In this document: positions 1 to 64,000 of the stretch, piece by piece
Position numbering within the stretch: position 1 is the stretch's first letter
How the letters are laid out: each line of letters starts with the position of its first letter
Source of the DNA: Thermodesulfobacteriota bacterium
GTDB taxonomy: Bacteria; Desulfobacterota_D; UBA1144; Nemesobacterales; UBA2774
Reading direction: 5' to 3'
DNA length: 64,000 bases
Assembly (NCBI GenBank): GCA_963422265.1
Contig: OY729416.1
Coordinates: forward strand, 1,280,001 to 1,344,000
Position numbers and translations under genes: made by a program
Notes under the pieces: generated by a model
What the model was told of the DNA's origin: nothing
The model's database searches: none
Seen by the model: the letters and a program-made list of their open reading frames with translations, nothing else

Positions 1-114
1 AATTAAAATTATTCCTACGAATCCCTCTGAATACTTACCATCAATTAGTAACTTCGCTACCGCCCCAGCCACAAACCCAACAATCAACCAAGATATAAGT
101 GCAATTAGTCCCAT
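1..114 (-). CDS. GlsB/YeaQ/YmgE (transglycosylase-associated) family membrane protein, partial (runs off the window edge)
   Basis: Manual translation MGLIALISWLIVGFVAGAVAKLLIDGKYSEGFVGIILI...; SD-like GGAG upstream; WLIVGFVAGAVAK pattern typical of the family. Confidence 0.75.
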   Translation of the reverse strand, partial: MGLIALISWLIVGFVAGAVAKLLIDGKYSEGFVGIILI

Positions 115-323
115 ATACGACTCCGTAGGAAATTTTAGACTAAACCTTACGAGTATTTAAGCATTGAACGCAAATTTTACAACATACTGATTTAGAAATT
201 ATGAAGGCCAAGCCCAATGAAATAACGATAATTGTCGTGTTCTTAAATAATCGTGTATTTTATCGAAATATCGCTAACGACTGTTTAACGCTACATCAAG
301 ACGAATAAAAACTCAAAAAATCA

Positions 324-3290
324 ATGATAGGTAAAAGATTGGACAAGGATAATTCATTTGCTAGAAGGCATATAGGACCAAATGAATCTCAACTAATGGA
401 GATGCTTGAGTCTATTGGCGTAAATTCGCTTGAAGAACTTATTAAAGAGACTATACCCAAATCTATAAAAAAAAGAGAAAATCTCAACCTGCCAAATGGC
501 GTAAGTGAATACGAGTATTTAGAAGAGCTTAAGGAGATAGCTAAACGAAATCAGCACTTCAAATCTTATATAGGGCTTGGATACTACGATTGTATTACTC
601 CCAGCGTAATCGAGCGTAATATTTTTCAAAATCCGGGTTGGTACACTCAATACACCCCTTATCAAGCTGAAATATCCCAGGGACGCCTCGAAGCCTTAAT
701 CAATTTTCAGAGCATGGTAATTGATTTAACCAAGATGGACATAGCGAATGCTTCCTTACTTGACGAGGGAACAGCAGCAGCTGAGTCCATGACAATGCTC
801 CATAGAATTAGCGGTAAAAAATCGAAAAATGAACGAGCAAAAGTTTTTCTGGTATCTGAAAAATGCTTTCCACAAACCCTAGACGTCTTGCGTAATAGAG
901 CAGAACCAATTGGAATAGAGATCAAAATAAATAATCACAGAGATCTTGAATTTGGAGGGGGGGTGTTCGGAGCATTAGTTCAGTATCCCAACGCGGACGG
1001 AGAGATTTTTGACTATACGGATTTTATAAGAAGAGCCCATGAAGCAGGCGCTCTTGTTGCAGTTGCAGCGGACTTACTCAGCCTTGCACTTCTGAAACCA
1101 CCTGGGGAGATGGGAGCTGACGTCGTAGTCGGCTCTACTCAAAGATTCGGGGTGCCATTAGGCTACGGAGGACCGCACGCCGCGTATTTTGCAACGCGTG
1201 AGAGGTTCACGAGACAGGTGCCGGGAAGAATTATCGGCGCCTCAGTAGATTCCGAGGGGACAACTGCTTATAGAATGGCGCTTCAAACCCGTGAACAGCA
1301 CATAAGAAGAGAGAAAGCAACATCAAATATATGCACGGCCCAGGCTCTGCTCGCCATAATGGCTAGTATGTACGCAGTCTATCATGGACCTAAGGGGATT
1401 AAATCAATAGCCGAAAGGATTCATAAAACGGCGATTTACCTCGCGTCAGAGCTTGAAAAGCTAGGATACTGTCAGATTAATGAACGCTACTTCGATACCT
1501 TAAAGATAGAACTAGAACCAACACTAGAACCCCTTTGTAATAATAACCGGGGGAATTCAAATCAGAAGCTCAAAGAGCTGGCAGAGAAATCAAAAATAAA
1601 CTTCCGATACATAGATGATAAATACGTAGAGATTTCCATTGATGAAACTACCCAAGCTCAGGATATAGCAAACATAATAGGAATTTTTGAGGTTTTAAGA
1701 GGTTCTATGAAGCGTCAACGAGATACTGTTCTTCAAAGCTCTTATCAACCTGCGCAAGCTATCGAGCAAAGACTTGACGAATTAGATTGTAACCTCCTGA
1801 AAGGGTTTCTCCGCAAGAGCGAATACATGAAGCACCCTGTTTTCAACGAATACCACTCAGAGACAAAAATGTTGCGTTACATAAAAAAGCTCGAAGCCAA
1901 AGACCTTTCATTAACTCATTCAATGATTCCACTCGGATCATGCACTATGAAACTGAACGCTACGACTGAGATGATACCAGTTTCATGGCATGAGTTTTCA
2001 AAACTCCATCCTTTTTCTCCTAAGGAACAGGCGAGTGGTTATGCACAAATATTTAAGGAGCTTGAGAATTACCTATGCGAGATCACGGGTCTTGCTGCGG
2101 CTTCACTACAGCCCAATTCAGGTGCTCAGGGCGAATACGCAGGACTAATGGTAATAAGAGCTTATCAATTGGATAAAGGAGAGTCTAATAGAAACGTAGC
2201 TTTAATCCCTTCATCTGCTCATGGGACTAACCCGGCGAGCGCGGCGATGGCTGGCATGAAAGTCGCCGTAGTTAAGTGCGATAAAGACGGGAACATAGAT
2301 TTAGACGACCTTAGGGAAAAAGCGAAGAAGCATAAGAGGAGTCTTTCTTGTCTTATGATCACCTACCCATCAACGCATGGGGTGTTTGAGGAAAGGATAA
2401 GAGAAATTTGTGATATTATGCATCACAATGGCGGGCAGATATACATGGACGGGGCGAACCTAAACGCCCAGGTAGGACTAACCAGCCCCGCCGCTATAGG
2501 TGCTGATGTATGTCATATAAATCTACATAAGACCTTTAGCATACCGCACGGCGGAGGTGGTCCCGGTATGGGTCCTATCTGCGTCGCGGAACACCTTGCC
2601 GCATATCTACCTAGCCACTCAATCGTTGACGTCGGGACGCCTAAATCCATACCTGCCGTAGCCTCGACTCCATGGGGAAGCCCAAGCATTCTACTCGTCT
2701 CGCACGCCTACGTTAAACTCCTCGGGAGTGAAGGGGTTACAGAAGCCACAAAATACGCAATTCTTAACGCCAATTATTTGAAATCAAGATTGGAGAATTT
2801 TTACAAGGTGCTCTACAAGGGTGGGAACGGAAGGGTGGCTCACGAATTTATACTAGATTTGAGGAGATTTACGAAAGAGGCGGGGATAGGAGTTGAAGAC
2901 ATTGCTAAAAGACTAATGGATTACGGATTTCACGCTCCCACGATTTCTTGGCCAGTCGCTGGGACTATTATGATTGAGCCTACCGAGAGTGAAGCGAAAG
3001 ACGAGCTAGATCGTTTTTGCGAAGCGCTTATCTGTATCTATAAAGAGATTGAAGAGGTAGTTGAAGGCACTGCGGACAGAGAAGACAACGTTCTTAAACG
3101 TGCGCCACACACCGTAAAGGAAACATCCGGGGATGAATGGAACCACGCCTATTCAAGGAAGAAGGCAGCCTATCCCCTAACTTATCTCAAGGAGAATAAG
3201 TTTTGGCCACCCGTTGGTAGAATAGACAACGCACATGGTGATAAAAACCTCGCCTGCTCATGCCCTCCTGTAGAATCATACGAAGATTAG
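324..3290 (+). CDS. gcvP: Glycine dehydrogenase (glycine cleavage P protein)
   Basis: [25 protein letters not shown] lysine motif [18 protein letters not shown]; 988 aa. Confidence 0.98.
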
Positions 3291-3343
3291 CTACTGGAAA
3301 GCGCGGGATTAGAGGAAGCGACTCGTTCCCCATCCCTCAATGC

Positions 3344-3371
3344 TGGATTTTGAAACAAGTTCAGATTGACG
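3344..3371. repeat. Degenerate CGTC-tagged REP-like palindrome between convergent genes
   Basis: Minus strand CGTCAATCTGAACTTGTTTCAAAATCCA resembles the GTCATCCTGAACTTGTTTCAGGATC REP type; single clear copy. Confidence 0.45.
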
Positions 3372-3402
3372 GGATGAAAAGACTGGATTCCTCTTTCTGC
3401 GC

Positions 3403-4287
3403 TCACTTAGATTTTATAACCGAATCCATATTGATAAGGGGAACCGTTTCTCCACCTGTGAACTTAGGCAAGGTCCCGTCCCATTTTTCAGCTAGACGAA
3501 GCTGTATTAGCTCCGGATTGCCTTTTAACGCCCTCGCTTCTCTCTTAATTGCGTCCGCCTTAGCCCTAGACGCCACCTCTATCTCATAAGCGGTGGCGTC
3601 AGATGCAAGCTTCTTCTCCTGATACCCGGCTTCGGCTTGCGTAACTCTCCGCGTCTTTTCATTTAGCGCTTGAAGGGCTTCCTGCTCGGCTTTTACCTTT
3701 AATTCAATTGCCTTATTAAACCCTTCCGAGAATTCAAAATCGGTAATAGCGACGTTTGCGATTTTAAGAGCGTTCGGAACGTTTTTATCATGTAAAGTAA
3801 CGCTTATGAAGTTATTTATAGCTTCTTGTATTTGCACCTTTACCTGAGCCCTTTTAGTTACCAACTGCTCAGCCGTGTACTGAGCTGTAACCGCCTTTAC
3901 CGACTCCTGAATAGCAGGTTCAATAACCGTTGTCGCAACGATGCCCCGCTTTCCGATCTTCTGAAATGTTTTAGGCGCCACCAAACCCGTAAGCGAATAC
4001 TGGACCGACACCTGCGTTTCGACCGTTTGCAAATCCTTAGACGCTGCGGTTGATTTAGACGTCGCCTTTGTAAGTCTTATATCTACCTGCTCCACCTTGT
4101 CTAAGAAGGGCTTCTTTAAGTGGAAACCCTCAGACAGAGGATCAAGCTGAACGGCTCCCAGAGTTCTTACGACCCCTACGTGCCCACTCTCGACTACGAC
4201 GAAAGTGCTCGTGCCTAAAACAATCAATGCTACAATTATCACAGGATATAGGAAATTAAAATTCTCTAACTTTGGCCCTCTAGCCAT
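3403..4287 (-). CDS. Prohibitin/SPFH (band 7) family protein
   Basis: N-terminal TM helix, GHVGVV..LG, ASKDLQ, AIELKVKAEQEA coiled coil, EKWDGTLP. Confidence 0.93.
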   Translation of the reverse strand: MARGPKLENFNFLYPVIIVALIVLGTSTFVVVESGHVGVVRTLGAVQLDPLSEGFHLKKPFLDKVEQVDIRLTKATSKSTAASKDLQTVETQVSVQYSLTGLVAPKTFQKIGKRGIVATTVIEPAIQESVKAVTAQYTAEQLVTKRAQVKVQIQEAINNFISVTLHDKNVPNALKIANVAITDFEFSEGFNKAIELKVKAEQEALQALNEKTRRVTQAEAGYQEKKLASDATAYEIEVASRAKADAIKREARALKGNPELIQLRLAEKWDGTLPKFTGGETVPLINMDSVIKSK

Positions 4288-4365
4288 GATAAACCCTCCG
4301 TATTCTCCATTATTTTAGCTCTATGCTAGTATAGCTTATAGTATAAAGAAGTAAATAAACGCGGA

Positions 4366-6123
4366 TCATTCTAAACTCGGCTCAGTATTTACGTCTTTAA
4401 CCCTAAACCTTATCTCTCTATTTCCATTCCACTCATTAAATTCAGGCGTGAATGCTAGGTCTATTTTGTCCGGAAGCCTAATAGTACCCTGAGGCTGCCA
4501 CTGGGCTGGCTCCTTTGCGGCTTCATGGCTTTTTACAAAAGCGTTAAACCAAATAGCTTCATTGAGCTTATCTCCCTGCCTCACCCTGAATCTAAGATGT
4601 TTATCCTTAAAAAAGCGCTGTGAGACAACTTCCACCGACCTAGCCATTAATACGGGCTCTGGGTTTCCTATACCGAATGGAGCGAGCATTTCCAATTCAG
4701 TAACCAGTTCAGCAGTCATACTATTCAGATCAACGTGGCAGTCTATTGCCAACCCAGCCTCAGAATCTCTTTTATAACCACTAATTACGTTGTTAATCCT
4801 CTCTCTTAATTTATCTATATTTTCCATTCTAATCGAAATGCCGGCAGCCAACTCATGCCCCCCGAATTGCTCAAGAAGCTCGCTACATTCCGAGAGAACC
4901 TCATATATATTAATCCCACTGACGCTCCTAGCCGAGCCTTTGCCAACTCCATCAGCTCCTATTGCTACTAAAACAGTCGGCTTATCAAATCTCTCGACGA
5001 TTCTCGAAGCTACGATACCTATTATTCCAGGGTGCCAGTCGGACGAGGCGAGAACAAGCGAGGCCGAATTAGAATACTCTGGATTGGATTCAACTTGAGA
5101 GACTGCTTCACTCAGTATTGACGTCTCCACACTCCGCCTCTTGACGTTATCCTCATTCAACGTTCTCGCGAGCTGCCTAGCATCCTCCAAGTCTTCCGAT
5201 AGCAACATTTTAACGGCTTTCTCAGCGCTGCTTATCCTGCCAGAGGCGTTTATCCTAGGTCCCAACTTAAAACCTAGATCAAATGAGTTGACCTCACCCT
5301 TTATAGCACTTAACTCCTTTAAAGCCCTGACCCCCTTGCGTTTAGGGTCGCGCATTCTTTTAATTCCCTCTTTTACAAAAATTCTGTTCACATTAATAAG
5401 CGGGGCACAGTCGGCTACGGTTCCAAGAGCTACTAGGTCTAGGTAATCAGCAAGATTAGGCTCTTCGTTCTTAAAAAAACCTGAATCTCGTAGGGCTCGT
5501 CTGAGCCCAATCGTAAGATTGAACACCACGCCTACCCCAGTTATCTCCTTACCAGGATACTTACATCCTGAGAGCTGTGGATTTAGGATCGAAACGCCTT
5601 TAGGTAAATCGTCAGGTGGTTTATGATGATCAGTTACGATAAAATCTACCCCTAGCTCTTTAGCCCTTTCGACCTCTTTGACCGCCGTAATCCCGCAATC
5701 TCCAGATATTACGAGCTTAACCCCTTTGCTAGCTAGACCCTCTACGGCGGCAATGTTTACTCCGTAGCCCTCCTTTATCCTATGAGGATTGTAGTAAATA
5801 ACATCCACCCCTAAGTCGCTCAGAAACTTATATAAAAGAGCAGTGGAAGTAATACCGTCAACGTCGTAATCCCCGTAGATCGCAACCTTCTCATCCTTCT
5901 TTATAGCTTCCTTTACCCTATTAATGGCTTTATTCATACCTTCCATTAGATTGGGAGAAGGCAAATTGAAAAGCGTGCTATTTAGAAAAAGGTTAGCCTC
6001 CTCTTCGTTACGTATTCCACGATTTACAAGAACTTGCGCCGTAATGGGAGATATTTTTAAACTTTTTACGAGTTTGTCCCTAAGTTTTGGACTCTCCTGT
6101 CTGAAAGTCCAGTTTGTCTTCAT
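4366..6123 (-). CDS. recJ: ssDNA exonuclease RecJ
   Basis: [39 protein letters not shown] motifs. Confidence 0.97.
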
Positions 6124-6569
6124 TTATTCTTAACCGTTGCCCGCAGATGATTCACCAGACCCCTGACGCCGAGAAAATAACTATCAGCCCCAAAACCCGA
6201 TACGACAGCGACGGCAACCCCTGAGACATAAGATTTCCGTCTAAATTCTTCCCTTTTGTGAACGTTTGACATGTGAACTTCCACCACTGGCAGATCCACC
6301 GAAAGAATCGCATCGCGGATAGCGATGCTAGTGTGCGTGTAGGCACCTGGATTTATTACTATCCCGTTGAATTCGTGCATAGCCTCCTGAATACGACTTA
6401 TTATGTCCCCCTCGGAGTTCGACTGAAAAAAAACGACCTTAATCCCCAATTCAACCGCTAGGTTACACAAGTCCGAATTAACGTCTTCAATAGTTCTGTC
6501 GCCGTAGATTTCAGGCTCGCGTTTCCCCAGCATATTCAAGTTCGGCCCGTGTATGACTAGTATATTCAT
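6120..6569 (-). CDS. aroQ: Type II 3-dehydroquinate dehydratase
   Basis: [33 protein letters not shown]. Confidence 0.97.
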
Positions 6570-6604
6570 TGTTCAGAACCTAATCTCTCCATATTTGGCT
6601 AAGC

Positions 6605-7309
6605 CTAGTTCTTCAGCGCAACAAAGCCCGCAGCTTGATTAACTAAGCCGATTCTCGCTTGGGCGAGTTTTTTTGTCGCCTCGACATTGTTAGGATCGGT
6701 CTTTAGAATTTGCTCCAAAACCCAAGAAGCCTTTGCGTAAAGACCTTGACTGATATACAACTCAGCCATGATTACGGTCGCAACCTCTTCATTATAAACT
6801 TCAGCTTTGATTGGAAGCCTGTAACCTCCAACGTCTTCTTTGTTAACAGTCCCAAAATTCCTCTCTTTATTTTCTATTTGGTAGAGTATCTCCTTCATCT
6901 CGATAGTTATACCCTCTTCATTCGAATGAAAACCCTTGAGTAATTTGAGAATATCAAGCGATTTATCCAGATCGCCCTCACTTCTATACATCTGAACTAG
7001 CATAGCACCGGCAGCTAAATTATCCGGAGACAGCTTAATTACAGCTTGTAACTCTTCTTTAGCCTGTCTTATCATCCAAAAATCATAATAAATTTTGCCA
7101 AGCAAAAACCTGCCCGTAACGCTTTGTTTATGATACCTTAAACCCTTTATCAATACATCCATCGCCTTGTTCAGCTCATTCTTCCTGTATAGAATCTGAG
7201 CCAAGAATACAAATGCGAGAGACCTATAATCATCACTCAGGAGAGTTCTATACTTTTCCTCAAGTCCGCTAAGAGAGTCTCTCGTCTCCTTCTTACTTCC
7301 CTTATCCAC
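6605..7309 (-). CDS. Tetratricopeptide-repeat protein
   Basis: Helical TPR-like repeats (LGKIYY..., LSPDNLAA, MAELYISQG...LKTDPNN); GTG start after AAGGAGG. Confidence 0.75.
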   Translation of the reverse strand: MDKGSKKETRDSLSGLEEKYRTLLSDDYRSLAFVFLAQILYRKNELNKAMDVLIKGLRYHKQSVTGRFLLGKIYYDFWMIRQAKEELQAVIKLSPDNLAAGAMLVQMYRSEGDLDKSLDILKLLKGFHSNEEGITIEMKEILYQIENKERNFGTVNKEDVGGYRLPIKAEVYNEEVATVIMAELYISQGLYAKASWVLEQILKTDPNNVEATKKLAQARIGLVNQAAGFVALKN

Positions 7310-7522
7310 TCATCCTCCTTATCCATTCTTCACCGTAAAGGGATAGATTGCCCTACCATGTCCGAAGTGACAAAGAGGAGTACTTTCTCATTGCCCAACC
7401 AAACTACCGACGTGATCGGGAATGACTCCCATTCTACCACCGTGAACACTTGGATAAGATGATATTACTTTATAACAGATTTAGTAATCAAGAAAGGTGT
7501 TTCAATAAAAGTATATAAAGGC

Positions 7523-9124
7523 TTAAAGCCTCTTTTTAATCGTGCTAAAAAGAAAGGCCAATTCCTCTATATTCAACATTTTCGCCAGACCTAGATAAAC
7601 AGTTATTGAAGCCACCGTTGACGCAAGCAAGAGCAGGAGCTTGTCAAAAGTAAATTCTGACTCGGTCCAGTCCCCAAAGCTCGAGATTTGCCATGCTATA
7701 GCCGCCGTAACAATTGACAAGGGAACAACCTTTAAGCAAAAGACCAATACCGATTTTGATTCCACACTTCTACCACTAGTAATTACTCCCGGCGCGTCCT
7801 TAGACTCTATACGCCTTCTGAGCAAGTAAAATAGCATTAAGAAATTGAAAATAGAAGAGACTGAGCTAGCTATCGCTAAACCCGTATGATTCAACCCAAG
7901 CGTAAAGCCAAGTATGAATCCTAATAACGCATTGGCTACAAACGCAAAGAACGCTATTAAAACAGGCGTCTTGGTATCCTGCATAGCGTAAAAAGCTGGA
8001 GCCGTAATTCTTATAGCTCCGACTGCCCAAAGTCCCACAGCATATCCCAAGAGAGCTTGTGAAGTAAGGAGTGTAGCCTCATACGTGAACTCTCCCCTTT
8101 GATAAAGAAGGTTACATATAGGTATTCTGAGAGCTATAAGACCCGCCAGAGCTGGCAGTAATATAAAAAGCATCATCTTTAGCATAGATGAATATGTTTC
8201 TCTAAACTTATCAAATTCGTTCCTACTCGCATAAGTTGCAAGATTCGGCAGCAAAACAACCGCTATAGAGACTGCTATTATGCCTAAGGGAAACTCTATC
8301 AACCTTTCTGAAAAATAGAGATAAGAAATAGTTCCATCTTTCATAAAAGACGCATATTGAGAACTGACTATCAAATTCAAATTATAAACAGCGACTCCAA
8401 AAAGCTGGGGCATCATTAGCAAGCCTATCTTTTTTGCAGCCGGATGTTGGAAGTTTGCATTGAATCTGAAGAGAAACCGCCTCTTGCTGAGAAATGGAAA
8501 CTGAAAAGCAAGTTGTATAACCCCGCCGATCATTACCCCCACCGCCGCCGAGTATATAGGAAGACCCAAGCCATCGTGCAATAGAAAGATTGCAGCGATA
8601 ATACACACGTTAAAAAGCACGGGCGAAAAAGCGGGAGCGAAGAATCGACGTAAGGAATTAAGGACACCCATGGATAGAGCCGTAAGCGATATGAAAAAGA
8701 TGTAAGGAAACATTAGGCGCATTAGGGAGGCGGAAAGGTTAAAAGTTTGCTCATCAAAACCGGAGGCGAACAACTTCACAACGTAGGGAGAGAAAATTAT
8801 CCCTAGCACAGAGACTAGGATTAGTATGATGGACAACAAGGTGAAAATTACGTCAGCGATTTCTTTCGCCTCTTTTTCACCTTGTTTCTCCAGACTCTCC
8901 GTGAATATGGGAATAAACGAGATAGTTAGTGAACCCTCGGCGAAAAGTCTTCTAAGAATATTAGGCACCCTAAAAGCTACCCAAAAGGCGTCGGTTACCG
9001 CCGTTGCACCAAAGAAATAAGCCACTGTCATATCTCGCAGGTAGCCTGTGATACGACTTAGAAAGGTAGCCGAACCTACCGTGACCGCTGAACGCGCCAT
9101 CTCTTCTCTCTTCATCATTATCAC
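7523..9124 (-). CDS. murJ: Lipid II flippase MurJ
   Basis: SRITGYLRD, AFRVPNILRRLFAEG, RLIEFPLG, FYAMQDTKTP; many TM helices. Confidence 0.97.
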   Translation of the reverse strand: MIMMKREEMARSAVTVGSATFLSRITGYLRDMTVAYFFGATAVTDAFWVAFRVPNILRRLFAEGSLTISFIPIFTESLEKQGEKEAKEIADVIFTLLSIILILVSVLGIIFSPYVVKLFASGFDEQTFNLSASLMRLMFPYIFFISLTALSMGVLNSLRRFFAPAFSPVLFNVCIIAAIFLLHDGLGLPIYSAAVGVMIGGVIQLAFQFPFLSKRRFLFRFNANFQHPAAKKIGLLMMPQLFGVAVYNLNLIVSSQYASFMKDGTISYLYFSERLIEFPLGIIAVSIAVVLLPNLATYASRNEFDKFRETYSSMLKMMLFILLPALAGLIALRIPICNLLYQRGEFTYEATLLTSQALLGYAVGLWAVGAIRITAPAFYAMQDTKTPVLIAFFAFVANALLGFILGFTLGLNHTGLAIASSVSSIFNFLMLFYLLRRRIESKDAPGVITSGRSVESKSVLVFCLKVVPLSIVTAAIAWQISSFGDWTESEFTFDKLLLLLASTVASITVYLGLAKMLNIEELAFLFSTIKKRL

Positions 9125-9180
9125 TTCAATAACGTATCTGTCGTTTATAACTCCAAAATCTCATAACCTAGCTAAAATTC

Positions 9181-9420
9181 TTATCCGCTAATACTATTAC
9201 CCGGATCAGCCGACTCAACCTCCTCAAACTCTATCTCGGATTTAAGCCTGCTTAATATAGCCCTCGTATCGTCAATCAAGTCTTCAGTCGTCGTAAGCTT
9301 AATTATTCCCAACTCCACGTTCTCAGTTCTTATCCATGCTACATGAGAATAAGTTCCCCAGATAGACTGTAAATATACAGTTTCGCATTTATTTTTAAGC
9401 TTTACGTATATAGATGGCAT
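9181..9420 (-). CDS. Small conserved protein, DUF4911-like
   Basis: 79 aa; pattern IYVKL...YL..I..Y..VA.IRT....GII resembles DUF4911. Confidence 0.55.
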   Translation of the reverse strand: MPSIYVKLKNKCETVYLQSIWGTYSHVAWIRTENVELGIIKLTTTEDLIDDTRAILSRLKSEIEFEEVESADPGNSISG

Positions 9421-9635
9421 AATCCTACAAATAGCTTTTAGGGTGAGAGCGGAAAAACTTGTTAATAGCGTTAGATTTTTACCGTTTCAAACCCTATTTC
9501 CAATGAGCATCTACCAAAATACTGAAAGAAAACAGTGCGCTAAACTCCTTGAGGAGTTTCCGTGACAGCAGGAATCCAGAAGTAACTGAGTAACAAATAA
9601 GGCATCGCAACTGAGTTTCATCAGGGAAGAGTTAA

Positions 9636-9665
9636 TTGACAATAAACCAACAACCTGATTAATAT
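9636..9665 (+). promoter_or_regulatory. Putative sigma-70 promoter, probably producing a leaderless mRNA
   Basis: TTGACA (9636-9641), 18 nt, TAATAT (9660-9665); ATG at 9672 with no SD. Confidence 0.45.
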
Positions 9666-9671
9666 TCTGCT

Positions 9672-10379
9672 ATGACTTATATAACCCTTGAGGAAGTTAT
9701 CAACGAAGCCAGCAAAAGAAAAATAGACTTGGGACGTTATCCAGAGAAAACAATCAGGGCTTGCGCACGATTAGGTCTCATACCTAAACCCACGAAGAAA
9801 AGAATCAAGGAAGGCAAAACGATCCTACTGTTTTCTGAAAAGACTATAGACAAGCTAGCATACGTAAAGGCACTTAAATCAGAAGGGCTTAGTATGGAAG
9901 AAATCCGAGACAGCTTTGCCCTTGAATACGTGCAAGGCGCGCTTAAGGACCTGCTTAACAATGCTGAAGGTAAAAAAGTAAAAGATATTGCAAGCATGAT
10001 AAGCAAGGATAAGGAGCTTGAATCTATCGTAGAAGCGCCACTTGTCTATTTAATTGAGGGAATGTCGCAGGATGAAGCGAAGAAGTTGCTCACGCTTTTT
10101 TGTGGCGTGGGATTTTACGCCTTGCTGGAAACGCAGAAGAATTTAGAGGAGTTCAAGCTTAACGACGCAAGGAAATCCCTTTTCAAGGCAATTTTTTATA
10201 ACTCCATAGCTGTGCTGAGACTGGCACGAACCACTGGAGACGCAAACCTTGAAGCTACCGCATCCGAAATATATGAGAAAGCCGTAACTACGCCAATAGG
10301 AAAAGCTAGTAAGCGTGTGCGCACGGAATTCATAAAATCATTTGAGAGATACCTAAAGGAAAAAGGATTGGACACCTAG
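9672..10379 (+). CDS. MerR-like HTH DNA-binding protein
   Basis: KTIR....LGLIPKP...LFSEKTIDKL..VK.LK.EGLSMEEIR N-terminal HTH; unrecognised helical C-terminus. Confidence 0.7.
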   Translation: MTYITLEEVINEASKRKIDLGRYPEKTIRACARLGLIPKPTKKRIKEGKTILLFSEKTIDKLAYVKALKSEGLSMEEIRDSFALEYVQGALKDLLNNAEGKKVKDIASMISKDKELESIVEAPLVYLIEGMSQDEAKKLLTLFCGVGFYALLETQKNLEEFKLNDARKSLFKAIFYNSIAVLRLARTTGDANLEATASEIYEKAVTTPIGKASKRVRTEFIKSFERYLKEKGLDT

Positions 10380-10571
10380 CCTTTTAGCTTTACTCTAACT
10401 TAGCGAATAGAATGCATTCTCATACAATTTCCATAGAAAAAGCAACTCTGGTAATTACGCCGATACGGAATCATACTTGAATGCTAAATCCCATATACAA
10501 ATCAAAAATTATCTGTTATAATGGCAAGGTTGTAGGTAACAACCAGTCATAATATATGCCTAAATGACTTA

Positions 10572-11471
10572 TTGGAGGACAATCACGTGATAAAAAAACC
10601 TCGCATAAAATCTTTACTACTATTAGCAGCGCTCATAACCGTATCATACGCTTCATCAGGCATTTCAGTAGGCTGTGACGATACGAAAAAGGTCAAAGAG
10701 AACACAATCGTATTACAAGGCAAGGTTACACGACATAACGGAGAGGCAGCATCAGATATAAAAGTCTCCATTCTAAGATTGGGGAAGGAACTCGACTCGA
10801 AGAGTACGGACAAGGATGGACGGTTTAAGTTTGATTCACTTCCCATACCAAATGAAGGGACACAAATATTCTTAGAGTTCACATTATCTGAATCTGATAA
10901 CATCACAAAAAGTAGGCCTATATGGGCTACGGGAGGCAGCAAAGTAACGTATAATGTAAGTATAAACCAGGATTCTAACGATATTAGTCTCACAAGGTGG
11001 TTAGTGCGTCAGAGAGCTATAGATTTGAATAATCGAGACCAATTCTCCTTTGAGGGAACAGAAGCAACCTTTACAATAAATGCAGATAATGAAGACTGTA
11101 TAAAAGTGAAGGATAACAGCCTCGTTAAGATAGCTTCTAGTGAAGTTACCCTAAGTGGTTGCGTAAACGGAATAGTAGCCAACGGTTCCGCATCAGTTAT
11201 AATCGAGGCTGATAAAGATATAGAAGTTACTGCTGAGGAGAAGAATGGAATTGATACTGACGACAACGCCACGGTAAAACTCACAAAAACTGAAACCTCT
11301 ACAAAAAACAACATTTTTTCCATTACCTCAGACAACGGAGACAGCATAAATGCCAAAGGATCATCTGCAGTGACAATAGATCCTGGGACTACTGGTAGTT
11401 GCAAAATTACTGGAGAGGTCAATTCTGATAATGAGGCTACTATTAACAGAGAGTGCCCAGATGACAGCTAA
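10572..11471 (+). CDS. Putative lipoprotein: carboxypeptidase-regulatory-like domain plus beta-helix-like repeats
   Basis: Signal peptide with VGC; LQGKVT...STDKDGRFKF domain; repeated 'dGI' beta-rich C-terminus. Confidence 0.55.
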   Translation: MEDNHVIKKPRIKSLLLLAALITVSYASSGISVGCDDTKKVKENTIVLQGKVTRHNGEAASDIKVSILRLGKELDSKSTDKDGRFKFDSLPIPNEGTQIFLEFTLSESDNITKSRPIWATGGSKVTYNVSINQDSNDISLTRWLVRQRAIDLNNRDQFSFEGTEATFTINADNEDCIKVKDNSLVKIASSEVTLSGCVNGIVANGSASVIIEADKDIEVTAEEKNGIDTDDNATVKLTKTETSTKNNIFSITSDNGDSINAKGSSAVTIDPGTTGSCKITGEVNSDNEATINRECPDDS

Positions 11472-11513
11472 AACGACTCATAAAGTCGCGCGCCTCTTTT
11501 GTTCTAACAATAG

Positions 11514-14288
11514 TCAATGCGATTGGGACCAGTTGCGTCCAGTGCCGATGTCAACTTTGAGAGGAACGCTTAGTTCCCAGGCTCCTTCCATATCTTGCCT
11601 TACCACCTGAGATAAATCGTCTAGTTCCGTCTCTTTTGCCTCAAATAGCAATTCATCGTGAACCTGCAGAATCATACGGGCTTCATAGCCGTTTATTAGT
11701 CTCTTGTGTATCCTGACCATAGCTATTTTTATTATATCCGCCGCTGAGCCTTGAATCGGAGTATTCATCGCCATACGCTCCCCAAAACCCCTTCTATTTC
11801 TATCCCCAGATTGAAGCTCAGGTATGGGACGCCTGCGCCCCAAAATAGTCTCAGCGTATCCTTTATCCCGAGCTTCGGATATTGATTTCTCAATATATTC
11901 CTTTACGCTGTCATAGCGCCTGAAATATTCTTCAATATAACTCTTAGCTACCGACACTGAAGTGCCCAACTGCTTAGCAAGCCCAAAGGCACTTATTCCA
12001 TATATGATTCCGAAGTTAATATTCTTGGCAAACCTCCTCATTTCCGGCGTAACCATACCACCAGCAACGCCGAATATCTCCGACGCCGTCCTGTTGTGTA
12101 TATCGCTTCCCATTACAAAGGCTTCAACAAGGCTTTTATCTTGAGAAAAGTGCGCCAACAGCCTAAGCTCAATCTGAGAGTAGTCGGCGGAAAGTAGAAC
12201 ATACCCTTTCTCCGGAATAAAAGCCTCCCTAATTCTCTTTCCCTGCATAGTCTTAATAGGTATATTTTGAAGATTCGGATCGCTAGAGCTAAGCCTACCG
12301 GTAGAAGAACCTACCGGATTAAAAAAAGTATGAATCCTCCCCGTCTCACTATTTATGAGCTTTGGCAGAGAATCCACGTAAGTGGACTTGAGCTTTGATA
12401 AAGCCCTGTGCTCAAGAACCTTTTGGGGAACAGGATTGAGCTTGCTTAGATTGTTTAGAACCTCAACATCCGTCGAAGGCTCGCCTTTCTTCGTTAGCTT
12501 GCTCTTAGGAAGCCCCAGCGTATCAAAAAGAACTCTCCTCAACTGAAGGGGAGAATTAAGATTGAACTCATAACCAACTTTCGCATATATCTCTTTTGCC
12601 ACTTTTTCAAGGTATATCTCAAATTCATTTGACAATTCTTTAAGCCTCTCGGCATCCACTTTAACGCCATTCATCTCTACCTGCGCCAAAACCTGAATAA
12701 ACTCAAGCTCCACATCCTTAAATACTTGAGCGACTTTGATTTTTTCTAATTCAGGCTTCAGCACTCTACTCAGCATCATCGCCAAATTAGCTCTTTTGGA
12801 GGCGTATTCTTTTGCTGGCTCAAGTTCGAGCTCATCAAAGGTTATCCTAGATTTACCAACAGTGGTTACATCCTTGTAACTTACAATTCGGCGGTCAAGA
12901 TAGAGGCTTGACAATTCACCTAAACTGTAGCTGCCTCTAGATGAATCTATTATATGAGAGGCAATGATAGCATCAAAGGCAACGCTGCTCATATTAACGC
13001 CATATCTTTTCAGAACAACGATTTCGTGCTTGAGATTGTGCCCTACCTTGCTTATATATTTACTTTCTAATAAAGGCTTAACCTTTTCCAATACATAGGA
13101 AATATCTAGTTGTATAAACGAAGTATTGGACAGGTTATGGTGGGCAACCGGAACGTAGTAAGCCTCGTGCGAGACTGGACAGAGGGCTATACCAACGATT
13201 TGCGCAAGCATAGGCTTTGTTGAAGTAGTCTCAAGGGCTATTGCGACCTCACCTGTATCTTTGATCCGGCTTATCACTTTATCTAGTTCATCCACAGATA
13301 AAACGAGTCTATATTTTTCATGTGAAGCAGTAGTGCTATCTTCTGCAACATGCGCAGGGCCGCCTTGATCTTGCTGAATGGCTGAACCCGTTTCACTATG
13401 GTTATCTTTACCTGATGGGACTCGGGAACGTACTTCAGGTTCCCCAATCTCTCGTAGCAAATTCTTAAACTCAAGATCCCTAAATATTCGCCCTAGCTTT
13501 GCCTTATTTAACCCTTCATACTTAAAGCTCCAGACGTCTAGTCCCATTTGTATGTCCGTCTTGATGGTAAAAAGCCTCCTACTGAGCAAAGCGTCTTCCC
13601 TATTTTCTTCAATGAGCGCTCTCTGCCTACTCGTAACCTTATCCATATTTTCCAGTAAGCCGTCAAGAGAGCCAAACTCCGCTATAAGGCTAATAGCAGT
13701 CTTTTCACCTATTCCTTTCACTCCTGGAATATTATCAATTGCATCTCCGGCAAGGGCAAATACGTCTATTATCCTATTGGGAGTTACTCTATATTTTTTC
13801 ATAACCTCCTCAATACCAACTTGTCTATTCTTCATCGTATCAAGAAGAGTAACATTGGCTGAAACGAGCTGATAGAAGTCTTTGTCTCCAGTTACTAGAA
13901 CTACCTCCATGCCTTTCTGCTCCGCCACTTTCGCTATAGCTCCCATAACGTCGTCAGCCTCAAATCCATCTATCTGATACTGCGGGACGTTGAACCCATC
14001 TACTAGCTCAAAGATTTTAGAGAACTGGGGAACAAGGCCATCAGGGGGAGCGCTCCTGTTAGCTTTATACAGAGGATAAATTTTATTTCTAAAAGTATCC
14101 CCCTGTGAATCAAAAACGATGCCAAGGTATTGCGGGTTGTAGTCCTTCAAGAACTTAAACAGCATAGAAGCGAATCCATAGACCGCATTTGTCGGGAATC
14201 CCTTTGACGTGTTAAGGCTCTTAATCGCATAATAGGCTCGAAAGATATAAGAGCTACCATCTATAAGATACAAAACCGGCTTTCCCAT
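11514..14288 (-). CDS. polA: DNA polymerase I
   Basis: LIDGSSYIFRAY, EADD, GRLSSSDPNLQNIP, SADYSQIELR, QVHDEL. Confidence 0.98.
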   Translation of the reverse strand: MGKPVLYLIDGSSYIFRAYYAIKSLNTSKGFPTNAVYGFASMLFKFLKDYNPQYLGIVFDSQGDTFRNKIYPLYKANRSAPPDGLVPQFSKIFELVDGFNVPQYQIDGFEADDVMGAIAKVAEQKGMEVVLVTGDKDFYQLVSANVTLLDTMKNRQVGIEEVMKKYRVTPNRIIDVFALAGDAIDNIPGVKGIGEKTAISLIAEFGSLDGLLENMDKVTSRQRALIEENREDALLSRRLFTIKTDIQMGLDVWSFKYEGLNKAKLGRIFRDLEFKNLLREIGEPEVRSRVPSGKDNHSETGSAIQQDQGGPAHVAEDSTTASHEKYRLVLSVDELDKVISRIKDTGEVAIALETTSTKPMLAQIVGIALCPVSHEAYYVPVAHHNLSNTSFIQLDISYVLEKVKPLLESKYISKVGHNLKHEIVVLKRYGVNMSSVAFDAIIASHIIDSSRGSYSLGELSSLYLDRRIVSYKDVTTVGKSRITFDELELEPAKEYASKRANLAMMLSRVLKPELEKIKVAQVFKDVELEFIQVLAQVEMNGVKVDAERLKELSNEFEIYLEKVAKEIYAKVGYEFNLNSPLQLRRVLFDTLGLPKSKLTKKGEPSTDVEVLNNLSKLNPVPQKVLEHRALSKLKSTYVDSLPKLINSETGRIHTFFNPVGSSTGRLSSSDPNLQNIPIKTMQGKRIREAFIPEKGYVLLSADYSQIELRLLAHFSQDKSLVEAFVMGSDIHNRTASEIFGVAGGMVTPEMRRFAKNINFGIIYGISAFGLAKQLGTSVSVAKSYIEEYFRRYDSVKEYIEKSISEARDKGYAETILGRRRPIPELQSGDRNRRGFGERMAMNTPIQGSAADIIKIAMVRIHKRLINGYEARMILQVHDELLFEAKETELDDLSQVVRQDMEGAWELSVPLKVDIGTGRNWSQSH

Positions 14289-14448
14289 AATATTGTCCCC
14301 GACCCCTGAATAGAGGTATATGCAGAACTAGTCCTGGTATAGGTAAGAGTGTAGGTTCTAAAGAGTAGAGTGTCAAAAAGACGGTAGGATATGCACGCTC
14401 GTAGTGCAAAAATATAGCGTTTTTAGTTATCCTTAATCTTGGTATCTC

Positions 14449-16266
14449 ATGAATATAACAAAAAATAGATTGAGACATCTTCCGACTTCCACGGGGATTT
14501 ATTTGCTAAAAGATAAAATAGGGGAAACTCTATATATAGGAAAGGCTAAAAATTTAAGAAGCCGTATATTCTCATATCTAAACCAAGAAGAAAATGCTCA
14601 GCGTCCCCATATAGCGCATCTTATGAGAGAGGTGCAGGACGTGGAGTACGTTGTAACGAATAATGAGCGTGCAGCACTTTTACTCGAGAACTCTCTCATA
14701 AAACAGAAGAAGCCCAAATATAATATACGGCTCAAGGACGACAAAAATTACTTGTCCTTGAGACTAGATATAAGAGAGGCGGTCCCAAGGCTTGCGCTGA
14801 CGAGACGGGTACTAAGAGACGGCGCATTATATTATGGTCCGTTCACCTCAGCGGATGCTATTAAGAAAACGAAACGGCTGATTCATAAAGTATTTCCACT
14901 CCGCGATTGCACAGATGAAAAGTTTAGGCGTCATTCCCTCAGACCATGTCTTAATTATTATATGAAACAATGTTTGGGACCCTGCACTAAGAAGTCGGAC
15001 GACAAAAAATACAGGGCGGTAGTTGAACAGGTAAGAATGTTTCTTAAAGGAGAAAAGAAGCAGGTTACTAATCTCATCAAAGAAAATATGGAAAGAGCTT
15101 CTGAAGAGACGAGGTTTGAGGATGCTGCGCATTATAGGGATCAACTTAGGCTTCTCGAAAAAAATATCTCATCTAGAATGTTTGTTACGCCGAACACTCA
15201 AGATATGGACGTCGTAGGCCTCTACAGACAGGGACACGTTGCAGAATTCGCCATACTCTTTTTGAGGGGCGGGAGCTTGGTGGACAGAGAAGCGTATTCA
15301 TTTACGAAAGTGGCAGGGACCCACGAAGAGATACTAGAAGACTTTCTATCACAGTTTTACGGCAGTAACAGATTTATACCCAATAAGATTATCATTCCTT
15401 TTGTAACAGGGGATAAGCTGGCTCTTTCCCAGATTCTTACAGAAAAACAAGGACGCAAGGTGAGTATAGAGGTGCCTAAACGGGGAGAAAGACTTAAACT
15501 CGCTAACCTCGCAAATATAAATGCGGCAGAGAATTTCCAAAGAAAAAGCACCGAACACTTAAACAAAATAGATCTACTTAAAAGGATCAAATCGTTTCTA
15601 CACCTACCTCGCCTTCCAGTCTCAATTGAATGTTGCGATATTTCAAATATTCAGGGGTCTATAACAGTCGCTTCTATAATAAGATTTGAAAATGGAGAGC
15701 CTGTAAAGGATAAATACAAGAGATTCAGAATCAAAACGGTTAAGGGTCCTGATGATTATTCCAGTATGCATGAGGCGTTATCAAGAAGGTTTGCAAGAGT
15801 TGATCAGGACGGATGGGAGGCTCCCGACCTGATGTTGATAGATGGCGGAAAAGGGCAACTCAACATAGCCCATCAAGTTTTAGATGAGATTGGATACCTA
15901 GACAAGGTTGGCATTGCCTCAATAGCTAAAGGGAAAGAGGAAGGAGAAGTTGATAAAGTTTATATGCACTGCAGTAGAACTCCAGCAGTGCTCTCCAGGA
16001 ACTCGCATCTACTACTCCTTTTGATGCGTATTAGGGATGAGGCACACCGGTTTGCTATTACTTACCATAAAAAACTAAGGAGCAAGGAAACCCTTAGATC
16101 CGAGCTAGATGGGGTGCCCGGCATAGGGATTAAACGCAAGAGAGCACTGATAAAACGGTTTGGAAGCATCTCAAAGATTAGAGAAGCTTCGGTGAATGAA
16201 ATTGCTTCTGTTCCTGGAGTAAATGAAAGACTTGCAGAAAATCTTAAGAATCACCTTTCTTACTAA
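14449..16266 (+). CDS. uvrC: Excinuclease ABC subunit C
   Basis: GIY-YIG N-terminus (YIGKAKNLR), [21 protein letters not shown]-terminal HhH. Confidence 0.97.
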
Positions 16267-18268
16267 TTTCACCAGCGTACTTCATCTCGAGTTCCCTCAA
16301 TTCTTTTATTTGATCTCGCTTTTTTGCGGCTATCTCATATTCTAGATTCTTAGCCGCCTCCTTCATTTCCTTGCTTAAGACATTTATTTCGCTAGGAATT
16401 TGTTCAGGAAGAACGTTTAAGAATTCCTCACTCTTAGGTTCTTTAGCAACTGTGTAGTAATCCGCCTCATATATACTTGATAGTATATCATTGACCGATT
16501 TGTTGACTCCAGTTGCAGTGATACCGTTTTCCCGATTGTATTTCTCCTGAATCTTCCTTCTTCTGTTTGTCTCCGAAATAGCACCCGACATCGAAGACGT
16601 GACCTTATCCGCATATAAAATCACTTGTCCATCTACATTCCTCGCAGTTCTACCAAACATCTGTATAAGGGAGGTCTCAGAGCGGAGATACCCCTCTTTG
16701 TCAGCGTCAAGTATGGCAACAAGCGATACCTCAGGTATGTCCAAACCCTCTCTTAATAAATTAATTCCCACAAGAACGTCAAATTTTCCAAGTCTCAAAT
16801 CCCTCAATATGGCTATCCTCTCAAGCGTATTAATGTCTGAGTGCAGGTAATGCACTTTTACTCCAAGCTCTTTGTAGTAAAAAGTTAAGTCTTCCGCCAT
16901 TCTTTTGGTAAGAGTGGTAACGAGAGACCTGCTTCCCTTCTCAGCTCTTCTCCTTATTTCTTCTAACAAGTCATCTACCTGATTGTTAACGGGTCTTATT
17001 TCAACCTTAGGATCGGCAAGCCCAGTGGGGCGTATAATTTGCTCTGTTATAGCACCTTCCGCTTTGTCTATTTCATAAGTACCGGGGGTCGCAGAAACAT
17101 ATATCGTCTGCGGCATTTTTTCTTCAAACTCAGAGAAGTTAAGGGGCCTATTATCTAAGGCTGAAGGCAGCCTGAAACCATGCTCCACTAGATTCATCTT
17201 CCTACTCCTGTCCCCCCCATACATTGCCCTCAACTGCGGAATCATCTGGTGACTCTCGTCAATTATCATTAAAAAATCTTTGGGAAAGTAATCAAGTAAA
17301 GTCCATGGGGGCTGCCCAGCTAATCTTCCAGAAATATGCCTTGAATAATTTTCAATACCTGGACAAAAACCCATATTTCTAAGAAGCTCTAGGTCATAAT
17401 TTGTCTTTTCTTCAAGTCTTTGTCTCTCCACCAGCATTTTCCGCGCTTCAAGGTATTTGAGCCTTTCCGCAAGCTCTTTTTCTATGTTCTCAATTGCCCT
17501 TTCATGCCTATATTTAGGGGCTGCGTAGTGAGAACCAGGATATATCGCCGCTTTTGCAAGAGGCCTTAAAGTCTTCCCCCTAACTGGATCTATTTCTCTT
17601 AGTGAATCTACTTGATTCCCAAAAAACTCTATTCTTAGAGCAGTCTTATCATAGTGAGATGGAAAAACATCCACGATATTTCCCTTCACACGAAAACTGT
17701 TCCTATGCAGATCAACCCCTACTCTTTCATATTGAATTTCCGCAAGCTTGTCCACCAACTCATCTCTATCAAGCTCCATACCATTCTTAACTACCGTGAG
17801 AAGGCTATAATAGTGCATAGGAGCACCAATCCCATATATACATGATACGCTAGCCACTATTATTACACCCCTTCCTTCAAAGAGCGACGTGGTAGAAGCA
17901 TGGCGCAATCTATCTATATGCTCATTAACCTGAGCGTCTTTTTCTATGTAGGTATCAGTTGACGGTATATAGGCTTCAGGCTGATAGTAATCATAATAGC
18001 TCACAAAATATCTAACTGCATTTTGCGGGAACAGATCTTTTAATTCTCCATAGAGCTGTGCTGCTAAGGTCTTATTATGGGCGATAATTAGGGTGGGTCG
18101 CTCTAAAATTGCAATTACGTTCGCAACTGTGAACGTCTTGCCACTACCAGTAACTCCGAGAAGTACTTGATGCTTGTCACCTCGGAGGACGCCCTCGGTA
18201 AGCTCTTTGATTGCGTCTGGCTGATCACCAGTTGGGTAAAACTCAGAATGTAGCTTAAAGATGTCCAC
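16244..18268 (-). CDS. uvrB: Excinuclease ABC subunit B
   Basis: [39 protein letters not shown]-terminal UVR domain. Confidence 0.98.
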
Positions 18269-18437
18269 TATGTAAAGATGGATTCATAACCAGAGATGGG
18301 AATCACCCCCATTACACAGGTAGATGAAAAGCATATTTGCACATGTTGTAAGTGAAGCATAGATTACAGAACTCCAACTCCATGCATTTAGAATGACGGT
18401 TTTCACCTTTTAACGTTATCTATCTCTCACCAGCAAC

Positions 18438-18977
18438 CTACTGATACTGTAGGTGAAGCTCAGGAACCCTTTCCTCTATCCTCTTTTCTTTATCTCTTTC
18501 CTCACCCTCCAATAATGCCATATCCTCGGGCACCCCAATTATTCGCCGCAAGGATTTTAACTCTTGTTTTGTCCGCTTACGGCTTTGCTTCATCTTTTTG
18601 CTTCTAACACGCAACTCCCGCAATATATCTGACATGCTCTCCCGGTCACCCTCACTTACGTAACTAATCCGACCCCGTCGGGACATCATATCTCGGACAA
18701 ATCTATACTTATCATACTCCTCATCCGGTATAAAGTTATCTAAAAATCTATAAGCCTCCTCTATTATCTCACGTTCCCCTATATAGTCTTCGTGAAGCAA
18801 GTATATACCCATTGCGTGGCGTATTACCCCCACCGAATAAGGCAACATAGATTCTGGTAATGCCCACGGAAGTATGTTAAGCGCTCGCGCTCCTTTTCCA
18901 CGTTTAATCAACTCTAATACTTCCCCATACTTACTCAGCACTTCCCCAGGATGTAGCCCTTCTTGTTTCTGTTTCAT
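18438..18977 (-). CDS. Hypothetical protein
   Basis: 179-aa ORF with purine-rich SD-like region; no recognised motif. Confidence 0.6.
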   Translation of the reverse strand: MKQKQEGLHPGEVLSKYGEVLELIKRGKGARALNILPWALPESMLPYSVGVIRHAMGIYLLHEDYIGEREIIEEAYRFLDNFIPDEEYDKYRFVRDMMSRRGRISYVSEGDRESMSDILRELRVRSKKMKQSRKRTKQELKSLRRIIGVPEDMALLEGEERDKEKRIEERVPELHLQYQ

Positions 18978-19137
18978 TCTGTTACTTCCCTCTATCCTTT
19001 TTGCACTGTCTTCTTATACCACAATTATATGACATAGAATGACGATATGTCTATATAGTGTGGTGTGATATGAACTCACTACACCTTATACCTATTCTTC
19101 TCCATAATACCCATTCTTCTCCATAACCCCTACTACA

Positions 19138-19180
19138 TAAAAAAAGCAGGAGCCCCTTATATCACAAAGAGACCCCTGCC
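19138..19180 (-). terminator. Rho-independent terminator downstream of the adc-like pair
   Basis: Minus strand GCAGGGGTCTCTTTGTGATATAAGGGGCTCCTGC hairpin followed by a T run. Confidence 0.75.
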
Positions 19181-19222
19181 ACTTTACTTATATTAATCGC
19201 CTGCTCTCCTAAATACTACAAC

Positions 19223-20194
19223 CTACCCCTGTGAATACTGTGGCAACAAGAACCTATGGCGCATCGTATACTTAAACGGCGTAGAATACAATATCTGACC
19301 CAAATCATCATCACCACGCTCTACCGTCTTACTCCATATCGTTAACGCAGGTGGTATTATCAAATTAAACGTGAAACTTATCAATCCCACTACCTCAGTC
19401 GCAGGTATCTGACCACCCATAAAATCAAATGGAGTCCCTGACATATACCACGAACGTATATCTCCACCCGTAGCCGTCCGGATACTCTCAGGATTTAACT
19501 GAAAACGATGCCCTGTCCCAAAACCAGGTGGTAAGTCTGATGGCAAATACGTTACCTCATGGATACTGTTACTTACATCAGGCCGCGTCGTTATCCTGTA
19601 ATTCATTCGACCCCAATCCGTCTTACCATAAAACGTCGGCCGCGTCGATAACGGCTTGTCAGAATACCGCCCATTAGCCGTGTGTAGTATATATCCCCTA
19701 CGCTCCATCAAATGATTAAAATAATTGTTGTTCGTCCCATGCTCAAAACCCGCTATATATGCAGCCTTCTTTGGAAATCCAAACGGCTCCTTACCCGCAA
19801 ATATAGGAGAATCATTAGACAAATACATATATGGATAATATCCAGCCTTGTATATCTGCCCATCTCCTGAATCTACCGTAGCTGAAAACGTTACTCCCAT
19901 CTCCATATACGGACCCAACATCGTGTTACGATGTATCACATACCAAAACTCTATTACATCATCCTGCACCTCTATCGGCTCAGGAACTACCGCCTTCATA
20001 CTGCTTATGTCCGCTCGTACTACATAAGCCATCCAACGACTCTCTGTATACGTCAACGGTATTATGTCATAGTCAAATACAGGATCCGCCACACCTTGAG
20101 ATATGATGTGAATCCTATCCCTATCTCGAGGCAAAGGTGGTACCTCCCCCTCTGCCAACCATGGATAGCTATATTCATTCGCTTGTAATCCCAT
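19223..20194 (-). CDS. Acetoacetate decarboxylase-like (ADC superfamily) protein
   Basis: GPYMEMG, YYPYMYL, GKEPFGFPKK (Schiff-base Lys motif). Confidence 0.8.
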   Translation of the reverse strand: MGLQANEYSYPWLAEGEVPPLPRDRDRIHIISQGVADPVFDYDIIPLTYTESRWMAYVVRADISSMKAVVPEPIEVQDDVIEFWYVIHRNTMLGPYMEMGVTFSATVDSGDGQIYKAGYYPYMYLSNDSPIFAGKEPFGFPKKAAYIAGFEHGTNNNYFNHLMERRGYILHTANGRYSDKPLSTRPTFYGKTDWGRMNYRITTRPDVSNSIHEVTYLPSDLPPGFGTGHRFQLNPESIRTATGGDIRSWYMSGTPFDFMGGQIPATEVVGLISFTFNLIIPPALTIWSKTVERGDDDLGQILYSTPFKYTMRHRFLLPQYSQG

Positions 20195-20248
20195 TGCTTT
20201 TAACCTCCTAATTTCGTTTTTGTTTCTCTCCTCTAAAACTACTCACCC

Positions 20249-21220
20249 CTATGACCCCTGACTGATTGGAAACTGCTGACGTAATCCATACTTATATGGC
20301 GTCGCATATCCACGATAACTCGCAGGACGCTCATATGTCTCCGTCCATAATACATTCGCAGGAGGTATGATTAAATCAAATACAAACGATATCAAACCCG
20401 TTACCTCCTGTACCTTTAGCTCTGCTCCCATATTGTCAAATGGCGTCGCCTGCATAAACCAGTTTATCGCATCTCCAGACGCCGTCCGCGTGTGCTCAGG
20501 CTTGATCTGAAAACGATGCCCCTTTACGTTAAATATCGCAGGTAACTCCGATGGCAAATACGTTAACTGCCACTCTGAACTAGATACGTCCGGACGCGTT
20601 ATTACCTTCATGTTAAACTTGCCCCAGTCCACCTTACCATAAAAATGTGGCGGCGTTACTTGCTTGTCGTCAAACTGACCCGTCGCACTGTGCATCAAAT
20701 ACCCATTCCGAGACATAGCAAATCCAAAGAAATCCGTCCCCTTCTCTCCACCGTGTACCGTGCAACGTATATATGACATCTTCTTCGGAAATCCTAATAC
20801 TCGCCCCGCATCTACAGGCGCATCGCCCGTCAAATACATATACGGATAATATCCAGCCTTGTACACATTACCACGTGGATCCTTATACGTCGCCGATATC
20901 GTTACTCCAAACTCCAAATATGGACCCAACATCGTGTTCTTATGATCCACATACCAAAACTCTACTAAATCAGCATTCTCCCCATCCCATACCTCTAATG
21001 GCGGATTCGGACATAAACGCTGACGCGTACCCTCATCCACCCTTACTACAAACGCCGACCAACGACTATCTGTATATGTCAGAGGAAGAACGTCTATATC
21101 CCACAACGGATCCGATGGATTCGCTATGATCCATGACTTTATGTCACGCTCTATTGGAGGAGGTGGAACCTCCTTCGTGAGTTCCCAATACTTCGTAGGA
21201 ACGTTAAGATGACTTGGCAT
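20249..21220 (-). CDS. Acetoacetate decarboxylase-like protein, tandem paralogue
   Basis: NTMLGPYLEFG, YKAGYYPYMYL, GRVLGFPKK; same length (323 aa) and shared blocks with the neighbour. Confidence 0.8.
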   Translation of the reverse strand: MPSHLNVPTKYWELTKEVPPPPIERDIKSWIIANPSDPLWDIDVLPLTYTDSRWSAFVVRVDEGTRQRLCPNPPLEVWDGENADLVEFWYVDHKNTMLGPYLEFGVTISATYKDPRGNVYKAGYYPYMYLTGDAPVDAGRVLGFPKKMSYIRCTVHGGEKGTDFFGFAMSRNGYLMHSATGQFDDKQVTPPHFYGKVDWGKFNMKVITRPDVSSSEWQLTYLPSELPAIFNVKGHRFQIKPEHTRTASGDAINWFMQATPFDNMGAELKVQEVTGLISFVFDLIIPPANVLWTETYERPASYRGYATPYKYGLRQQFPISQGS

Positions 21221-21404
21221 AGTCTTAATACCTCCTTACTTAAATAGTTTTTTGACCAGATTACCAACCCTTCTATATCATCTACATCTCTATATCATCT
21301 AATACCACTCTATACGATAAACTATAATACAATAACACTAATTATTATACAATCTAATTGCTCCTACTTAATCCTACCTATCTAACACCTACCTAATAAT
21401 ACCA

Positions 21405-21434
21405 CTTATAACAAATCCCATCACTCCTTGTCAA
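21405..21434 (-). promoter_or_regulatory. Putative sigma-70 promoter of the adc-like pair
   Basis: Minus strand TTGACA (21434-21429), 18 nt, TATAAG preceded by TG; about 180-nt leader to the ATG at 21220. Confidence 0.55.
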
Positions 21435-21534
21435 GAACTATTTGTTAAATTACAGAGAATAGCTGACGATAGCCAGAAGCTGAACATTAACGAGTGAAAT
21501 TATGAAAAAACAACAAACCTAAAACTAATAACAA

Positions 21535-22686
21535 CTATTTACCTAAGATGCTAACAACACAAGTAATGCCATCCATGGCTGGTTGCGCTCCACCCATTGT
21601 TTCTATTATCCCTACTTTAGCCCCCTCCTGCTGACGTTCACCAGCTTCACCCCTCAACTGCCATACTATCTCCGCCGTCTGCAGAAGCCCTGTCGCCCCT
21701 ACTGGGTGACCTCGAGATAGAAGCCCTCCACCTGGATTAACTGCTACTCCCCCCCCGTTTACCCAAGTACTTCTATCCTCTATTAGCTTACCACCTTCTC
21801 CCTTCTCGCAAAATCCTAGAGCTTCATACACCATCATCTCTGCTATAGAAAACGCATCGTGTATTTCCGCTACGTCCATATCCTCAGGACCTAGCCCTGC
21901 TTGCTCATACGCCATTCTTGACGTCCGCATCACGTTCTCTGAAGGATCGCAAGTGAGACCCTTTGGACTTGAGTACTTCCCTGATTGAGCTACACAACCC
22001 AACACCTTGATTGGTTCCTTCGTAGCTAGCTTATCCACTAACTTCTCTGAGCATAGTACCGCTGACGCCGAAGCATCACCTACAGGACAACACATGTTGC
22101 GCGTTAGAGGATCTGCTATCATCGGCGAGTTTAGCACATCTTCTATCGTAACTTCTTTCCGATATTGGGCTAATGGATTCAAGGACGCATGATGACGGCT
22201 TTTTACCACTACTTTCGCCAACTGCTCCGGCGTAACCCCGTATTCCGACATGTACCGCTTCGCCCGCATCGCATATAGACCAGGCATTCCCATTCCCAAC
22301 GACACCTCTATATCATCTTCTTCTAAAGGCAAAGGTCCACCCGATAGCACCCTGCTTAAATTCTCTATACCCAAAGCTAAAGCTATGTCATATTGACCAA
22401 AAGCTATTGTTCTCCATGCCTCCCAAAAAGAAAGAGTGCCACTTCCGCATGCCCCCTCAACGTTTATTGTCGGCTGACCAACCAACCCTATCTCTTTAAG
22501 AGTCCTTTGACCTACTCCCATCCCCTGATATACGTGTCCACAAAACGCTATCTCTATCTTCCTAGGATGAATACCTGCATCCTGTATCGCCGCCCATGCT
22601 GACTCGCGTCCTAAAACATGCGCAGGCTTATCAGGAAATCTCCCACAAGCAGTAGTTCCTACCCCTATGATATATACATCTTGCAT
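21535..22686 (-). CDS. Thiolase family protein (SCP2/SCP-x type), catalytic Cys retained
   Basis: NVEGACGSG, EIHDAFS, NPGGGLLSRGHPVGATG. Confidence 0.9.
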   Translation of the reverse strand: MQDVYIIGVGTTACGRFPDKPAHVLGRESAWAAIQDAGIHPRKIEIAFCGHVYQGMGVGQRTLKEIGLVGQPTINVEGACGSGTLSFWEAWRTIAFGQYDIALALGIENLSRVLSGGPLPLEEDDIEVSLGMGMPGLYAMRAKRYMSEYGVTPEQLAKVVVKSRHHASLNPLAQYRKEVTIEDVLNSPMIADPLTRNMCCPVGDASASAVLCSEKLVDKLATKEPIKVLGCVAQSGKYSSPKGLTCDPSENVMRTSRMAYEQAGLGPEDMDVAEIHDAFSIAEMMVYEALGFCEKGEGGKLIEDRSTWVNGGGVAVNPGGGLLSRGHPVGATGLLQTAEIVWQLRGEAGERQQEGAKVGIIETMGGAQPAMDGITCVVSILGK

Positions 22687-22705
22687 TTGTAGAAATCCCT
22701 CCTGT

Positions 22706-22771
22706 TAAAAAAAAAGGGGGGAAGGGGAGGTGGCGAGGTTTATCCTTCTCATGCCACTTCCCTATCCCACC
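22706..22771 (-). terminator. Strong rho-independent terminator after the AmiS/UreI gene
   Basis: Minus strand GGGAAGTGGCATGAG...CTCGCCACCTCCCC hairpin followed by C run and a long T run. Confidence 0.7.
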
Positions 22772-22795
22772 AATACTCTTATCCACACTTATACT

Positions 22796-23338
22796 CTACC
22801 CACCAGCACTAAGAGCCGTTATCGGACCCCACGTGCCCGTCAATAACAACATACCAGGCAACATTAACGTCAACACCGACTCTATCAAAAATAACCACGC
22901 TACCGTCGGTCCCAATGCCTTCCCCAAAGAAAATACCAAAAATACCAAAAATACTAACAATGCCCATGACCAACAAAATAAAGCATAATACATCATACCA
23001 GGAATCGCTCCCTCCAATCCATAAAAATGAAATCCATACCAAACAAACACTACCGTAGCAAATAAACAATACCAACCCAAACCCTTCGCATCATGACCAT
23101 GTATGAATATCCCCGCCACCATCAAATATATCAACGCAAATACCGATACCAATGCCGTCGCCGCCGTTAAATCCAACTCATGCAACTTCCACGCCGCTAT
23201 CAATATCAATATCGCTACGCCTAAGTTTAATACCCCTACCTCCTTCGCACCCGTCTTCCCCAATACCGTCATACCATTACAAAAAAATACAAATCCTACC
23301 AACAACAATACATAACCCAACAACATATCTATTCCCAT
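22796..23338 (-). CDS. AmiS/UreI family amide/urea channel
   Basis: LLLVGFVFFCNG, FALIYL..., DAKGLGWYCLF; about six TM helices. Confidence 0.85.
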   Translation of the reverse strand: MGIDMLLGYVLLLVGFVFFCNGMTVLGKTGAKEVGVLNLGVAILILIAAWKLHELDLTAATALVSVFALIYLMVAGIFIHGHDAKGLGWYCLFATVVFVWYGFHFYGLEGAIPGMMYYALFCWSWALLVFLVFLVFSLGKALGPTVAWLFLIESVLTLMLPGMLLLTGTWGPITALSAGG

Positions 23339-23416
23339 CTTCCTCCTTACCTCCTTATAATATGAGTTTTCTTACCTCTTTCTTTTCTTCTTCTTTTCTC
23401 CCCTACCCCCTCTACT

Positions 23417-23446
23417 CTTTTAACACACTTCACTACCCCATGTCAA
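23417..23446 (-). promoter_or_regulatory. Putative internal sigma-70 promoter for the AmiS/UreI gene
   Basis: Minus strand TTGACA (23446-23441), 18 nt, TAAAAG preceded by TG. Confidence 0.4.
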
Positions 23447-23471
23447 GATACTTTTTACCTCACCCTCCAAT

Positions 23472-23927
23472 TTACCCCTCACCACGACGCCTTACCAGTA
23501 TCACCCACTTCCCAACCTGTACCACCTCTCCACCCTGATTATATACCTTTACCTCAAATATCAAAAATCCCATCCCTCCTCGCTTATGCTCACGCTTCTC
23601 CAATAACTCACGCCTCACATGAACTGTGTCCCCTAACTTCACCGCCCCTGAAAACCGCCAATCCTCCAATCCCATAAACGCCACTGTCCCCAAACGCGGC
23701 ATCGTAAACCATAAACCCGATGCTATAGATAATACACACAAACCATGCGCTACACGCCCCTTAAACACCGTACCACGCGCAAACTCCTCATCCACATGCA
23801 TATCGTTAAAATCCCCAGATAAACCAGCAAAACCCACTACGTCTGCCTCGGTCACCGTCCGACCACTGCTCTCATGTACCTCCCCCACCTCTATATCCTC
23901 ATATAACAACCGCACTGCTTCACCCAT
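23472..23927 (-). CDS. MaoC/hotdog-fold (R)-specific hydratase-dehydratase
   Basis: RTVTEADV..FAGLSGDFNDMHVD, RVAHG. Confidence 0.9.
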   Translation of the reverse strand: MGEAVRLLYEDIEVGEVHESSGRTVTEADVVGFAGLSGDFNDMHVDEEFARGTVFKGRVAHGLCVLSIASGLWFTMPRLGTVAFMGLEDWRFSGAVKLGDTVHVRRELLEKREHKRGGMGFLIFEVKVYNQGGEVVQVGKWVILVRRRGEG

Positions 23928-24366
23928 CCCTATTTACCCCCTCCTTCTTTACAGGCTTGAACTTCGGTAACGTTACCTCATCCGTTACGTCATCAAACAC
24001 TACCTCCACCTCCATACCTATATAAACATCTCCAGCCTCTACTCCCACCACGTTCGTCATTATCTTTACACCTTCCCCCAGCTCCACTAACGCAACCACA
24101 TACGGCGGCTCGCCCTTATACGCCTTCGTCGGACCCATGTGGTGCACCGCATACGTCCACACCTTACCTAACCCCCGAGAACGCACCCACTCTATCTCTT
24201 TACTCATTTCTTCCCCAGGACTATACGCACGCGGATAAAAAAAATACTCCCCACTTACCTTACTCCTTGGTATCAATAACTCATGCCCCTTACATCCCTC
24301 CCAATACCGCCGCGTCTCCGGACGAAAATCCGGCAACGGCTTCCCATATCCTCTCGCCTCACTCAT
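23920..24366 (-). CDS. DUF35 OB-fold protein (thiolase partner)
   Basis: YWEGC..HELLI, FFYPR, GKVWTY, PYVVALVEL.EG..IMTN, IGMEVEVVF; canonical CxxC...CxxC zinc ribbon not evident. Confidence 0.88.
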   Translation of the reverse strand: MSEARGYGKPLPDFRPETRRYWEGCKGHELLIPRSKVSGEYFFYPRAYSPGEEMSKEIEWVRSRGLGKVWTYAVHHMGPTKAYKGEPPYVVALVELGEGVKIMTNVVGVEAGDVYIGMEVEVVFDDVTDEVTLPKFKPVKKEGVNRDG

Positions 24367-24385
24367 CGCTTGTCTCTCCCTCCTC

Positions 24386-25618
24386 TTATGTTAATGCCTG
24401 ATTCCCTAATACTACCGTGCTGTGCGCAGACACTATACCACCATTCCCATGAACTAACGCTACCTCGGAACCCTCTACCTGCCTATCCCCACAATCACCT
24501 CGCAACTGCAACACCGCCTCCACTACATGGTGCATCGCTCCCAAATGTGCCTGTGATAACAAACCCCCATGCGTGTTCACAGGTAAATCCTTACCTATCT
24601 CCATCCGCCCCTCCAAAGAAAACGCACCCCCCTCCCACTTAGGCACAAAACCCAACCCCTCTAACTCTAACAATACCGTTATCGTAAAACAATCATACAA
24701 ATACGCTATATCCACGTCACCCACACCTATACCTGCCGTCTCAAACGCCCTACCCCCAGACCTTCCTATCGCCTCATATATCTGATCCAAACCATCAAGA
24801 CTCGTCAAATACTGATGTGAATACCCCTGCCCCATACCCCATAAATACGCTAGCTTATTCTCTATCCCCAGCTCCCGCGCCTTATCCTCCGTCGTTACTA
24901 TAAACGCCGCTCCACCATCTGATATTATAGAACAATCATACTTCGTCAACGGCTCCGCTATCACCCTAGAACTCAACACTTCCTCTATGCTCAACGGCTC
25001 CTTATTCATCGCATTCTCTTTCAACCCCGCATGCTTACGCATCGTTACTGCTACAGAAGCTAAATGCTCCCGACTACATCCACTCTCATACAAATACCGC
25101 TGTGCCGCTAACGCATATCCACCAGGCGTCGTTAATCCATAAGGATACTCAAACTCACCATGACACATCTCGCGTATCAAAGCCACCATACCTGAAGACG
25201 ATATACCAGATAACGTGTTATCTCCGCGCACACATAATACTACCTCCGCCTGACCCGTTGCTATTGCCATCGCCGCCTCCGCTACCATCCACACCGCCGT
25301 CGCACCCCCTACTGCTACCGATGAAAAAAAACGAGGCCGCATACCAAAATAATCTGCAAACGTCGTGCAGTGCATAAACGTATGCTCCACCAATGAAAAC
25401 GCCGTTACTAGTCCATCCACTTCCCCCTTCTTTATCCCTGCATCCTCTATAGCCAACTTCGACGCCTGTGATAAAAAATCAAATGAACTACGACCCGATA
25501 TACGCCCCTGCTCCGTCTCACCAACTCCTGCTATTACTACACCCTTCCCCTTTAATACCTCCCGCGCTTCCTTCATATCGCTACCCATATCTCTATACCC
25601 CCCTCCTTCCTTATTCAT
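24386..25618 (-). CDS. Thiolase-superfamily protein lacking the catalytic Cys (Ltp2-like aldolase type)
   Basis: IAGVGET, SVAVGGAT (no Cys), LYDCFT, NTHGGLLSQAH; adjacent to DUF35 and MaoC. Confidence 0.85.
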   Translation of the reverse strand: MNKEGGGYRDMGSDMKEAREVLKGKGVVIAGVGETEQGRISGRSSFDFLSQASKLAIEDAGIKKGEVDGLVTAFSLVEHTFMHCTTFADYFGMRPRFFSSVAVGGATAVWMVAEAAMAIATGQAEVVLCVRGDNTLSGISSSGMVALIREMCHGEFEYPYGLTTPGGYALAAQRYLYESGCSREHLASVAVTMRKHAGLKENAMNKEPLSIEEVLSSRVIAEPLTKYDCSIISDGGAAFIVTTEDKARELGIENKLAYLWGMGQGYSHQYLTSLDGLDQIYEAIGRSGGRAFETAGIGVGDVDIAYLYDCFTITVLLELEGLGFVPKWEGGAFSLEGRMEIGKDLPVNTHGGLLSQAHLGAMHHVVEAVLQLRGDCGDRQVEGSEVALVHGNGGIVSAHSTVVLGNQALT

Positions 25619-25637
25619 AATTATCTGTCAATTAATT

Positions 25638-25666
25638 ATGTTAATTGTCCCCACTAAGATTGTCAA
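25638..25666 (-). promoter_or_regulatory. Putative sigma-70 promoter of the thiolase-DUF35-MaoC operon
   Basis: Minus strand TTGACA (25666-25661), 17 nt, TAACAT (25643-25638). Confidence 0.6.
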
Positions 25667-25671
25667 ATCCC

Positions 25672-26700
25672 CTAACTCCGCTGAGGTTCTATAATAATCT
25701 TAATAGATTCCTGAGCATCCTCTACCATGCGGAATCCTTTCTCAGTCTCCGAAAGCGGAAGCCTGTGTGTAATCATATTCTTCACGTTTACGCGCTTAGA
25801 CTTGATAAGCTCTAAAGCCAAAGTTAAGTCCGCAGGAGAAGCGGCATAAGAGCTCGTAACTGCAACCCCCGACCACCAGAAATTATTGAATGGAATTGAA
25901 ATCCTAACGTCGGGATCCGATGGGGCGAAGAATAACACTTTGCCCCCCGTCTCTACTAGTTTAAAAGATTGCTCTACCGCGGATCTAGCTCCCGTGCACA
26001 CCACTACGAAATCAACAAGCCTCCCGCTGTTTATCTCTTTTATACACGTAAATAAATCTTCCCTAGCATTGATTGAAAAATCGGCTCCAAATTCAGTCGC
26101 CGCGTCAAGCCTGTATTCACTGAGGTCAGTCGCTATGATACACCCCGCTCCCTGAGCACGCGCCAACTGTATATGGAGGAGTCCTGTAATTCCGCTCCCT
26201 ATCACAAGCACGCTGTCCGCCATTTGCAAATTTGCCAAACGCTGTCCACGAACGACGCAGCCAAGGGGCTCTACGAAAGAGCCTTCCTCATAGGAAACCC
26301 CATCGGGAAGCATAAGGACACCCCTATCTACGTTAATTGAAGGTATGCGAACGTACTCAGAGAAACCACCTGGATCAAAGCGAGTGGACTTTAAGGTAGG
26401 ACAAACTGAATGATTGCCTCTCAGGCATTGGTAGCAGGTATTGCAAGGAACGTGATGAGTGGCTACCACCCTGTCCCCCTCTTGGAACTTATGAACTTCC
26501 TCCCCCACCTCTACTACGTCACCCGCTATCTCATGCCCCAAGACCAAGGGAGCTTTCGGAAGGCGGTACCACTCCATTAAATCACTCCCACAAATCCCGC
26601 TAGCTCCAACGCGCACCAGTATTTCACGTGGACATATCTTAGGTTTAGGCACGTCCTCAAGACGGACGTCTCTATTGCTATAATACATGGCGGCGCGCAT
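25672..26700 (-). CDS. Zinc-dependent alcohol dehydrogenase (sorbitol/L-iditol DH-like, MDR family)
   Basis: GICGSD, LGHE, CNTCYQC...C structural Zn, GSGITG Rossmann motif. Confidence 0.92.
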   Translation of the reverse strand: MRAAMYYSNRDVRLEDVPKPKICPREILVRVGASGICGSDLMEWYRLPKAPLVLGHEIAGDVVEVGEEVHKFQEGDRVVATHHVPCNTCYQCLRGNHSVCPTLKSTRFDPGGFSEYVRIPSINVDRGVLMLPDGVSYEEGSFVEPLGCVVRGQRLANLQMADSVLVIGSGITGLLHIQLARAQGAGCIIATDLSEYRLDAATEFGADFSINAREDLFTCIKEINSGRLVDFVVVCTGARSAVEQSFKLVETGGKVLFFAPSDPDVRISIPFNNFWWSGVAVTSSYAASPADLTLALELIKSKRVNVKNMITHRLPLSETEKGFRMVEDAQESIKIIIEPQRS

Positions 26701-26749
26701 GAAACCCTCCCTAAATGAAAGAAAGGTGAAAAGCTACGAGGCTTTAAGG

Positions 26750-27565
26750 TTAAGTGCTGGCTAGCCTCTTAGACTCCTCATCTCTTAAAGACAAAAAGAG
26801 GTCATGAGCCTGACTTGGTCTATTGCCTTCATGAACAATAGACCTAATCGCTCTTAATATGGCGACGGGATGCTCATTCTGCCATATATTTCTTCCCATG
26901 TCCACTCCCACAGCGCCTTGTTGAATAGCACCATAAGTCATTTCCAATACGTCCATCTCCGTATCTAATTTAGGTCCCCCGGCAATCACAATCGGTGCGG
27001 GACAACTGGTAGCTACCTTATCAAAGTTCTCACAATAGTAAGTCTTTACAATATGAGCACCAAGCTCGGCGCAAATCCGACAGCAAAGTGAAAGATACCT
27101 AGCGTCTCTTTTTTCGAGTTCCTTTCCAACGGCAGTTATTCCTAGAACAGGGATTCCATACTCCTCACCCTGATTAACCAACTCCGCAAGATTAATCAAC
27201 GTTTGCCTCTCATGAGCACTTCCGACAAAAACGGATATTCCAACGCCAGCTACGTTCAGCCTTATGGCATCCTTAAACGACGTCGTAAGCCCCTCGTCAG
27301 AAAGGTCATCCCCAATGATACTTGCTCCCCCAGATACTCTCAGAACCACGTTGGCGCATGACTCAGGGGATACCGAAGAACGGAGAATCCCACGCGTAAG
27401 CATTATCGTATCCGCATAAGGAATCAACGGCTCAATAGCTTTCTTAGGTTCTTCTAATTTATGGGTAGGTCCCAGAAAATACCCATGATCAAAGGCGAGC
27501 ATTACGGCTCTCCCGGTCTCGGGACTAATAATTCGCGCCATCCGATTTCTCATACCCCAGTCCAT
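26750..27565 (-). CDS. lsrF: LsrF-like class I aldolase/thiolase (DeoC/LacD family)
   Basis: MDWGMRNRMARI, MLAFDHGYFLGPT, AELGAHIVKTYY, GVDMGRNIWQ. Confidence 0.88.
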   Translation of the reverse strand: MDWGMRNRMARIISPETGRAVMLAFDHGYFLGPTHKLEEPKKAIEPLIPYADTIMLTRGILRSSVSPESCANVVLRVSGGASIIGDDLSDEGLTTSFKDAIRLNVAGVGISVFVGSAHERQTLINLAELVNQGEEYGIPVLGITAVGKELEKRDARYLSLCCRICAELGAHIVKTYYCENFDKVATSCPAPIVIAGGPKLDTEMDVLEMTYGAIQQGAVGVDMGRNIWQNEHPVAILRAIRSIVHEGNRPSQAHDLFLSLRDEESKRLAST

Positions 27566-27678
27566 ATTAACGATACCCTCCGATTAACGATACCACCGCT
27601 CTGATTATAGTTGACACGAAGGAATTTATAGCAGTGACGGTTGAATGTCAATTGAACAACTACGTTTACCTTCCCATC

Positions 27679-28857
27679 TTAGGATGCAAACTCATTATAG
27701 GCGAACTTAAAAGCCTCAAGCACCTCAGCTATATGCTCTTCAGTATGGGTAGCCATAAGAGTAGCCCTTATCCTGCACTTTCCATGCGGGACTGACGGCG
27801 GGCGAACGGCGGGCGTATAAATCCCTTTTTCCCTCAATATTCCCGCAAAGCTGAGCGTCCGCTCCGCATCTCCTATAAGTACTGGGACTACCGCTGAATG
27901 GGAAGGGATAGTTCTGAGTCCTATGCAATCAAGACCCGCCTTAAATTGTTTTATTATAGACCAGAGATATTGCCTTCTCTCAGGCTCTTTCTCAACTATA
28001 TCAATAGCAGCGAGAGAAGCAGCGACGGACGGCGGGGGCAGCGAAGTGTCAAATATATAACTTCTAGCCCTATTTCTTAGATAATCAATCAATCGCTGAC
28101 TGCCAGCAATATAACCTCCCATTGAACCAATTGCCTTAGATAAAGTTCCCATAACGATAGGAACACGGTCTTCCACCCCGAAGTGCTCGGTAGCGCCGCT
28201 TCCCCTATCTCCCAAGATCCCAGTCGCGTGAGCTTCGTCCACCATAAGCATACATCCGTAACGCTCGGAAATCTCGACAAGTTCAGGGAGAGGAACTAAA
28301 TCCCCATCCATACTAAAAACCGTATCGCTTATTATAAGCCTCTTGCCGCTTATATGCTTATCGGTTTTGAGCATAGAGCTTAGATGATCAAGGCGTAGGT
28401 GTTTATATATCTTTACTTCAGCACGTGATAACCTGCACCCGTCAATTATGGATGCGTGATTAAGTTCGTCACTATATATGGTATCTCCTTCTTTAACAAG
28501 CGCTGAGATCACTCCCACGTTCGCCAGATAACCAGAGCTGAAGAGAATTGCGGATTCCGCGTTCTTAAATCTTGCTATGCGAGTTTCAAGACGTCTGTGG
28601 AGACCGGAACTTCCACTAACAAGTCTTGATCCCGCGGACCCAGATCCGTATTTACTCAAAGCCAGTTTTGCAGCCTCAACAACTTTCGGATTAACGGTCA
28701 GCCCCAAATAACTATTAGAGGAAAGAAGTATATGCCGCCTTCCCCCTATAGTTATTTCAGGGGTTTGAGCGGTTTCTATTTCGGTAAGGAAACGAAAGAG
28801 CTTCTTATCCTTTATGTCTTTCAGATCGTTATGTATCCAGTGTAAGATGTCCTGCAT
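27679..28857 (-). CDS. bioF: 8-amino-7-oxononanoate synthase
   Basis: SNSYLGL, DELNHASIIDG, SMDGD, DEAHATG, GTLSKA; bio operon context. Confidence 0.93.
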   Translation of the reverse strand: MQDILHWIHNDLKDIKDKKLFRFLTEIETAQTPEITIGGRRHILLSSNSYLGLTVNPKVVEAAKLALSKYGSGSAGSRLVSGSSGLHRRLETRIARFKNAESAILFSSGYLANVGVISALVKEGDTIYSDELNHASIIDGCRLSRAEVKIYKHLRLDHLSSMLKTDKHISGKRLIISDTVFSMDGDLVPLPELVEISERYGCMLMVDEAHATGILGDRGSGATEHFGVEDRVPIVMGTLSKAIGSMGGYIAGSQRLIDYLRNRARSYIFDTSLPPPSVAASLAAIDIVEKEPERRQYLWSIIKQFKAGLDCIGLRTIPSHSAVVPVLIGDAERTLSFAGILREKGIYTPAVRPPSVPHGKCRIRATLMATHTEEHIAEVLEAFKFAYNEFAS

Positions 28858-28867
28858 TGTAGAAACA

Positions 28868-30238
28868 TTAAGGGACTTCAGTAACCTTTTTAATTGAGTT
28901 GTAAGTAACAGCGAGAAGCTTCTTTAAATCGCCGATAGGTATCCCAATAGGCGGCATTAAAACAATGATGTTTCCCAAGGGACGGATTAGAACTCCATTT
29001 CGCATAGCGCAGTCCGCAACCTGCCACCCTATTTTCTCTTCAGGAGAATATGGATGTTTTGTTTCTTTATCGTGTACAAGCTCAATGCCTACCATAAAGC
29101 CTTTGTTCCTAACGTCACCAACGTGTTTAAGCCCAGCAAATTCCGCTAGCTCCTCCTCCATAAGTTTGAGCTTTTCCTCAAGTTTTTCAAGCGTATTATG
29201 GTTTTCAAAAGCCTCCAGATTTCCTAACGAAGCCGCACAAGATACCGGATTTCCCGCATAGCTATGACCATGGAAAAAAGTCTTAAACTCCTCATAATCC
29301 CCGAGGAAGGCATCATATATATCCTGCGTCGTGATGGTCGCCGACAGGGGCAAATAGCCGCCCGTAAGCCCCTTGCCAAGAACTAGTATATCGGGCGAGA
29401 TATCCTCGTGCTCACAGGCAAACATCCTGCCCGTCCTACCAAAACCCGTCGCTACCTCGTCTAATATCATAAGAATATCATATTTGTTACAATACTCGCG
29501 GATCTTTTTCAAATATCCAGGAGGGGAAACAATCATCCCTCCAGCGGCTTGAACGTAAGGCTCAAGTATAATAGCGCCGATTTCCCCGCTATGCACCTTC
29601 AATATATCTTCAACCTTGTCCGCGCAGGCTAAACCACACAAAGGATACGTCTTGCCAAGCGGACACCTATAACAATAATAGGATGGAGCTTTGTGCGTAT
29701 CAAAAAGAAGTGGCTTAAAAGTAGAATGGAATAAATCTATCCCACCAACGGAGACCGCCCCCAACGTATCCCCATGGTAACCGTTTTCTAAAGATATGAA
29801 TCTTGTTTTTTCGGGTTTTCCCCTTAACTGCCAGTACTGAAGCGTCATTTTAAGCGCAACTTCTACCGCGCTTGCCCCGTCGCCAGAGTAGAAAACCTTT
29901 CTAAGCCCCGGCGGACATATATCTATCAACTTTTTCGCAAGTTCGGAAGCAGGCGGATTAGTAACCCCAAGGAGCGTGCTGTGACCGAGCTTATCCACCT
30001 GCTTTTTTATAGCACTATCTATCTCAGGAACTTTATGGCCGTGCACGTTGACCCAAAGAGAAGATACTCCATCAATGTATCTATTGCCGTTAGAATCAAT
30101 AAGATATGAGCCTTCACCCTGCTCAATGATAAGACACTCTTTCTCCCGATACTCCTTCATTTGAGTAAAAGGATGCCATACAAATTCTTTATCGTAGGCT
30201 TCTAATTTTTTCTTATGATCCGACACAATGGGCTTCAT
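28868..30238 (-). CDS. bioA: Adenosylmethionine-8-amino-7-oxononanoate aminotransferase
   Basis: VWHPFTQM, SSLWVNVHGH, YHGDT, DEVATGFGRTG, GKGLTGGYLP. Confidence 0.96.
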   Translation of the reverse strand: MKPIVSDHKKKLEAYDKEFVWHPFTQMKEYREKECLIIEQGEGSYLIDSNGNRYIDGVSSLWVNVHGHKVPEIDSAIKKQVDKLGHSTLLGVTNPPASELAKKLIDICPPGLRKVFYSGDGASAVEVALKMTLQYWQLRGKPEKTRFISLENGYHGDTLGAVSVGGIDLFHSTFKPLLFDTHKAPSYYCYRCPLGKTYPLCGLACADKVEDILKVHSGEIGAIILEPYVQAAGGMIVSPPGYLKKIREYCNKYDILMILDEVATGFGRTGRMFACEHEDISPDILVLGKGLTGGYLPLSATITTQDIYDAFLGDYEEFKTFFHGHSYAGNPVSCAASLGNLEAFENHNTLEKLEEKLKLMEEELAEFAGLKHVGDVRNKGFMVGIELVHDKETKHPYSPEEKIGWQVADCAMRNGVLIRPLGNIIVLMPPIGIPIGDLKKLLAVTYNSIKKVTEVP

Positions 30239-30279
30239 AGCAGAAGGTGGACACCGTCTCTGCGATACAATGAGAATAA

Positions 30280-31266
30280 TTAGTTTAGATCAGTTCTAAT
30301 TGGCATTTGGAGATCGTCAAGCATTCGCAAATCTTCCTCTGGGGGTCTTCCGGGAGTAGTTAAGTAGTTGCCTAAAATCATCGCATTCGCTCCGGCGACG
30401 AGACCCATAGCCTGTAAGTCGCGGAGCGTAACCTCGCGACCCCCCGCCGTCATAAGTATCTTATCAGGAAGAATTAGTCTGAATATGGATATTGTTTTCA
30501 CCGCCTCAAAAGGTGGAACGGTCTCAATATCCTCAAAAGGCGTTCCCGGCCTTGGATTCAGAAAGTTTATAGGGATCCAGCTCGGGCCCAGCTCCCTCAA
30601 TTCAAATGCAAGCTCAATTCTTTGTTCAACCGATTCTCCCATACCTAGAATCCCACCTGAGCAAAGGCGCATACCAACCTTTTTTACAAGCTGAGCCGTT
30701 CTACACCTGTCTTCATAAGTGTGCGTAGTGCAGATATGAGGGAAAAAGCTTTTGCAAGTCTCAAGATTATGATTATAGCGCCAGACGCCATGCTCTTTCA
30801 ACTCATAAGCTTGGTCTTCCTTTAAGTCTCCTAGAGAACAACCGACTTTAAGGTTAGTGTGCTCACGTAACAAGTCAACTGCCTCAAGCACCTTTTTCAA
30901 AATACGCGGGGTAGGACCCTTAGCGCTAATAACTATGCAAAAATCCATAGCCCCCATCTTTTCAGCATGTTTCGCAGCCAATAGAATCTTCTCGGCAGCC
31001 ATAAGGGGATAAGACTCTACCATAGTATCAAAATGCGCCGATTGCGAGCAGAAAGAGCAATCCTCCGGGCAGTTTCCCGTCTGCGCACTTATTATAGAGC
31101 GCAGAAATACGCCGTCACCCTTGTATTTTAAGGTAACCTTTCTCGCAAGGGATATAAGATCAGGAACCCTATCCTTAGGAAGCTTAGTTAACTGTACCGC
31201 TTCCTCAAATTCAATAGGTTCTTCTCTTCTTAGTAGCTTATCAGAAAGCGATTCAAGAATGGAAAT
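30280..31266 (-). CDS. bioB: Biotin synthase; true start upstream of the ORF-track call, probably ATT at 31266
   Basis: Frame stays open upstream of 31023 and encodes SIISAQTGNCPEDCSFCSQS (radical SAM CxxxCxxC); YNHNLET, CSGGILGMGE, GNYLTT; SD AAGGGGAG 7 nt before ATT. Confidence 0.92.
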   Translation of the reverse strand: MSILESLSDKLLRREEPIEFEEAVQLTKLPKDRVPDLISLARKVTLKYKGDGVFLRSIISAQTGNCPEDCSFCSQSAHFDTMVESYPLMAAEKILLAAKHAEKMGAMDFCIVISAKGPTPRILKKVLEAVDLLREHTNLKVGCSLGDLKEDQAYELKEHGVWRYNHNLETCKSFFPHICTTHTYEDRCRTAQLVKKVGMRLCSGGILGMGESVEQRIELAFELRELGPSWIPINFLNPRPGTPFEDIETVPPFEAVKTISIFRLILPDKILMTAGGREVTLRDLQAMGLVAGANAMILGNYLTTPGRPPEEDLRMLDDLQMPIRTDLN

Positions 31267-31518
31267 ACCGAGACTCCCCTTAATTAGAAATCCTTTCTAT
31301 ACTACAGAAACAGGATACATTGTCAACGATGTCCCGGAACGCTTGTCAAACATGTAACAAGCACTTGCGACAACTGGAGAAGAATAATTTCCCCACTACA
31401 ACTAAATTTGGAGAACTCCCTAAATGATTAAAGAGCTAATATTCCATGGCACCCATTGTTAAGCGTAAAGATAAAGATGTATAATCCTCCTAAAAGTGTG
31501 TTTTGGAGGTGTGTGCTA

Positions 31519-33006
31519 GTGGTTGAAGAAATTAGAAAATATGGTCTTTTCATAAATGGAGAGGAAGCGGAATCTTTATCTGGAGCAACCTACTGCAGGG
31601 AAAATCCCGCAACGGAAGAGGTGCTTGCCGTGGTTTCAGAAGCGCAGAGAGAAGACGTGGATAAAGCCGTCACGGCTGCCGATAAAGCCTTTGGTGCATG
31701 GTCTAAAACGCCAGTTGCAGAAAGAATCAAACATTTACTGGTAATCGCCAAGCTCTTAGAACAAAACAAAGAAACTATAGCTTTAACCAACACGCTCGAG
31801 ACCGGAAAACCAATTCGTGAAAGCCGATTTGAGGTGGGGGGATGCGTCAGAACCCTTGAATACTACGCCAGCATTGGCAATAGATTAAACGGTGAAACTA
31901 TCTCAGCGTCTGAAGATAGACTAACTATGACGATAAGAGAGCCAATAGGTATTGCCTCCCATATAATCCCGTGGAATTTTCCGCTTCTACTTTCATTTTG
32001 GAAAATAGCTCCTGCCCTCATAGCAGGGTGCACAATAGTACTTAAACCCGCGGAACTTACGCCCTGTGGCATTATAGAAGTAGCAAGGTTTTGTACCGAA
32101 GCGGGACTGCCCGATGGGGTGCTTAACGTTGTCCCCGGTAGGGGGGAAGTTGCGGGGGAGGCACTGGTCAAGCACCACAAAGTAGGAAAGGTCGCATTTA
32201 CGGGATCTACAGAGGTTGGGAAAACGGTTATGAAAAATGCCTCGGATAGCATAAAAAGGGTCTCTCTTGAACTCGGAGGCAAAGCGCCCTGTATAGTATT
32301 TGATGACGCGGATATTCCGAACGCCGTGGAAGCCACGCTCAGAGGGGGCTTTTTCAATCAAGGGCAGAATTGTACTGCGGTAACGCGCTTACTTCTACAC
32401 GAAGACATATATGATAAGTTCCTGCCGCCATTTATAGACCGAGTGAAGAAAATCCGCATCGGAGACCCTAGAAAGGATGAAACTGAGCTTGGGGCTGTAA
32501 TATCAAGGGAACACCTTGAAAACGTAGAGAACTATTTCCTAAAAGGCATAGATGAAGGGGCTAAAGTATTAAGTGGGGGAAACCGTCCTCAGGGGCTTGA
32601 GAAAGGCTATTTTTTCGAGCCAACCGTATTAGCTGATGTCCAGCCCTCCCACGTGGTCGCGCGTGAAGAAATATTCGGACCTGTAGTTGCCATAATCCCG
32701 TTTAAGACGGAAGATGAGGCTGTAACTATAGCGAATGATACAATCTATGGACTTGCAGGAGGTATATGGACTCAGGATATAAACAGGGCGCTAAGGATCG
32801 CAAAACGTATAAAAGCAGGTTATCTCTGGATAAATACTTACGGCGGCATTATCCCTGAAATCCCTTACGGTGGTTTTAAACAAAGCGGGATAGGAAAAGA
32901 ACTCGGAACCGATGGACTTGACGCCTACATTGAAACAAAGGCGGTAAATGTTTTTATAGGAGACAAAATTCCGGTTTGGTACCAGGGAAAAACCTCGAGC
33001 AAGTGA
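31519..33006 (+). CDS. NAD(P)-dependent aldehyde dehydrogenase
   Basis: PWNFP, FTGSTEVG, LELGGK, FNQGQNC, EEIFGP; start moved to GTG 31519 after GGAGG. Confidence 0.93.
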   Translation: MVEEIRKYGLFINGEEAESLSGATYCRENPATEEVLAVVSEAQREDVDKAVTAADKAFGAWSKTPVAERIKHLLVIAKLLEQNKETIALTNTLETGKPIRESRFEVGGCVRTLEYYASIGNRLNGETISASEDRLTMTIREPIGIASHIIPWNFPLLLSFWKIAPALIAGCTIVLKPAELTPCGIIEVARFCTEAGLPDGVLNVVPGRGEVAGEALVKHHKVGKVAFTGSTEVGKTVMKNASDSIKRVSLELGGKAPCIVFDDADIPNAVEATLRGGFFNQGQNCTAVTRLLLHEDIYDKFLPPFIDRVKKIRIGDPRKDETELGAVISREHLENVENYFLKGIDEGAKVLSGGNRPQGLEKGYFFEPTVLADVQPSHVVAREEIFGPVVAIIPFKTEDEAVTIANDTIYGLAGGIWTQDINRALRIAKRIKAGYLWINTYGGIIPEIPYGGFKQSGIGKELGTDGLDAYIETKAVNVFIGDKIPVWYQGKTSSK

Positions 33007-33049
33007 GGGGACTGTAACTGCCTATAGAACCATCCTGCTCACCGGATAT

Positions 33050-34534
33050 CTAAGGTAAATCTGTCGTTCCCATCAGATAGCGGTCGCACTCGCGCGCAGC
33101 CTCTCGTCCTTCATTAATAGCCCACACTATTAGGCTTTGTCCTCGTCTTGCGTCGCCGGCGGCGAACACGCCTTCGACGTTAGTCATATATCGCCCATAC
33201 TCAGCTCTGGCATTCGAGTGCTCATCGCACTTAATACCAAGCTGGTTCAAAACAGCGTCTTCGGGCCCAAGAAACCCCAAGGCTAGAAGTACTAAGTCCG
33301 CATGCCATGCCTTTTCGGTACCCGGCACATCCCTAAACGACTGGCTGCCGTTACTATTAGCTTCCCACCTTATCTCAATCGTATGGAGTTCTCTTAAACT
33401 TCCGCTCTTATCACCAACGAACTTAGTCGTAAGAACCTGATATTTCCTGGGATCTTCGCCAAAAACAGCCATAGCTTCCTCTTGTCCATAACCCAAAGTG
33501 TATATTTTAGGCCACTGTGGCCAAGGGTTATCATGGGCGCGTTCAAGGGGGGGAATGGTTAATATCTCAAATTGTAACAAGCTCTTGCACCCGTGACGCA
33601 TTGCCGTCGCAACGCAGTCGGTTCCAGTGTCCCCCCCACCCAAGACAATCACGTTCTTATCCTTTGCAGATATATAATTGCCGTCTTTAAGACCACTATT
33701 CAATAGGCTTTTAGTATTTGCTGTCAAGAATTCCATCGCAAAATGGATACCGCTTAACTCACGACCCTCTATTTGGAGATCACGAGGCTTAGTCGCCCCG
33801 GTGCAAATAACAACCGCATCAAAATTCTTCACTAAATCCTGAGAGGGGTAGTCTTTCCCTATTTCGGTCCCGGTTACAAACTCAACCCCCTCTTCAGCTA
33901 AGATATTTACACGGCGATTAACTATAGATTTATCAAGATGAGGATTTGGAATACCATACATTAGAAGCCCACCAACCCTGTCCTCCCTCTCAAAAACCGT
34001 CACAAGATGACCCGCTTTATTTAACTGAGCTGCACAGGCGAGGCCAGCAGGTCCCGAACCTACTACTGCCACCTTTTTACCAGTCCTAGAGTCAGGCGGC
34101 TCAGGAACGACCCACCCTTCTTCAAACCCTTTATCCACTATCGCACATTCAATGCCCTTAATCGTAACGGACGGCTCGCTTATCCCTAGCACGCATGATC
34201 CCTCGCACGGAGCTGGACACACCCTGCCAGTAAATTCAGGGAAATTATTAGTTTTATGCAGCCGCTCAAGCGCCTCTTTCCACAAACCCCTGTAAACCAG
34301 ATCGTTCCACTCCGGAATAAGATTATTTATCGGGCAACCTGAAGTTAAACCACCTATAATAGCGCCAGTCTGACAAAACGGCACTCCACAGTCCATACAT
34401 CTTGAGCCTTGAACCCTTAGTTTAGATTCAGAGAGGTGTTCATGAAATTCCTTCCAATCCTTAACGCGTTCAGATGGAGAACGGTCAGGTTCAAGCTCCC
34501 TGCCATGTTCCATAAACCCTGTAGGATCACCCAT
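33050..34534 (-). CDS. gltD: Glutamate synthase small subunit
   Basis: [44 protein letters not shown]. Confidence 0.97.
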
Positions 34535-34611
34535 AAATTCCTCCAGTTATTTCCGCGCCTGCTAAGTGTTACTTGTGAGTAGAGAGTGCAAGGCTAGTAA
34601 CTACAGCACCG

Positions 34612-37600
34612 CTAATTACCGCTGACTCTTGCCAGATCTCTCTTATTTTCTTCAAACGCTGCCATAAGAGCCTCATCTCCACTAAGCCCCGCGTCCTTCA
34701 CCCTATTTATAGCTGCAAGCATTCGTTTGTAGTCCTTAGGAATTACTTTAAGAAACTTCCCATTGAAACTACCCCATTGAGAAAGAATTCCTTTTCCCCT
34801 CTCGCTCTGTGTGCACTCAACGTGCCGCTTTATCATATTCTTAATTTCATCAAAGTCTTCTTCCTCAAGACCTTCCAATTCTACCATAGACTGATTGCAG
34901 AGAATTGAGAAACTGCCTTCTTCGTCAAGGATGTAAGCTATACCACCCGACATGCCCGCGGCGAAGTTCCTTCCCGTAGGACCAAGCACTACAACGCGTC
35001 CCCCCGTCATATATTCACAACCGTGATCCCCAACACCCTCCACTACGGCGTGAACCCCGCTATTTCTTACGCAGAAACGCTCGCCCGCCACGCCACTAAT
35101 GTATGCCTCTCCACCCGTTGCGCCGTAAAATGCAACGTTTCCAACTATAACGTTTTCCTCTGCGGCAAAGGTAGAACCTTTAGGTGGATAGACGATTATT
35201 TTGCCCCCCGAAAGCCCCTTGCCAATATAATCGTTTGAGTCCCCCTCTAATATCATGGTCATGCACTTTGGAATGAAAGCTCCGAAGCTCTGTCCGGCGG
35301 AGCCTTTGAAGTGTAATCGCACAGTATCTTCGGGGAGTCCATCAGAGCCATAACGCCTCGTAAACTCACTACCCAATATGGTCCCGACGGTCCTGTCAAC
35401 GTTATGAATTGGAACAATCGCCTCTACACGCTCTCCGCTCTCCAAAGCAGGCTTACATACCTCCAGTAAAACCGTGTTATCAATTACTCGATCAAGGCCA
35501 TGGTCCTGCTCAATCTGGCAATATCTACCCCAATCTTGCGGCACGTTTGGCTGGTGCAAAATATCAGATAAATCCACTCCACTCGCTTTCCAGTGATTAA
35601 CGGCTTTTCTCATCTCCAGCATATCAGACCTACCAATCATCTCGTCAACCGTCCTAAAACCGAGACGAGCCATAATTTCCCTTACCTCTTGGGCAACGAA
35701 TTGCATGAAATTTACAACATGCCCCGGATCCCCGGTGAATTTTTTACGGAGTTCAGGGTTTTGAGTAGCAACTCCTACTGGGCACGTGTCAAGGTGGCAA
35801 ACGCGCATCATTATACATCCTAAAACAATTAAGGGGGCAGTCGAGAAACCGTATTCTTCCGCCCCGAGAAGAGCAGCAATTATCACATCCCTACCCGTTT
35901 TCATCTGACCGTCAGTCTCAAGCACAACCCTGCTGCGCAAGTTGTTAACTAATAGCGTCTGATGGGTCTCGGCTAGTCCTAATTCCCACGGAAGACCGGT
36001 GTGTTGTATGCTACTCTGAGGAGACGCTCCCGTGCCACCGTCATATCCGCTTATAAGTATTACATCTGCGTGACCCTTTGCTACTCCAGCAGCTATAGTA
36101 CCTACGCCAACCTCAGATACCAGCTTAACGTTTATCCTCGCGTTACAATTTGCATTTTTAAGATCATATATTAGCTCAGCCAGATCCTCTATTGAGTATA
36201 TATCATGGTGAGGGGGCGGAGATATTAAGCCAACGCCAGGCGTGGAGAGCCTAACCTTCGCAATCCACGGATACACTTTCTTGCCGGGTAGCTGCCCACC
36301 TTCACCGGGCTTTGCACCCTGAGCGATTTTAATCTGTATCTCTTCGGAATTAACTAGATATTCACTCGTTACGCCAAACCTTCCCGAAGCAACCTGCTTT
36401 ATTGAACTTCTCCTTATATCTCCATTTGCATCAGGGATATTGCGTGCAGTGTCTTCTCCACCCTCTCCAGTATTACTCTTTCCACCTATCCTGTTCATAG
36501 CTATGGCTAGGCTTTCATGAGCTTCTTGACTAATTGCCCCATAGGACATCGCCCCTGTCTTAAAACGCCTACAAATCGATTCTACGGACTCTACCTCGTC
36601 CATAGGTATTGAGTCAGCGGTATCATCGGTCTTAATATCAAGAAGTCCTCTAAGCGTGCATAGCTCCCTTGATTCATCATTGGCAAGCGCAGCAAATTCC
36701 TTGAACAACTTATAACTGTTAGCACGACACGCGTTCTGAAGCATGTGCACAGACCTAGGGTTAAAAGCATGGTGCTCCCCACCGGGGCGCCACTGATAAA
36801 CTCCCCCTTCATCAAGTGTCCCTGGAACTACTTCCCGCTTAGGATAAGCAGATTCATGTCTTAGACGCGCCTCTTCAGTAATCACTTCTATGCCAACTCC
36901 CTTAATCCTCGTCGGCGTCCAAGTAAAGTGTTTATCAACAAACTCACTGTTAAGTCCTATGGACTCAAATATCTGAGCACCATGGTAGCTCTGAACCGCG
37001 GAAATTCCTATTTTAGACATTATTTTAACTATACCTTTTACAATACCCTTATTGTAGTTCTCTATTGCTTTCTCCTTATCAATTCCCGTGAGCATACTCT
37101 CGTTAACCATGTCCTCCAACGTCTCATAAACTAGATAAGGATTTACGGCGCTTATCCCATATCCTACTAGAAGGGAAAAGTGATGGGTCTCCCTAGGCTC
37201 ACCTGACTCTAGCAGGAGGCCAACCTTCATTCTATTTCCGTTTCTTATTAGGTGGTGGTGTAAGCCCGAAGACGCTAAAAGCGCAGGAATTGGAGCTTTA
37301 TCCTTATCAAAACCCCTATCGGATAAAATCAGCAAATTAGCTCCACTTGAAACTGCTTTGTCAGCTTGATCAAACAAGCGATCCAGAGCCCGTTCAAGCC
37401 CCTCGCTCCCCTTTGAAACTTCATATAATATCGGCAGCGTCACGGACTTAAAATTATCGTTATCTATAGCCTTGAGCTTGTTAAGACTATCGTTAGTTAG
37501 AACTGGGGAAGCCAACCTGATCCTCATGCAGTTCTCGGGTTTTGGGTCAAGTATGTTGCGCTCGGGACCTAGCATAACGCCCGTTGCGGTAATAAGCTCT

Positions 37601-39246
37601 TCACGTATGGCATCAATAGCAGGGTTGGTAACTTGCGCGAATAGTTGCTTGAAGTATTCATATAAAAGCCTTGGCCTTTGGGAAAGAACGGCAATCGGTG
37701 TATCTTTGCCCATAGACCCTACGGGCTCGACCACGTTATTAACCATAGGTGCTATAATTACCCTTAAATCCTCAAACGTATAGCCAAAAACCCTTTGTCT
37801 TTGAAGCACCCTGTCATGGTTGTAATTTAGCTCATCCCGATCTTGGGTTGGAATGCCTTCGGAGCTAGCTTCGGGCATAGGCAAGTTAGTAATGTCAACT
37901 ATGTTGTTATTAAGCCATTCCCTGTAAGGATTTTCACCCACAAGCCTGCTCTTAATCTCTTCATCTTCTACTATACGCCCTTCACTCGTATCAACTAGAA
38001 ACATCCTGCCGGGCTGAAGCCTTCCCTTATGGGCTATCATGCTGGCTGGAACCTCAAGTACCCCAACCTCAGAACCCATAATTACCATATCATCCTTAGT
38101 AACGTAGTAGCGCGATGGGCGGAGACCGTTTCTATCCAGCACAGCCCCTACCTTAGCGCCATCAGTAAATGCTATTGAAGCTGGTCCATCCCAAGGCTCC
38201 ATAAGACAACTGTGGTATTCATAAAAGGCTTTCTTTTGATCGCTCATCGTTTCGTGGTTAGACCAAGGCTCAGGTATCATCATCATAACAGCATGTTCTA
38301 TAGGACGCCCCGCAAGCGTTAGAAACTCAACGCAGTTGTCAAAATTAGCCGAGTCGCTCCCTTCGGGTGCTATTATAGGAAAAGCTTTTTTAATACCCTC
38401 TCCGAATAAATCCGAGGAAAAAACAGCTTGGCGAGCGTGCATCCAGTTGATATTACCCCTCAGCGTATTTATTTCACCGTTATGAACAACGTAGCGATAG
38501 GGGTGAGAACGATCCCAGCTAGGAAAGGTGTTTGTGCTAAATCGAGAATGCACAAGGGCAATGGCGGATTCAATCGTTTCATCACTCAAATCCGGATAGT
38601 AACCCTCAAGCTGCCAGGTAGTGAGCATTCCTTTATATACAACAGTCTGGTGGGAAAGACTAAGCGCATAGAAATACTCCCCACCACTTATACCGGAAAG
38701 CCTAATTTCATTAAGCGCCCTCTTTCGTATTATGAAAAGCTTGCGCTCAAAAGACATATTATCCACAAGCTCACGGGCGCGACGAATAAAAACCTGCATT
38801 GTATAGGGCTCATATTCCCTCGCCGTATCTCCGAGAGAGGAGTTGTCAGTAGGAACTTCGCGCCAGCCTAAAACGGATTGTCCCTCCTCCTCTACTATTT
38901 TTTCGAAAATCTCAATACATTCCCTTCTTTCAGATGGGTCAGGAGGGAAAAAGAATATCCCTACGCCGTATTCATCAAAAGAAGGCAAAGGTATATCCAG
39001 TTCGGAACAAGCTTTTTCTAAGAAAGCGTGCGGTTTTTGAATGAGAATGCCGGCTCCATCCCCCGTGTTAGCCTCACAGCCACAAGCCCCCCTGTGCTCC
39101 AAGTTGAGTAGCACCGTCAGAGCGTTGCGCACTATTTGATTAGATTTTTTACCCTTTATATTTACTACAAATCCGATTCCGCACGAGTCATGTTCAAAAT
39201 TAGGGTCATAAAGTCCCTGCTTAGGTGGAAATCCAAGTGGCTTCAT
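34612..39246 (-). CDS. gltB: Glutamate synthase large subunit
   Basis: [45 protein letters not shown]; 1544 aa. Confidence 0.98.
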
Positions 39247-39569
39247 AAAAACACCGTCCCGACAGCTATAAATGCGATTATTATTTATATACGTTTAGTT
39301 TGATACAGGATTGACCCGCAATTACCGCTAAACAACTCAATAACAGTCTAATTAAAATAGATGATAAGTCAAAACGGCGAACGTCTGAATCTATATTTAG
39401 TAAACGGAATTACACACTTTCTGTCCTCGCCAGTTCCTTGACAGACAAAAACCCATTTAGCATCTTGCCCAATAAAAAGCCAATGAGTAACCCTAATTTC
39501 ATAAGTGTTGAATTAGGACAAACACTTGTTCAATGCCAATCAAGCCTAGGATTCAGGGATCATTTGGTG

Positions 39570-42500
39570 TCATGTAGCTTCGTTAGCTCTTAAGATATCC
39601 AATGCGCGCTTACGGTGCAGATGCGGATGCGCGAATTGATTGCGGTAGCTGCGCAGGCAACCGTAGCAACTCGAACCACAACCACAGTTTCCCTGAACTC
39701 GCTCCTGTGCGTTGCGAAGCATTGCATTGAAAACGTTCTCCTGTTCCAGTTGCGCCACCAGCCCGGCGCCACCGGGAACATTATCGTAAAGCACAATCGC
39801 TGACTCGCCCGAATGTTTGTCGCCGGTAATCGTCACGTTGAAGTTCGTATCCGGCACGTCCAGCGTCTGTGCCGCGCCAAGCAGGACCGCGTAAGCGACG
39901 GAATACGTGTCCCACTTCTCATGCAATCCCGGAAATTGCAGGCGTACCACGTCCGTTTCCAGCTCATGCCCGAGCGAGAACCGGCCCAGCTCGCCGCCGC
40001 ATTCGGAACCCGAGGGTGATTTGTGTTTTGCGGTCCGCTCGGTCATGTGAGTGCCGCAGGAACGGCAGATATAGAACCCTTCCTTGTTTCTGCCCTCACA
40101 CAGGATGACCAGAGTTCCGGGCAGGGCCTTGGTCACTTGTACGCCCAGCATAGTCCTGGTTTCGGGCTGGACGTCCTTTTTGAATCCTTGAAAGAAAGGC
40201 TGCGTCGTATACAGTCGTCGTGCCCGCCTCTGCGGTTTCTTGGGCTGCGCGAACAGCGGCGTTACGAAACCGAACTTCGGGATAAGATATTTCCGCGCGC
40301 TTACGGACGGATTGTCTTCATTCCATTGCGTGAAGTTGTGTGCCTCGTCATATTGGTACTTCTGGACAAGCCATGCCTTACCTGTTACAGTTTTCACGCC
40401 GCAGGATTTCCACTCCAGCTTGTTGGCAACCACCTTGCCGCCGGGCGCATATTCGGCGATCGCTTGCGACAGGTCCCGCTGGAGGGAAACACCGGTCGGC
40501 TGACCATCTCGGGAGCGGATTTCGAGTTCAACGACATCCACCGGAAACCCGTATTTTGGAATAACGGCTTTACGAGAAAGAAAATTCAGGGTTGATTCTT
40601 CTTTAACGGTATGCATGCGCTCGCCGATACGGGCAATGTAGCGGTCTTTCCCTTGCTCGTAGTATTGCTTTCTGAGCACCTTCATGTCACTATAATCCGC
40701 GCACACTTCTGCTTCCACATCAGCGAATCGACTCTTCGACCCCGCGATCTTCTCGATCCAGGAATCGTCGGCAAGGCCAGTCCCTTCGTGCATGTCCTCC
40801 GGCACGATTTGGCGCAGCGAGTTTTTCAATTCGTCATTACGTTCGCAAAACGCCTTCAGGTCGGACGTCGCACAAGGATGCGACCAGCTTTCAACAAAGT
40901 GCTCTACTTTTTTAAAGCGCATTTCATTTTCCCTGAAGAATGCGGACAGGGCAGTGGCCACCATGTGCCGCAAAACAATTTTCTCGTTCGTCATCCGCAG
41001 GCGTGGCGGATGCACCGTGCCCTTGATCACCCGCTTGACTGGATCTTCGTAGTGATACAGGTCATGTGGATTGCGGCGGCAATAGGTTAGTGCCAAACCG
41101 GGTGTCTCCCGTCGCCCGGCGCGTCCAACGCGCTGGGTGTAGTTGAATGGCTCCGGCGGCACGTTGCGCAGAAATACGACTTCCAAATCGCCGAGGTCAA
41201 CGCCGACCTCGAACGTGGTAGAAGAACTTAGTAGATGGGTGCTGCCGTTCCTGAACCTGTCCTGTCTTTTGCGTGCTTCGTCACTGTTGATCTGCGCGGT
41301 ATGCTCTTCCGCGCGCAGGCGTGGAGGCAAGTCGGCACTCTCGTAGAGGACTCGATAGTGGTTCTCCTTAAGGCGTGCCTGATTGGTGCGCGACAAGGTG
41401 CCAGGGCAACGATTCCGGGGACAAATTCCACGAATATTGTGGTTGCTCACAGTTGCGCAGGTATCACACTCCCAGATCTCGTTAGCCCCGGCGGGTTTGA
41501 TCCGCAGCCAGCGTGGATCGAGACGAAATGTCCCGTTCACCTTTCCGGGCGAAAGGATGGGGTCGTCGGCATGATTCCGTAACGCGCGCCACACATCCTC
41601 CATGAGCTTCGTTGATGCCGATAACTTCTGGTTATCGGCCAGGCCGCTGCCCACGAGCAGCCGGCGAAGGAAATGTCTCACGATCGCGGATTTGGGGCCG
41701 CCCCACTCGAACACGTTTTGCCGTCCTCCCTGAGATCCCAGGCCGCATGCCTGTTGTTTCCACGATGAAACATCGCTCCATTCCGGCGTTCCGGCGCCTT
41801 CCGGCAAACTCATGGCGCGGCGCGGGCGCAATTCGTCCAAGAGATATCCGATCAGGCGATGCGCCTCGTCATTCGTGAAATTCCATGGCGGCTGCCATAT
41901 GGCCTGTGGCAAGCGCAACTCGTCGGGAATCTTGACGAACCACCTGACCAGGCCAACTCCGCTCAAGGATAGCCTTCTTTCGTCTGTCAGCGCCTCGCGC
42001 AGGATCGCCGTCAGCACCTTTCGATCTTTGCCCTCGGAGGTATCGGACGCCTCGAACAGACCGGCCTGTTCCCATTGTCCGCGCAACCGGTTCCTGAGAT
42101 CATCAATGGACAGACCTTCGGGGCCGACCGGCCCCGCCTTGATCGCCCGCAGCATGAGATTGCGGTCGCGCAGCTTTTCGTAGGAGTCCTCGGCGTACCA
42201 GGCGAAGAAGGCGGCTTCCTGACGGCTGTCGGCAAACGCCAGTACCTTGCGTCTGTCTTCCGGCAGTAACTTGTGCAGGGCGGTGGCAATAACCGCGTTG
42301 GGTCCATCGGAGCCATGCACGATCTCTTGCACCGGGTCGCCGATGCCGCCGCGCTGATAGCCGCAGCTCTCGCATTCCTTCAGCTGATCGGCATGTTGTT
42401 GGTGAGACTCGCACTTCTTCACGCGAATTGCCGCTCTGCAATCGCATGCCGGCGTGGACGTTGAGAGCGTGCCGCAGCGCCGGCACAGCCACCTGTCCTC

Positions 42501-43784
42501 ATCCTCCACTGGAAAATAATAATCCACGCCGAATTCTTCCTGGCTGGGATCGCGGATGGCCTCTTTCAGCTTTCCGTCCCGTTCCTTGCCAACATAGTAG
42601 TGCTGGCCGCACTCGCGGCACAGGGCGATTTCCAACGGCTCCGCGTTCAACCCGTTTGTACTTTCCTCCTTACGGTTGAGCACGACAACGTCCTTGCCGT
42701 CTCTATGAATAAGGAATGCTCCTTCGAGTGCCCGCAAAAAGGCGTGGTAGCGGCGTGCAGACTCGTCCTTGGCAGGCGGCTGTAATTCGCCGAAGACGAT
42801 ACCGGGCGCCGAAAAGGGTTCTCCGAAGAGTTCTGCCGCAAACTTCGCCACCACTTGTTTGTCTTCCTCGCCTTCGCCAGAGGAAAGGGTGGCGCTGGTG
42901 GCAATGCAGCGGAATGGATCCTGCCGCCCGCCGTTGCGCAACCGCTGCCTGAGGCGTCGGATCAACATGCCCATCTCCATGCCCTTGGCGCCGCGGTACT
43001 GATGTGCCTCGTCAAGCACGATGAACTGCCAGTGCATGCCTCGGTCGCCGTCGAACAGCCGGCTGTCTTTGGGGCGGATCAGCAGATATTCCAGCATCGA
43101 ATAATTGGTCAGCAGAATGTGGGGCGGTGTATCTCGCATCTCGTCACGGAAGACCAGTTCTCCGTCTAGTCGTCCTTCTGCTTTCGCGTCGGCATTGCGC
43201 CGGCTGTCACTGGCATTCTCGGGCGTCTGGCCAATGTACTGTCCGAACTTCGGGCAGAATGCAGATGCTGACTCGCGCAACTCCTTGCAGATCTTGCCAA
43301 GGCGCTCGCGCTGATCGTTGGCGAGTGCGTTCATCGGATACAGGATCATTGCTCGCACGCCCGGTTCGTCAAGTTTGCCCGCAAGATGCTGACGATACAA
43401 CTCGAACAGGATCGGATAGAGAAAGCATTCGGTTTTACCGCTGGCGGTGCCGGTGGCCACGACGACGTTACGGTCGTCGATATGCGTAGCGCGGATGGCG
43501 CGCTCCTGATGCACGTACAACGGATGCTCGATCAGCGCCGGAAGAAGACCTTCGCCCTCATCCGGAAAGCATTCCCGCGTCAACTCCCGCGCTGTCAATC
43601 CCGTCTTGAATTCCCGTGCCTGTTCGAGATATGGGCCTTTCAGCAGACTCCCTTCTTCTTGCAAGGCGGTCTGGAAAGAGGCTCGCAGTTTCGGTTCCTT
43701 GAAGAAGAACGAAGTCTTCAGGTAGTTTTCGTAACGTTGGCGAATCTTTTCAGGCCAACGCTGTATATCGGTCGCGTCAGGCAT
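39570..43784 (-). CDS. Large SF2 DEAH-box helicase with Zn-binding inserts and C-terminal DUF1998 (DruE/SftH/MrfA-like)
   Basis: LYVHQ, ATGTASGKTE, YPMNALANDQ, TNYSMLEY, LDEAH, SAT, FADSRQ, EEHTAQ, TFEVGVDLG, QRVGRAGR; C-terminal YDNVPGGAG...CGCGSSCYGCL; several CxxC pairs. Confidence 0.92.
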   Translation of the reverse strand: MPDATDIQRWPEKIRQRYENYLKTSFFFKEPKLRASFQTALQEEGSLLKGPYLEQAREFKTGLTARELTRECFPDEGEGLLPALIEHPLYVHQERAIRATHIDDRNVVVATGTASGKTECFLYPILFELYRQHLAGKLDEPGVRAMILYPMNALANDQRERLGKICKELRESASAFCPKFGQYIGQTPENASDSRRNADAKAEGRLDGELVFRDEMRDTPPHILLTNYSMLEYLLIRPKDSRLFDGDRGMHWQFIVLDEAHQYRGAKGMEMGMLIRRLRQRLRNGGRQDPFRCIATSATLSSGEGEEDKQVVAKFAAELFGEPFSAPGIVFGELQPPAKDESARRYHAFLRALEGAFLIHRDGKDVVVLNRKEESTNGLNAEPLEIALCRECGQHYYVGKERDGKLKEAIRDPSQEEFGVDYYFPVEDEDRWLCRRCGTLSTSTPACDCRAAIRVKKCESHQQHADQLKECESCGYQRGGIGDPVQEIVHGSDGPNAVIATALHKLLPEDRRKVLAFADSRQEAAFFAWYAEDSYEKLRDRNLMLRAIKAGPVGPEGLSIDDLRNRLRGQWEQAGLFEASDTSEGKDRKVLTAILREALTDERRLSLSGVGLVRWFVKIPDELRLPQAIWQPPWNFTNDEAHRLIGYLLDELRPRRAMSLPEGAGTPEWSDVSSWKQQACGLGSQGGRQNVFEWGGPKSAIVRHFLRRLLVGSGLADNQKLSASTKLMEDVWRALRNHADDPILSPGKVNGTFRLDPRWLRIKPAGANEIWECDTCATVSNHNIRGICPRNRCPGTLSRTNQARLKENHYRVLYESADLPPRLRAEEHTAQINSDEARKRQDRFRNGSTHLLSSSTTFEVGVDLGDLEVVFLRNVPPEPFNYTQRVGRAGRRETPGLALTYCRRNPHDLYHYEDPVKRVIKGTVHPPRLRMTNEKIVLRHMVATALSAFFRENEMRFKKVEHFVESWSHPCATSDLKAFCERNDELKNSLRQIVPEDMHEGTGLADDSWIEKIAGSKSRFADVEAEVCADYSDMKVLRKQYYEQGKDRYIARIGERMHTVKEESTLNFLSRKAVIPKYGFPVDVVELEIRSRDGQPTGVSLQRDLSQAIAEYAPGGKVVANKLEWKSCGVKTVTGKAWLVQKYQYDEAHNFTQWNEDNPSVSARKYLIPKFGFVTPLFAQPKKPQRRARRLYTTQPFFQGFKKDVQPETRTMLGVQVTKALPGTLVILCEGRNKEGFYICRSCGTHMTERTAKHKSPSGSECGGELGRFSLGHELETDVVRLQFPGLHEKWDTYSVAYAVLLGAAQTLDVPDTNFNVTITGDKHSGESAIVLYDNVPGGAGLVAQLEQENVFNAMLRNAQERVQGNCGCGSSCYGCLRSYRNQFAHPHLHRKRALDILRANEAT

Positions 43785-46569
43785 CGCTCAACCTCCTGAG
43801 CATGTCTATATCGACTTTGTGCGTACTGCGGCGGCGCTTGTCGATAGGGATGGCTCGACGTGCTGCGTCCGCATTGGTCAGGCCCGCAGCGTGAATCTCG
43901 CCGCGGCTGAATCCCTTGCCTGGTCGCCAGCCTCCACCTGCGCGTTTGACGCGGGCGGACGCTTTTCCTCTAGGCGGCAGTGAAGGGAAAACGATCACGG
44001 TGACGGCTTGCGTCATGTCGTCCAGGCCGGAAGCCTTCAGCCTCAGCGTATAGGTTGTGGTCTCCAACGGCGCGACCATCCGGCTGCCGCTCGTTTCGAC
44101 TTTGCCTATATCAGGATCAATCACCATGCCATCTGTCTCCGCATTCCGCGTCTCCCAGCGCAATGTCGCCTGCTCCCCAGCAGTGACCGCCGTCGGTTCA
44201 TTCGTAAAGGAAACGATCGTCGGCGCAGGGTCAGCAGAAACCCGGATGAGCGTCATCGTGGCTCCGCCACATTCAACGCTGAGCAAGGCATCCTCATTCA
44301 GTCGCTGGTCGACCTGTGTATAGTCGACGAAATGGGTCAGGGGGATATTGGTGTCGTCTCCCTTATTTTGGGGGCTGTACGTTCGATCCAACTCATTGTC
44401 GAACCCTACCTTCACAGAACTGATGCGCGGCGGCGTACGCAACTGAAGTGCTCCATCTGCATAGGCCTGCTCACGAAACTCTTGCCGCGTCATCACTATG
44501 GGCGTGTCGCACCACTCCCTGAATTCGCTTGCATCTCGCTCCATACGCCACCAGGCACGCGGCAGATTCAGTACGATTTCGACACGGCCAGTAGCGGACT
44601 CCAACGCGCACGATACGGCATGTTCGTCCGGATGCGGCGCGACGATGACAGTGCCTTCCGGTCGCACGGTTGCGTGGGTTCCATCGGCAGTGAGGATCGG
44701 ACGAATAAGGGCGCTATCAGCACCGACGAATCGCACCTCCGTCGGAGGATGACCTGTCGGGGACGGGATCAGCAGCGTATCCAGAGAATATGGCTCGTTA
44801 TTGACGCGGATTTCTCGGAGATCTGCGAAGTAACGAAACTCATCGCTATCCAGTAACTTCACTTCACCGCCGTAAACGCGGATGAAGAACCGTCCCTGAC
44901 GGCCATTCAGAACCTCTGTAAGGGTACGCTCAGCCAACTTGAAGTTCTCGCCCTTCCAGCCATTTTGTTTTTCCTCGCCGACCCGCACCCAGATGATGTT
45001 TTTCGGCACCTTCAGTTTTGGCACGTCGCCGACAAACAGATCACCGTCTTCAGATTCGTCAAAGACACGCTTACCTTTCAGTTCGAAGCCGGATTGAGTC
45101 AACGCAGCTGGGCACTTCTCGAAGTCTCCAATGGTTTCCGCCGACTCTGTCCCGTCCCGAAAAAAGTAGTGCACCATAAAATCTGTATCCGTGCAACCTT
45201 CCGGCTCAATGGGAGCATTTCCCTTGCGCGTCCACTCTTGCGGTGCAATGACGATGAAGTATCCTTTCGTGATACCGCTGATCCTACGGCCATCGCCGGT
45301 CCAGTTATTCCGTAGCTTGAAGATCAGAGGTTGATCGTCGAACAATGAGAGCTCGTATGGTTCATTCTCCTCGAAAACCATGGACAGACTGCCGGCAAAC
45401 GACGCGAGACGACTCTCTCCATTCACGATTTCCAAAGATTTTCCGTTGTGCCGTACTTCCCTGATTCGGCATTCATCATTCGCGACCAGCACAACCTCCC
45501 ACTGACACGAACCAGTCGGTTTTTTGCAAACCAACTCTGGCCGGGGGATGAAGGATCCCTTGTTTCCGGAATCCCCACTGAGCGACGAGGGCTGTGATTG
45601 ACGGCCCCGCATCCCGCCGTGCCGGCGAGGTGTTTTAGAGTGAGCGTCTTTGCTGACTACACCATTTGCAGTAGAATCCTCTCCCGAGTCCGCACTGTCG
45701 CTCGCACTGCTACTATGTGTGCTTTCATGATCTTCTACAGGTTGTATGTCAAGTCTATCTGAGTCCTGAGCTTTGCCTTCCGTTGAATTAAAAGGGGAAC
45801 TATCTGACTTATTATTGTTCGAAGTAATCGACTTTACAGGTTTAGAATCTTCAAGACTTCCGCCGCCACCTTTGTAATCAAGCGATTCAATTATTTCTTC
45901 ACTAGAGCCCGGTTTATCTACAGGTGTTTCAGGCAGCTTGCCCTGATTTCCAGTTGCGTAGAAAGTATCAGACGTAGATTTGTATTCGTACGGACTAGAA
46001 TCTAGCTTCCCTGAATAACCACCTGACAACTCTGCACTCCAAGCTTCTTCTTTAGGCGGAGCTATAAGTATCGTTTCTGAGGTTTCACTGCTTGTAGCAT
46101 CCGACTCAATGTGAACTTGGTCGAACCAGTAGTCAGCATTACCCTCGGCTAACACTATGTCATTAGACATCAGCGAGCTTGGATCAATCATCAGACTCGG
46201 CAAAGAGTTATCCTGTCCATCTACATCACCGTGATTCTTTCTATCATCCTTATTATCAAACCTACTTGATATAGTTTTGTCCGAAAGACTATCTGATGAT
46301 TCTGTGCTTGAATTTGCGTCCGCCGCATTGTGTGCTACTGTTGGGAAGCCGCTCTCTCCAAGTCCATCCATCATATCGGATTCGCGCTGCACTGTTGAAT
46401 TGTATGTACCGTCCAGATTAGGACCCCTTTGTGCAATTTCTGCTGGTTCTCTCGCTGATCCCTGGGGCACAGAGGATGGATTGCGACTTCTTTCACCATT
46501 GTCCGAGGTCATAACCCGAGGGCACAAGTGCACAAATAGACGTCGTAACCAGTAAACGAACCTCTTCAT
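43777..46569 (-). CDS. 930-aa multidomain protein: disordered N-terminus, beta-rich core, Ig-like domain, C-terminal ribosomal eL13 (L13e)-like domain
   Basis: Long ORF overlapping the helicase start by 8 nt; ends WRPGKGFSRGEIHAAGLTNADAARRAIPIDKRRRSTHKVDIDMLRRL. Confidence 0.8.
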   Translation of the reverse strand: MKRFVYWLRRLFVHLCPRVMTSDNGERSRNPSSVPQGSAREPAEIAQRGPNLDGTYNSTVQRESDMMDGLGESGFPTVAHNAADANSSTESSDSLSDKTISSRFDNKDDRKNHGDVDGQDNSLPSLMIDPSSLMSNDIVLAEGNADYWFDQVHIESDATSSETSETILIAPPKEEAWSAELSGGYSGKLDSSPYEYKSTSDTFYATGNQGKLPETPVDKPGSSEEIIESLDYKGGGGSLEDSKPVKSITSNNNKSDSSPFNSTEGKAQDSDRLDIQPVEDHESTHSSSASDSADSGEDSTANGVVSKDAHSKTPRRHGGMRGRQSQPSSLSGDSGNKGSFIPRPELVCKKPTGSCQWEVVLVANDECRIREVRHNGKSLEIVNGESRLASFAGSLSMVFEENEPYELSLFDDQPLIFKLRNNWTGDGRRISGITKGYFIVIAPQEWTRKGNAPIEPEGCTDTDFMVHYFFRDGTESAETIGDFEKCPAALTQSGFELKGKRVFDESEDGDLFVGDVPKLKVPKNIIWVRVGEEKQNGWKGENFKLAERTLTEVLNGRQGRFFIRVYGGEVKLLDSDEFRYFADLREIRVNNEPYSLDTLLIPSPTGHPPTEVRFVGADSALIRPILTADGTHATVRPEGTVIVAPHPDEHAVSCALESATGRVEIVLNLPRAWWRMERDASEFREWCDTPIVMTRQEFREQAYADGALQLRTPPRISSVKVGFDNELDRTYSPQNKGDDTNIPLTHFVDYTQVDQRLNEDALLSVECGGATMTLIRVSADPAPTIVSFTNEPTAVTAGEQATLRWETRNAETDGMVIDPDIGKVETSGSRMVAPLETTTYTLRLKASGLDDMTQAVTVIVFPSLPPRGKASARVKRAGGGWRPGKGFSRGEIHAAGLTNADAARRAIPIDKRRRSTHKVDIDMLRRLSDA

Positions 46570-46632
46570 CCAAACTGTCTCCTAAACCCTATATTACCAA
46601 ACCTTCTTGCTAATTATATTGGTAATCCATAT

Positions 46633-48393
46633 TCACCCCTTATAAAGATTCGTAATTGGAAATCTGCGGTCTCTACCGAAAGCCCTTTCAGTTATTTTTA
46701 TTCCAGGTGGAGCCTGCCTTCGTTTGTATTCATTTTGATCCACCATTTTCACCACTCTCTTTACTAAATTTTTCTCAAATCCGAGGGAAACAATTTCCTT
46801 AAGATTAAGATCATCTTCTACATACGCTTTTAATACTGGATCTAAGACTTCATAAGGGGGAAGAAGGTCAGTATCTAACTGATCGGGCTTAAGCTCGGCG
46901 GAAGGGGGTTTAGTTATTATAGAGTAAGGTATAATTTCCTCGCTTTTCCAATTATTATAAAACCGAGAAAGACGATAAACCATCGTCTTGGGCACGTCCT
47001 TGATAACGGCGAACCCTCCAGCCATGTCTCCGTAAATAGTGCAGTAGCCAACGCTCATTTCACTCTTATTCCCCGTAGTAAGGACTAGCCAGCCGAACTT
47101 ATTAGAAAGCGCCATTAGGATATTTCCCCTAACCCTAGCCTGAAGGTTCTCTTCGGTGATATCCGGCTTTGATCTGGAGAAAGCACCGCTGAGGGAATCA
47201 AGATAAGAATTGAAGATTTGTCCAATAGGAATTTTGATAAGTTCTATCCCCAATTTCTTTGATAATTTTTCAGCATCGTAGACGCTGCCTTTAGAGCTAT
47301 ATTGAGAGGACATCGAGACCACCATGACGTTCTCACGTCCTAGTGCTTCAACTGCAATCACGGCAACCAACGCAGAATCTATACCCCCGCTAAGGCCTAT
47401 CGCCGCTTTCTTGAATCCGTTTTTGCTAACGTAATCCCTAGTTCCTAACACAAGGGCTCTAAAAATTTCTTCTTCTTCACCCTTAAACTCGGTTACTTTA
47501 TTCCCAATACTAGGCTTTCGGCTCTTCATCCTTTTATTCAGACGCTCCTGATCCATCACCAACTCTACTAAGCGGACTTGTTCAGAATTAGGTCTAATAG
47601 ATAGTCGAGTCCGTCTCCTTTGCGGATCGTTAACGCGGGAGCGGGACACCCTGCCAACATTCAAGTCCACCACTAGAAGCTCCTCTTCAAACCCTTCTGC
47701 TCTTGCTTGAATTTCTCCCGACTCATCAATTACAACGCTGTGTCCGTCGAAAACTAACTCATCCTGCCCCCCGATAAGATTACAAAAAGCCACTATTACC
47801 GAGTAATCTCTAGCTCTTGAAGCAAGCATTCGCTCCCTTGCCTTTACCTTCGAAGAGTAATAAGGTGAAGAAGAGATATTAATTATTAGCTGAGCGTCCC
47901 CCAATAGAGACTGTTTTCTTATAGGATCGCCCGGATGCCAGATATCCTCGCAGATATTGACTCCAAAAGTAAGCCCGCCTAGCTTATATACTGAACTATC
48001 TGTGGCTGACTGAAAGTACCTATGTTCATCAAACACTCCGTAATTGGGAAGACGAGACTTTCTATATACGTCAACCAGCTCTTTATTGTGTAAGATAGCC
48101 GCCGCATTGTATATGTATTCTCTGCGATCCGCAAAGCCTAAAACAACCGTAATGCCGCTGCAAGCTCCCTTTATTTCACCTAAAGCAACCAGATTGTCAT
48201 CTACAAACTTAGGTTTTAAAAGGAGATCCTCAGGTGGATAACCTGTAATGGTAAGCTCAGGAAAACATAATATATCAACGCCGACGTCCTTACCAAACTC
48301 TATATACCTTAGAATTTTCCCCTGATTCCCTCTTATATCCCCTACACAAAGATTAACTTGCACTAGCCCTATTCTTACGCTATCCATCCGCAT
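46633..48393 (-). CDS. nadE: Glutamine-dependent NAD+ synthetase
   Basis: Nitrilase domain (FPEL..TGYPPEDL, LPNYGVFDE, ICEDIW) plus GLSGGIDS, ENLQARVR, TGNKSE, PPSAEL. Confidence 0.97.
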   Translation of the reverse strand: MRMDSVRIGLVQVNLCVGDIRGNQGKILRYIEFGKDVGVDILCFPELTITGYPPEDLLLKPKFVDDNLVALGEIKGACSGITVVLGFADRREYIYNAAAILHNKELVDVYRKSRLPNYGVFDEHRYFQSATDSSVYKLGGLTFGVNICEDIWHPGDPIRKQSLLGDAQLIINISSSPYYSSKVKARERMLASRARDYSVIVAFCNLIGGQDELVFDGHSVVIDESGEIQARAEGFEEELLVVDLNVGRVSRSRVNDPQRRRTRLSIRPNSEQVRLVELVMDQERLNKRMKSRKPSIGNKVTEFKGEEEEIFRALVLGTRDYVSKNGFKKAAIGLSGGIDSALVAVIAVEALGRENVMVVSMSSQYSSKGSVYDAEKLSKKLGIELIKIPIGQIFNSYLDSLSGAFSRSKPDITEENLQARVRGNILMALSNKFGWLVLTTGNKSEMSVGYCTIYGDMAGGFAVIKDVPKTMVYRLSRFYNNWKSEEIIPYSIITKPPSAELKPDQLDTDLLPPYEVLDPVLKAYVEDDLNLKEIVSLGFEKNLVKRVVKMVDQNEYKRRQAPPGIKITERAFGRDRRFPITNLYKG

Positions 48394-48471
48394 ACGGATT
48401 ATAATACTTAACTACATGAAATAGCTACAATAGAACAAACTATTGTGATGCTTACCAGTTAGAATGCCTGA

Positions 48472-49128
48472 CTAAGATAATATGAGAGCAATATGAACAA
48501 TATTGGCAAAGAAATGAAAAAGCACGCTTGCCCAAAGGGTACCAGAAACAACGTAGAGATAACCCATGACAAGAGAAGGAAAGAAGGTTAGAGCCGCCTG
48601 GATACATACCGATAAGCTACGATCACCACCTATACATAACGTAACTAAATGAGCTAAGGCAAATAGAAAACTGACAATTATTACCCCCCTCACATTGTTT
48701 CCAATTTTCCGTTGTAGATAACCGCGAAAAAAAATCTCCTCAGGAAGGGCTATAAGCAGAAGCTGCATCAATATGAAAGAATAGGACAATTGACGAATGG
48801 ATACAGACTTCTCAGCAAACATGGCATAGCATGCGAATACTATAAAATAAGCAAAGAGAATAACCGCCGATACACATAACCCCATTAGCACACCCCTTAA
48901 ACTCCACTTTAGATCAACTACACGACCATTCATGATCAAAGGCATCAACAACATTAACGTTGCTGAGATTAATACCGTATATTCATCCCACGGAAGGAAG
49001 AATCTCATTAGCAAAATAGTGAGCACTAAGAGCATATAAACTATTAGAGGTAGTAAGCGATCTAGGGATAAATAATAGCGCCTTTTCATTTTATAGTCCT
49101 CTATGGAAACGGTTGATAGATTTCCCAC
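48472..49128 (-). CDS. CPBP family intramembrane glutamic endopeptidase
   Basis: LPEEIFFRGYLQ, FALAH, HFFAN; multiple TM helices. Confidence 0.88.
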   Translation of the reverse strand: MGNLSTVSIEDYKMKRRYYLSLDRLLPLIVYMLLVLTILLMRFFLPWDEYTVLISATLMLLMPLIMNGRVVDLKWSLRGVLMGLCVSAVILFAYFIVFACYAMFAEKSVSIRQLSYSFILMQLLLIALPEEIFFRGYLQRKIGNNVRGVIIVSFLFALAHLVTLCIGGDRSLSVCIQAALTFFPSLVMGYLYVVSGTLWASVLFHFFANIVHIALILS

Positions 49129-49137
49129 ACAACAAAT

Positions 49138-49758
49138 CTACTTTTTGAAAACTAAGAACTTATAGCCTGTAAAGTCCCATATCACTAATATAGCTAAAGA
49201 GGTGAATGCGCCTATATTTGCCCATAAGACTGGCGACATGCCCTTGGCTGGTTCTATAAAGTTAACGATTAGAGAAGCAACTGAAACATTTATAACGAAA
49301 CCACCCCCCGCAACCATTAAAAACCTAAAAAATTGCTTGCCCATACCCCTGGTTTCCCAGCTTTCAAACGTCCAAAATTTATTCCAGACGTAGCTGTTCG
49401 CGGTAGCGCATAGAAATGAAACTGACTTAAAAACTGAAAATAAAAGCCCCTTATCCACATCGGATACGAATATTAATAGGTTAAGCACAGCGAAGTCTAT
49501 AGAGGTATTAGATAATCCAATTGGAGCAAATTTTCCGAGTTGAAATAACACGCGGCGTTTTCTTCCAAATCTGTAAACGGCACTAATCCATAACACAATT
49601 ATAAGTGGTACCGATATGATAGGAGCTAGCCAGACTATGTATATAGAAGGACTATGAGTCAATAAACCAGGATTAAACACACTTAACATAAACGCACCGG
49701 AGATTGCGATTATCAAACCAATTACTACTGAGTTTATTAAGTCTGAACGTTTCAACAA
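49138..49758 (-). CDS. GtrA family membrane protein
   Basis: KFAPIGLSNTSIDF, NSYVWNKFWTF, YKFLVFK. Confidence 0.85.
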   Translation of the reverse strand: MLKRSDLINSVVIGLIIAISGAFMLSVFNPGLLTHSPSIYIVWLAPIISVPLIIVLWISAVYRFGRKRRVLFQLGKFAPIGLSNTSIDFAVLNLLIFVSDVDKGLLFSVFKSVSFLCATANSYVWNKFWTFESWETRGMGKQFFRFLMVAGGGFVINVSVASLIVNFIEPAKGMSPVLWANIGAFTSLAILVIWDFTGYKFLVFKK

Positions 49759-49918
49759 ATTTATCCTTCAGAACAATGAGATAGAGCGTAAGGCAGATAG
49801 CAAATGACTTTCGCCTCTGACAAGAACCTTAAATCATAAAGTCACGGTTCAACTAGCTTGGAGATTATAAATCAAAAAACCTAATATTTGCCGTCAAAAG
49901 CTGATAAAACAAAAGTAT

Positions 49919-51049
49919 TCACAAATTCAATACCGTGATTAGTCCTAGAGTCTTTAATACAAGCTCTCCCATATTCATCCTTTCCTCTAACTTATTTAAT
50001 TCTCTTGAATCCGCTCTTGTTCTAGGATTGGGAGAAACTATGGAACAACAGTCCTTATAAGCATCAACTGAGGCTTCATAAGTGCCAATTCTTTTAGCCA
50101 AATCAACAATTTCCTGCTTATCATACGCTATTAGAGGCTGGAAAATAGGCAATTTCGCAGCGCTGTTAACCTGAGCTAGGTTTTCCATAGTTTGTGAAGC
50201 TACCTGCCCTAGGCTATCGCCCGTTACAAGGGCTTTAGAATGGGACCTTAAAGCAATCATCTGTGCTATTCTGACCATAAATCTTCTGAACAGCATCACT
50301 TCATAACCTTTATTACTTGCAATTCTAAGAGTCTCAATCTCAAAAGGATAATATGGAACCAAATAAATGGACGACCGCCCCTGGTAAGAATCTAAACGCC
50401 TCAATAAATTACACATCTTTGTCCCTTTAACTAGCTCATTTCTGCTGAATACGTGAAAATGAATAAAATCAACCCTGCAGCCCCTCTTCATCATCAAGTA
50501 GGAGGCCACGGGTGAGTCTATACCCCCGGATAGAAGAGATAGAACCTTACCGCTTACGTCCACCGGAAGACCTTTTAATCCCTGAATTTTGTCAAAATAC
50601 AAGTAAGCCGCATCGGAGATTTCTATAAAAACGCTCAAGGATGAATTCTTTAAATTGACGGGTAACTGAAACTTCTCGGATATGGCGCTTCCGATCCTCT
50701 CAGCGGTTTGCATTGACGTAAGCGAGAATCTCTTATCCGCTCTTCTGACAAAAACCCCAAATTCGGGTTTGCCATTGAGTCTATCAGCGAGCTTGCTAAG
50801 CACTAGTCTTTCTATAGATTCGTAATCTTTATTAGTTCTATAAGCCTCTGCAAACCACGATATTCCAAATATATTCTTCAAATAACGGGCATCGCCGTTC
50901 TCTAGGATAAAGTAACCTCTATACTTCCTTACGGTACCGCCGGCAGTCCTTTCAATATTACCTTTAAGTCTATTTTCGAATAGTACCCTGTTCCTACCTT
51001 TAAGCGACAACTCTCCATAGTGTACAAGGCTAACGGTTTTGCAAGACAT
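49919..51049 (-). CDS. thiI: tRNA 4-thiouridine synthase ThiI (short form without rhodanese domain)
   Basis: YGELSLKGRNR, THUMP, LLSGGIDSPVA, GDSLGQVASQT, DCC. Confidence 0.95.
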   Translation of the reverse strand: MSCKTVSLVHYGELSLKGRNRVLFENRLKGNIERTAGGTVRKYRGYFILENGDARYLKNIFGISWFAEAYRTNKDYESIERLVLSKLADRLNGKPEFGVFVRRADKRFSLTSMQTAERIGSAISEKFQLPVNLKNSSLSVFIEISDAAYLYFDKIQGLKGLPVDVSGKVLSLLSGGIDSPVASYLMMKRGCRVDFIHFHVFSRNELVKGTKMCNLLRRLDSYQGRSSIYLVPYYPFEIETLRIASNKGYEVMLFRRFMVRIAQMIALRSHSKALVTGDSLGQVASQTMENLAQVNSAAKLPIFQPLIAYDKQEIVDLAKRIGTYEASVDAYKDCCSIVSPNPRTRADSRELNKLEERMNMGELVLKTLGLITVLNL

Positions 51050-51148
51050 AGTTTGGATTTAGGCTCACTATTCGTTAGGATTTTGGTTGAGTATGGTAAA
51101 TACGGATTAAATAAAAGCAAGTTTGTAACTTAATATCTTAATAAGATA

Positions 51149-51237
51149 GCCGAAGTGGCGGAACTTGGCAGACGCGCTGGATTCAGGATCCAGTGAGCGG
51201 TAAGCTCGTGGGGGTTCAAATCCCCCCTTCGGCACCA
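51149..51237 (+). tRNA. tRNA-Leu (anticodon CAG)
   Basis: Acceptor GCCGAAG/CTTCGGC plus ACCA; anticodon arm CTGGA-TTCAGGA-TCCAG; long variable arm; GGTTCAAATCC T-loop. Confidence 0.96.
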
Positions 51238-51246
51238 GATTCAACA

Positions 51247-51834
51247 ATGAAAGAGCCAAAACCAAATATGACAATTACCGGTTCAGGCAGGAGAAGGGCT
51301 AGGAGTATTGACTTAGGACACCTTCTACTCTTAATCTTTGTATTAGCAATCGGTTTTTACGCCGGTAGTAGATATGAAGAAATCAACGTTTATCTCAACG
51401 ACTTAAATATAATAGATACCGACACACGCAGCCAAGAAGGCATCAAGCCTACCGCTGACAGAGATATTGAGTTGAAAAAACCAATTAGCTCTACGAAAGA
51501 GATTTCTCAAAATACCAGTGAAGACAGATCAACCTCTGATGACGCAGTGAAATATGTAATTGGTAAAGAGGGAAAAACTTTTGATACCTACACGCTCCAA
51601 GTTGTGGCATTCACTAAACCCAAAGAAGCTCAACAGGCAGTGGGGATATACCGAAACAAAGGTTACGATGCTTATACTATTGAGCATGAGAACTCGAGGG
51701 GAGAAGTCTGGAACTTGGTAAGAATTGGCAAATTTGAAACGAGAACCAAAGCCCTCTTACACGCGAGGCACTTTATAAATAGCGAAGGACAAGAGGTTCT
51801 GATCGATACATACTATCTTAAGGTGAAAAATTAA
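51247..51834 (+). CDS. SPOR-domain membrane-anchored protein
   Basis: One TM helix, linker, YTLQVVAF...GYDAY...WNLVRIGKF; start moved downstream of the tRNA. Confidence 0.85.
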   Translation: MKEPKPNMTITGSGRRRARSIDLGHLLLLIFVLAIGFYAGSRYEEINVYLNDLNIIDTDTRSQEGIKPTADRDIELKKPISSTKEISQNTSEDRSTSDDAVKYVIGKEGKTFDTYTLQVVAFTKPKEAQQAVGIYRNKGYDAYTIEHENSRGEVWNLVRIGKFETRTKALLHARHFINSEGQEVLIDTYYLKVKN

Positions 51835-52047
51835 GTGAATTTGATTTCTCTCGTCTAAGTGTTTTGTTAGCTTCTGCGTATGCATACATACAAGCCAACG
51901 TTATAATCCCACAGCTAGCCTAGTATTATACCATTTGAATTTTTTGCAAATGCGAAGAAAATCCTTGACACTATTACATGGAACTCTTATATTTGTGAAG
52001 CTACATTAAATAATTAGTCTAAAATACTCTACTATAAAGGTGTATGG

Positions 52048-53256
52048 ATGCAATCAGGAAAATATGGAGAAGGAGAGCAACTATCTTCTGAAATGGAAGG
52101 GATTGAGGGCTTTCAAGCACAAGGTGAAAATAAGTTTTCACCCATTGGCATGGTGAATAATGTGATTGAAGGTGAGCGTGCAGATTTTAGATTTCATATA
52201 AAGGACAGCACCTCAATTGAAGTTAAGCAAGAACAAAAGGACGAGTGGACACCGGATGAGCAGTTTAGGCTTTTACACGTATATTTTAAGGACATGTCTA
52301 TAGAGCCTCTCCTGACAGCTAAGGAAGAGATAGAAATATCGGCTCAAATTAAAAAATGCGAAGTAAAATCCATGGAACTCGCTTCACATATTGACAAGAT
52401 CAAAAAGAGAAAAGACGGTCTTGCTAAACAGTTCAGAAACGGCAAAGCAAATAGTGAAATAAGTGAAAATCAACTGACTAAAAGAATTGATAGCTTGAGG
52501 CTTTTTATAACAATATTCTTAGAACACTCTTACAAATTGAAAGAGAGGTTCGTCAAAGCCAACCTAAGGTTGGTGGTAAGCATCTCGAAAAGATACATGG
52601 GCAGAGGGCTTCCGCTTACTGATCTAATACAAGAGGGTAACGTTGGACTAATGAGGGCAGTAGAAAGATTTGACCATACTAAGGGATATAAGTTCTCTAC
52701 ATACGCCTCATGGTGGATTCATCAAGCGATATCCAGAGCTCTTCTTGATCAGACTAGGACTATTAGAGTGCCCGTTTACGTTCTTGAGCAGGCAAGCAAA
52801 GTCTATAGAGTAAACTCCATGCTTAGCAAGGAAATGGGCAGGAAACCATTGCCTCAGGAAGTTGCAGAAGTTACAGGAGTTTCGGTTGAAGGCGTTAAGA
52901 GAATTCTTGAGTCCACAAACGACGTCGCTCGTTTAGACATGCCTATTCTCGATGGCGAAAAAACAACGCTACTTGACTTTATATCTGATGAAGATTCCCC
53001 CGAGGCTGACTCCGTAATGGCAAGCACAGCTCTTACTCAGGAGATTAGAGATGCCCTTAACGTGCTTAACTCCAGAGAAGAGGAAATTATTCGCCTCCGT
53101 TTTGGTATAGATCAGGACAGCACATATACGCTAGATGAGATTGGGAGAAGGTTTGATCTCACTAGAGAGCGTATTAGGCAGATTGAGAAAAGGGCTCTTG
53201 AAAAGTTGGCTTCGGCTGATACTGGCGACGTATTGAGAAGCTTCCTCTATAAATAG
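52048..53256 (+). CDS. Sigma-70 family factor, RpoD/SigA-like (probably a group 2 paralogue)
   Basis: Region 1.2, [44 protein letters not shown]. Confidence 0.93.
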
Positions 53257-53344
53257 CTACAACCGGCTTTACTAAGATGGTTTGGGGGGCTTGCCGGACT
53301 ACCGAATATCTACAAACGCCATCTCCAGCTTGCAAAAAGACACG

Positions 53345-55147
53345 TTAAGGTTCTTGGGTGAGGGATAAATTTTTATACCATGGAGTAAGTCTTAACGCCC
53401 CAGCTATAACTGATTTCAACTGGCTTCTTTCGGTTGCAATGTGTATGCCCCCTTGCTTCATGTAAAACTCGGACGTCATCGTCTTTGTATCTACTCCCCT
53501 TCCTCCACTTGTCAATTTTACAACCCTATCTCCCGCAAAGGCTATAGTTGCCTTTTTCTCAGCAATAATCATATCCCCCTGAACCACATAACTTGCCAAA
53601 GCCCCACCGGTAGTCGGATGTCCCAGCACGGATATATACGGAAGTCCAGCCTGCTTAAGCATAATAGTAGCGCATATTGTTTTAGCCATCTGATAGAGAG
53701 CTACCGTGCCCTCCTGCATCCTAGCCCCGCCCGACGACGTTACCACAATGAGAGGCAGGTTTTTGCTGATTGCGTAATCAACAATTAGTTTCATCTTTTC
53801 GCCAAAGACAGCCCCCATAGACCCGCCCATAAAATAAAAATCACTTATGGCAAGCGCAACTGTTAGCTCAAATATCTTTCCATATCCTACAATTAACGAG
53901 TCTTTGGAGTCAGTGCGCCTTGACATCTTTTTTCTACTATCAGAGTAGTCGTAAAAATTAAACCGCGCGTCGATGTTATCCGTGCTTAGATTGGAGTGAA
54001 TTTCGTGAAACGAATCGGTATTCAGCAATAATTCAAGATACTGATGTCCGCCGATCGGGTTCGGCTTTTTACAATATGGACAGGAGTAAAAATTCTTATG
54101 AAAATCTTCTTTTGCGAAATGTTGTCTGCATCCGGCACGCACGACTTTTCCATCAGCATCCTTTTCGTCATTGCAAAAATGGGGCTCCGCACCGTAAAGT
54201 GCTAATTGCATATGTGATACCTCAGGGGTAGGTGTCTTCCCAAATGGAAGCCAGCTTCTTATCTTTTTTGCAATTGCATGATAGGTGTGTTCACCCTTTT
54301 CTACCTGCCCGCATTCCAATATTTTCTCCATCAAGTGCTTTCGTAGATACTTAACGTCAGACCTTTCAAGCTCCTCCGCAGCATCAGACAACGCTTTACT
54401 TATGTTGGCAAGAGTTTTCCCTAGATAACCAGCTGTATTGGGCGCCGGTTCTTTAATCACCTTATCAACTATGCCGTACCTAAGCATATAATCGGAAGTT
54501 GGCTGAAGAACCTCTAGCGCTTCATCTATTTTACTAGCACTTCTAAATAGAATTGCGGAACACCCTTCGGCTGTGATTACAGAGTATTCAGCACGCGAAA
54601 GCATGAACCTTTTGTGAGCTAACTGAAGCGCAATCGCCCCACCACTGCCCCCGCTACCGAGCACCGTAGATATAGACTTGGTTTTAAGACGGATCATTTT
54701 GGATTGGCAATATGAGATCATCCACGACTGTAGTTTTTCGGCTGAATACTCAAATGGGTCTCCACCGATTGTATCAACGTAAGTATGAAGCATCAAACCG
54801 CGTTTCTCCGCATAATCCATCATGTTAAGGGCAAGCCCGTATCCATCCGCCTTTATTAGACCAAAGTTAAACTTAATGCGCTCATCATCGCTTGTCGGCA
54901 TTTGCTGAGCTATTATAGCTACCTTTTTATTTAAGCTTTTTAGCGTAGCCGTTCCGATTATCATTGCTGGATCGTCAACTAATTCAATCATTTTCCCTGA
55001 AGGAGCCATTATTTGATTTGAGAAATCAGGCAGGTCACTGTAAGGAGTGAAATCCTCGTACAAATATATAATAACGTCTTTTGATTTTATCTTTTCGTAA
55101 GATCTTGCCTGATTGTGAATCAAAGCTAGTTTTGAAGATCGGCTCAT
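53345..55147 (-). CDS. Fused acetyl-CoA carboxylase carboxyltransferase (alpha-like N-terminus, beta-like C-terminus)
   Basis: GGSGGAIAL, YSVITAEGCSAIL (AccA-like); CPYC zinc finger, FMGGSMG, SGGARMQEG, PTTGG (AccD-like). Confidence 0.88.
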   Translation of the reverse strand: MSRSSKLALIHNQARSYEKIKSKDVIIYLYEDFTPYSDLPDFSNQIMAPSGKMIELVDDPAMIIGTATLKSLNKKVAIIAQQMPTSDDERIKFNFGLIKADGYGLALNMMDYAEKRGLMLHTYVDTIGGDPFEYSAEKLQSWMISYCQSKMIRLKTKSISTVLGSGGSGGAIALQLAHKRFMLSRAEYSVITAEGCSAILFRSASKIDEALEVLQPTSDYMLRYGIVDKVIKEPAPNTAGYLGKTLANISKALSDAAEELERSDVKYLRKHLMEKILECGQVEKGEHTYHAIAKKIRSWLPFGKTPTPEVSHMQLALYGAEPHFCNDEKDADGKVVRAGCRQHFAKEDFHKNFYSCPYCKKPNPIGGHQYLELLLNTDSFHEIHSNLSTDNIDARFNFYDYSDSRKKMSRRTDSKDSLIVGYGKIFELTVALAISDFYFMGGSMGAVFGEKMKLIVDYAISKNLPLIVVTSSGGARMQEGTVALYQMAKTICATIMLKQAGLPYISVLGHPTTGGALASYVVQGDMIIAEKKATIAFAGDRVVKLTSGGRGVDTKTMTSEFYMKQGGIHIATERSQLKSVIAGALRLTPWYKNLSLTQEP

Positions 55148-55221
55148 TTGTTATTCTCGGCGCAAATTTGGACTATTATAACCTGAAAGGTTTTTAATTG
55201 ATAAAGTTCCTACAATGAGCA

Positions 55222-55255
55222 AAGCCGATTAGATACTTATTAATCTAACCGGCTT
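55222..55255 (-). terminator. Stem-loop downstream of the IscA-type gene
   Basis: Minus strand AAGCCGGTTAGAT...ATCTAATCGGCTT; weak U tract. Confidence 0.5.
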
Positions 55256-55278
55256 AGAGTAGTGTCATACAGTTAAGC

Positions 55279-55602
55279 TTATGCTGTAAATGAACTTCCA
55301 CAGCCACAAGTACCTGTTGCATTAGGGTTGTTTATAGCAAATCCATTTCCATTAAGCCCATCCTGGAAATCTAGCACTGCCCTATCTAAATATGGGTAGC
55401 TAAACACGTCAATAGCAACTTTAACGCCTTCGTGTTCTATCAGTTGGTCACTGTCTTCGGTCTCGTCATCAAAACCCATTTCGTAGGAAAACCCCGAGCA
55501 TCCACCTGGAACAATCCTTACTCTGAGAACTGCGTCAGGAATATCCTCTGCAGATAACAACCTTTTAATTTCATCAGCCGCTTTAGTAGTTACTGTAAGC
55601 AT
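55279..55602 (-). CDS. Fe-S cluster assembly accessory protein (IscA/ErpA/HesB family)
   Basis: GGCSGFSY, NPNA..TCGCGSSF. Confidence 0.95.
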   Translation of the reverse strand: MLTVTTKAADEIKRLLSAEDIPDAVLRVRIVPGGCSGFSYEMGFDDETEDSDQLIEHEGVKVAIDVFSYPYLDRAVLDFQDGLNGNGFAINNPNATGTCGCGSSFTA

Positions 55603-55695
55603 ATATAACTACCTCCGTTTGCAAATTGATCTTTTATTAAATATATGCATTAATGAGAATATGGCAAATAGCTAGCGTGAAAAGGCGTAAGAACG

Positions 55696-57024
55696 CTACA
55701 ACTTGTCAATCTCTTTTCTTATAAGCTCTTCCATTTTATCAAATGAGATTGATTCTAAATCAAAATTGAAAACACCTTCAATTCTTTCGATAATTGACTC
55801 AATGTCTAAATTTTTTATATCATTTTCAGAAATTCCCTGAAAACCGTGAGCTATTATTGATTTATTGCGGAGCTCCGATGCTTTAGTAAACGACTTGTTT
55901 ATTTCAAATATATCTCTAAATTTATCATCAATATCTTTATTATCTATGAAAAACTGAATTATAGCAGACATATTCATAAGAGTCGGCTTTTTATATTCTA
56001 TGTTTTTCTTATCAAGATACTTCTTCAACTCTTTATTGCAATTTATAGAGTCACAAAATTCAGTAAAACCATTTCCTCTATCCTTTTCCGTAGTAACTCC
56101 CAGAACATCTTTGTGTTCAATTGCCCATCTGAGCATCCCCTCGTTAAGCCTGAATAAGCGCCCTAGCACATCCGCATATTCCTTATTTTTATATTTAATC
56201 TTACAATTCAAAATTAACTCTTGTAATAAAGTTTCAACATTTTGCTTTGATTTTAACACTTCCAAATGTTTTTTTAAGTTTTCTATTAAAGGATTGGACT
56301 TTTCTATAGCGCTTTCATATTTTTCTAAAGACATAAGGCTTGACTCAAAATTGAACGCAGCCCTGGATTTAGCAGATTTAACAAGCTCTTGCACGTTTTT
56401 GTTTTGTAGCACAGGCAAACTCTGTATAGCTGCATAATTATATTGTTCCAAGCAACTGTATATAGACCTTTTTTGATACCAATCATCAAGGTTACTGCTA
56501 ACATGTAAACACTTAACATCGGCACTTCCCTTTTCTACATATAAGTGCGTTGCCTGTTCACCAAATATTGAGAAAGAATTAAATAAGAGCGACATATTAC
56601 ATGCTGGAAGCCCACCTGATAAAAGGCAAAAATACCTGTCATTTTTATTGAGCTTTTTCAATTCTCTCTCATAGAATGAAAACATATAATCGTAACGATG
56701 AGGATTTCGTTTCATTATCTCCAATTTACACCGTATATTTGCATTTAGTTCTTTTAACCATTTTTCTATTATTTCGCCAAAATACAGAGTGTCTTGCTCA
56801 TGTGGTTTTTGCTGATCTGTTATAAAAAGGTGAACCCGCTCCAGTTGCTTATGATCTCTTATTATTTTATCAATGGCTGGTTGAAGTATCGGAAAAGTTA
56901 AATCTCCTTTATGCTTATCAAAATCATCTAATATTTTTTTGCCTTTCTCACGGGCAGAAGTAATATTACAACTTTGATACTTGACATCATTGTTACCAAT
57001 ATTGGCTAACAGTATATTCTTCAT
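55696..57024 (-). CDS. CRISPR ancillary CARF-HEPN ribonuclease (Csm6/Csx1-like)
   Basis: N-terminal LANIGNND...FITDQ...SGGLPA (CARF-like); C-terminal RNKSIIAHG HEPN motif; abuts csm5. Confidence 0.82.
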   Translation of the reverse strand: MKNILLANIGNNDVKYQSCNITSAREKGKKILDDFDKHKGDLTFPILQPAIDKIIRDHKQLERVHLFITDQQKPHEQDTLYFGEIIEKWLKELNANIRCKLEIMKRNPHRYDYMFSFYERELKKLNKNDRYFCLLSGGLPACNMSLLFNSFSIFGEQATHLYVEKGSADVKCLHVSSNLDDWYQKRSIYSCLEQYNYAAIQSLPVLQNKNVQELVKSAKSRAAFNFESSLMSLEKYESAIEKSNPLIENLKKHLEVLKSKQNVETLLQELILNCKIKYKNKEYADVLGRLFRLNEGMLRWAIEHKDVLGVTTEKDRGNGFTEFCDSINCNKELKKYLDKKNIEYKKPTLMNMSAIIQFFIDNKDIDDKFRDIFEINKSFTKASELRNKSIIAHGFQGISENDIKNLDIESIIERIEGVFNFDLESISFDKMEELIRKEIDKL

Positions 57025-58188
57025 TTAGTTATCCACCTTTGAAATTTTAGCCCACCCAAACATCCCTCTTATCTGTCCATTTTCGTAGTAAACGGTTCTC
57101 GTGGTTGGGAAGAGATTATTTAGTTTTTTTATTTTTCTATTAATTCCAAGTTTTGCCTTCTTGCGGATTTTTTCAATAACCTCGTCCCCGAAACACATAT
57201 CTATTGTGGAATTAAAAAATGATTTTCCACGCCCTAGGAATATTACCGCTCCTTTAATATTGTAATTTTTGCTCACTATGAAATTTAGAAAATTTAAAAG
57301 GGACTTAGTAATATGTCTGCTTTCTTCACTATTAGATTTTTCTAAAGCTGCTTTTTCATGAGAAATAAAACTTTCCGAAAAGTTCCTCAGTATCTTGAAT
57401 ATCTCTTCTTCATTCCCCTCGCATAGATACGAAAATTCGTCATTATTAAGTTTGCTGTATTCTTTCTTATGTATCTCCTTGGCAGATGATTTGATCTCAA
57501 AGGTTACTGACTTCTGATTTGGAATAATAGCCTCATAGTTCATCGGGATGGCATCTTTGCCAGATTTAATATTGACCCTTTTGGAGTGATAGACTTTCAA
57601 GCTATTATCCGAGAAACAGGTTGTATCTGAAACTCTCAGGAATTTCATCATATCGTCCCCGAACTTGCCGAAGATCTTATGATTAAATTCCTTTTCGATG
57701 TTCTCTAATTCCTTCTGATCCTTACATTTGTTTATTTGTTTTTCCAAGTCACTCTTACAAGCTTTATCCCTTAACAGTTTATCAAAAAGCAATGCGTTCC
57801 TTATCGCCCCTTTGATTGTGCTTCCAGAGATATACGGTTGCCCTGCATTCTTGATAGTTGGATTGATCTGCTGGGATTTTATCTCCTTGAAATCCGACAC
57901 AGGAACTTGCTTTAATACGTAGTCGTAGGGGTTCTTACCATGGCGTCTTAGAAACTTATCAATCGTATATTTCTTTCCTGCACTTGAGTTTTGGTTTCTA
58001 ATAGCATCTACAAAATTAGTTATGACTCTTTCATCTTGAGATTCCAGAAACTTGTCCAACTTAGAATGATCTATGTAACATGCAACCCGATTTTCCTCAT
58101 CAACAAAATAATCGCTAAATGGGGAAATGATTTTTGAATTATCCGTTCCTATGTGGACAGGTGATAAAGGGGTTAGCTTGATTTGCAT
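57025..58188 (-). CDS. csm5: Type III-A RAMP protein Csm5
   Basis: LTPLSPVHIG, PYISGSTIKGAIRNAL, LRVSDT, C-terminal FGWAK. Confidence 0.9.
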   Translation of the reverse strand: MQIKLTPLSPVHIGTDNSKIISPFSDYFVDEENRVACYIDHSKLDKFLESQDERVITNFVDAIRNQNSSAGKKYTIDKFLRRHGKNPYDYVLKQVPVSDFKEIKSQQINPTIKNAGQPYISGSTIKGAIRNALLFDKLLRDKACKSDLEKQINKCKDQKELENIEKEFNHKIFGKFGDDMMKFLRVSDTTCFSDNSLKVYHSKRVNIKSGKDAIPMNYEAIIPNQKSVTFEIKSSAKEIHKKEYSKLNNDEFSYLCEGNEEEIFKILRNFSESFISHEKAALEKSNSEESRHITKSLLNFLNFIVSKNYNIKGAVIFLGRGKSFFNSTIDMCFGDEVIEKIRKKAKLGINRKIKKLNNLFPTTRTVYYENGQIRGMFGWAKISKVDN

Positions 58189-59291
58189 AAATCCCCTCCA
58201 AAATTCAAACCAAAGTTGACCCCATTTTGATAAATTTTAGTGCTACTCACTTCGCCAATTTCTACCATACTTCCTCTCATATCTCCTTTAAATATTGAAC
58301 CTTCCTTGATCATTCTTACTTTTCTCTTTCGTTCGGCAGTATCCTTATTTAGATAAACATAGCCCCCACCTCTTGATACCGATTCGTAGGAATAAATACT
58401 TTCCAACCTGTCTTCAATTGGAGAGAGCAACGACAAGTTAGTCTGATACTTGCCTTCTAAGTTCCATTCAAAAGCAAGCTCTTCAATTCCGTTAAACAAT
58501 CCCGCGCCTGTGGTTGCTTTTCCACCCAACCCCTCATCTCCAAGAAATCTGAGAGATGAATAAAACACTTTTTTATTTTCTCGACTCATATCTGAATCAA
58601 TAAGAAAGTAAAAATGTGTGCTGATACGACAACCAGCATTCTTCTTGCTTTTCTCCGAATTAAGCGTAACATCAGATTGATAATATATGTTTTTACTCTC
58701 ATCTTCCCCCGCGTCTCTAACCTCCTTTCTGCTTACAGACACTTTAGGAAGCTCAAGAGATTGAAACGGTTTATACTCACTGAGTTTATCAAATCCCATC
58801 CCCTCTATTTCTTCTTTCTCCTCTTTGCTGATGGCAAACTTTTCACCTATAAGAGGAAGCTCTTTAAGGCTATAATCAAAGTAAACTTCTTCCTCTTCTT
58901 CTCTAACGCTGTTCAGCAACTCTTTAAAAACGTCCAGAGAAATAAATTTGATTTTCTTTATTTGCTTCTTGTCAAATTGATTATTTTCCTTTTTATCATC
59001 TTTGTCCTTTTTTTGTATTTTCCCAAAAATCTTTGGCAGGAAGAAAATACGCTTTTTGTCATCACCATTCGAAACCTCTAAAAGATAAAACCCCGATGAT
59101 ATCTTTATATCCTTTTTGCGAAATAACTCTACAAACTCATTGGATTTATCTCTTCCATAAAGAGCGTTAACTGAATTTATTATTGCGGAGAAAATCGTAT
59201 CTGAATGTATATATTCAGTAAGGGAGTCTAAATCTGTTGCACCCAGTCTGAATCTGTTGTTTTCACCGCATATAAGCTTAATTGCTTTCAA
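58173..59291 (-). CDS. csm4: Type III-A RAMP protein Csm4
   Basis: IHSDTIFSAI, ISSGF, GLGGKATTGAGLF, MIKEGSIF. Confidence 0.9.
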   Translation of the reverse strand: MKAIKLICGENNRFRLGATDLDSLTEYIHSDTIFSAIINSVNALYGRDKSNEFVELFRKKDIKISSGFYLLEVSNGDDKKRIFFLPKIFGKIQKKDKDDKKENNQFDKKQIKKIKFISLDVFKELLNSVREEEEEVYFDYSLKELPLIGEKFAISKEEKEEIEGMGFDKLSEYKPFQSLELPKVSVSRKEVRDAGEDESKNIYYQSDVTLNSEKSKKNAGCRISTHFYFLIDSDMSRENKKVFYSSLRFLGDEGLGGKATTGAGLFNGIEELAFEWNLEGKYQTNLSLLSPIEDRLESIYSYESVSRGGGYVYLNKDTAERKRKVRMIKEGSIFKGDMRGSMVEIGEVSSTKIYQNGVNFGLNFGGDLCKSS

Positions 59292-60036
59292 TTTCTAAAG
59301 ATTCCTTTATATTTCTCAACAATTCATCTAAACCAAAGCTAATGTCCTTATACTCCGCTTTCGTTACTTGCTGCCTCTTATTTGTCCCTACGTATTCATA
59401 CCTTGTTTTATACTCAATCTTTAGATCGTTGAATTTCACTTTCCCATACCCTCTTGAGCCGCTGCCTCCGATGTAATCATCCTCAAGTAACCTCATGCCT
59501 TCTATGACAGTCTTGATGTAATCAACATCCCTGCTATTGAAGACTGTGTATATCATCTCAAAATTAAAAAGGGCACCTGCGGGAACGCGCTCAAGCTGCC
59601 TTGGGTTTTTAGCTTTGGAAGTAAGCCTATCTATCGTGTTTTCCCATTTCCCCTCCGTATATTGAAGTTCAAGCTCGTCTCTAAATTTCTTCTTAAAATC
59701 ATCTTTATCAAGAAACGAATCTCTAACTATGAGGTGAGTTCTTACTCCATTGGAATTTTTATCAGCAGAAACTCCGAATATATGGGCAATTCCAGATTTA
59801 GGGTCAACATCACGACACAAACCATCAAAACCATAACTCACTTCCAAAAGGCTCCTGATCTTACCTTTAAGCGATGAACCAGGAATAAATGGAACGCCTT
59901 TTGCGGTTTTTATGACGTTAAGATCAATCCCGCCTATATCAAGAGCCGTATTAGAACCTCCTATGTGAAGACCTGTTCTCGCCTCAATCTTTCCTGTAAT
60001 AAATATCTTAGCGGGCATTTTGTTATTATCGGACAT
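59278..60036 (-). CDS. csm3: Type III-A RAMP protein Csm3
   Basis: TGLHIGG, IGGID (catalytic Asp), PFIPGSSLKGK.RSLLE, NPRQLERVP, GGSGSRGYG. Confidence 0.95.
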   Translation of the reverse strand: MSDNNKMPAKIFITGKIEARTGLHIGGSNTALDIGGIDLNVIKTAKGVPFIPGSSLKGKIRSLLEVSYGFDGLCRDVDPKSGIAHIFGVSADKNSNGVRTHLIVRDSFLDKDDFKKKFRDELELQYTEGKWENTIDRLTSKAKNPRQLERVPAGALFNFEMIYTVFNSRDVDYIKTVIEGMRLLEDDYIGGSGSRGYGKVKFNDLKIEYKTRYEYVGTNKRQQVTKAEYKDISFGLDELLRNIKESLEIESN

Positions 60037-60048
60037 AACGAAGCTCCT

Positions 60049-60462
60049 TCAGTTTGATGTGGGATTAAAATACCTATGGTAGGCAATTATAGCCTCAAAG
60101 AAATCTTTGAACTGGTTTAAGTTATCCTTGTTGACCTTTTTTATTAACTCGTCTAACAGATAAACAAGCTCTTTCATGCCAGTTTGCCTTCCCACAACAT
60201 AAGCTAGTTTAGGCCGCAGCATTGTTAAATTTCTTGGCTCTTTTACCTCTTTAACTTTAGAGAAAATGTTTCTCAACTGCGAAGTTGAAATTTTATCTTT
60301 ATTTTTTTCCACGTAGCTTTTAATATTATCTATGTATCCGTTGTAATCTCTTGGGGACAATATGGCATTTACGTAATTATTCCCAAAACGCTTTTTAAGA
60401 TTTGCTTCAAAACGCGCTGTGTCATTTAGCCTACTCCTACCCACGCGCTGCTTATTCATCAT
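60049..60462 (-). CDS. csm2: Type III-A small subunit Csm2
   Basis: STSQLRNIF, LRPKLAYVVGR, FFEAIIAYHRY. Confidence 0.93.
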   Translation of the reverse strand: MMNKQRVGRSRLNDTARFEANLKKRFGNNYVNAILSPRDYNGYIDNIKSYVEKNKDKISTSQLRNIFSKVKEVKEPRNLTMLRPKLAYVVGRQTGMKELVYLLDELIKKVNKDNLNQFKDFFEAIIAYHRYFNPTSN

Positions 60463-62866
60463 TATCTCCTTTGCCTTTGGTTTTTAACTCCGCCCATCTT
60501 GTGGCTACTGGAATGAGCATCGGATTGCTTATACGTTCCTTCTTGTTTCCATCTTTGTCGTAATACATGAGATTATCCAATATTATTGAACTATAAGTCT
60601 TTATGAGATTTTCCTTTGCTTCTTTATTCTCCGTTTTCATATTCCTCAAATAGTAATTGAATCTCCACACTTTCTGCACGTTTAACCTTCCAGTTTTATT
60701 AGACCCTTCTACTAACTTATTAAAGCCTATTGTAGATTGATACACTTTACTTAGTAAAGCTCTTGACTCGCCTCCATTTTCGATAAGCTCCACAAGACGC
60801 CCCTGAAAGTCTTTTATATATTCAAACTCTTTCCAGTTAAATACTTGCCCCATAATTGCCACTTTGTTCTTGGACGGTTCACTTTCCCCTTCATTCCTAT
60901 AGCTTTTTCCTTTATCAAGGGCTTCTTCCGCGATATTTGATGCTCTTATAACTGGAAAATGAGGGTGAAAAACATTGAGGCCCGCGGAAGCTGTTATTTT
61001 GGGATTTTGAGCCACGAATTTCTTAAAGTCCCTATTTATCTCTTCTGCTAAATCAAACACTGCATCCCAAGCACCAATCAAAAAAGTATCGTCCCCGCCT
61101 GAATACACGGGATAGATTTTGTCTGCGTATTTCCTTATTAGTTTATTTAGATAACCTTCAAAAAATAGCCTGAGCATTCTGCTTAGAGATGCTATTCTGG
61201 AGATTGTTCTATCGTTCTTCTCCAATCCCTCTTTGAAAATTTTACCAAGATTATCAACATCCATTTTCAGATAGGCTAACTTTTTATCACCGTTTGACAG
61301 GTTGGTTATGGAGTCAAATTCGCTGTTCTCGGGGAGATTGACTACTGAAAACTTGAAACCAGAATGATCGGGAAGAAAATCCGTATCGTTAAGAAGAAGG
61401 CCGCTATGACTGTCAGTCTTTTCACCTTTCTTTCCCAAACTCACCTCATATCCAAATTGCCTAAAGGTCTTTTGCCACAGAGACTCATGCCCATTTCCAG
61501 ATTGAGAGTTCGGATATTGTCCCTGCTTACTGCCTGCAGGGACAGGTTTGCTAATTGTTACAAATCTGGCTTCCTTAAGCTTATTAGTAAACCCTTCAAA
61601 TCCTTCGGTATCATCACCCTGACTTGCTTCAAAAGGCTCAAAGACCCTTTCATAACCTATCTCTGAATAACGCCTGGATTTCATCTTGGAGGTTGCTTCT
61701 GATACTTCTTGCCATTTACCTGAGAAATCTTCGAAATCCTTCCCTTTTACTTCAACCCACCCTAAAGCCGCATATATATTAGTCCGGTGGCAGTCATAAA
61801 GAACACGGGTAATTTTTTTCCGCAATTCTTGCAATTTTACCTCTTTTGATTTGGGAGCAAGAATATAAAAATTGCCGCCTCCATTATAGAGTAAGCTTGA
61901 AATAGGAAGCTCTAACTCATCTAAGATGTATCTGGCTATTACATCGGAAAGAAGCTGTAAATAAAAGGAACGTCCTTTAAGACTTTTCGCCGCTCCTTTG
62001 GATTTAATATCAAAGATGAACGATTGGATCCCAGAAAAATCAACCTGCACCAACAGTGCAATTGACTTTTTATCCAATGTATTTTCAGGGTGATTCTTTC
62101 CCTCTTTATAACTAAATATCTCATTTTCAGTTATCTGCCCTTCCTTAAAGTCGTCATAAAGACACAAAGCAATTGCAGCTGTAACCCTCAAATGATCAAA
62201 AAGCGAAATATCAGACCTGTATAAAATCTCTTTCCCATTAATTTCTATTGGAGATTGAGCCGGGATGAACGATAGATATTTTTCTAACACATAAAACAAC
62301 TGCACTTGGTTTTTAACTTTTTTGAATTCTACTATAAATTCATTGACTAAATCTTCATATTGGTTGTTAGCAGTAACAGGATTTACAGTTTCAATTTGAT
62401 CAGGAATTAAATGATTCAACACCAACTTGTTTAAATCTAAATATCGGACGCCTTTGTTTCCATGAATTAAGCTAAATATATTTACAAGCTTTGATTTAAA
62501 ATAGTCCTGAGGTTTAAGCGTTGAATCTGTTTGTCTTTCAGCAGAAGCCCATGAATCAGCTAATCTGATCATTTTCAGATAAACATTATTATTTAGGTAA
62601 TCATAATCTCGTTTATCTTTGTCTCTGCCTTTATGATGATAAAGAACACAATTCCTTACTCCTGGTAAATCTCCTACAAAATTAAGCTGGTCTCTAAATT
62701 CCCAAACAAAGTCGGCACCGTATCTACGGTGTGCATAACTTGCGTCCGCTAATCCGTCATCCATCCACTTTTTAGCTTTCTCAATTCTTTCTTGGCTCTT
62801 AGCTCTTTCAATAAACTTGCCAATGTCGTGGAGCAGAGAACCTACATAAAAAGATTGTCTTTCCAT
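60452..62866 (-). CDS. cas10: Cas10/Csm1 with HD nuclease and GGDD cyclase domains
   Basis: LLHDIGKF, ISLFDH, DFSGIQSFIF, LKGRSF, MDVDNLG, YSGGDD; ATG start at 62866 preferred over TTG 62881. Confidence 0.95.
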   Translation of the reverse strand: MERQSFYVGSLLHDIGKFIERAKSQERIEKAKKWMDDGLADASYAHRRYGADFVWEFRDQLNFVGDLPGVRNCVLYHHKGRDKDKRDYDYLNNNVYLKMIRLADSWASAERQTDSTLKPQDYFKSKLVNIFSLIHGNKGVRYLDLNKLVLNHLIPDQIETVNPVTANNQYEDLVNEFIVEFKKVKNQVQLFYVLEKYLSFIPAQSPIEINGKEILYRSDISLFDHLRVTAAIALCLYDDFKEGQITENEIFSYKEGKNHPENTLDKKSIALLVQVDFSGIQSFIFDIKSKGAAKSLKGRSFYLQLLSDVIARYILDELELPISSLLYNGGGNFYILAPKSKEVKLQELRKKITRVLYDCHRTNIYAALGWVEVKGKDFEDFSGKWQEVSEATSKMKSRRYSEIGYERVFEPFEASQGDDTEGFEGFTNKLKEARFVTISKPVPAGSKQGQYPNSQSGNGHESLWQKTFRQFGYEVSLGKKGEKTDSHSGLLLNDTDFLPDHSGFKFSVVNLPENSEFDSITNLSNGDKKLAYLKMDVDNLGKIFKEGLEKNDRTISRIASLSRMLRLFFEGYLNKLIRKYADKIYPVYSGGDDTFLIGAWDAVFDLAEEINRDFKKFVAQNPKITASAGLNVFHPHFPVIRASNIAEEALDKGKSYRNEGESEPSKNKVAIMGQVFNWKEFEYIKDFQGRLVELIENGGESRALLSKVYQSTIGFNKLVEGSNKTGRLNVQKVWRFNYYLRNMKTENKEAKENLIKTYSSIILDNLMYYDKDGNKKERISNPMLIPVATRWAELKTKGKGDNDE

Positions 62867-63000
62867 TTTTAATTCACGCAATTGGTAAGAAACTCAAAAC
62901 ATCTGAAGTCTTGTAAATTCATCATCTAGTTGACCCTATCCGACTTTCCAAACATTGTTCAGTAAGGAGTTGATAATTTAGGGGACTTATATACTTGTCT

Positions 63001-63543
63001 CTAATAATTATAATAATGGTCTAATACGCAATTATAATCAATATCTCGGTTAACTTCTGAGGATGATGAGTCATCCAAAGCCGACTTAAACCAATTGAGT
63101 TCTAATGTTGTTTCTGATATAGTAAGAACCTTATAACTAAACCATTTCTCTGGTATATATTTTGGAATACTCTTATAAACATTTGTAGGTAAGGCTGTCA
63201 TAATTCCGTCTATTGCGTCCTTCATTTCTCTCTTGTCATACAGAGAATTAGCATTGAGGTCAATTTTAAGCACTGAATCATTATCATTTAGGGAATATGC
63301 GAAATGATAGTTTTCTCCATCAGCTGATCCCTTCCCATTACGGTAAAACGCATATCTTAAAGACCCTACTCCTCCATCTGTTCTGGTGCATTTCCAAAAA
63401 CTGCCATTATTATCGTAAAGATGTTCCCCGCTGATAAGTAAATCCGAAATAGACTCTCCACTACTACTTCCACTGCCACTACAGCCACCAACAGTCATAA
63501 AACTAACTAACACTATTCCTACTACAAGACTAAAAATAGACAT
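63001..63543 (-). CDS. Hypothetical lipoprotein
   Basis: Hydrophobic signal with VGGC lipobox, Ser/Gly linker; SD AAGGAG. Confidence 0.65.
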   Translation of the reverse strand: MSIFSLVVGIVLVSFMTVGGCSGSGSSSGESISDLLISGEHLYDNNGSFWKCTRTDGGVGSLRYAFYRNGKGSADGENYHFAYSLNDNDSVLKIDLNANSLYDKREMKDAIDGIMTALPTNVYKSIPKYIPEKWFSYKVLTISETTLELNWFKSALDDSSSSEVNRDIDYNCVLDHYYNY

Positions 63544-63591
63544 TAGGAACTCCTTATGGTTTTTATTCCCAGCGTACGCAGGCGTCGGGTC

Positions 63592-63702
63592 TTGTCAACC
63601 ACCACAAGAAGTTGTAGAAGTCCGCTTATTCCCCTATGTTTTTTACAGGTGTTATATTCACGGAGACCCGACAGTCCGGGTTCTTCGTGTGGTAGTTGAC
63701 AA
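63592..63702. repeat. About 110-bp element bounded by 20-bp imperfect inverted repeats (MITE-like)
   Basis: TTGTCAACCACCACAAGAAG versus the reverse complement of the other end TTGTCAACTACCACACGAAG (18/20 identical). Confidence 0.6.
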
Positions 63703-64000
63703 TTGCGACGATACCAGAATTGTATGACATTGTCAACTGCTTGACTTTTTCTTGCTGAGGTTATAAGCAAGAACTTCATCTGTTGGGAGTCGGTTCTCGT
63801 CCCTGCCGCCTGACAGGAGTATTCTCCTCGGGAAAACAGATAAATTTCAATTTTGAGATAGGCTCTAGTAGTTTATACAGGGAATAGATCGTTCAGACTA
63901 TATATATTCAAGCCACTCTGAATACTGTTCGCTCTTGCCCCGAACTATCTCAAAAAAGGTTGATTGGATATCTCTTGTTACTTCTCCGGGATTACCCGAA

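Follow-up and report, generated by a model that had tools for sequence, protein, structure and literature searches.

The window analyzed here, a whole stretch of 64 kb of DNA, contains a two-gene cassette that is probably a Druantia-III-like variant, in which a DruE-type helicase is encoded together with a partner protein from a family of its own. On balance, we favor the reading that the cassette is a horizontally acquired two-gene module of the Druantia kind, that it probably acts against phages or plasmids, and that its partner family has not been described so far. Druantia is widespread, and its mechanism began to be resolved in 2025-2026, with the role of the non-helicase partner as the main open point.

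The layout of the locus is as follows:

39570..46569, minus strand: whole two-gene cassette, partner then helicase, from ORF calls; a high-GC insert with nadE and gltB flanking it
43777..46569, minus strand: partner gene, 930 aa (P0001), with at least 360 homologues and no PADLOC match
39570..43784, minus strand: helicase gene, 1404 aa (P0002), DruE-family (YprA-like) SF2
43777..43784, minus strand: 8-nt gene overlap ATGCCTGA, with the partner stop inside the helicase start, read directly
39247..39569, minus strand: intergenic spacer from the helicase stop codon to the start of gltB; its ~100 nt next to gltB align with the spacer that natively separates nadE from gltB in relatives (blastn-short)

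ORF calls and direct reading of the overlap bear out the preliminary description of two co-oriented ORFs sharing 8 nt, a translational-coupling layout in which the helicase ATG follows 7 nt after AGGAGG and the partner ATG 9 nt after AGGAG. The cassette is also, as had been claimed, richer in GC than its gltB and nadE surroundings: GC content is 0.53-0.61 over 39.5-45.5 kb versus 0.34-0.49 elsewhere in the 64-kb window, where no other stretch exceeds 50%. Only two genes make up the cassette, its neighbors by Pfam are nadE and gltB/gltD, and the insertion is clean. The empty site, with nadE directly upstream of gltB at a distance of ~190-210 bp, is seen in 12 of 13 loci from relatives. No direct repeats of 8 nt or more were found between the two junctions of the cassette, a promoter and terminator scan gave nothing convincing, either in front of the partner or beyond the helicase, and the sole Rfam match in the whole window is a tRNA. 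The spacer upstream of the partner measures 64 bp. Four short contigs of one sequencing run, for which an RNA origin is a guess, are identical to parts of the helicase gene.

The two genes travel together. An alignment-based scan of public genomes yielded 47 partner loci (a scan with P0001 alone gave none), and in 41 of them the next gene downstream, in the same orientation, encodes the helicase; three of the six loci without it are contigs ending at the partner. No third gene is conserved in the 47 loci, and no other gene family is common to more than three of them. Partner homologues thus do co-occur with the helicase, as the preliminary description would require. The 8-nt overlap recurs in 17 of the 34 related loci in which both ORFs were called. 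Every one of the 47 loci comes from a MAG, and by record titles these span at least nine phyla; no cultured host was found, unlike for the Druantia III systems of E. coli and M. smegmatis. At E<=1e-30, the family profile retrieves 1345 representatives, a count that takes in generic multi-Ig proteins.

The distribution of the helicase crosses phyla while skipping close relatives. Copies from at least nine phyla share 57-81% identity, and phyla intermingle in the helicase tree (FastTree): four starred sister pairs each join two phyla, and 15 changes of phylum label are needed where the minimum is 8. A search at E<=1e-20 located the helicase in its own genome, in none of 18 genomes of the same family and in one of 12 of the same order; this single copy among 30 relatives is 29% identical. 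A plasmid collection held no helicase relative at 60% identity or more, the matches listed being 27-32% identical. Judged from its sequence and surroundings, the cassette is a horizontally acquired element.

The downstream gene had been described as a complete SF2 DEAH helicase with Cys clusters and a C-terminal DUF1998, and its domains agree with this:

42882..43511, minus strand: RecA1/DEAD domain, helicase residues 92-301 (Pfam PF00270, E=1e-19), with GTASGKT and DEAH read
41109..41321, minus strand: Helicase_C (RecA2), helicase residues 822-892 (Pfam PF00271, E=3.5e-11)
39654..39896, minus strand: MZB/DUF1998 zinc-binding domain, helicase residues 1297-1377 (Pfam PF09369, E=6e-12)

The translation shows several CxxC clusters, the Walker A lysine is K117, and the DEAH motif includes D258 and E259. 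The MZB domain ends 27 residues before the C-terminus, and its four Cys, C1367, C1369, C1373 and C1376, are invariant across 29 helicase orthologues. The top-scoring PADLOC model is a DruE1 model (E=6.5e-160, 532.8 bits), not the compact DruE3 (E=5.9e-150); besides DruE1, six DruE models in all match at E<=1e-107, with weaker matches to DpdJ, DrmA, BrxH and SngC, and NCBIfam helicase models give 52-117 bits. The helicase thus combines the SF2 DEAH core, the MZB/DUF1998 domain and the DruE profile matches that mark Druantia as a whole. Its relatives in the PDB include 9tu7, a 2108-aa DEAD/DEAH helicase (E=3.9e-74), and YprA (6znp, E=7.4e-22). Alignment to E. coli DruE stops at DruE residue 1712 of 2104, with ~390 DruE residues beyond, and neither Pfam nor NCBIfam detected a PLD or other nuclease domain in the cassette protein. 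We therefore class it, from its profile matches, as a compact DEAH helicase of the DruE clade (YprA/MrfA-like) that carries an MZB zinc domain and no detected nuclease domain.

The partner is built differently, as a beta-sandwich array with a small helical tail:

46510..46569, minus strand: short basic amphipathic N-terminal helix motif, partner residues 1-20, recurring at the extreme N-termini of many homologues
45553..46509, minus strand: acidic Ser/Asp/Gly/Glu-rich stretch, presumed disordered, partner residues 21-339, non-conserved in two family alignments
43975..45552, minus strand: conserved core of about five Ig/FN3-like beta-sandwiches, partner residues 340-865, with no catalytic fold detected
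43780..43974, minus strand: basic tail (net +11), partner residues 866-930, an eL13-core homologue by NCBIfam, PDB profile and Pfam

The preliminary description had the protein end in an Ig-like domain plus an eL13-like domain. The eL13-like end stands, but the single Ig domain gives way to about five beta-sandwiches. Among 90 listed of the 149 homologues whose N-termini extend far, inspection by eye showed that many begin with the helix motif, in support of the annotated start codon. Residues 21-335 carry a net charge of -29, and the length of the acidic stretch ranges from 0 to ~550 aa among homologues, which are 548-951 aa long overall. Neither cassette protein showed a nuclease or another effector domain, which counts against a role in defense, and the partner is predicted to be non-catalytic.

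The pair resembles Druantia III in several respects. There too, a partner-first, overlapping two-gene operon encodes a DruE-clade DEAH helicase with MZB/DUF1998, and the partner is a non-catalytic Ig/FN3 chain whose C-terminal end possibly binds nucleic acid. DruH, the partner in Druantia III, is inhibited by ATP. In M. smegmatis, for example, the DruH and DruE genes are reported to overlap by 17 bp, and DruE is 1667 aa long (PMC13316683). DruH is described as an N-terminal globular domain followed by six Ig-like subdomains and a C-terminal domain, with ssDNA bound at the interface of Ig5 and the C-terminal domain (Hu et al., 2026; 10.64898/2026.05.12.722862). Himpich et al. (2026; 10.64898/2026.05.13.724758) already recognize III-B, a DruE subtype without PLD domains; the cassette helicase likewise lacks PLD nuclease domains, and the M. 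smegmatis pair lacks a canonical nuclease domain. Based upon this common layout, the similar build of the two partners (Hu et al., 2026; Himpich et al., 2026) and the compact DruE of III-B, the partner could be a DruH that has diverged strongly and lost part of its length, and the pair an ordinary III-B-like DruH-DruE system. We consider this unlikely, since the sequences tell otherwise. The partner has no match among the PADLOC models at E<=0.1, whereas E. coli DruH, our positive control, matches 11 PADLOC DruH models. Aligned directly to E. coli DruH, the partner-family profile reaches an hhalign probability of 0.13% (the E. coli DruH-DruE reference sequences are from an E. coli plasmid). 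DruH (9tud_A), which is in the PDB sequence set, is absent from the best 60 of 70 family-profile matches at E<=1. Moreover, the conserved core of ~590 aa is about half the size of DruH (1119-1132 aa) and comes without the N-terminal globular domain, and unlike DruH the partner has an acidic disordered linker and a swappable tail of ribosomal-protein type. The helicase, at 1404 aa, is shorter than the DruE of M. smegmatis or of E. coli (2104 aa), and its best model is DruE1 instead of the compact DruE3. Ig-like folds, for their part, are too widespread for a likeness in fold to prove homology.

No sequence relation between the partner and DruH was thus detected, and sequence comparison sets the partner apart from canonical DruH and from the other PADLOC components, in line with its earlier placement as distinct from DruH. 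With respect to the subtypes of Druantia III, sequence profiles find no DruH beside the DruE-type gene, and no PLD match corresponds to the C-terminal tandem PLD-like nuclease domains that DruE carries in III-A, the subtype of E. coli. A compact helicase without PLD domains, as in III-B, is encoded here; its neighbor has no match among those PADLOC DruH models to which E. coli DruH responds.

The end of the partner is its most recognizable part. Residues 880-928 (43786-43932) match the NCBIfam model of archaeal L13e, PRK12277 (E=5.2e-10, model positions 27-75 of 83), at 38.8 bits versus a cut-off of 96, and the Pfam L13e score of 21.1 bits (model positions 63-98 of 180) is under the gathering score of 24.9. 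When the partner-family profile was compared with all PDB sequences, the best match was 9e6q_AH (E=1.3e-7, residues 17-67), and eL13 chains were the sole kind among the best 60 of 70 matches at E<=1. These matches span the ~50-residue conserved core of eL13, not the whole protein, and here the core is attached at the C-terminal end of a bacterial protein built as an Ig array. The profile evidence thus argues for real homology between the tail and eL13 at the level of the domain, and the eL13-like domain that had been proposed stands, as a core only.

Yet the tail is not a fixed feature. It is eL13-like in 218 of 250 partner-family members and in 33 of 41 helicase-linked loci, and it is replaced elsewhere. 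Among 31 other tails, two are bacterial-type uS17 (E=7e-31), two are uS5 (E=4.9e-28), one is a NusA C-terminal repeat (E=1.7e-7), and one is NusB (E=3e-33) followed by an eL13 tail; 25 of the 31 matched no NCBIfam family, and these remaining tails are basic or helical modules. By eye, three alternative tail classes had looked like uL29, eS25 and bS6, but no such Pfam match was found at E<=5. At the other end of the protein, one family member has an N-terminal PIN domain (E=4e-5), a fold typical of RNases. The tail is therefore a swappable module, of which eL13 is the commonest of several kinds, and the picture of eL13 as the tail of the partner needs to be adjusted in that it is interchangeable among relatives. 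This tail swapping in the partner family is new here. Consistent with the earlier statement that no described defense system is known to have an eL13 domain, a full-text search found no literature linking L13e with DUF1998 or with anti-phage function; a Protein Atlas search gave no usable match.

What might such a tail bind? To our knowledge, bacteria have no eL13, which is an archaeal and eukaryotic ribosomal protein. The bacterial ribosome offers no cognate eL13 site, and the binding target of eL13 is not simply transferable to the tail. From homology to rRNA- and RNA-binding proteins, we infer that the tail may bind nucleic acid. One could also imagine that the tails anchor the partner to ribosomes, nascent rRNA or transcription complexes, such that the cassette would survey RNA or ribosomes, or control their quality, instead of acting on invader DNA, or, in a variant of this idea, that they bait phage factors which hijack these host proteins. 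The identifiable tails do all copy RNA-binding housekeeping domains (eL13, uS17, uS5, NusB and the NusA repeat), and the PIN domain of the one member would suit such a role. However, the commonest tail is the very one without a counterpart in bacterial ribosomes, a ~50-residue core is kept rather than any whole ribosomal protein, and the studied relatives of the helicase are described as DNA helicases (Himpich et al., 2026; Hu et al., 2026). The sporadic, horizontal distribution and the defense genes near some cassettes also suit defense better than housekeeping. Overall, a ribosome- or transcript-directed role appears improbable, more so than a DruH in disguise.

The cassette can also be compared with the wider YprA family, which is described as including the defense systems Druantia I/II, ARMADA, BRIGADE, TALON, DISARM and Dpd, as well as DNA-repair enzymes (Bell et al., 2025; 10.1101/2025.09.15.676423). 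With these defense systems the cassette has the helicase superfamily and the MZB domain in common, but none of their other components is conserved beside it: neither DruABCD or DruMFG, as in Druantia I/II, nor a BrxHII-like helicase, a PglX methylase, DrmB/C, Dpd genes, a NERD nuclease, TPR-CSD or TBP. MrfA/YprA shares the SF2 DEXH core and the C-terminal MZB domain with the cassette helicase, which is about twice as long (1404 aa vs the 751-aa 6znp chain) and has Cys-rich insertions. Unlike the MrfA/YprA-MrfB pair, the cassette is mobile and sporadic and has no MrfB exonuclease; neither protein matched a nuclease family, and the neighbors are nadE and gltB. That the cassette is an MrfA/YprA-type DNA-repair helicase with an accessory scaffold protein and no defense role, as the repair enzymes of the family (Bell et al., 2025), the YprA match and two nuclease-free proteins might suggest, is very improbable indeed given the 532.8 bits scored on DruE1, where NCBIfam helicase models give 52-117 bits, the lack of an MrfB-like neighbor, the near-absence from genomes of the same family and order, the foreign GC content of the insert and the hypervariable partner tail.

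Several observations point instead to defense. Across 19 cassette loci, 124 neighboring ORFs, pooled rather than counted per locus, gave strong PADLOC matches to type I REase, PglZ, BrxA, BrxHII, pAgo with SIR2, HmaA, DrmD, DruA1, NsnB and PDC-S68. In its own window, however, the cassette is solitary among housekeeping genes, with no defense island, which counts against this reading. At least some cassettes elsewhere thus have known defense genes beside them. Taken together, horizontal transfer, absence from relatives and the defense neighbors of some loci are indirect signs of a possible defense function.

If the cassette is indeed a Druantia-kind defense module, it could work as follows. First, the tail would bind single-stranded nucleic acid or RNA exposed on the replication or transcription intermediates of an invader. 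Second, the sandwich array would couple this recognition to the helicase. The helicase would then strip or unwind the intermediates, and replication would be blocked. That the two proteins connect physically is conjectural, as is the sequence of these steps. E. coli DruH and DruE are reported by Himpich et al. (2026) not to bind stably in vitro, so coupling of the partner to the helicase may not be assumed by analogy. A complex prediction with helicase residues 346-1145 and partner residues 405-600, segments that were guessed, gave a score of 0.04 (mark 0.32), which speaks neither for nor against coupling.

A further idea concerns what the C-terminal slot is for. The partner might be a modular sensor, in which interchangeable copies of host RNA-binding domains act either as integrated baits for phage factors hijacking translation or antitermination, or as readers of RNA or R-loops which license a nuclease-free DruE helicase. 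We regard this as decidedly unlikely, though it would matter if correct.

Since a conserved DruE-type helicase (57-81% identity) has here an unrelated partner, the role of the partner becomes comparable across two unrelated proteins, and the family amounts to a natural experiment on what the Druantia partner does. That its identifiable tails are always nucleic-acid- or RNA-binding modules may hint at the purpose of the partner, and the commonest of them is a fragment of an archaeal and eukaryotic ribosomal protein recruited into a mobile bacterial cassette. Current defense-finder profile sets miss the partner entirely, and such cassettes are therefore probably reported today as orphan DruE genes. 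Should the partner prove to be a modular sensor, the family would represent a way of sensing infection so far undescribed in Druantia and in all YprA-family systems, one that transfer has carried into uncultured bacteria from many phyla.

The cassette comprises two ORFs on the minus strand, encoding an Ig-like partner protein (P0001) and a helicase (P0002):

43777-46569, minus strand: partner gene, upstream ORF, 930-aa product
39570-43784, minus strand: helicase gene, downstream ORF, 1404-aa product

The two ORFs have 8 nt in common (ATGCCTGA), with AGGAGG 7 nt 5' of the helicase ATG and AGGAG 9 nt 5' of the partner ATG. GC content is 0.53-0.61 in the cassette versus 0.34-0.49 in the remainder of the 64-kb window, where the gene pair alone exceeds 50% GC. 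The cassette is adjoined by nadE (NAD synthetase) on one side and by gltB and gltD (glutamate synthase large and small subunits) on the other. The preliminary description, of an overlapping GC-rich ORF pair flanked by nadE and gltB, thus stands as written. The sole RNA gene found in the window, tRNA-Leu(CAG) at 51149-51237, is 4.6 kb away and does not lie at the cassette junction.

P0002 has DEAD, Helicase_C and MZB/DUF1998 domains (Pfam), and its PADLOC matches are to DruE1 (E=6.5e-160), DruE3 (E=5.9e-150) and five further DruE profiles (<=1e-107), with DpdJ, SngC, BrxH and DrmA matching far more weakly than DruE. The closest solved chains by sequence are 9tu7 (a 2108-aa DEAD/DEAH helicase, E=3.9e-74), 9wae (a 1970-aa helicase) and YprA 6znp. 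In an alignment with plasmid-borne E. coli DruE (2104 aa), P0002 residues 43-346 correspond to 48-339 and 798-1398 to 1058-1712; P0002 lacks ~270 middle residues and everything past DruE residue 1712. Neither PLD nor another nuclease family was detected in P0002 (Pfam, NCBIfam), and the protein ends 27 residues past MZB. Based upon this internal and C-terminal shortening, the missing nuclease match and the end soon after MZB, the sequence identifies P0002 as a compact, nuclease-less DruE, for which the top PADLOC model is a DruE1 rather than the compact DruE3.

The sole family matches of P0001 are to ribosomal protein L13e: Pfam L13e at 21.1 bits, under the gathering score of 24.9, and NCBIfam archaeal L13e across residues 880-928 (E=5.2e-10). 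When a 35-homologue partner profile was compared with all PDB sequences (E<=1), solely eL13 chains appeared among the 60 of 70 matches listed, the best being 9e6q_AH (E=1.3e-7), of which residues 17-67 were aligned. We find the sequence evidence convincing that the partner tail is homologous, at the domain level, to the ~50-residue conserved eL13 core, not to the whole of eL13. The final 65 residues carry a net charge of +11, and residues 21-335 are Ser/Asp/Gly/Glu-rich, unconserved and have a net charge of -29. A short basic amphipathic motif at the extreme N-terminus occupies the same place in many homologues though the linker varies, which supports the annotated start.

A word-indexed search returned at least 360 partner homologues, and the 120 listed are 50-66% identical across 82-100% of the core; for only 2 of these did the source give a name, 'hypothetical protein'. 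In an exhaustive profile search, the best 150 matches each scored >588 bits, and the 1345 cluster representatives at E<=1e-30 are a number inflated by generic multi-Ig giants. The last-Ig-domain profile of the partner, for example, matched 47 stretches of one such protein (P0123, 4314 aa) and 20 of another (P0255, 3293 aa). Because such giants match repeatedly, the 14449 raw representative matches (E<=1e-3) also exceed the true family size.

Among one-genome-per-species contigs, partner relatives are encoded at 47 loci, all in records titled as MAGs, and the helicase lies immediately 3' on the same strand in 41 (tblastn). The remaining six are short contigs ending at the partner (L018, L040, L045), partner fragments only (L041, L047), and one intact partner followed by 4.9 kb of other sequence (L004). 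In 33 loci one unbroken ORF of 1350-1520 aa encodes the helicase, and of the 34 loci with both ORFs called, 17 show the same 8-nt overlap. No third conserved gene was found when the 673 called ORFs of the loci were clustered; as no other family was common to >3 loci, the unit is exactly the partner and helicase genes. Several copies look decayed, with the helicase split or truncated (L011, L015, L016, L017, L044) or a partner fragment alone (L041, L047), and thus the cassette has evidently been lost as well as gained.

While the eL13-like tail is present in 218 of 250 core-complete family members, and just 5' of the helicase in 33 of the 41 linked loci (local HMM), other members end differently. 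Scanning 31 of these other C-termini with NCBIfam revealed bacterial-type uS17 in two (E=7e-31), bacterial-type uS5 in two (E=4.9e-28), a NusA C-terminal repeat in one (E=1.7e-7), and in one a full NusB domain (E=3e-33) that replaces the last Ig domain and is followed by an eL13 tail. At L026, one of the two uS17 domains follows the last Ig domain and precedes the start of the helicase. No NCBIfam family was matched by the other 25, among them several tails that look like winged helices and a helical, very basic type that recurs; assignment of three unmatched classes by eye to uL29, eS25 and bS6 was unsupported by Pfam. Tails can differ between closely related cassettes: L002, L027 and L032 group in a single Latescibacterota clade when the helicases are placed on a tree, but the tail is eL13-like in L002 and of other kinds in L027 and L032. 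The tail modules that can be named (eL13, uS17, uS5, NusB, NusA repeat) all bind RNA or nucleic acid in their native contexts. At the other end of the protein, the member at L029:9281-11644 (record titled Spirochaetia) has, where the disordered N-terminus normally lies, a PIN domain (Pfam E=4e-5, residues 57-174), along with an eL13-like tail at 30 bits, over the Pfam gathering score.

Could the partner be a disguised DruH? For reference we used a genuine DruH-DruE pair from E. coli, encoded on a plasmid together with Zorya II and ARMADA-like genes. This DruH matches 11 PADLOC DruH models and, across residues 3-1119, has the same sequence as 9tud_A, a solved chain with the name 'DruH'. The partner matches no PADLOC model at E<=0.1, in a check the preliminary description had proposed and in which the helicase fell to DruE profiles. 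Compared profile to profile with the plasmid DruH, the partner family scored a probability of 0.13%, and 9tud_A, though contained in the searched PDB set, is absent among the 60 of 70 partner-profile matches listed; by sequence, the partner is not DruH. The two are nevertheless alike in architecture, each an Ig-like chain with a C-terminal module. DruH is described as beginning with a globular domain, continuing with six Ig-like subdomains and closing with a C-terminal domain, with an Ig5/C-terminal interface that binds ssDNA in competition with ATP (Hu et al., bioRxiv 10.64898/2026.05.12.722862), and as ten domains, several Fn3-/Ig-like, with no catalytic fold (Himpich et al., bioRxiv 10.64898/2026.05.13.724758). 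This likeness would fit a very remote relationship to DruH, which we consider unlikely given the profile comparison and the PDB matches. The earlier reading of the pair as Druantia-III-like but distinct is supported. Another compact DruE-like helicase (1559 aa, PADLOC DruE1 E=6.4e-177) occurs at L048:3759-11644, in Clostridium butyricum plasmid record NZ_CP013238.1. It is preceded, with a 4-nt overlap, by a 1069-aa hypothetical protein that matched no PADLOC model, is unrelated to the partner family (hhalign probability 0.45%) and may represent a further unclassified family of DruE partners.

The helicase is single-copy in its own 1.78-Mb genome, and was found in none of 18 same-family genomes and in one of 30 relatives, a same-order genome, at 29% identity. 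G024, a same-order relative, has an open frame of 1621 aa (C2:97367-102205; L051, L052) that is distantly DruE-like and shares 29-39% identity with the helicase. In 12 of the 13 loci from relatives, a spacer of ~190-210 bp separates the end of nadE from gltB downstream, and the 7-kb cassette is thus a clean insertion into this spacer. Beside the cassette, the ~100 nt of native spacer nearest gltB can still be recognised. Comparison of the two ends revealed no direct repeat of >=8 nt, and the insert contains the partner and helicase genes only. Helicase copies 57-81% identical occur among records titled as nine phyla (Acidobacteriota, Latescibacterota, Binatota, Pseudomonadota, Gemmatimonadota, Rhodothermota, Chloroflexota, Spirochaetota and Bdellovibrionota). 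On a FastTree tree of 34 full-length helicases, where support is less reliable than from a full search and bin taxonomy is that of record titles, 15 phylum-label changes are needed versus a minimum of 8, and starred cross-phylum sister pairs join Rhodothermota with Gemmatimonadota (100), Binatota with Pseudomonadota (99, 96) and Pseudomonadota with Gemmatimonadota (97). In public sequencing runs X1, X5 and X6 (window 39000-47000), long contigs cover both flanks and contigs break repeatedly inside the cassette, where pieces of 90-99% identity occur alongside identical ones; these breaks and variants would fit several cassette versions in one community.

Within the window, the cassette is solitary amid housekeeping genes. 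A PADLOC scan of 124 ORFs <=5 kb from the cassette at 19 loci (L001-L017, L019, L020) gave strong matches, pooled over loci, to a type I restriction enzyme (E=0), PglZ (3e-259), DruA1 (5.2e-120), a type II methyltransferase, pAgo with SIR2-type partners, HmaA, NsnB, DrmD, BrxHII, BrxA and PDC-S68. By these pooled counts, several cassettes adjoin known defence genes. At L015:3815-8815 (minus strand), a second DruE-like helicase (1666 aa) is encoded in the opposite orientation to the cassette, a few kb upstream of it; this and the DruA1 match of one neighbour suggest that a type I Druantia system may stand beside one cassette.

We think the cassette is probably a Druantia-like defence module. 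On the replication or transcription intermediates of an invader, the basic tail of the partner could bind RNA or single-stranded nucleic acid that is exposed, and the Ig/FN3 array could couple this recognition to the DruE-type helicase, perhaps together with the N-terminal helix. As pure speculation, the acidic linker might mask the tail until substrate displaces it. By analogy with E. coli DruE, whose activities are taken from two studies (Hu et al., 10.64898/2026.05.12.722862; Himpich et al., 10.64898/2026.05.13.724758), the helicase would load on ssDNA, move 3'->5' and dismantle the intermediates; no nuclease that might kill the invader was detected in either protein by Pfam or NCBIfam. According to a third preprint, the sensor is likely to be DruH, and DruE engages replication intermediates that contain ssDNA. 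A ribosome- or RNA-directed function, or one as bait, seems to us improbable, and a role in DNA repair very improbable.

The preliminary description knew of no defence system with an eL13 domain, and full-text literature searches found nothing relevant joining L13e to DUF1998 or anti-phage, DruE to ribosomal protein and Ig-like, or Druantia to sponge or symbionts. Bell et al. (10.1101/2025.09.15.676423) and Himpich et al. (10.64898/2026.05.13.724758) use neither 'L13' nor 'ribosomal' in their main texts. As Bell et al. surveyed ~52,000 YprA-like helicases, the helicases of these cassettes may well sit within their tree. The helicase is already known, and what is new is an unnamed partner family with an undescribed, modular tail of ribosomal-protein type, the swapping of which goes beyond the earlier reading. 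Diversifying pressure on a recognition or targeting domain would be expected to leave such a pattern, a conserved scaffold whose end module is exchanged rapidly.

Follow-up and report, generated by a model that had tools for sequence, protein, structure and literature searches.

A DruE helicase partner protein ending in an archaeal-type eL13 module in a Thermodesulfobacteriota bacterium

The ribosomal protein eL13 is absent from bacterial ribosomes. Why, then, does a bacterial protein of 930 residues end in an eL13-like module, and what could such a protein do? We have addressed this question for a locus in the window, i.e., the whole stretch of 64,000 nt analyzed here (contig OY729416.1, positions 1,280,001 to 1,344,000). 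The locus comprises two overlapping genes with the following features, given in window coordinates.

39570–43784, minus strand: compact DruE helicase, 1404 aa (PADLOC and Pfam)
43777–43784, minus strand: overlap of the partner end and the druE start, 8 nt (from the coordinates)
43777–46569, minus strand: partner protein of DruE (P0001), 930 aa, stop codon at 43777–43779 (open reading frame list and translation)
43780–43965, minus strand: eL13-homologous module, residues 869–930 (sequence, profile and fold matches; pI 11.8)
43987–44220, minus strand: last Ig-like domain, approximately residues 784–861, preceding the tail (strands 440–517 of a 586-residue model)
43996–45537, minus strand: predicted Ig-like beta-sandwich array, residues 345–858, the conserved body (AlphaFold model and Foldseek)
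45538–46512, minus strand: acidic Ser/Asp-rich low-complexity region, approximately residues 20–344 (composition)
46513–46569, minus strand: Trp/Arg-rich hydrophobic-basic N-terminal segment, residues 1–19 (similar starts in clade-1 relatives)

Homology of the C-terminal tail to archaeal eL13

The C-terminal residues 869–930 (about 62) of the minus-strand frame match the entire core of short archaeal eL13; positions 43780–43977 hold the codons of residues 865–930. The initial annotation had read an eL13-like C-terminus from the letters alone, and this reading is borne out, as the peptide is the exact end of the frame and Pfam, NCBIfam, phmmer and hhalign agree. In the L13e profile search proposed there, PF01294 matches the 72-aa tail alone with 26.6 bits (E 6.3e-6, profile positions 63–98 of 180), above the Pfam cut-off of 24.9, and the whole 930-aa protein with 21.1 bits (E 3.1e-4), below it. 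The NCBIfam model of archaeal L13e, NF008914, matches positions 27–75 of 83 with E 7.5e-12 and 44.7 bits, far under its equivalog cut-off of 96 bits; the tail is not a free-standing protein. All 57 distinct PDB sequences matched by phmmer (E ≤ 10) are eL13/L13, the top one being 9e6q_AH (E 3.2e-6).

Comparison of 27 bacterial tails with 18 archaeal L13e sequences by hhalign yields a probability of 99.6%, E 2.3e-24 and 41% identity over 63 columns. Out of 11 archaeal eL13 columns conserved at 90% or more, eight have the same residue in at least 85% of the bacterial tails, and the K+R content is close (0.22 in the tails, 0.26 in archaeal eL13). One deviation of the tail studied here is D920, at a position occupied by N in 96% of bacterial tails and in 100% of the 18 archaeal sequences. 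The archaeal proteins used for comparison, from Korarchaeota/Thermoproteota and Bathyarchaeota among others, are 64–146 aa long, and the bacterial tail covers nearly the full length of the shortest ones. Short archaeal eL13 (PF01294, NF008914; Pyrobaculum calidifontis 9e6q_AH) and the tail thus have in common a core of about 60 residues and its spacing, while archaeal eL13 is free-standing and ribosomal, and the tail ends an approximately 860-residue non-ribosomal protein beside a defense helicase.

The structural model of the tail (m90e425774c93, pLDDT 72.7) consists of a beta-hairpin and three helices, and the superposition proposed in the initial annotation retrieves the eL13 fold. The top 50 Foldseek matches (E 7e-3 to 5e-2) are archaeal or eukaryotic chains of the large subunit or of pre-60S particles, and those that can be cross-checked against the phmmer matches in PDB are eL13. 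The wide VIA-align search of 48,161 chains gives Z ≥ 2 for nine, the top eight being large-subunit or pre-60S chains with Z 4.1–5.8, and the next one having Z 2.1; the model superposes on 9e6q_AH with TM 0.62 (query-normalized) and Z 5.5, these Z values being modest and the model built from an alignment of the same family. The homology of the tail to archaeal eL13 is confirmed by these data: it descends from a complete short archaeal-type eL13, with the fold and the conserved residues kept, and is more than a motif. Several DotG/IcmE-like repeat proteins (P0129, P0173, P0201, P0216) also match the tail profile, via 14–19 AGFSxxELKxAG repeats, and were discarded as compositional false positives.

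The host genome is bacterial. It encodes bL9, a family that matched only 10 bacterial genomes among 14 controls, and the tail is the only L13e-like sequence found in this genome.

The partner protein and its DruE helicase

The eL13 module is the very basic end of an otherwise acidic protein: the tail has pI 11.8 and 15 K/R in 61 residues, compared to pI 4.8 for the body and pI 4.7 for the N-terminal region, where residues 1–344 include 56 D/E, 34 K/R and 60 S. Residues 1–19 possibly form an amphipathic membrane-associating helix. The acidic low-complexity region is length-variable and unalignable across relatives, and is presumably disordered. The AlphaFold model that covers the body (mbd604ba36a91, 586 residues, mean pLDDT 85.6) is nearly all beta, and its top Foldseek matches are titin I65–I70, contactin Ig1–6 and DSCAM. 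The last Ig-like domain appears dispensable in some relatives, given that in the P0207 and P0140 sequences it is missing and the body joins the tail directly.

Downstream of the partner, PADLOC recognizes the 1404-aa helicase as DruE (DruE1, E 6.5e-160; DruE3, E 5.9e-150). Its Pfam domains are DEAD at 92–301, Helicase_C at 822–892 and, as the last one, MZB (MZB/DUF1998) at 1297–1377; no nuclease family is found by Pfam in this DruE, nor is a recognizable nuclease seen in the partner. The 8-nt overlap of the two genes likely reflects translational coupling, and overlaps of a few nucleotides are recurrent among loci with eL13-tailed proteins. In 35 of 41 loci the partner gene is immediately followed by a DruE homolog with 60–81% identity, and DruE is strongly conserved (mean column identity 73%). 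No third gene is conserved in 31 loci, the largest family of flanking frames spanning three of them. Judging from these sequences, the gene pair is a Druantia III-like two-gene module and, with the eL13-tailed partner encoded upstream of a DruE helicase, a putative defense module. This DruE context and the interchangeability of the C-terminal modules, described below, go beyond the eL13 reading of the initial annotation.

The module is GC-rich, patchily distributed and horizontally mobile. Its GC content is 50–60%, compared to 39–48% in the flanks; the family is found in none of 32 genomes from the same family and has one strong match among 28 genomes of the same order, and the G656 locus is flanked by transposase-like frames. 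A tblastn search of plasmids and phages with the partner body plus tail gave no match.

In canonical Druantia III, as described in the 2026 preprints, the DruH C-terminal domain together with Ig5 binds ssDNA and contacts DruE (10.64898/2026.05.12.722862, 10.64898/2026.05.13.724758, 10.64898/2026.05.13.724313, 10.64898/2026.05.12.724681). The module resembles type III-A as described there (DruH–DruE of E. coli and P. aeruginosa) in having an operon of two genes in which the partner precedes DruE, a DruE with MZB/DUF1998, and a partner built of a tandem Ig-like array and a small terminal domain. [quoted passage not shown] No PADLOC family matches the partner at E ≤ 0.1; none of the PADLOC DruH models does, compared to 12 matched by E. 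coli YjiT/DruH, and hhalign of the partner family against E. coli DruH gives a probability of 0.4%. [quoted passage not shown]

The compact type, “Druantia type III-B / III-like,” is outlined in 10.64898/2026.05.13.724758 and in a survey of the YprA family (10.1101/2025.09.15.676423) as a DruE without nuclease plus one partner gene, and the compact nuclease-less DruE with its single upstream partner resembles it; the assignment to this class is based on these two features. In M. smegmatis, according to PMC13316683, a DruE whose only annotated domains are helicase and DUF1998 confers defense jointly with an overlapping partner; the overlap there is 17 bp and the proteins have 1132 aa (partner) and 1667 aa (DruE), compared to 8 nt, 930 aa and 1404 aa in our case. 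Published descriptions of Druantia type III, supplements aside, do not mention a ribosomal-protein module in the text accessible to us, and we have found no paper tying L13e to Druantia, to bacterial defense or to archaea–bacteria horizontal transfer.

Conservation and exchange of the tail

At least 408 relatives of the partner have been identified at E ≤ 1e-3, and the best 120 of them (50–66% identity) were used for counting. The eL13 tail is kept in 111 of these 120; its carriers span about a dozen phyla and, in all 41 loci, have hosts that are bacterial by title. This supports the claim of the initial annotation that an eL13 module has been fused into a non-ribosomal bacterial protein, as does the bL9-encoding genome. 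Identity in the tail usually matches or exceeds identity in the body, e.g., 68% vs. 57% in L002 and 69% vs. 51% in L009. Disrupted tails are also seen: L028 has an insertion of about 55 aa, L036 is degenerate, and G054 ends after the GFS motif.

Other modules occupy the same position in some relatives. In L024 (one genome) the tail is replaced by a complete bacterial uS17 (99.3 bits, E 1.3e-28, profile positions 1–68 of 68). The same genome has an ordinary rpsQ-like frame adjoining an rpmC-like one, and the fused uS17 outscores it against the S17 profile (100.7 vs. 85.8 bits). Residues 880–990 of L024, used as a query, found no further uS17 fusions among proteins of 544–1733 aa. A Lys/Arg-rich helix serves as the tail in six of the 120 relatives; those of L017 and L022 have no significant Pfam family. 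The “type D” tail (L029, L032) has no PDB match, a weak Pfam match to HTH_12 (E 0.014) and an atlas value of 0.85 to unnamed clusters, and for the “type E” tail (L015) no match was found. For the “type C” tail (L018, L027) we considered Z-alpha and rejected it: the first phmmer matches, to three domains, had E 0.04–0.15, and a two-sequence profile gave E 0.48, its best match being IFRD2 (E 0.0044, domain E 2.3).

As far as family assignments go, every replacement tail with a family match is predicted to be of a nucleic-acid-binding kind, and several other types have no assigned family. At least five exchanges have occurred on the DruE tree, some of them between close DruE sisters carrying unrelated tail folds (L002/L015, L025/L029 and L032, L021/L017).

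A sister clade (clade 2) has a homologous Ig-array body (A2 profile vs. L056, E 1.1e-45; P0378 vs. the L001 partner, E 5.8e-31). Its tails were surveyed with Pfam on ten representatives and a local HMM over 120 proteins. In 76 of the 120 the extreme C-terminus is a uS9 body, reaching only profile positions 1–94 of 121, and 20 of the 120 have triple C2H2-like motifs; BED zinc fingers also occupy the tail position, as in L057 (27.2 bits, cut-off 20.6). A true N-terminal TM helix is present in 101 of 107 full-length clade-2 proteins, compared to one of 97 in clade 1. In both clade-2 loci seen, which have zinc-finger tails, the partner gene is immediately followed by DruE; two genome searches, each matching two of 401 genomes, yielded no uS9-tailed member with flanks, and no sister-clade relatives were found among viral contigs. 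Databases frequently label uS9-tailed proteins of this clade “30S ribosomal protein S9” or “uS9 family.”

Possible role of the module

We propose, with about equal belief and doubt, that the frame encodes an accessory subunit of a Druantia III-like module, in which the eL13 tail would be the swappable nucleic-acid-binding end of a sensor or scaffold. The overlapping downstream compact DruE would be the motor of a two-gene anti-phage module, its putative anti-phage activity being suggested indirectly by the DruE homology, the GC-rich island, the patchy distribution and the transposase-like frames at the G656 locus. The accessory protein consists of a short basic N-terminal segment with an acidic, presumably disordered region, the Ig-like array and the very basic C-terminal module. 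The eL13-derived module would no longer work in the ribosome; instead, it may hold phage-derived or infection-specific DNA or RNA onto which DruE loads, the identity of this ligand being equally conjectural, in parallel with the ssDNA- and DruE-binding C-terminal domain and Ig5 of canonical DruH. The two roles suggested in the initial annotation, binding of structured RNA/DNA and tethering of the complex to ribosomes, are likewise conjectural.

The fact that three unrelated ribosomal proteins, eL13, uS9 and uS17, serve as tails suggests a role more specific than generic nucleic-acid binding, e.g., a link to ribosomes or rRNA. The tails may place the partner, and hence DruE, on ribosomes, subunits or free rRNA, parking the system or monitoring translation during infection. 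Whole ribosomal-protein bodies of three kinds in one position (eL13 in 111 of 120, uS9 in 76 of 120, uS17 in one genome) agree with this, as do the retained conserved eL13 residues, and the higher S17 score of the fused uS17 fits selection for native-like rRNA binding. Still, eL13 is foreign to bacterial ribosomes, yet no other tail is as frequent in its clade, whose hosts are bacterial by title in all 41 loci; moreover, zinc-finger and Lys/Arg-helix tails stand in for the ribosomal ones, the uS9 tails are incomplete relative to the profile, and the uS17 fusion is a singleton. We consider such a tether rather unlikely.

A tail could also be an integrated bait, mimicking a host or host-like protein of the nucleic-acid machinery that some phage factor targets by binding or modification, so that engagement switches on the partner and DruE. 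The integrated decoys of plant NLR receptors follow a comparable logic. A single conserved chassis with many unrelated, repeatedly exchanged core-machinery domains at its C-terminus would be expected of a bait, but bacterial hosts have no eL13 of their own, and hence the tail cannot copy a host target in these genomes; BED or C2H2 fingers or a basic helix would hardly serve as baits, and the eL13 tail, instead of diversifying, stays conserved. Canonical DruH, whose Ig-like domains include residues under positive selection, has been argued to sense phage proteins (10.64898/2026.05.12.724681), which speaks for a bait; on balance we regard it as improbable.

Contact of the DruH C-terminal domain with the DruE Stalk in canonical Druantia III, described in 10.64898/2026.05.13.724313, raises the possibility that the tail is mainly a protein–protein interface, holding or regulating DruE or folding back on the acidic N-terminal region. 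The overlap of the two genes and the combination of acidic and very basic parts in one chain are consistent with docking or autoinhibition of this kind. However, unrelated tail folds swap between close DruE sisters and DruE itself is very conserved, and a separate protein class carries the eL13 module too, with a DruE or Ig-core match in none of four loci; we find this quite improbable. To explain the eL13-like stretch as a neutral relic left by gene fusion, or as a chance resemblance, is very improbable, as, despite the tails lost, split or truncated in some relatives, the Pfam, NCBIfam, PDB and hhalign statistics are far beyond chance, and the tail persists across phyla, no less conserved than the body and with eL13 invariant residues kept.

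Druantia ranks with the more widespread systems of anti-phage defense, and the mechanism of type III has been worked out only in the 2026 preprints. With the accessory subunit proposed above, its compact nuclease-less branch, so far uncharacterized, gains a defined partner family with a DruH-like build, no recognizable DruH sequence and an exchangeable C-terminal module, usually a ribosomal protein. For annotation this creates a hazard: hundreds of defense-associated proteins of 600–900 aa are liable to be labeled “ribosomal protein S9” or “L13e.” The tail also shows clearly that a ribosomal protein of archaeal/eukaryotic type can survive as one domain within a bacterial protein, and its exchangeability offers a simple handle on what the system recognizes. 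In a wider sense we suggest, tentatively and with more doubt than belief, that this widespread family of compact-Druantia helicase partners has repeatedly captured whole ribosomal proteins (archaeal eL13, bacterial uS9 and uS17), and that the module couples DNA-helicase defense physically to ribosomes or rRNA, or offers mimics of ribosomal proteins to phage factors as bait. If true, this would link an anti-phage helicase to the translation apparatus, a connection absent from the published accounts we have found, and eL13 would have crossed from archaea to bacteria as a domain of a defense protein.

An eL13 homolog at the C-terminus of the DruE partner

The tail of the partner protein P0001 is an eL13 homolog within a conserved partner of a compact DruE helicase. 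The features of the window considered here are as follows.

39570..43784, – strand: DruE helicase, 1404 aa (PADLOC, Pfam)
42363-42620, – strand: residues 389-474 of DruE, with several invariant Cys pairs
43777..46569, – strand: 930-aa partner ORF, P0001 (ORF translation)
46513-46569, – strand: N-terminal segment of P0001, no transmembrane helix (comparison of clade N-termini)
39000-45000: GC-rich island of the druE/partner block, 50-60% GC compared to 39-48% in the flanks

The initial annotation, made from the sequence alone, quoted an eL13-like peptide, which on translation is the exact C-terminus of the 930-aa ORF (residues 865-930, encoded at 43780-43977); its likeness to eL13 proved real, with Pfam, NCBIfam and a phmmer search of the PDB in agreement. 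Scanned alone, the 72-residue tail matches Pfam Ribosomal_L13e with 26.6 bits (E 6.3e-6), above the gathering cut-off of 24.9, while the full-length protein stays under it at 21.1 bits (E 3.1e-4); the match covers residues 882-917 and only positions 63-98 of 180 in the profile. The short archaeal L13e model of NCBIfam (83 positions) is matched at positions 27-75 with E 7.5e-12 and 44.7 bits, far under its equivalog cut-off of 96. Among all PDB chains, every one of the 57 distinct sequences matched at E≤10 (phmmer) is eL13/L13, the best being 9e6q_AH from Pyrobaculum calidifontis (E 3.2e-6).

A profile built from 27 bacterial tails and searched against 1.84 billion representative proteins yields 1408 proteins at E≤1e-3, 471 of them at E≤1e-10. 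The best 150 of these 1408 include proteins of 64-146 aa, with cluster members from Thermoproteota/Korarchaeota and Bathyarchaeota named 50S ribosomal protein L13e. Aligned by hhalign, the 27 tails and 18 archaeal L13e sequences match with 99.6% probability (E 2.3e-24, 63 columns, 41% identity), and the alignment covers almost the entire length of the shortest archaeal proteins. Eight of the 11 archaeal columns with at least 90% conservation hold the same residue in at least 85% of the bacterial tails (G884, G886, F887, S888, E891, D910, R913, and N920, the last being D in P0001 itself). By these alignments, the bacterial tail is essentially a complete short eL13, more than a motif. The tail profile also retrieves DotG/IcmE-like proteins (P0129, P0173, P0201, P0216; E 1e-16 to 1e-22) with 14-19 tandem AGFSxxELKxAG repeats, and we rejected these matches as a compositional trap of tandem repeats.

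AlphaFold models the tail (pLDDT 72.7) as a beta-hairpin and three helices. Foldseek finds no PDB match for this model at E≤1e-3, as expected for approximately 60 residues; the best 50 rows are all archaeal/eukaryotic large-subunit or pre-60S chains (E 7e-3 to 5e-2), those that can be cross-checked against the phmmer matches are eL13, and 9e6q_AH gives the highest TM-score normalised to the query, 0.62. Of 48,161 representative chains compared by VIA-align, just nine score Z≥2: eight ribosomal large-subunit or pre-60S chains lead (Z 4.1-5.8, with 58-68 aligned residues), of which five bear the name eL13/RPL13 among the phmmer matches, and an unrelated BRCT protein comes last (Z 2.1). Given the modest Z values and a model built on an alignment of this very family, we count the fold as corroborating the sequence evidence rather than proving the homology independently.

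The rest of P0001 comprises an acidic, Ser/Asp-rich region of low complexity (residues 1-344, pI 4.7) and a conserved body (345-858), which is nearly all beta in the model of residues 345-930 (mean pLDDT 85.6) and has tandem Ig arrays as its best PDB matches (titin I65-I70, contactin Ig1-6, DSCAM). The tail, with pI 11.8 and 15 K/R in 61 residues, contrasts in charge with the body (pI 4.8). Besides L13e, P0001 matched no family in Pfam, NCBIfam or PADLOC, and no sequence relatives of its body were found among solved structures. In one relative, P0255 (1173 aa), the entire Ig-array body is tandemly duplicated and followed by a single eL13 tail.

The two-gene module and its relation to Druantia

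The stop codon region of the P0001 gene overlaps the start of druE by 8 nt. The 1404-aa ORF matches the PADLOC models DruE1 (E 6.5e-160) and DruE3 (E 5.9e-150), and contains DEAD (92-301), Helicase_C (822-892) and MrfA Zn-binding/DUF1998 (1297-1377) domains, the last being the most C-terminal that Pfam detects. Cysteines between RecA1 and Helicase_C (C389/C392, C434/C437, C447/C449, C458, C471/C474) are observed, the pairs at residues 389-474 being probably inserted zinc ribbons.

This DruE fits the compact branch of Druantia. Published work on this branch describes a "III-B" subtype with compact DruE lacking PLD domains (10.64898/2026.05.13.724758), a "type III-like" branch most often devoid of a nuclease domain in a survey of the YprA family (10.1101/2025.09.15.676423), and a DruE of M. 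smegmatis, annotated with helicase and DUF1998 domains only, that defends together with an overlapping partner (PMC13316683). For DruH, the partner in canonical Druantia III, published reports describe a ssDNA site between Ig5 and the C-terminal domain (10.64898/2026.05.12.722862), 3'-5' exonuclease activity and docking of the C-terminal domain at the DruE Stalk (both 10.64898/2026.05.13.724313), and a proposed role as a phage-protein sensor (10.64898/2026.05.12.724681). P0001 shares only the general build with E. coli DruH and is not recognisable as DruH: it matched none of the PADLOC DruH models, while full-length E. coli YjiT/DruH, taken as a positive control, matched 12, and hhalign of the P0001 family with E. 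coli DruH gives a probability of 0.4%.

The partner and DruE form a mobile two-gene module. In the window the pair lies between housekeeping genes, those for glutamate synthase and NAD synthase; at gathering thresholds, Rfam detects nothing in the window except one tRNA gene (51149-51234, + strand). Contigs representing one genome per species provided 41 loci with relatives, in MAGs whose titles span about a dozen bacterial phyla, and in 35 of these loci a DruE homolog (60-81% identity) lies directly downstream of the partner. The exceptions are three contigs of 2.5-3.4 kb (L016, L037, L040), two loci with the body matched only partially (L038, L041), and L004, where approximately 5 kb of downstream sequence contains no DruE match. 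We found no conserved third gene, the largest family of flanking ORFs being present in 3 of 31 loci.

The distribution of the family is very patchy. None of the 32 genomes sampled from the family of the host yielded a relative; 28 genomes of the same order yielded one strong match and one weak, Ig-only match; the class to which the L024 genome belongs gave matches in 3 of 301 genomes, two phylum samples gave 2 of 401 each, and there was no match in annotated plasmids and phages. In the strong same-order relative (L053:394-3525, + strand, genome G054), the only such among the 60 kin sampled, the tail breaks off behind the GKGFS..GEI motif, leaving 91 nt to druE, and this shortening may reflect a frameshift or decay. 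In locus L060 (G656:C88:9000-19500) a 766-aa partner with a zinc-finger tail and a 1568-aa DruE sit between two transposase-like ORFs, which fits the mobility of the module.

Repeated exchange of the C-terminal module

In clade 1, formed by the relatives of P0001, the eL13 tail is the majority state, yet exchangeable: the best 120 of at least 408 relatives comprise 111 proteins with eL13 tails, six with a Lys/Arg-rich helix, and three others. Among the 41 loci, tblastn detects the eL13 tail in 24, reading of ORF ends adds four (L013, L026, L028, L036), eight have other tails, and five are truncated. In L028 (8348-8716, + strand) an insertion of approximately 55 aa divides the module between its GFS-helix and D-RRR parts, and in L036 (8297-8473, + strand) the module is strongly degenerate. 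One alternative tail is a ribosomal protein domain of bacterial type.

L024:8567-9025, + strand: complete bacterial uS17 domain in a partner from a genome titled Dehalococcoidia

This domain follows a Pro/Lys-rich linker and matches the whole profile (1-68 of 68; 99.3 bits, E 1.3e-28). The same genome also contains a separate, ordinary rpsQ-like frame that immediately follows an rpmC-like ORF (L046), with the S17 score of 85.8 bits compared to 100.7 for the fused copy; our search found no second uS17 fusion, leaving L024 a singleton.

The C-terminal module has been exchanged repeatedly. In the DruE tree (32 rows) alternative tails are nested among eL13-tailed lineages, with at least five changes forced by starred branches and seven inferred by parsimony, some of them between the close DruE sisters L002/L015, L025/L029+L032, and L021/L017.

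The sister clade 2 mostly carries uS9 tails. Its distant member L056 was found with the partner-family profile (E 1.1e-45) and has DruE directly downstream; a search with the L056 body gave 236 matches, the best 120 of which (P0283-P0402) were classified by a local HMM and motif content (Table).

Table. C-terminal modules in the best 120 of 236 clade 2 matches
uS9-like, all at most 30 residues from the C-terminus: 76
Two or three C2H2-like zinc-finger motifs: 20
Helical tail matching no named module: 16
Truncated or other: 8
eL13 (local HMM): none

Precomputed PF00380 (Ribosomal_S9) is present in 75 of these 120, and direct scans detected it in all four proteins tested with the precomputed domain and in none of six without it; the domain scores 47-58 bits (cut-off 22.5) at the extreme C-terminus, covering profile positions 1-94 of 121. 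The zinc-finger tail of L057 passes the Pfam zf-BED threshold (27.2 bits compared to 20.6, E 4e-6). In the second clade 2 locus, L060, the partner is again followed by DruE, and uS9-tailed P0378 matches the L001 partner with E 5.8e-31; by homology of the body, uS9-tailed members would also adjoin DruE. Several uS9-tailed clade 2 proteins of 640-860 aa appear in public databases as "30S ribosomal protein S9" or "uS9 family", likely a systematic mis-annotation.

The clades also differ at the N-terminus: 101 of 107 full-length clade 2 sequences open with a transmembrane helix and an Arg/Lys cluster behind it, whereas a transmembrane N-terminus occurs in 1 of 97 in clade 1, where many members begin with a Trp/Arg-rich amphipathic segment. 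The positive-inside rule suggests that the family may associate with the membrane and keep most of each protein in the cytoplasm.

Origin and possible role of the module

The host is a bacterium. Its genome is a single contig of 1.78 Mb, 99.4% complete, and encodes bL9, which in 14 control genomes was matched only in the 10 bacterial ones; the P0001 tail is its sole L13e-like sequence. L13e is listed among non-ubiquitous archaeal proteins in a survey of prokaryotic ribosomal proteins (PMC3353972). In a 64-column tree of the modules, composed solely of bacterial sequences and of the archaeal ones nearest the bacterial profile, one branch parts the bacterial modules from archaeal eL13. As the support of this branch is weak (63/79), the tree is compatible with a single origin of the bacterial modules, without demonstrating it. 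A second bacterial architecture, proteins of 370-460 aa with a long acidic disordered region and a terminal eL13 module (P0184, P0191, P0198), nests within the DruE-partner tails (96/83*), and four loci of this class (L048-L051) contain no DruE or Ig-core match.

Our literature search found no paper that describes a ribosomal-protein module, whether eL13 or another, in Druantia or in a defence protein of any bacterium, and the main text of the Druantia and YprA papers searched does not contain "ribosomal" or "ribosom".

Where the alternatives to the eL13 tail could be recognised, they proved to be zinc fingers or further ribosomal proteins (uS9, uS17). Because ribosomal proteins recur, a more specific reading stays alive, either tethering to the ribosome or rRNA or a role as bait; however, the absence of eL13 from bacterial ribosomes and the substitution of zinc fingers and basic helices favour general binding of nucleic acid. 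[quoted passage not shown]
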